32,000 nucleotides of DNA, taken from assembly GCF_021378375.1 (NCBI RefSeq), contig NZ_CP076228.1, forward strand, positions 960,001-992,000, written 5' to 3'. A program made the translations under genes and the position numbers. The notes beneath the pieces were generated by a model. The model was given only the letters and a program-made list of their open reading frames with translations, ran no database searches and was not told the DNA's origin. Within the stretch, counting starts at the first letter, position 1. Each line of letters opens with the position of its first letter. This document shows positions 1 to 32,000 of the stretch, in pieces. Source of the stretch: Wolbachia endosymbiont of Drosophila innubila. GTDB taxonomy: Bacteria; Pseudomonadota; Alphaproteobacteria; Rickettsiales; Anaplasmataceae.

Positions 1-459
1 TTACTGGTTCGCTTTGAGGAAAGTAATCGCCAATGTGGTCCTGGAATGCTCAACCGTATCATTTATGCATTAAGTGGTCTTAAAGCGGAAAATAATTTTG
101 CAGCTCAACTAGAGCCTCAGCCAATAGGAAAGTTGGCTAGTGATGCTACTAAAAGATTTCTTGAGAAATATGTGGATAAGCACTACCATAAAATAAAAGT
201 TTTGAAAGAAAATTTTGATAATTTGTATTCACCAAGTTCTGGGGTGGATTTGAGCAGCGTGAGTGATGAAGTAAAGGATGGCATTTCTTATACAAGAGAT
301 GCTATAAAAGAATTTGTGTTTAAGGAATTATATGTAAAGTTTTATAACGACTATGGAGAACATATTCGGAGAGGGCAAATAAAACAAAGGCTAAGAGAAT
401 TAATAACAGATGAAGTCATAGATGCAGCAATATCTTATAAGAGGTTGTTCGGAAACTAG
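1..459 (+). pseudogene. Hypothetical protein gene with its 5' end outside the window and its 3' end cut off by an IS insertion. The native frame runs 1..440; the final codons RLFGN-stop are read from the IS terminal repeat.
   Basis: Frame 1 has no stop from nt 1, so the ORF extends upstream of the listed Met at 46. The ORF runs straight into the IS inverted repeat that starts at 441. Deleting 441..2271 in silico restores an open frame into 2272..2365. Confidence 0.7.
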
Positions 460-464
460 TAAAT

Positions 465-1294
465 TCAAGCATATTCCCTCTTTAACATAACCCTACTCAT
501 AGCTAGGTATATGAAATTCTCAGTGGATGTTGTGAGTAAATCATACTCCTTCGATAGCCTTCTATTCCTATTAACCCAAGCAAAAGTCCTTTCTACAACC
601 CATCTTCTTGGCTGTACTTTAAACCCTTGTTCTCTTGTTGGTAGTAGCTCAGGTGGCGTATCTTTGTGCACCCAAAATCTACATGGAGGCCTTTTAACAA
701 TTTCAATATCTATGTCATATTCTTCCTTTATGTGATTCTTTAAATTTCTTCCTTGGTATCCCATGTCAGCCCACATTTTTTTAACTTTAGTATATTTTGT
801 TCTCATATTGTTTAATGCTATTTTAATACCATCTCTATCATTTTCGTTAGCAGCGCCTACGTAACAACCTAGTATAAAACCCTGAGTGTCTGTAATTATA
901 TGCCTTTTTCTACCCTTTACTTTTTACTTCCATCATAGCTTTGATCCCCCTTTTCTGTAGTCTTTACAGATTGACTATCTACTATACAGGCACTCGGCTG
1001 CTCATTCTTTCCTATTTTTCTTCTACTATATTTTGTAATTTCATAATTCATTTTCTCAAAAATTCCCTGCTTCTTCCATTGCCTGAACTGCTCATACACA
1101 GTCTTCCATAGCGGAAAATCATTTGGTAAATACCGCCATTGACACCCTGTACGCAATACATAGAAAATTGCTTCTAATATTTCTTTTTTGCTATACTTTG
1201 GCAGCCTTCCTCCTTTCTTGTATGATACTCTGAAGTGTTTTTCTATTCTTGCCCATTCCCTTTCGCTTAGATCTGTTGGATACTTTTTTCTCAT
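465..1294 (-). CDS. IS5-family DDE transposase of the outer IS. The OrfA frame is 917..1294 and the downstream frame is 465..~916. The two are probably joined by a -1 ribosomal frameshift.
   Basis: The N-terminus has an HTH-like segment (PTDLSEREWARIEKHF...LRTGCQWRYLP). The C-terminal frame has DDE-type sequence (GRKRHIITDTQG...ADMGYQG...ERTFAWVNRNRRLSKEYD). The downstream frame is open from just after the AAAAAG run at 920..925 (minus strand). Confidence 0.65.
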
Positions 1295-1324
1295 CTTTAC
1301 CCCGTACTAAAATTTCAGATATTA

Positions 1325-2236
1325 GAGGTTGTTCGGAAACTAGTAAATTCAAGCATATTCCCTCTTTAACATAACCCTACTCATAGCTAGGTATATGAAA
1401 TTCTCAGTGGATGTTGTGAGTAAATCATACTCCTTCGATAGCCTTCTATTCCTATTAACCCAAGCAAAAGTCCTTTCTACAACCCATCTTCTTGGCTGTA
1501 CTTTAAACCCTTGTTCTCTTGTTGGTAGTAGCTCAGGTGGCGTATCTTTGTGCACCCAAAATCTACATGGAGGCCTTTTAACAATTTCAATATCTATGTC
1601 ATATTCTTCCTTTATGTGATTCTTTAAATTTCTTCCTTGGTATCCCATGTCAGCCCACATTTTTTAACTTTAGTATATTTTGTTCTCATATTGTTTAATG
1701 CTATTTTAATACCATCTCTATCATTTTCGTTAGCAGCGCCTACGTAACAACCTAGTATAAAACCCTGAGTGTCTGTAATTATATGCCTTTTTCTACCCTT
1801 TACTTTTTACTTCCATCATAGCTTTGATCCCCCCTTTTCTGTAGTCTTTACAGATTGACTATCTACTATACAGGCACTCGGCTGCTCATTCTTTCCTATT
1901 TTCTTCTACTATATTTTGTAATTTCATAATTCATTTTCTCAAAAATTCCCTGCTTCTTCCATTGCCTGAACTGCTCATACACAGTCTTCCATAGCGGAAA
2001 ATCATTTGGTAAATACCGCCATTGACACCCTGTACGCAATACATAGAAAATTGCTTCTAATATTTCTTTTTTGCTATACTTTGGCAGCCTTCCTCCTTTC
2101 TTGTATGATACTCTGAAGTGTTTTTCTATTCTTGCCCATTCCCTTTCGCTTAGATCTGTTGGATACTTTTTTCTCATCTTTACCCCGTACTAAAATTTCA
2201 GATATTATAGCCTTTTACTTGTTTCCGGACAACCTC
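1325..2236 (-). mobile_element. ISWpi1-like IS5-family insertion sequence, inner copy nested in the terminal region of the outer copy.
   Basis: It has the same termini: GAGGTTGTTCGGAAAC at 1325..1340 and GTTTCCGGACAACCTC at 2221..2236 (one mismatch). A TTA duplication flanks it (1322..1324 and 2237..2239). The outer copy reads cagataTTA[IS]TTAtagcc where the intact inner end reads cagataTTAtagcc. Confidence 0.85.
1349..2177 (-). pseudogene. Transposase of the inner IS copy, broken by homopolymer-length changes.
   Basis: Relative to the outer copy there are three changes: one T fewer in the run near 1665, one C more in the run near 1830, and one T fewer in the run near 1890. OrfA stops after 93 aa, and the C-terminal frame is disconnected from the VKGRKRHI segment. 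Confidence 0.7.
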
Positions 2237-2271
2237 TTATAGCCTTTTACTTGTTTCCGAACAACCTCTAA

Positions 2272-2365
2272 GATAGACGAGATAGAAATTCCTGCAGAAC
2301 CACTTACTTATCTTGAAAGAGTAAAAACATTTTTTGGAGGTCATGCAAGGTCTTCTGCTGCTTAG
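2272..2365 (+). pseudogene. Displaced 3' end of the IS-disrupted gene at 1..440 (about 31 codons plus TAG).
   Basis: Joining nt 440 to nt 2272 gives ...AISYK-IDEIEIPAEPLTYLERVKTFFGGHARSSAA-stop in the same frame. The TAG lies at 2363..2365. Confidence 0.65.
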
Positions 2366-2430
2366 TGGTTTAGTTCGTGCTATATAGCTAAACTGACTTA
2401 GATTTACTGACAATTTTAAAACAACAAATT

Positions 2431-2700
2431 CGTCATTCCGCTACTAGTTAGCGGAATCTATACCGCGAATGAATCCATAGCTGTACGAACATTGTGATTT
2501 GAGAGCAATTTCCACAAGGGAGGGTGTCATTCCAGTGCTTGGCACTGGAATCCAGCCTTTATTATGCAGCCACTTGGTTGAAATTAAGTCTTCTGGATCC
2601 CAGTGTCTAGGCACTGGGATGACACCATTTGCTGTGCAATTTACCTTCAAAAATGAATGTTCGTACAGCTATGGAATGAATCGTGGTATGACGCGTTAGC
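2431..2700. repeat. Composite palindromic (hairpin) repeat element resembling Rickettsia palindromic elements (RPE-like).
   Basis: Outer imperfect inverted arms lie at 2460..2494 and 2655..2689 (ataccgcgaatgaatccatagctgtacgaacatt versus aatgttcgtacagctatggaatgaatcgtggtat). Inner hairpins are gtcattCCAGTGcttgGCACTGGaatccag (2523..) and ctggatCCCAGTGtctagGCACTGGGatgacacc (..2636). A small hairpin attccgcta/tagcggaat lies at 2435..2457. Both strands are open for about 66-68 codons. Confidence 0.75.
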
Positions 2701-2791
2701 TATAGCTTTGTCTTCCCTTTTCTGAATGGCTTGCAAGCTGCTATCTCTACAAAAACTATATTTTTCTTCAGAAGAGAGTTATATTGTAACT

Positions 2792-3958
2792 ATGGACAAA
2801 ATAATCATAAAAAAATTTGGTGGGACTTCGCTAACTGATTTAAACCGAGTTGCAAATTTGATAAAAAACGATATTGAGAAAGGTTGTAATGTAATCGTTG
2901 TTGTATCTGCTGTTGCAGGATTTACTGACCAAATGGTTTTTCAGGCTAGGCAAATCTCAAATTTAAGTTATAGACAAGAGTTATCAGAGTATGACGTTAT
3001 GCTTTCAGCAGGAGAACAAATCTCTTGCGGTCTATTAGCTATCACTCTCCAATCGATCGGAGTTAATGCTAAATCGTGGCTTGCCTGGCAGTTACCAATT
3101 GTAACTGATGATTTTTATTCTGAGTCTAAAATAAAAACAATAAAGATTGAACGTGTGAAAAGATCTTTTGCTGAGGGTTATACTGCTGCGATCATTGCTG
3201 GTTTTCAGGGTATAAATGATGATAGAATCACTACTTTTGGAAGAGGAGGCTCTGATATATCAGCAGTTGCCTTCGCGGTAGCCTTTGGTGTTAGAACTTG
3301 CGAAATTTTTACTGATATTGATGGAATATATACAGCAGACCCGAGAATTGTTCCAAAGGCACGCAAGCTCAAATTTATCTCTTACGATGAAATGTTGGAA
3401 ATGTCGTCATCTGGTGCTAAAATACTGCATAATCGTTCAGTACAACTTGCAATGAAACATAACATTAAAGTGCAAGTGCTATCCACTTTTAAGGAAGTAG
3501 AAGGCACCACAGTGCTACACAAAAGGGATGTACTAGAGAGATACTTAATTACTGGAATAACTTATAGCACTAATGAAGCTCTTGTAACTTTCACTAACCT
3601 TGCAAATAACTTGCGTACTTTAAGAGATATAGCAGGAGCAAACGTTAAAATTGATATGATACATGGGTCAAGTTTTGTTATCTCCAAATTTGATATTGAT
3701 TTAATGGAAAAGTTACTGAATAAGAATGAAAATTATGCTATAAACGATAATGTAGCTAAAATTTCAATAATTGGTATTGGTGTTATGTCTAACACTGAAG
3801 TGATGCACCGCACACTCAAGGTTTTAAGCGAAAAAAAGATAGAAATACTTGCTATCACAACATCTGAAATCAAAATCAGTATAATTGTTCAAAAAGAATG
3901 CGCTGTAGCTTTAGTCAAAGATTTACATACTGAGTATGAGCTTGATATGCAGCACTAG
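2792..3958 (+). CDS. lysC: Aspartate kinase (aspartokinase).
   Basis: The N-terminus IIIKKFGGTSL matches the kinase signature, FGRGGSD...FTDIDGIYTADPRIVP is present, and the C-terminus has ACT-like repeats. The start is placed at the Met preceding KIIIKKFGGTS (2792) rather than at the ORF-track start of 2726. Confidence 0.9.
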   Translation: MDKIIIKKFGGTSLTDLNRVANLIKNDIEKGCNVIVVVSAVAGFTDQMVFQARQISNLSYRQELSEYDVMLSAGEQISCGLLAITLQSIGVNAKSWLAWQLPIVTDDFYSESKIKTIKIERVKRSFAEGYTAAIIAGFQGINDDRITTFGRGGSDISAVAFAVAFGVRTCEIFTDIDGIYTADPRIVPKARKLKFISYDEMLEMSSSGAKILHNRSVQLAMKHNIKVQVLSTFKEVEGTTVLHKRDVLERYLITGITYSTNEALVTFTNLANNLRTLRDIAGANVKIDMIHGSSFVISKFDIDLMEKLLNKNENYAINDNVAKISIIGIGVMSNTEVMHRTLKVLSEKKIEILAITTSEIKISIIVQKECAVALVKDLHTEYELDMQH

Positions 3959-4049
3959 GATAGGCTTGACGTCCAGTTGTCTAAGAGTATGTCTTAAAAA
4001 GGAATGAGGAAAAAAATATGATAGTGTAAGTAAAAAATAGGAGGGAAAA

Positions 4050-4628
4050 TTGTATCCAAGTGATATAAGTGATAAGGAATGGGAAATTTTGGAGCCACAT
4101 GTTGCACAAGGAAAGATAGGGAGGCCAAGAAAGCACAATATCAGAACAATTATTAATGCAATAAGGTATATAATGAGAGGTGGTTGTCAATGGAGAATGC
4201 TGCCGAAAGATTTTCCTCCATGGAAGACGGTGTATGACTATTTTCTCAGGTGACGTAGTAATGGCAAATTGGAAAAAATACATAATATGCTAGTAAAAGA
4301 GGTAAGAAAAATGTTTGGTAAAAATGAAACACCTTCAGTAGGAATAATTGACAGTCAATCAGTAAAAACCACTCAAAAAGGGGATCCAGAGGATATGATG
4401 CTGAAAAAAAATAAAGGGTAGAAAACGTCATATTGTTGTAGATACAGTGGGCTTAATTATTGCGGCTGATGTTCATAGTGCAAGTGTTCAAGATCGTGAT
4501 GGTGCTCTAAATCTTTTCACTCAAGCTAAATACAAGGCTCCAACTTTACGTAAGTTTTTTGCTGATCAAGGATACATAGCAAAACCGCTGTTTATTGGAG
4601 ACAGGATACGATTACCAAGAAAGCTGTT
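4050..4628 (+). pseudogene. Decayed IS5-family transposase of a different lineage from ISWpi1. It has multiple frameshifts and is 3'-truncated.
   Basis: YPSDISDKEWEILEPHV...MRGGCQWRMLPKDFPPWKTVYDYF lies at 4050..4253. It continues in other frames with GIIDSQSVKTTQKG, KGRKRHIVVDTVGLIIAADVHSASVQDRDGA and FFADQGY. The homology then ends abruptly near 4600..4628. Confidence 0.7.
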
Positions 4629-5005
4629 GATGTTACAGGATTTTTCGACAATCTGGACCACAATTTAGCACTGCAGGCTATCAAGAAGCACACAGACTGC
4701 AAATGGGTCATACTGTATGTTGAAAGGTGGATGAAATCCCCTATTCAGCAAGCAGATGGCAGTAAGGTAGTTAGGGAAAAAAGGAGTTCCGCAAGGAGGT
4801 TCAATAAGCCCAATCATTTCAAACATATTTATGCACCATGCATTTGATATATGGATGAAACAAAATCACCCAACAGTACCATTTGAAAGATATGTGGATG
4901 ATGCGATAGTGCACTGCAGAACTAAAAGACAGGCAGAATTTATGCGAGCAGCAATTGAAGAAAGATTGGCATAATGTAAGCTAAAATTGCAACCTGATAC
5001 CAATG
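4629..5005 (+). pseudogene. Internal fragment of a group II intron reverse transcriptase (RT domains ~3-7). It has a frameshift and an in-frame stop.
   Basis: The translation reads DVTGFFDNLDHNLALQAIKKH...VVREK[frameshift]GVPQGGSISPIISNIFMHHAFDIWM...ERYVDDAIVHC...EERLA*CKLKLQPD. The RT motifs FFDN, PQGG and YxDD are present. The ORF start, the X/maturase domain and any ribozyme domains are absent. Confidence 0.7.
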
Positions 5006-5197
5006 CCATTCCAAAACTCCATCATTATACTGCCTTAGTATAACCTTCTCACTTCTATTGTCTATTTGTTTGTTATGTAATAGAAATTGGTATGAGATTG
5101 AAGAATTAAGTGTGAACGGTTACAGAATTTTTGCCAGGAGAAACATATAGTTAAAGTAATTCAGATTTGTAAGATATGTTTATCTGCAATTATAGCT

Positions 5198-7114
5198 TCA
5201 ACAGTAGGCAATGTTGCTTTTAATTACCTCAACATTTTCTCTTGGCAATTCTTTAATGAACCGAGAAGTGCGCATCGGTTGCCACTGGTTGTTAATTTCC
5301 CTCCTATCTGCACATGAAATGATTAACCTTTCTTTGGCTCTGGTTATGCCAACATATGCGAGTCTCCTTTCTTCTTCTAAAGCTTTACCACTTTTGTCAT
5401 CAAAAGATCTTTGATGAGGAAATAATCCCTCTTCCCAACCAGGTAGAAACACGCACGGGAATTCAAGTCCTTTGGCTGCATGAAGAGTCATAACATATAC
5501 GGTGTCATCGTTATTCATATTATCCACTTCCATCACCAGACTTATATGCTCCAAGAAAGTTGTGGCATTATCGAAATTTTTTAAAGATGAGATGAGCTCT
5601 TTAACATTTTCTATTCGTGCTAAGCCTGTTACCTCATCATTTTCAAGCATTTCAATATATCCTGATTGGTTTGCTACGATTTTAACGAATTCATGCAGTG
5701 GTTTTACGCTTACTATTTCTTCCCAAGCTTTAATTTTATTTAAAAAATCGTTGAGTGAGAGTTTAATTCTTTCGGTTACCTGATTACTATTAACTAATAT
5801 TTTTGCTGCCTCAAAAAAAGAAATTTTGTTATCCTGAGCAGTCGTGTATATTTTCTTTAGAGTTGTAGCTCCTATGCTTCTTTTTGGCCGATTTACTATC
5901 CTTTCGAAAGCTAAGTCATCGTTATTGTTTGTAACAAGTCTTAAATATGCAATTATATCCCTGACTTCCTGACGTTCGTAGAATTTTACGCCACTTATAA
6001 TCTTGTAGGGAATTGAATATTTTATAAAATACTCTTCGAGAACTCTAGTTTGAAAAGTGGCCCTTACCAGCACTGCAATGTCACTAAATCTGTATTTATT
6101 GAGTTTCAATATCTGTTCGCTTATGAACCTTGCTTCAGCTTTCCCATCCCATAATTTTATTAGATTTACCTTTTCCCCTTCAATGTTTGTTGTCCACAAT
6201 TTTTTTTCTAAGCGAGTCTTATTGTGATTGATAACATATGACGCAGTTGCAAGTATGTGAGGTGTTGACCTGTAGTTACACTCTAGTTTAACGGTTTTTG
6301 CATTTTTAAAATCATCAGAAAACTTCAAAATATTTTCAACTTCTGCACCACGCCAACTATATATCGACTGGTCATCATCTCCTACACAGCAAATATTTGA
6401 GTGCTCTTTTGCAAGGTATTTTAGCCAAAGATATTGTATCGCATTTGTATCTTGATATTCATCTACCATAACATATTTAAACTTGTTTTGGTAGTAGGGC
6501 AGAACTTCGGTCTTTTGATTAAAGAGCTGTATGTTATATAGCAATAAGTCACCAAAATCGACAGAATTAAGGAATTTCAACCTTTCCTGATACTGGTGAT
6601 AGACTTTGAGTGCAGTTACATATACTGGCCTAAATGATTGAATATCTTCCACTTCAGATGGCAATAAGCACTTCTCTTTCCATTGCTGAATAATATTCAT
6701 AATGGTCTTACATTTTTCTGATAGGTAATCAGGATTTATTTCATTGATAATATTTTTTATTACCTGTAATTGGTCATCCACACCAATGATTGTAAAATTG
6801 GGGTTTAAGCCCACAATTTCTGCGTGCAGGCGCAAGATTTTTGCTGCAATTGCATGGAAAGTGCCAAGCCATGGTATGTTTGTGCCCGTTAGCTCAAGTA
6901 CCCTTGATACCATCTCATTTGCTGCTTTATTTGTAAATGTAACTGCTAATATCTCATCAGAATAAGCGTGACCGTTTCTAATTATGTGTGCTATTCTTGA
7001 AGTAATCGTTCTTGTTTTTCCCGTCCCGGCTCCTGCCAGTATCAAAACTGGTCTATCTATGTTAGTTACAGCTGATTGTTGTTCTGGATTTAGCAGTGAG
7101 AGATAATCGTTCAT
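5198..7114 (-). CDS. uvrD: UvrD/Rep/PcrA-family (SF1) ATP-dependent DNA helicase.
   Basis: Walker A AGAGTGKT, motif II VDEYQDTN, and the motifs YRST, VLVR, TLHAAKGLEF and YVGITRAK all occur in the canonical order. Confidence 0.9.
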   Translation of the reverse strand: MNDYLSLLNPEQQSAVTNIDRPVLILAGAGTGKTRTITSRIAHIIRNGHAYSDEILAVTFTNKAANEMVSRVLELTGTNIPWLGTFHAIAAKILRLHAEIVGLNPNFTIIGVDDQLQVIKNIINEINPDYLSEKCKTIMNIIQQWKEKCLLPSEVEDIQSFRPVYVTALKVYHQYQERLKFLNSVDFGDLLLYNIQLFNQKTEVLPYYQNKFKYVMVDEYQDTNAIQYLWLKYLAKEHSNICCVGDDDQSIYSWRGAEVENILKFSDDFKNAKTVKLECNYRSTPHILATASYVINHNKTRLEKKLWTTNIEGEKVNLIKLWDGKAEARFISEQILKLNKYRFSDIAVLVRATFQTRVLEEYFIKYSIPYKIISGVKFYERQEVRDIIAYLRLVTNNNDDLAFERIVNRPKRSIGATTLKKIYTTAQDNKISFFEAAKILVNSNQVTERIKLSLNDFLNKIKAWEEIVSVKPLHEFVKIVANQSGYIEMLENDEVTGLARIENVKELISSLKNFDNATTFLEHISLVMEVDNMNNDDTVYVMTLHAAKGLEFPCVFLPGWEEGLFPHQRSFDDKSGKALEEERRLAYVGITRAKERLIISCADRREINNQWQPMRTSRFIKELPRENVEVIKSNIAYC

Positions 7115-7241
7115 CGTAGCCCTATAGATTATAACTTCGTAAAGTTAAACCTATGATTGAAATATTGTAAAGGTTTTATTGAATAGAACAGTTAAAGAAT
7201 GCTTCACTCAAGTACTACATATTTAAACGTAGGTTTTACAT

Positions 7242-7670
7242 CTATTTTGTTTTAGTAGTTTCAGGTGTATGTCGAGTAACAACAACTTGATTTGAGGTAT
7301 TGGCACCAGAACTTCTGCTTGTTGGGTGGATAAGTGGAGTTTGGAATGGCTTATATGTACGGTTTAGTTCCTTCATTTCTATTTCTTCAACTTCAACAAG
7401 GGGTTTTTCTTTTGGGGTATAGCGATTATGCGTTGCAGGTCGTTCAGTGAGATTTTCATATGTTTCTTTCAACCAAGTTCCGATATCATACATAAATCCA
7501 TACGCTTTTTCTTTAAATTCTCTCAATGATCTACTGAAACTTGCTAGTGTGTTATTAAAGTAAATTGTCATATAGTCTCTTGTGGTGTATTGATAACTTT
7601 CTCCATCTAGTCTGCTACTTTGTGCGTTAGAACTATTGTTGCTTTTAAAATAACCAAATATGTTGTACAT
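7242..7670 (-). CDS. Hypothetical protein (142 aa) with no recognisable domain.
   Basis: This is the only long ORF in the interval between the helicase and nuoJ. The C-terminal half is Pro/Thr/Lys-rich. Confidence 0.45.
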   Translation of the reverse strand: MYNIFGYFKSNNSSNAQSSRLDGESYQYTTRDYMTIYFNNTLASFSRSLREFKEKAYGFMYDIGTWLKETYENLTERPATHNRYTPKEKPLVEVEEIEMKELNRTYKPFQTPLIHPTSRSSGANTSNQVVVTRHTPETTKTK

Positions 7671-7824
7671 TTTGAGTCGCCATTAATTACTAACATACAC
7701 ATATTATATATTGATAAATTAAGGACTTAGTGTATTGATTAAGCACTTAGAAAGCGCTCTGTATAATAATTTAAAATGGAGCTGGAGCTTTGTAGTACAA
7801 TGTTTTCAAACGTTTAATATAATA

Positions 7825-7853
7825 TTGACTTTACAACGATAGTCACTTTAAAT
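7825..7853 (+). promoter_or_regulatory. Candidate sigma70-type promoter for the nuoJ block.
   Basis: TTGACT at 7825..7830 is followed by a 17-nt spacer and TTAAAT at 7848..7853, about 30 nt upstream of the nuoJ ATG. AT-rich DNA yields such matches easily. Confidence 0.25.
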
Positions 7854-7882
7854 TAGTAACTATTGTTGCAGTTCAAGTATCA

Positions 7883-8470
7883 ATGCCTTTTTTCTTTTAT
7901 TTTTTTGCAATTCTTAGCATTTTATCTGCTGTATGCGTAATTAGTGTAAGAAATCCTGTGCATGCAGTATTATTTTTAATTTTCACCTTCGTTAACTCTG
8001 CAGTGCTTTTCATTCTCCTTGGAGCTGAATTCATCGCTATGATGGTACTGATAGTATACATCGGTGCAGTTGCAGTGTTGTTCCTCTTTGTAGTTATGAT
8101 GCTCGATATTGACTACATAAGATTGCGCCAGGGTTTTGCGAAGCATTTCACTCTTGGTGCTATATTGTGTGGTGTGTTTTTTTTGATTATCAGTTTTGTA
8201 ATCCGCAGCTCAACGCTGAATATAAGTAATGTTATAAACTATAATGCCAATAACGTGAAAGCTATCGGTAATTTGCTCTACACTGACTACATGTACGCTT
8301 TTCATCTTTCTGGAATTTTGCTACTTGTTGCAATTGTCGGTGCAATTGCTCTTACTTTGCAGGACAAGAAAAAAGGAGTTAAAAAACAGAATGTATTAAA
8401 GCAATTGACGCAATCTTCATCTGTAAAATTGGTTAAGGCTAAATTTGGAAAAGGAGTGGAATGGAAATAG
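7883..8470 (+). CDS. nuoJ: NADH-quinone oxidoreductase subunit J.
   Basis: The product is a polytopic membrane protein with the typical NuoJ N-terminus ([11 protein letters not shown]...) and sits immediately upstream of nuoK. Confidence 0.9.
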
Positions 8471-8769
8471 GATTAAATCATTTTTTGATAGTTGCTGCTA
8501 TTTTGTTCACTGTTGGGGTGTGCGGTATTTTCATCAACCGTAAGAGCATAATCAATATATTGTTATCAATAGAAATATTATTGTTGGCGATTAACATCAA
8601 TCTAGTTGCTTTTTCTGCCTTTATGAATGATATAGTTGGGCAAATTTTTGTGATGTTTGTGTTGACTGTTGCGGCAGCAGAGTCAGGAGTTGGGCTTGCA
8701 ATATTGGTTGTATATTATAGAAGCCGTGGCAATATAGATGTTGAACAAGCAAATTTAATGAAAGAATGA
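8461..8769 (+). CDS. nuoK: NADH-quinone oxidoreductase subunit K.
   Basis: The product is 102 aa with three TM segments and the conserved [17 protein letters not shown] segment. The gene overlaps nuoJ by 10 nt. Confidence 0.9.
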
Positions 8770-8773
8770 AAGT

Positions 8774-10621
8774 ATGATGGATATACTGAAATTAATAGTA
8801 TTTTTGCCACTTTTTGGTTCGCTATTTGCAGCACTTTTTAGAAAAAGTCAGTTAGTTACAACGGCAGGGATTGGAATATCTGCAGTTTTATCTTGGTATG
8901 TTTTTCTCACCTTCTCTGAAAATTATCACTTGAGTTTATTTCCTTTGTTTTCATTGAGCATCTTAAAAGTAAATTGGGCAATTAGTGTGGATGCTCTCTC
9001 ATCCTTAATGCTTATTGTTATTACCACCGTTTCACTGGTAGTACATCTCTACTCTATCGGTTATATGGAGCATGATAAGGGGAAGTCGAGGTTTTTTTCT
9101 TACCTATCGCTATTTACGTTTTGCATGATTGTGCTGGTTGTAAGCGATAATTTCGTGCAGCTTTTTTTTGGCTGGGAAGGGGTTGGCCTATGTTCTTATT
9201 TACTCATAGGATTTTGGTTCCAAAAATATTCTGCAAATAATGCAGCAATTAAAGCATTTGTTGTGAATAGGGTAGGAGACTTTGCACTATTGATTGGAAT
9301 CTTTCTTATTTATTATACATTTCACTCTTTGAATTTTACTGAAGTTTTTGACACAACTGATCTTCTTGGCACGCAGAACATTAGGGCATTCTGCTGTGAA
9401 TTCAAAGTAACTCATATAATATGCATATTACTTTTTATTGGCTGTATGGGTAAATCTGCACAGCTTGGTTTACATGTTTGGTTGCCAGATGCAATGGAAG
9501 GGCCAACTCCTGTTTCTGCACTTATTCACGCAGCAACGATGGTAACAGCAGGTATATTTTTAGTAGCAAAGTGTTCTCCATTGTTTGAGTTATCAAATGT
9601 GGCACGAGAATTAATAGTTATCGTTGGAGCACTCACTGCTTTTTTTGCAGCCACCGTTGCAATTACTCAGAACGATATAAAGAAAATAATTGCTTATTCA
9701 ACCTGCAGTCAACTTGGTTATATGTTCATGGCATGTGGGCTTTCTGCTTACAATGTTGCTATTTTTCATTTAATGACACACGCTTTTTTTAAAGCTCTAC
9801 TATTTCTTGGTGCTGGCAATGCGATTCATGCAATGCATCATGAGCAAAACATTCAGAAAATGGGAAATTGCTGGAAGAAAATCCCTTGCACTTACGCTCT
9901 CATGTGGATTGGATCTCTTGCGCTTTCTGGGATATTCCCATTTGCAGGTTTTTATTCAAAGGATTTGATAATTGAACATGCTTATAGCACGGATAGCTTT
10001 GCTTTTGTAATAAGCTTAGTTGTTGCATTCTTCACAGCGTTTTACTCTTGGAGGTTATTGCTTCTTGTGTTCCACAGCCAAAAACAAAGTAAAATTAATA
10101 TACATGAGGCACCAAAGATTATGCTTATACCATTACTGATACTCGCTTTTGGATCAGTATTTTCTGGAATATGGGGAGCAAATATTTTGAACATAACTAG
10201 TAATGCGTTTTGGAAATCAAGTTTAGTGATGATTGATGAGCATGGAGTTCATAATTTCTTTATAAAACTACTGCCAACCTTAGCAAGCCTAAGTGGAATA
10301 GCACTTGCGTACCTAATTTACCAATATCAAGTAATTAGGCAAATTAAGAGTAAATTTTTACTTAAGTTTTTGCAGAATAAATGGTACTTTGATGAGGTGT
10401 ATGAGTTTGTTATAATTGCACCGATAAGGTTTATATCTAGGCTTCTATGGAAGTTTGATGTTAAGGCTATTGATTCATTTGGACCAAATGGTGTTGTAAG
10501 GTTGGTTAATGAATGTTCAAAAAGTTCTATAAAGTTACAAACTGGTTATATATTTGATTATGCATTTATTATGTTTGTTACTCTAATAATCGGTGCTTTA
10601 TATATTATTGGAATTAAATAG
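8774..10621 (+). CDS. nuoL: NADH-quinone oxidoreductase subunit L.
   Basis: Antiporter-like subunit motifs are present: FFGWEGVGLCSYLLIGFW, WLPDAMEGPTPVSALIHAATMVTAG and AYSTCSQLGYM. Confidence 0.92.
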   Translation: MMDILKLIVFLPLFGSLFAALFRKSQLVTTAGIGISAVLSWYVFLTFSENYHLSLFPLFSLSILKVNWAISVDALSSLMLIVITTVSLVVHLYSIGYMEHDKGKSRFFSYLSLFTFCMIVLVVSDNFVQLFFGWEGVGLCSYLLIGFWFQKYSANNAAIKAFVVNRVGDFALLIGIFLIYYTFHSLNFTEVFDTTDLLGTQNIRAFCCEFKVTHIICILLFIGCMGKSAQLGLHVWLPDAMEGPTPVSALIHAATMVTAGIFLVAKCSPLFELSNVARELIVIVGALTAFFAATVAITQNDIKKIIAYSTCSQLGYMFMACGLSAYNVAIFHLMTHAFFKALLFLGAGNAIHAMHHEQNIQKMGNCWKKIPCTYALMWIGSLALSGIFPFAGFYSKDLIIEHAYSTDSFAFVISLVVAFFTAFYSWRLLLLVFHSQKQSKINIHEAPKIMLIPLLILAFGSVFSGIWGANILNITSNAFWKSSLVMIDEHGVHNFFIKLLPTLASLSGIALAYLIYQYQVIRQIKSKFLLKFLQNKWYFDEVYEFVIIAPIRFISRLLWKFDVKAIDSFGPNGVVRLVNECSKSSIKLQTGYIFDYAFIMFVTLIIGALYIIGIK

Positions 10622-10624
10622 AAG

Positions 10625-12067
10625 GTGTTGTTACTTAGTATATTCTTGCTTCCACTGATAGGAGCGTTGATTTTATCCTTAATCAGGATTAATCATCAAT
10701 CTATACACTTAAGATTCCTTGCTCTATTTTTTGCTGTACTTCCATTTTTGCTTAGCATTGTAGCTTGTATAGAATTTGATTATAACAATGCGGACTTTCA
10801 GTTTGTCAGCTACCCAATTAGAAATGTTGGAATAGGGATAGATGGTATATCGTTGCTTTTCCTTCTGCTTACAACTTTCTTGTTTGTAATTTGTATACTC
10901 TACAACTGCAAAATGAGTTATACGACCCTAAAAGCCTATATGGCATTGTTTCTACTGCTTGAGAGTTTTGTAGTCGGTTTTTTCGTTTCACTGAATGCTA
11001 TAAGCTTTTATGTGTTTTTTGAAGCTGTTTTAATACCAATGTTCTTTATTATTGGCATCTGGGGAGGAAAACACAGGGTATATGCAACGTTTAAGTTGTT
11101 TCTTTATACATTAACTGGCTCATTATTATTTCTACTTGGATTGGTTTACATCTATAACATTTTTGGAACGTTTAATATACAAAAATTAGCTACATTAGTG
11201 CCAAGCCTTGATCTTGAAGTGCAGTCATTGCTGTGGATTGCATTTTTTATTTCTTTTGCAATAAAAGTACCGATGTTTCCATTTCACACTTGGCTTCCTG
11301 ATGCACATGTGCAATCACCAACTTCTGGATCTGTGATTTTAGCTGGCTTGCTTATTAAAATGGGGGGATATGGATTTTTAAGGTTTTCTATTCCAATGCT
11401 TCCTCAGGCAAGTTTGTATTTTTCAAATTTCGTTGTTGTGCTGAGCATTATTGCGGTGATATATGCTTCTCTAGTTGCGTTTGCTCAAGATGATATAAAG
11501 AAGTTAATAGCTTATTCTTCAATAGCACATATGGGGATCGTTACTGCTGGCCTCTTTTCATTTTGTGAGGAAGGAGTACTGGGTAGCATATTTCAAATGA
11601 TTAGTCATGGCCTTATTTCTGCTGCTTTATTTTTATGTGTTGGAATGCTATATACTCGAACTGGAACTTTGGAGATTGCAAAATATTTTGGCATAGTAAA
11701 CACAATGCCAAAATTTGGTTTTATGTTCATTTTATTTTCAATGGCTTCAATAGGGCTACCTGGAACATCTGGGTTCGCAGGTGAGTTTTTGGCTATGGTT
11801 GGAATGTTTAAGAGCATAGGGTTTTTTACAGGATTTATCGCACTTGGCACTATTTTAAGCGCAGTTTATATGCTGAATTTATGTAAGCAAATAATATGGG
11901 GGGTTAGCTATTCTAAATTATTAAATAACCGTTTGGATAGCATAGAATTTTCTGTCTTAATTCTGCTTGCAGTGTTTGTTATTTTGCTTGGATTTTACCC
12001 AACCCTTGCACTGAATTATTTGAAGCCATGTATGGCAAATTTGTTAGTCAAATATAATGCGCTATGA
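10625..12067 (+). CDS. nuoM: NADH-quinone oxidoreductase subunit M (GTG start).
   Basis: FHTWLPDAHVQSPTSGSVILAG and AYSSIAHMG are present, and the gene sits between nuoL and nuoN. Confidence 0.9.
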   Translation: MLLLSIFLLPLIGALILSLIRINHQSIHLRFLALFFAVLPFLLSIVACIEFDYNNADFQFVSYPIRNVGIGIDGISLLFLLLTTFLFVICILYNCKMSYTTLKAYMALFLLLESFVVGFFVSLNAISFYVFFEAVLIPMFFIIGIWGGKHRVYATFKLFLYTLTGSLLFLLGLVYIYNIFGTFNIQKLATLVPSLDLEVQSLLWIAFFISFAIKVPMFPFHTWLPDAHVQSPTSGSVILAGLLIKMGGYGFLRFSIPMLPQASLYFSNFVVVLSIIAVIYASLVAFAQDDIKKLIAYSSIAHMGIVTAGLFSFCEEGVLGSIFQMISHGLISAALFLCVGMLYTRTGTLEIAKYFGIVNTMPKFGFMFILFSMASIGLPGTSGFAGEFLAMVGMFKSIGFFTGFIALGTILSAVYMLNLCKQIIWGVSYSKLLNNRLDSIEFSVLILLAVFVILLGFYPTLALNYLKPCMANLLVKYNAL

Positions 12068-13428
12068 ATTATATACAGATATTGCCGGAAACGTTCTCTA
12101 TTATCTCCTCGTTAGTGTTGCTGCTGCTTGGGATTATATTTAACCGCAGAACTATCAACTTATTAGCACTTGGCTGCACAGTGGTAACTTTGATTATTTT
12201 AATTCTTTCGGCAGAAAACAATGAAATTTTTCTCTTTAATTCGTTGTTAAAACTCAATTTATACATCAGGTCAGCCCAAGGGTTAATTCTCAGCACAGGA
12301 ATTTTAATACTTTTGATGCTGAATTTATCAAAATATGACTATAAGTATGAATTTTCAATGCTGATTCTTTTTGCGCTATTTGGCATGATAACTTTGGTTT
12401 CAGCAAATAGTCTGATTTCTTTTTATTTAGCTTTTGAGTTGATGAGTATATCTTTGTATGTTCTTGCGAGCTTTAATAAAGATTCGATTTATTCATGTGA
12501 AGCAGGAGTGAAATATTTTACACTCAGTGCATTATCTTCCTGCATTATGCTATATGGAATGTCGCTGCTTTATGGATATACAGGACAAGTCAATTTCTCT
12601 GAGCTCGGTTCATTCTTGCAAAACCATCAGATAACTTATGGAATAGTTTTTGGGTTAGTCTTTGTCCTAATTGGTTTGTGTTTCAAGCTTGCTATTGCTC
12701 CTTTTCATATGTGGGCTCCAGATGTCTATCAAGGTGCACCTACCATAGTAACTGCGTTTTTTTCTACGGCCCCAAAAGCTGCACTTGTAACATTTTTAAT
12801 TCGATTGATGAATGAAGAGTTAGTAAATGTAAAAAGTTATGTTCAGCCTATTTTCTTATACGTTTCAGCATTGTCTGTTCTTATCTCAGCTTTTGGGGCC
12901 TTACGTCAGCAAAACTTAAAAAGGCTGCTTGCTTACAGTTCAATTGGTCACATTGGTTTTATATTTGCTTCACTTTCTATTTTTACACAAGCAGGAACAG
13001 ATAGTGCCTTAATGTATCTGGTGATATATATCATCACAAGCATAGGGCTATTCTCATATCTTGTACAAATTGACGATGAAGATTGTGATATTGCAAATTT
13101 ATCTGGTATAGGGAAGAAACGCCCAATTGTAGCATTTCATCTTTCTGTACTGTTACTCTCGATGTCGGGAATACCTCCACTTGCAGGTTTTATCGCTAAA
13201 TTTTTTATATTCAAAAGTTTAATAAATTCTGGCTTTATCAGCCTGTCTTTGACCCTTGTGGTGGCGAGTGTTGTATCGTGTTACTATTATCTAAATATTA
13301 TAAAAGCTATGTATTTCGATAAAGCTAGTGGTAATAAGGTTGCTTATTCTAAGGGCCTATTCATTATCACTTCGGTGGCTTCGCTGATCAACCTCGTTCT
13401 TTTCTTGTACGTTTTACTCACTCATTGA
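12064..13428 (+). CDS. nuoN: NADH-quinone oxidoreductase subunit N.
   Basis: FHMWAPDVYQGAPT and LAYSSIGHIG are present, and there is a 4-nt ATGA overlap with nuoM. Confidence 0.9.
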   Translation: MNYIQILPETFSIISSLVLLLLGIIFNRRTINLLALGCTVVTLIILILSAENNEIFLFNSLLKLNLYIRSAQGLILSTGILILLMLNLSKYDYKYEFSMLILFALFGMITLVSANSLISFYLAFELMSISLYVLASFNKDSIYSCEAGVKYFTLSALSSCIMLYGMSLLYGYTGQVNFSELGSFLQNHQITYGIVFGLVFVLIGLCFKLAIAPFHMWAPDVYQGAPTIVTAFFSTAPKAALVTFLIRLMNEELVNVKSYVQPIFLYVSALSVLISAFGALRQQNLKRLLAYSSIGHIGFIFASLSIFTQAGTDSALMYLVIYIITSIGLFSYLVQIDDEDCDIANLSGIGKKRPIVAFHLSVLLLSMSGIPPLAGFIAKFFIFKSLINSGFISLSLTLVVASVVSCYYYLNIIKAMYFDKASGNKVAYSKGLFIITSVASLINLVLFLYVLLTH

Positions 13429-13445
13429 ACTAAAGGGCTGACAAG

Positions 13446-14489
13446 GTGACCCCTGAGGGTTTTCATATTCATCATTACAAAAAAGTTTCAAGCACTAATA
13501 AAGAAGCGTTGGATTTAATTGATAAAGGAATATCAAATGAAACTATTATTGTTGCTGATAAACAAACAGAAGGCAGGGGGCGCACCGGAAAAAACTGGAT
13601 TTCTCCAGAGGGTAATTTTTATGCAAGTTTGGTAATAAACCTTTTTAACGATTATCTGAATGAAAGCCAGCTTTCGGTGTCATTCCAGCGCGTGACGCTG
13701 GAATCTAGAAATCAAGAAGAATGGTCAAGCACACAACTGTACAAACGTTGTGGTATTCCCACCAAGGATGATGTCATCCGAGTAGCCTGGCACTGGGATC
13801 CAGAAAACTTAATTACAAATGGGCACATCAGGCAACTGTGTAATAAGAACTGGATTCCAGTGTCACGCACTGGAATGACACCACATACCACCTGCAAATT
13901 GCAATGTTCGCATAGTTATGTGTCAAGCACTGGGGAAAATACTGGGATGATAGAAAGAGGTTTAATGAATCAAGTTAGCAAATTAACAGAATTGACTTTT
14001 GTTACTGCTCTTGCTGTTGGAAATGCTATACTGTCATTTATAAATGGTCTAAATCTCCAGTATAAATGGCCAAATGACATTCTAATCGATGGCAAGAAAA
14101 TAAGTGGAATATTGCTTGAAAAAAGATCCAATTCGAATTGGCTCATTATAGGAATTGGAATTAATGTCAGTCATGCACCACTTCCAGGAACAACGTGCAT
14201 TAGCAATTACGGTGAGTCTGTGTCTAACATAGATCTGTTAAAGAAATTAATAATAAATTTTAATAAGCTAAGAAAGCAATGGCTACTTGATGGGTTTTAT
14301 GCTATAAGAGAAATGTGGTTAAAAAAAGCATTCAAAATGAATGAGCAAATCAGTGTAAAGTTAGCTGACAAATTGTATGAAGGAATTTTTGCTGATATAG
14401 ATAAAAGTGGTAAATTGGTGTTGCAGCAAAAGGATGGAAGCTTAATTTATTTTGATGTAGGTGAGTTATTTATTGATAATGCATTATGA
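13446..14489 (+). CDS. birA: Biotin-[acetyl-CoA-carboxylase] ligase (group I BirA, no HTH domain) carrying a ~100-codon in-frame repeat insertion. GTG start.
   Basis: The biotin-binding signature QTEGRGRTGKNWISPEGNFYAS is present, followed by KWPNDILIDGKKISGILLE and the C-terminal domain. The segment SVSFQRV...GMIERG between them is encoded by hairpin repeats. Confidence 0.85.
   Translation: MTPEGFHIHHYKKVSSTNKEALDLIDKGISNETIIVADKQTEGRGRTGKNWISPEGNFYASLVINLFNDYLNESQLSVSFQRVTLESRNQEEWSSTQLYKRCGIPTKDDVIRVAWHWDPENLITNGHIRQLCNKNWIPVSRTGMTPHTTCKLQCSHSYVSSTGENTGMIERGLMNQVSKLTELTFVTALAVGNAILSFINGLNLQYKWPNDILIDGKKISGILLEKRSNSNWLIIGIGINVSHAPLPGTTCISNYGESVSNIDLLKKLIINFNKLRKQWLLDGFYAIREMWLKKAFKMNEQISVKLADKLYEGIFADIDKSGKLVLQQKDGSLIYFDVGELFIDNAL
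13670..13965. repeat. Composite palindromic repeat of the same family as 2431..2700, in opposite orientation, lying inside the birA reading frame.
   Basis: Hairpins lie at 13675..13704 (ggtgtcattCCAGCGcgtgaCGCTGGaatc) and 13853..13882 (gattCCAGTGtcacgCACTGGaatgacacc). Outer arms are ctgtacaaacgttg (~13737) and aatgttcgcatagttatg (~13903). The encoded peptide VIRVAWHWDPENLI...NWIPVSRTGMTP...QCSHSY is collinear with the minus-strand ORF 2444..2650 (VIPVPRHWDPEDLI...GWIPVPSTGMTP...QCSYSY). Confidence 0.8.
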
Positions 14490-14623
14490 ATACATATGTA
14501 ATTTTTGCTTACCTTATTAGTTTCACGCTGATTGCTGGAGAGCTAATTTTTACCATTTCTTGTTATACTAAAAGTAAAAAAATTCTAGAAAGCCTGAAAG
14601 ATAATCATGAAGAAGAAACATAA
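14486..14623 (+). CDS. ccmD: Small membrane protein, probably heme exporter protein CcmD (45 aa). It is absent from the ORF track.
   Basis: The ORF is ATG..TAA and encodes [45 protein letters not shown], i.e. one TM helix followed by a charged tail. It overlaps the birA stop (ATGA) and the ccmE start by 17 nt. Its position directly upstream of ccmE matches ccm operon order. Confidence 0.55.
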
Positions 14624-14999
14624 GCGATTACTTATAACTTCAGGAATTTTCTGCTTTTTAAGTTGTGCAGTTTTTTTTATTTTAACAACGCTCAAAGAAA
14701 ATATCTCATTTTTCTATACAGTAAGTGAGGCAATAGTTTTACCAAATGGTCAAAAACTAATCCGTGTTGGTGGAATGGTTGTTGAAAATAGCGTGATACG
14801 CAACGAAAGTGAAGTGATTTTTCAAATGACAGATTTTAATAAGAGCGTTATGGTGAAATATCAGGGAATACTTCCACCAATGTTTTCAGAAAAAAGTGGT
14901 GTTGTTGTGCAAGGTAAAATGTTTGATAATAGTACTTTTCTTGCAGATACAGTGTTTGCAAAACATGATGAGAACTATATGCCGAAAGTTTTAAAATAG
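14607..14999 (+). CDS. ccmE: Cytochrome c-type biogenesis heme chaperone CcmE.
   Basis: There is an N-terminal membrane anchor, an OB-fold-like body and the heme-binding motif AKHDENYMP near the C-terminus. Confidence 0.9.
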
Positions 15000-15071
15000 A
15001 TTCCTTAACCTGGCTGTATTGAAACGGTATGTAGAGAGAGTCACAGCCTAGAGACTATTACTCTTTCCAGT

Positions 15072-15446
15072 TTAACCCCAATCTGGTTCATTAATGGTAT
15101 TGTTTTCTAATTCCTCTACTTTTGTCTGTAAGTTATTCAGGCTCTGTACTAAACCACTATTTTCATTACCAACCTTTGTAATTAGCTCGTCAAGCTTACT
15201 CCTTTCTTCTGTTAGCATGTCATTTAATTGACTGATAGAGTTGCTATTGTTATGCAATACATCATCCAATTCAGGAACGAATTTCGTGTTCAGCTCTGCG
15301 ATTAATTTATCTAAAGCTTTGTGGACATAACCAAGCTGCGCTGGATTTCGCGCAACTGTTTCATCATAACCTTTAGGTTTGGTGTTAACTTCTATTTTGC
15401 TTATTACTTTAAGTTCGTTTTTGCTTTCTTGTTTACTATTATTCAT
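15072..15446 (-). CDS. Orphan coiled-coil-like protein (124 aa), paralogue of the 161-aa neighbour.
   Basis: LGYVHKALDKLIAELN followed by an N/S/L/E-rich helical segment is collinear with ITYLKKVYDGLIDSIN... in 15544..16029. The two genes share homologous 3' flanks and the same RBS context. Confidence 0.6.
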   Translation of the reverse strand: MNNSKQESKNELKVISKIEVNTKPKGYDETVARNPAQLGYVHKALDKLIAELNTKFVPELDDVLHNNSNSISQLNDMLTEERSKLDELITKVGNENSGLVQSLNNLQTKVEELENNTINEPDWG

Positions 15447-15543
15447 GCTAACTCCTATAAAAAATTATAATTTTAAAATCAATTCAGCTACATTGAAGTG
15501 GTATGTGGAAAGAGTAACAGCTAGCAAGCTATTACCTTTTTTA

Positions 15544-16029
15544 TTAAAGCAACCCGTTCTCTTCGCCAGTAGCATGAGGGAATATGGAAGCTTCTGCAAT
15601 GCCTGGCTGATCATCACGAAATTCCTGAAGCTCATCTCGAAGAGTTTGAAGTTGACTTTTTATTTCAGTTGTATTGTTCCCTATATTTGATATAGTTGTT
15701 GACAGTGGCTCCACTATGCCAGTTGTAATGTTACTGCTTAAACTTGTGTTATACTCATTAATACTGTCTATCAAGCCATCATAAACCTTTTTAAGGTATG
15801 TTATAGCTGCGGCTGTTTGCTTCATTTCCGCTATAGGTATTTTTTCCAGTGGCTGATTTATATCAAAATCTAACTCCTTAGCACCTTTTTCTTTATTCTG
15901 AATTTTTACTGAATCTATACTTGGTTTTACAAAATCTGGTTTTGTAAAAACCGGGCTCTCAAGTTTTAGTAATTTACTTTGGTCTGAAGGCTCGTCACCA
16001 AAATATAATTCTACATTGTTTTTACTCAT
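15544..16029 (-). CDS. Orphan coiled-coil-like protein (161 aa) with a C-terminal DDQPGIAEA motif.
   Basis: The upstream sequence on the minus strand is TATAGGAGGTAACTTATTATG, with an AGGAGG Shine-Dalgarno. It is a paralogue of 15072..15446. It shares the PGIAEA motif with the upstream 491-aa protein, encoded by an identical 17-nt string. Confidence 0.65.
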   Translation of the reverse strand: MSKNNVELYFGDEPSDQSKLLKLESPVFTKPDFVKPSIDSVKIQNKEKGAKELDFDINQPLEKIPIAEMKQTAAAITYLKKVYDGLIDSINEYNTSLSSNITTGIVEPLSTTISNIGNNTTEIKSQLQTLRDELQEFRDDQPGIAEASIFPHATGEENGLL

Positions 16030-16070
16030 AATAAGTTACCTCCTATAAAAAAATTGATTTTCATAAATTG

Positions 16071-17546
16071 CTACCATACAAGTAGCATTGAATCGTTATT
16101 GTTTTCTACTATTGTAAAATCTGGAGCTTCTGCAATGCCTGGCATATCGTCCTTGATTTGCTTGAGCATCTCAATCATTTCCTTGTTCTGTTTACTCTGC
16201 TCGTCAAGTTTCCCTTTTAATGCATCAATAATAGCTTTAGACTGATCTTGATTGCTGAGATCACCGATCACAGCTGTCACTTTCTCATAAGGCAGTTTGT
16301 GAATGATGTCTTTAAGCTCTTCTGCGCCTACGTTATCCAAAAGTTCTTTAAACTGCTCATTAGACATATTGCGAGCAAAAGCTTGAAGTTTGTCTGGGTT
16401 GTCAACTAAAGACTTAATGATAATCTGAATCTTATTAGAATCAGTTAAATCCTGAGCAATTGCTTCGAGTTTCTCAGGATCAAGCTTATTAACTAAGTCT
16501 TTCAGTTGTTCTTCTTGCAGACTATTTACTAAAGCTTTCAACTGATCACCTTCTAATTCTTTGGAGAGTATTGTCAAGTGGTGCTCAGCCAAGTCTTTTG
16601 CAAGCACTGTAAATTGCTCGTCATTTAAAGTTTTAATAAGTGCTTTGAACTGATCCACTTTTAAGTGAGGTAAAATTTCTTTTACTTGCTCTGAATTTAA
16701 TTTTCTCACTAGAGCTTCAAGCTGAGTATCATTTAAAATAGGAACAATTATTTGTAACTTTTCTGGATTTAGTTCCTGAGCGAGGGTTTTTAGCTGGTGA
16801 TTGGTTAGATGATCCACTAAAGCTTGGAGTTGTTCATCTGTTAAGTTCTCTGCTAAGGCCTGCAACTGGCTTGAGCTCAGTTCAGGAATTATTTTTTGCA
16901 GTTGCTCGTTACTAAGAGTATTGGCAAGAGTTTTTAGTTGGCCGTCTGTTAGGCCCTGAATAAAAACTTTAGTAAACGCGTTTGATAGCAACAGTAGCAC
17001 ATCTCTTATATGTCTCTCACCGTAGTATAACATAATGTCTTGTAATACCTCATTGTCAGGTGAATCGATTATATTTCCTGCCTCGTCTGAAAAATAATAT
17101 TTATTGTTGCCAGTATCTGAATCTTCCCATGTTACATATTTGTATTCCAATTTTTTTGATTTAATAGAACTGCTACACATAGTTTTGAAAGGCTGCACAA
17201 GCTCTCTTGTATATGATAACTTAGCCAACTCATTACCGTAATATACAAATGTATGGTTACTTTTTACATAATCTAAGTTAGAATCACTTTTATAATCTTT
17301 GGCTACCAGATTTCCTTCATTTTCTTCCTCCAGACATATGTAACTGTCTAGGCAAGAACTGCTGCAAAGTTTTATAGGCAATAAGCCTAGTACTACATCG
17401 TTTTTATCATCCAGCGATACAAGCTCAACTTTTTTAATAGGCATTGTAGGATCATTACCTTCAGGCCACTTTATCCTTGTAGTCGGGGTTTTTCTAAACA
17501 CCTCTTTTCCAGGTATCATCTTAAAAACATGCTTTTTTCCACTCAT
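16071..17546 (-). CDS. Orphan protein (~491 aa). It has an unknown N-terminal ~200-aa domain, about 20 tandem 12-residue helical repeats (LxxEQLxxLxxx) and a C-terminal DDMPGIAEA motif.
   Basis: This is a long uninterrupted ORF. The start is placed at the first ATG (MSGKKHVF, 17546); the ORF-track start at 17558 is a TTG. Repeat periodicity is visible in the protein from LTDGQLKTLANT to LSNQDQSKAIIDA. Confidence 0.75.
   Translation of the reverse strand: MSGKKHVFKMIPGKEVFRKTPTTRIKWPEGNDPTMPIKKVELVSLDDKNDVVLGLLPIKLCSSSCLDSYICLEEENEGNLVAKDYKSDSNLDYVKSNHTFVYYGNELAKLSYTRELVQPFKTMCSSSIKSKKLEYKYVTWEDSDTGNNKYYFSDEAGNIIDSPDNEVLQDIMLYYGERHIRDVLLLLSNAFTKVFIQGLTDGQLKTLANTLSNEQLQKIIPELSSSQLQALAENLTDEQLQALVDHLTNHQLKTLAQELNPEKLQIIVPILNDTQLEALVRKLNSEQVKEILPHLKVDQFKALIKTLNDEQFTVLAKDLAEHHLTILSKELEGDQLKALVNSLQEEQLKDLVNKLDPEKLEAIAQDLTDSNKIQIIIKSLVDNPDKLQAFARNMSNEQFKELLDNVGAEELKDIIHKLPYEKVTAVIGDLSNQDQSKAIIDALKGKLDEQSKQNKEMIEMLKQIKDDMPGIAEAPDFTIVENNNDSMLLVW

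Positions 17547-32000: not shown

Follow-up and report, generated by a model that had tools for sequence, protein, structure and literature searches.

The genes at 15072-17546 of the window (the whole 32,000-nt stretch of DNA that was analysed) are the WD0975-WD0974-WD0973 operon of wMel-type Wolbachia, which is restricted to the genus. In each genome, the junction motif near the C-terminus of the big protein was found to match that of the adjacent small protein, and about ten motif classes were distinguished between strains. Moreover, in relatives whose flanking DNA is ∼97-99% identical, the big-gene tail and the first small gene change together, with unrelated tail/partner pairs in their place. 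From these comparisons of sequences, the best explanation is that the C-terminal module may be a polymorphic, strain-specific cognate element for co-assembly or shared recognition, a proposal that we hold to be evenly balanced between true and false.

Organization and genomic setting of the operon

All three genes are encoded on the minus strand, with the spacing given in the preliminary description. WD0975 (16071..17546; 491 aa from the ATG, or 495 aa from an upstream TTG) is annotated as “MgtE N-terminal domain-containing protein”, and its product is 100% identical to WD_0975 and to P0007/P0011. It is followed after 41 bp (16030..16070) by WD0974 (15544..16029), which encodes an acidic small coiled-coil protein of 161 aa (pI 4.58), and after a further spacer of 97 bp (15447..15543) by WD0973 (15072..15446), which encodes a small coiled-coil paralogue of 124 aa. 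The operon is located between tRNA-Ala/nuoF on one side and ccmE on the other. In other Wolbachia, supergroups A and B among them, 21 loci show the same layout, with one big gene ahead of one to three small ones. The genes had been described as orphans; this label is wrong, given that WD0975 passes the Pfam MgtE_N model and has more than 139 homologues in Wolbachia, and that all three genes are conserved genus-wide.

The synteny of the locus is stable, and the locus is chromosomal. A prophage WO module or prophage origin was ruled out, as no blastn match was obtained against 50,697 phage records and the PHROG matches were all weak coiled-coil matches (E ≥ 0.003). Several lineages have lost the locus or carry it in pseudogenised form, the filarial-nematode strain wMoz (L009-L011) among them.

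Intergenic and flanking elements

The upstream context shared by the two small genes was borne out: within the 32 kb window, the RBS context TTTTTTATAGGAG occurs only at 15452-15464, in the WD0974/WD0973 spacer, and at 16040-16052, in the WD0975/WD0974 spacer, and two or more matches were obtained in 1 of 100 shuffles. The 3′ flanks of the small genes are likewise homologous, aligning over ∼50 nt with a local score of 45 against a shuffle maximum of 28. The WD0974/WD0973 spacer carries, on the minus strand, a terminator-like hairpin (15509-15539) and a conserved box, ACATACCACTTCAATGTAGC (15487-15506). The 3′ flank of WD0973 (15013..15069, minus strand) carries a second copy of this hairpin (15032-15069) and of this box (15013-15032) and faces the convergent ccmE gene. 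The stem of the flank hairpin is conserved across strains, compensatory changes being seen at 4 of its 11 pairs, and the 20 copies of the adjoining box in 235 kb all follow small genes of the locus. A Rho-independent terminator consists of a G+C-rich stem-loop with a U-run behind it on the transcribed strand. Some strains (L013, L014) have a sense-strand U-run after the flank hairpin, whereas wMel has a pyrimidine run only, and a U6 run on the opposite strand.

The WD0974/WD0973 spacer has been predicted as a “highly conserved intergenic region” (PMC4349823), and read counts per nt are similar for WD0973, WD0974 and WD0975 (PMC4683655). A candidate sigma-70-like promoter (17623..17651, minus strand; TCTACA-17-TACAAT), identified by consensus match only, is located ∼77 nt upstream of the WD0975 ATG; altogether, the region contained no more promoter-like sites than expected from shuffles. 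On the plus strand, a TATAAT box lies in 15466-15545 together with a hairpin that has a U-run behind it.

The large protein WD0975

The following parts of WD0975 were deduced, all on the minus strand: an N-terminal beta-rich domain (∼17082-17546), an alpha-solenoid of ∼20 helices of 12 residues with the pattern LxxEQLxxLxxx (∼16266-16982), and a long C-terminal helix (16146-16250) that is followed by the junction motif and a disordered acidic tail. The N-domain alone was modelled by AF2 with a pTM of 0.79, whereas the whole protein was modelled with modest confidence (pLDDT 71.7, pTM 0.40); in the latter model the short helices of the repeats stack with a right-handed twist, and disorder is predicted for the tail. 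A structure search with the N-domain model gave no PDB or viral fold match, and the profile of the WD0975 family found nothing among PDB sequences at E < 0.1.

The match of WD0975 to Pfam MgtE_N (PF03448; 61.3 bits against a gathering cutoff of 25.9, E=1.4e-16, in three stretches) arises because of the 12-residue helical repeat. The MgtE Mg2+ transporter consists of an N-domain, a tandem CBS pair and a five-helix transmembrane domain. In WD0975, only PF03448 is present: no CBS or MgtE transmembrane match was found with Pfam, and no hydrophobic segment was detected (maximum KD19 1.23), so that an MgtE transporter was ruled out. The names “magnesium transporter” (MgtE) and “CorA”, given to the WD0975 family by several sources, are therefore misleading. 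Compared with the ARM-like repeats of the MgtE/FliG type, the repeat region passes PF03448 and shows weak similarity to the ARM/PUF fold; Foldseek matches to ARM/PUF had E-values of ∼1e-4, but TM-scores of 0.1-0.3 and rmsd values of 13-19 Å. The repeat unit is one 12-residue helix, unlike the two- to three-helix unit of ARM/PUF/HEAT solenoids, and, unlike MgtE, WD0975 joins ∼20 such simple repeats to a coiled-coil tail and to a beta domain that is unrelated.

The small proteins and their paralogy

The small proteins gave only sub-threshold coiled-coil matches in Pfam, NCBIfam and PHROGs (Baculo_PEP_C, FliT, LegC2/C7), which were treated as compositional and rejected as identities. Like WD0975, both are acidic, the three proteins having pI values of 4.6-4.9 and 0 to 4 cysteines. 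That the products have neither a TM segment nor a catalytic motif, as proposed earlier, was confirmed with Pfam, NCBIfam, PHROGs and hydropathy. The end of the WD0974 family is conserved (...TGEENGLL). WD0973 ends in ...NEPDWG and its relatives in ...EWEAPTHSDIL or ...DEWTAPTHPDIL; judged from these endings, the tail of WD0973 looks like a truncated tail of the W-x-A-P class.

The collinear paralogy claimed for the 124-aa and 161-aa products was weak in direct comparison (BLASTP E=0.24; hhalign probability 15-28%, E 6e-4 to 2e-3). It was accepted by way of a third, bridging type of small protein, which hhalign aligned to the WD0973 family with 96.9% probability and to the WD0974 family with 56%, together with ORFs in relatives that match both families and with synteny. 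A tandem segmental duplication that includes the flanks is supported. The C-terminal helix and tail of WD0975 align collinearly with those of WD0974 and recombine with WD0973 at a KLDE site. Hence, the view that a common tag sits on otherwise different proteins had to be given up.

A shared junction motif

The C-terminal motif shared by WD0975 and WD0974 is real and was also found in orthologues. In WD0975, PGIAEA is encoded at 16125..16142 (minus strand; residues 469-474), directly after the last helix, and is followed by the distal tail PDFTIVENNNDSMLLVW (16074-16124, minus strand); in WD0974, it is encoded at 15589-15606 (minus strand). It is placed 17 residues from the C-terminus of WD0975 and 14 residues from that of WD0974. 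The identical 17-nt string CCAGGCATTGCAGAAGC occurs exactly twice in the window, at 15590-15606 and 16126-16142, with none expected from shuffles; the shared identity is really 19 nt, with 24 of 27 nt matching, and all six PGIAEA codons are identical between the two genes (p ∼0.004 from codon usage alone). In the translations, compared by eye, the hydrophobic positions −5, −8, −12 and −19 from the junction proline coincide in WD0975 and WD0974, and the heptad register is therefore shared. The end module common to the large and small proteins consists of a helix, a proline-initiated junction motif and an acidic tail, which is short and hydrophobic at its end.

The preliminary description had proposed that the motif be sought on other proteins. 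When the tail profile was searched against 1.84 billion representative proteins, 10 matches were obtained: 8 are fragments, chimeras or WD0974-like proteins of the locus, and 2 are coiled-coil noise. Among these representatives, the tail occurs only in the WD0973-WD0975 locus family.

Within-genome matching across strains

The matching was measured by Smith-Waterman alignment of the last 35 residues. Same-genome pairs of big and small proteins had a mean score of 39.7, against 23.2 ± 1.9 for permuted pairs (0/10000), in loci that are not fully independent because the strains are phylogenetically related. The own small gene was the best match among all 18 in 12 of the 18 loci; weak matches were seen in L012, L017 and L018. 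The match is confined to the junction, since the distal ends are lineage-specific (...TGEENGLL versus ...DFTIVDINNDSLLFV) and the helices differ. At residues identical between big and small proteins, the same codon was used in 82 of 155 cases (53%), against an expected 0.44 (p=0.015), and synonymous differences often fall inside the matched motifs, for example in L007, L016 and L002, wMel being the exception. As matched residues have differing codons in most other strains, the match is old and held at the protein level. At least six tail classes were found on big-protein bodies that are more than 91% identical, and big proteins of a given tail class tend to be accompanied by small proteins of a given family type.

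Cassette replacement and chimeras

The variable cassette was mapped to 15545..16175 (minus strand), which comprises the 3′ end of WD0975 (the end of the last helix and the tail) and all of WD0974. In blastn comparisons with L012-L015, an identity of 97-98.7% stops at window positions 16140-16175. It resumes at ∼15545 in L014 and, at 81%, from ∼15539 in L012; in L013 and L015, it resumes at 15521-15535 (96-98%), inside the hairpin/box region between WD0974 and WD0973. The left breakpoint of the cassette thus lies in the conserved coding region of the terminal helix, and the right one in the conserved, locus-specific hairpin/box. In addition, chimeras were found in which residues 1-87 of WD0973 are joined to a WD0975 C-terminus, each followed by a WD0974-like partner; they were formed at the KLDE site, which is common to the WD0975 C-terminus and WD0973. 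In some strains, displaced chimeric “orphan” pairs persist downstream. The 19-nt identity in wMel is a trace of recent recombination or gene conversion within this process of cassette exchange.

Expression and published record

According to Gutzwiller et al. 2015 (PMC4683655), the three genes are transcribed together, with hardly any expression in embryos and a peak in adult males. This supports the co-transcription considered in the preliminary description. The coordinates given there, 932223-934652, correspond to 15072-17501 of the window and to a shorter WD0975 model; the 491-aa ORF reaches 17546. An unannotated antisense ncRNA was also reported at the 3′ end of WD0974 (PMC4683655). No function is given in PMC4683655 or PMC4349823, and neither was found to describe the paralogy, the matching of junction motifs, the classes of tail or the exchange of cassettes. 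The operon and its expression are thus already published, and the recurrent layout, the matched motifs, the cassette exchange and the locus-restricted tail are new here.

Interpretation of the matched module

In the explanation that we favour, the matched junction motif would serve for cognate recognition that is specific to the strain. Most likely, the big and small proteins would pair in register through their C-terminal helices, as a parallel hetero-oligomeric coiled coil, and their two identical junction motifs would thereby come to lie next to each other and make a pseudo-symmetric contact. The big/small pairs would be kept matched by selection and moved as cassettes by recombination. Judging from the published RNA-seq, such a complex would be produced chiefly once embryogenesis is over, with the highest levels in adult males. 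The partner-recognition part of the preliminary interpretation stays viable. The matched motifs could equally reflect the binding of both proteins to one external ligand, and they could also have stayed alike through common ancestry and purifying selection that acts on each copy separately. The co-replacement of tail and partner could also arise without functional coupling, from the position of the conserved recombination arms alone.

The other part of that interpretation is unlikely; it would have the three proteins co-secreted as effectors, with the shared C-terminal module as their export signal (type I or rvh type IV). An export signal would suit the extreme C-terminal position, the predicted disordered tail after an amphipathic helix and the hydrophobic last residues, as well as the acidic pI and the few cysteines; low-cysteine acidic proteins are typical of T1SS substrates. 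The proteins are also genus-specific and fast-evolving, with a eukaryote-like alpha-solenoid, and the T1SS genes WD0649 and WD0770 are likewise up-regulated after embryogenesis (PMC4683655). However, the tail profile found no other protein type among the 1.84 billion representatives, and the tail is therefore not a tag common to diverse substrates. Wolbachia strains have conserved secretion machineries but a hypervariable junction motif, and a degenerate signal would not need the match between big and small proteins within each genome. C-terminal signals of the VirB/VirD4 type, which serve VirD4-dependent translocation, are positively charged; the last 30 residues here carry the opposite net charge, −4 to −7, which argues against the type IV (VirB/VirD4, rvh) route. 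A type I route would be compatible with the acidic pI and the disordered tail, but the proteins have no RTX GGxGxD repeats, and the last 30 residues are not enriched in LDAVTSIF (0.40-0.53, against 0.47-0.54 for whole proteins). Moreover, the three locus tags are not mentioned in the searchable text of the effector-screen literature. A generic T4SS/T1SS secretion tag finds no support in these results.

Neutral concerted evolution, in which the shared motif and flanks are a footprint of gene conversion between tandem paralogues and the match is functionless, is decidedly unlikely. The 19-nt identity with six of six identical codons in wMel, the chimeras at the KLDE microhomology and the tandem paralogues with shared flanks are what it would produce, yet other strains mostly use different codons (53% the same against 44% expected). 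The match is limited to the junction, as the distal tails and helices are different, and a homogenisation of the whole 3′ end is therefore not indicated. The identical tracts are also shorter than the roughly 25 bp of identity that RecA recombination usually needs.

Similarly doubtful is the proposal that the matched motif is a short linear motif carried by both proteins for one host target, a shared ligand that varies with the host. The predicted disordered acidic tails, the strain-specific diversification and the loss or pseudogenisation in several lineages, wMoz (L009-L011) included, would agree with it, and some classes resemble eukaryotic linear motifs by eye: LPPPVY (PPxY-like), NPNxF and D/E-F-x-x-I/V. 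These resemblances are, however, degenerate, the motif classes are too dissimilar for one conserved host domain, and the protein secretion that would be needed is putative here.

Finally, a nucleotide-level element, such as a target of the antisense ncRNA, is hardly credible: the antisense transcript at the WD0974 3′ end (PMC4683655), the exact identity in wMel and the plus-strand TATAAT box with hairpin and U-run at 15466-15545 would fit it, but other strains share the amino acids with synonymous differences, which leave no nucleotide-level constraint and rule out the motif as an RNA target.

Significance and comparison with known systems

Few host-interaction factors of Wolbachia have been characterised, and WD0973-WD0975 is one of a small number of operons whose expression depends strongly on sex and stage. 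A matched and polymorphic module, the exchange of cassettes and the absence of a general tag lead to testable hypotheses for WD0973-WD0975. In addition, the locus is a marker for recombination between co-infecting strains, and the misleading “magnesium transporter MgtE”/“CorA” annotation of the WD0975 family is corrected.

Type I substrates have an uncleaved C-terminal signal, which is LDAVTSIF-rich in Ehrlichia, often carry RTX GGxGxD repeats, and depend on ABC/MFP/TolC export. The effectors with such signals, Ehrlichia TRPs and Ank200, are like the proteins studied here in being acidic repeat proteins with an unstructured C-terminal end; they differ in that the WD0973-WD0975 tails lack the LDAVTSIF enrichment, the motif is locus-restricted and export is putative.

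The locus resembles the polymorphic toxins (CdiA-CT/CdiI, Rhs-CT/RhsI) in its conserved large body, its sharply bounded variable C-terminus and an adjacent small gene that is co-exchanged, as well as in displaced “orphan” pairs that keep a stub of the pre-variable region of the big gene. However, the variable part of the WD0975 type is a disordered tail of 20-40 residues with no toxin domain or family match, the small partner is a paralogue with the same motif rather than an unrelated immunity protein, and the WD0973-WD0975 products have neither a delivery domain nor a signal peptide. The resemblance to polymorphic toxin loci is one of evolutionary dynamics only.

The cifA/cifB operons of Wolbachia encode cognate, strain-specific products whose expression is relevant in males. 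WD0973-WD0975 has no sequence or domain relationship to them and is chromosomal rather than prophage-borne; it is like them in being a Wolbachia-specific polymorphic operon, and its adjacent products would form strain-specific cognate pairs. In a speculative extension, to which we attach very little likelihood, the solenoid and its small coiled-coil partners would form cognate complexes that follow a strain-specific “matched-tail” recognition code; the specificity of these complexes would be reset by cassette exchange, they would act on the host in males, and the locus would be a second, chromosomal, polymorphic two-component host-manipulation module. If this were true, its logic would be analogous to that of CifA/CifB or of toxin/immunity pairs, built from short linear tails.

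Identity and Expression of the WD0973–WD0975 Operon

The window DNA was found to be Wolbachia of the wMel type. Three minus-strand genes, separated by 41 and 97 bp as claimed in the preliminary description, were assigned to WD_0975 (16071–17546; 491 aa, 100% to database proteins P0007/P0011), a 161-aa protein at the WD0974 position (15544–16029; 99% to P0001) and WD_0973 (15072–15446; 124 aa, 100% to P0127). The published wMel coordinates (WD0973 932223–932597, WD0974 932695–933180, WD0975 933222–934652) are brought onto the window by an offset of 917151. The start codon of WD0975 is ambiguous: the mechanical ORF begins at TTG 17558 (495 aa; 16071–17558), the current NCBI model at ATG 17546 (491 aa), and the original wMel annotation gives 476 aa (P0029). 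A Shine-Dalgarno-like sequence is absent before all three starts; both small genes are preceded by a strong AGGAG.

The locus and its expression are already known. Gutzwiller et al. 2015 (PMC4683655) present WD0973–WD0975 as their example of a co-transcribed operon, with almost no expression in embryos, a maximum in adult males and an unannotated antisense RNA at the WD0974 3' end. The WD0973/WD0974 spacer is among the conserved intergenic regions of Woolfit et al. 2015 (PMC4349823), and a mosquito-ovary proteome includes a Wolbachia protein named 'MgtE intracellular N domain'. The searchable literature text assigns no function to the three genes and yielded no account of the matched tails, the cassette behavior or the correction of the 'Mg transporter' label.

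Anatomy of the Proteins

The genes had been described as orphans; this does not hold, since WD0975 passes the Pfam MgtE_N model (61 bits against a cutoff of 25.9) and has >139 homologues, and the small proteins (WD0973 and WD0974) have Wolbachia homologues too. Among the matches listed, all source-named WD0975 homologues came from Wolbachia or from arthropod assemblies evidently containing Wolbachia DNA. Comparison of the small proteins with known families gave sub-threshold coiled-coil matches and nothing stronger. WD0975 has neither CBS nor transmembrane domain and was therefore rejected as an MgtE transporter.

In the AF2 model of WD0975 (27-sequence alignment), a beta-rich N-terminal domain (residues 1–155) is followed by about 20 helices with the 12-residue repeat LxxEQLxxLxxx (189–427), a single long helix (433–467) and a disordered end (471–491). 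The N-domain was confidently modelled alone (pTM 0.79) and had no significant fold match in PDB or viral structures; the repeat region loosely resembles ARM/PUF solenoids, and no PDB sequence relatives were found. All three proteins are acidic (pI 4.6–4.9), with tail net charges of −4 to −7 and no hydrophobic segments.

Big and Small Proteins Share a Junction Motif within Each Genome

Twenty-one related loci from other Wolbachia were collected, L001–L011 by genome scan and L012–L021 by exact-protein look-up. Across the loci the layout is conserved: one big gene (WD0975 or a homologue) precedes one to three small ones. Many loci, including L001–L003, L012–L017 and L020, lie between thrS-infC-nuoF/tRNA and ccmE-birA-nuoN; L018 keeps the ccmE side of this context and not the other, and L019 has a different one. 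In wStur (L009), the filarial-nematode strain wMoz (L010) and the Paracimex Wolbachia (L011) the big gene is fragmented, and the locus appears to be decaying; short ORFs occupy 5374–7039, 592–1990 and 6165–6830, respectively, and small-gene remnants persist.

The junction, the short motif directly after the last helix, is completely different among strains, yet within each genome the big protein and its small neighbor carry the same one. The big/small pairs are PGIAEAP/PGIAEAS in wMel, PDIGQAP/PDIGEAP in L002 and L006, PEIGQAP/PEIGEAP in L004, PGFLEAP/PGFLEAP in L021, PGTFEA/PGSFES in L018, MLPE(Q/E)SEA/MLPEEAP in L001 and L003, DDGSIVDPNN/DDIIDPNA in L007, DMPY/DMPY in L013, DIVNPNQF/DITNPNTF in L014, EDINIDEEGWQAP/EDIDIDQDEWTAP in L015, DGWHAPYFRGTDTEL/DSWEAPQLKGADDEF in L020, PPPMDSP/PPPMDTP in L016 and LPT...DLDDMF/LPT...ILDDMF in L019 (a bar or ellipsis inside a motif means that the residues are not contiguous). 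The mean same-genome score of the last 35 residues was 39.7, against 23.2 ± 1.9 when permuted (0/10000), and in 12 loci the own small partner was the best of 18 candidates.

The Tail and Its Partner Are Exchanged as a Cassette

When four supergroup-A relatives (L012–L015) were compared with the window by blastn, identity of 97–98.7% ran from upstream through WD0975 up to 16140–16175, exactly the terminal-helix/junction codons, and then vanished. It resumed inside the hairpin/box region between WD0974 and WD0973 (15521–15535, at 96–98%) in L013 and L015, at ~15545 in L014 and from ~15539, at 81%, in L012; the ccmE side was 93–96% identical in all four. L014 has 554 unrelated nt in place of the 629 nt that in wMel cover the WD0975 tail and all of WD0974; these 554 nt encode another tail and, with the matching motif, a partner of 104 aa. 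At least six tail classes were found on big-protein bodies >91% identical.

L013 and L015 carry an extra 128-aa chimera, in which WD0973 residues 1–87 are joined at a shared KLDE to a WD0975-type C-terminus, followed by a 147-aa WD0974-like gene with a matching motif (MPGIAEAP vs IPDIGEAP); the two make up an 'orphan' tail/partner pair. The small-protein type follows the tail class: PxI[GA]xAP occurs with WD0974-like and WxAP with WD0973-like proteins, and other classes pair with a third small type, except DMPY (L013), found with a short WD0974-like protein. In wMel, WD0973 (...NEPDWG) resembles a WxAP-class orphan that has been cut short.

Paralogy of the Small Genes and Their Common Flanks

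The claimed paralogy of the 124-aa and 161-aa proteins is weak in pairwise comparison (BLASTP E=0.24; hhalign probability 15–28%). It nevertheless seems reasonable, given a third small-protein type, which other strains carry at this position and which links the two families (WD0973 family, probability 96.9%, E 1.6e-10; WD0974 family, 56%, E 1e-4), several ORFs matching both, helix motifs common by eye to all small types (YVxKxΦDxLΦxxΦN and ΦG(N/D)xxxGΦxxxΦxxL) and the shared flanks. All the sequence features that had been listed were borne out: CCAGGCATTGCAGAAGC occurs exactly twice (0 in shuffles), within a 19-nt identity and a wider match of 24/27 nt; TTTTTTATAGGAG precedes both small genes and nothing else in the 32 kb; and the 3' flanks align with a score of 45 (shuffle maximum 28).

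The shared 3' flank consists of a hairpin and, after it, the box ACATACCATTTCAATATAGC; this element is specific to the locus and marks the right-hand edge of the cassette that is exchanged. All 20 occurrences of the box in the 235 kb covered lie directly behind small genes of the locus, and the hairpin stem is conserved, with compensatory changes in 4/11 pairs. A sense-strand U-run follows the hairpin in some strains (L013, L014). Where the hairpin follows a WD0974-type gene, it has an A-run in front and thus also reads as an opposite-strand terminator, facing ccmE if that gene comes last. By the published counts, reads per nt are similar for all three wMel genes; termination by the hairpin therefore seems inefficient in wMel. 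On the plus strand, opposite the operon, a perfect TATAAT (15466–15471) and, further along, the flank hairpin with a U6 run (...CCUUUUUUAUU, ending ~15545) could delimit an antisense sRNA of ~60 nt (15466–15545), which may relate to the WD0974 3'-end antisense transcript (PMC4683655).

Neighboring Elements

The birA (biotin-protein ligase) ORF (13446–14489, plus strand) contains an in-frame insertion of ~58 codons, especially 13752–13900, coinciding with an Rfam WsnRNA46 match (84.8 bits). BirA has 347 aa in the window and L013, 289–297 aa in L012, L014, L015 and L017, and 240–243 aa in L016 and L020. The insertion is read as a Wolbachia repeat/sRNA element inside a housekeeping coding sequence, similar in this to the Rickettsia palindromic elements. 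A second copy (2505–2644) exceeds the gathering threshold whichever strand is read (80.4 and 69.9 bits); the element is therefore palindromic.

Just upstream of tRNA-Ala (17759–17834) and the operon lies a group II intron (18061–19942, minus strand; Rfam D1–D4 at 19710–19942, domain V/VI at 18061–18159). Its encoded protein looks frameshifted, because the reverse-transcriptase ORF is in three pieces (19159–19482, 18947–19171 and 18171–18977). wStri has two locus copies, L004 and L005. In L005 (3645–6612) the big gene (ORFs 3645–4190 and 5944–6612) is split by a 408-aa reverse-transcriptase-like ORF (4724–5950), probably a group II intron. Upstream of the locus in L004, a long tandem repeat (3136–4968) with many translated copies of ...KVSEVRFVRLPLAKAFAPSSPILL... 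lies within ORFs of 220 and 340 aa.

Possible Basis of the Matched Junctions

The operon is genus-specific and consists of one solenoid protein and small paralogues. Their common C-terminal module of helix, junction and tail agrees within a genome, varies from strain to strain and is swapped as one cassette. We infer that the junction is a cognate recognition element. In the favored arrangement, big and small proteins would pair through their terminal helices, parallel and in register; the hydrophobic positions −5, −8, −12 and −19 from the junction proline coincide by eye in WD0975 and WD0974. Such pairing would put two identical junctions in pseudo-symmetric contact, which would account for the same residues being selected in both partners. 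Alternatively, both proteins may bind one shared external ligand.

The module might also be an export signal, and secretion as such is compatible with the data; the objections concern the specific T4SS/T1SS tag that had been proposed, which is unsupported. Against it stand the hypervariable motif, the acidic tails and the lack of LDAVTSIF enrichment and of RTX repeats; in addition, a degenerate export signal would need no match within a genome. Nor is the tail a tag shared by unrelated proteins, as had been suggested, since a profile of the module, run against 1.84 billion representative proteins, gave 10 matches, comprising big-family C-terminal fragments, the chimera, WD0974-like proteins and two repeat/coiled-coil false positives.

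Neutral conversion is a further alternative. All six motif codons are identical between WD0975 and WD0974 in wMel (p ~0.004 from codon usage), which suggests recent exchange there, but across all pairs identical residues use the same codon in 82/155 cases (0.44 expected, p=0.015) and within motifs in 3/9 (L007), 4/10 (L016) and 4/10 (L002), the rest being synonymous differences, so that the match is mostly old and maintained at the level of the protein. Matching does not extend past the junction: distal ends are lineage-specific, ...TGEENGLL in nearly all WD0974-like proteins vs ...DFTIVDINNDSLLFV in big proteins.

The dynamics of this locus are like those of polymorphic C-terminal/partner cassettes, although the toxin and immunity features that define such systems are absent here.
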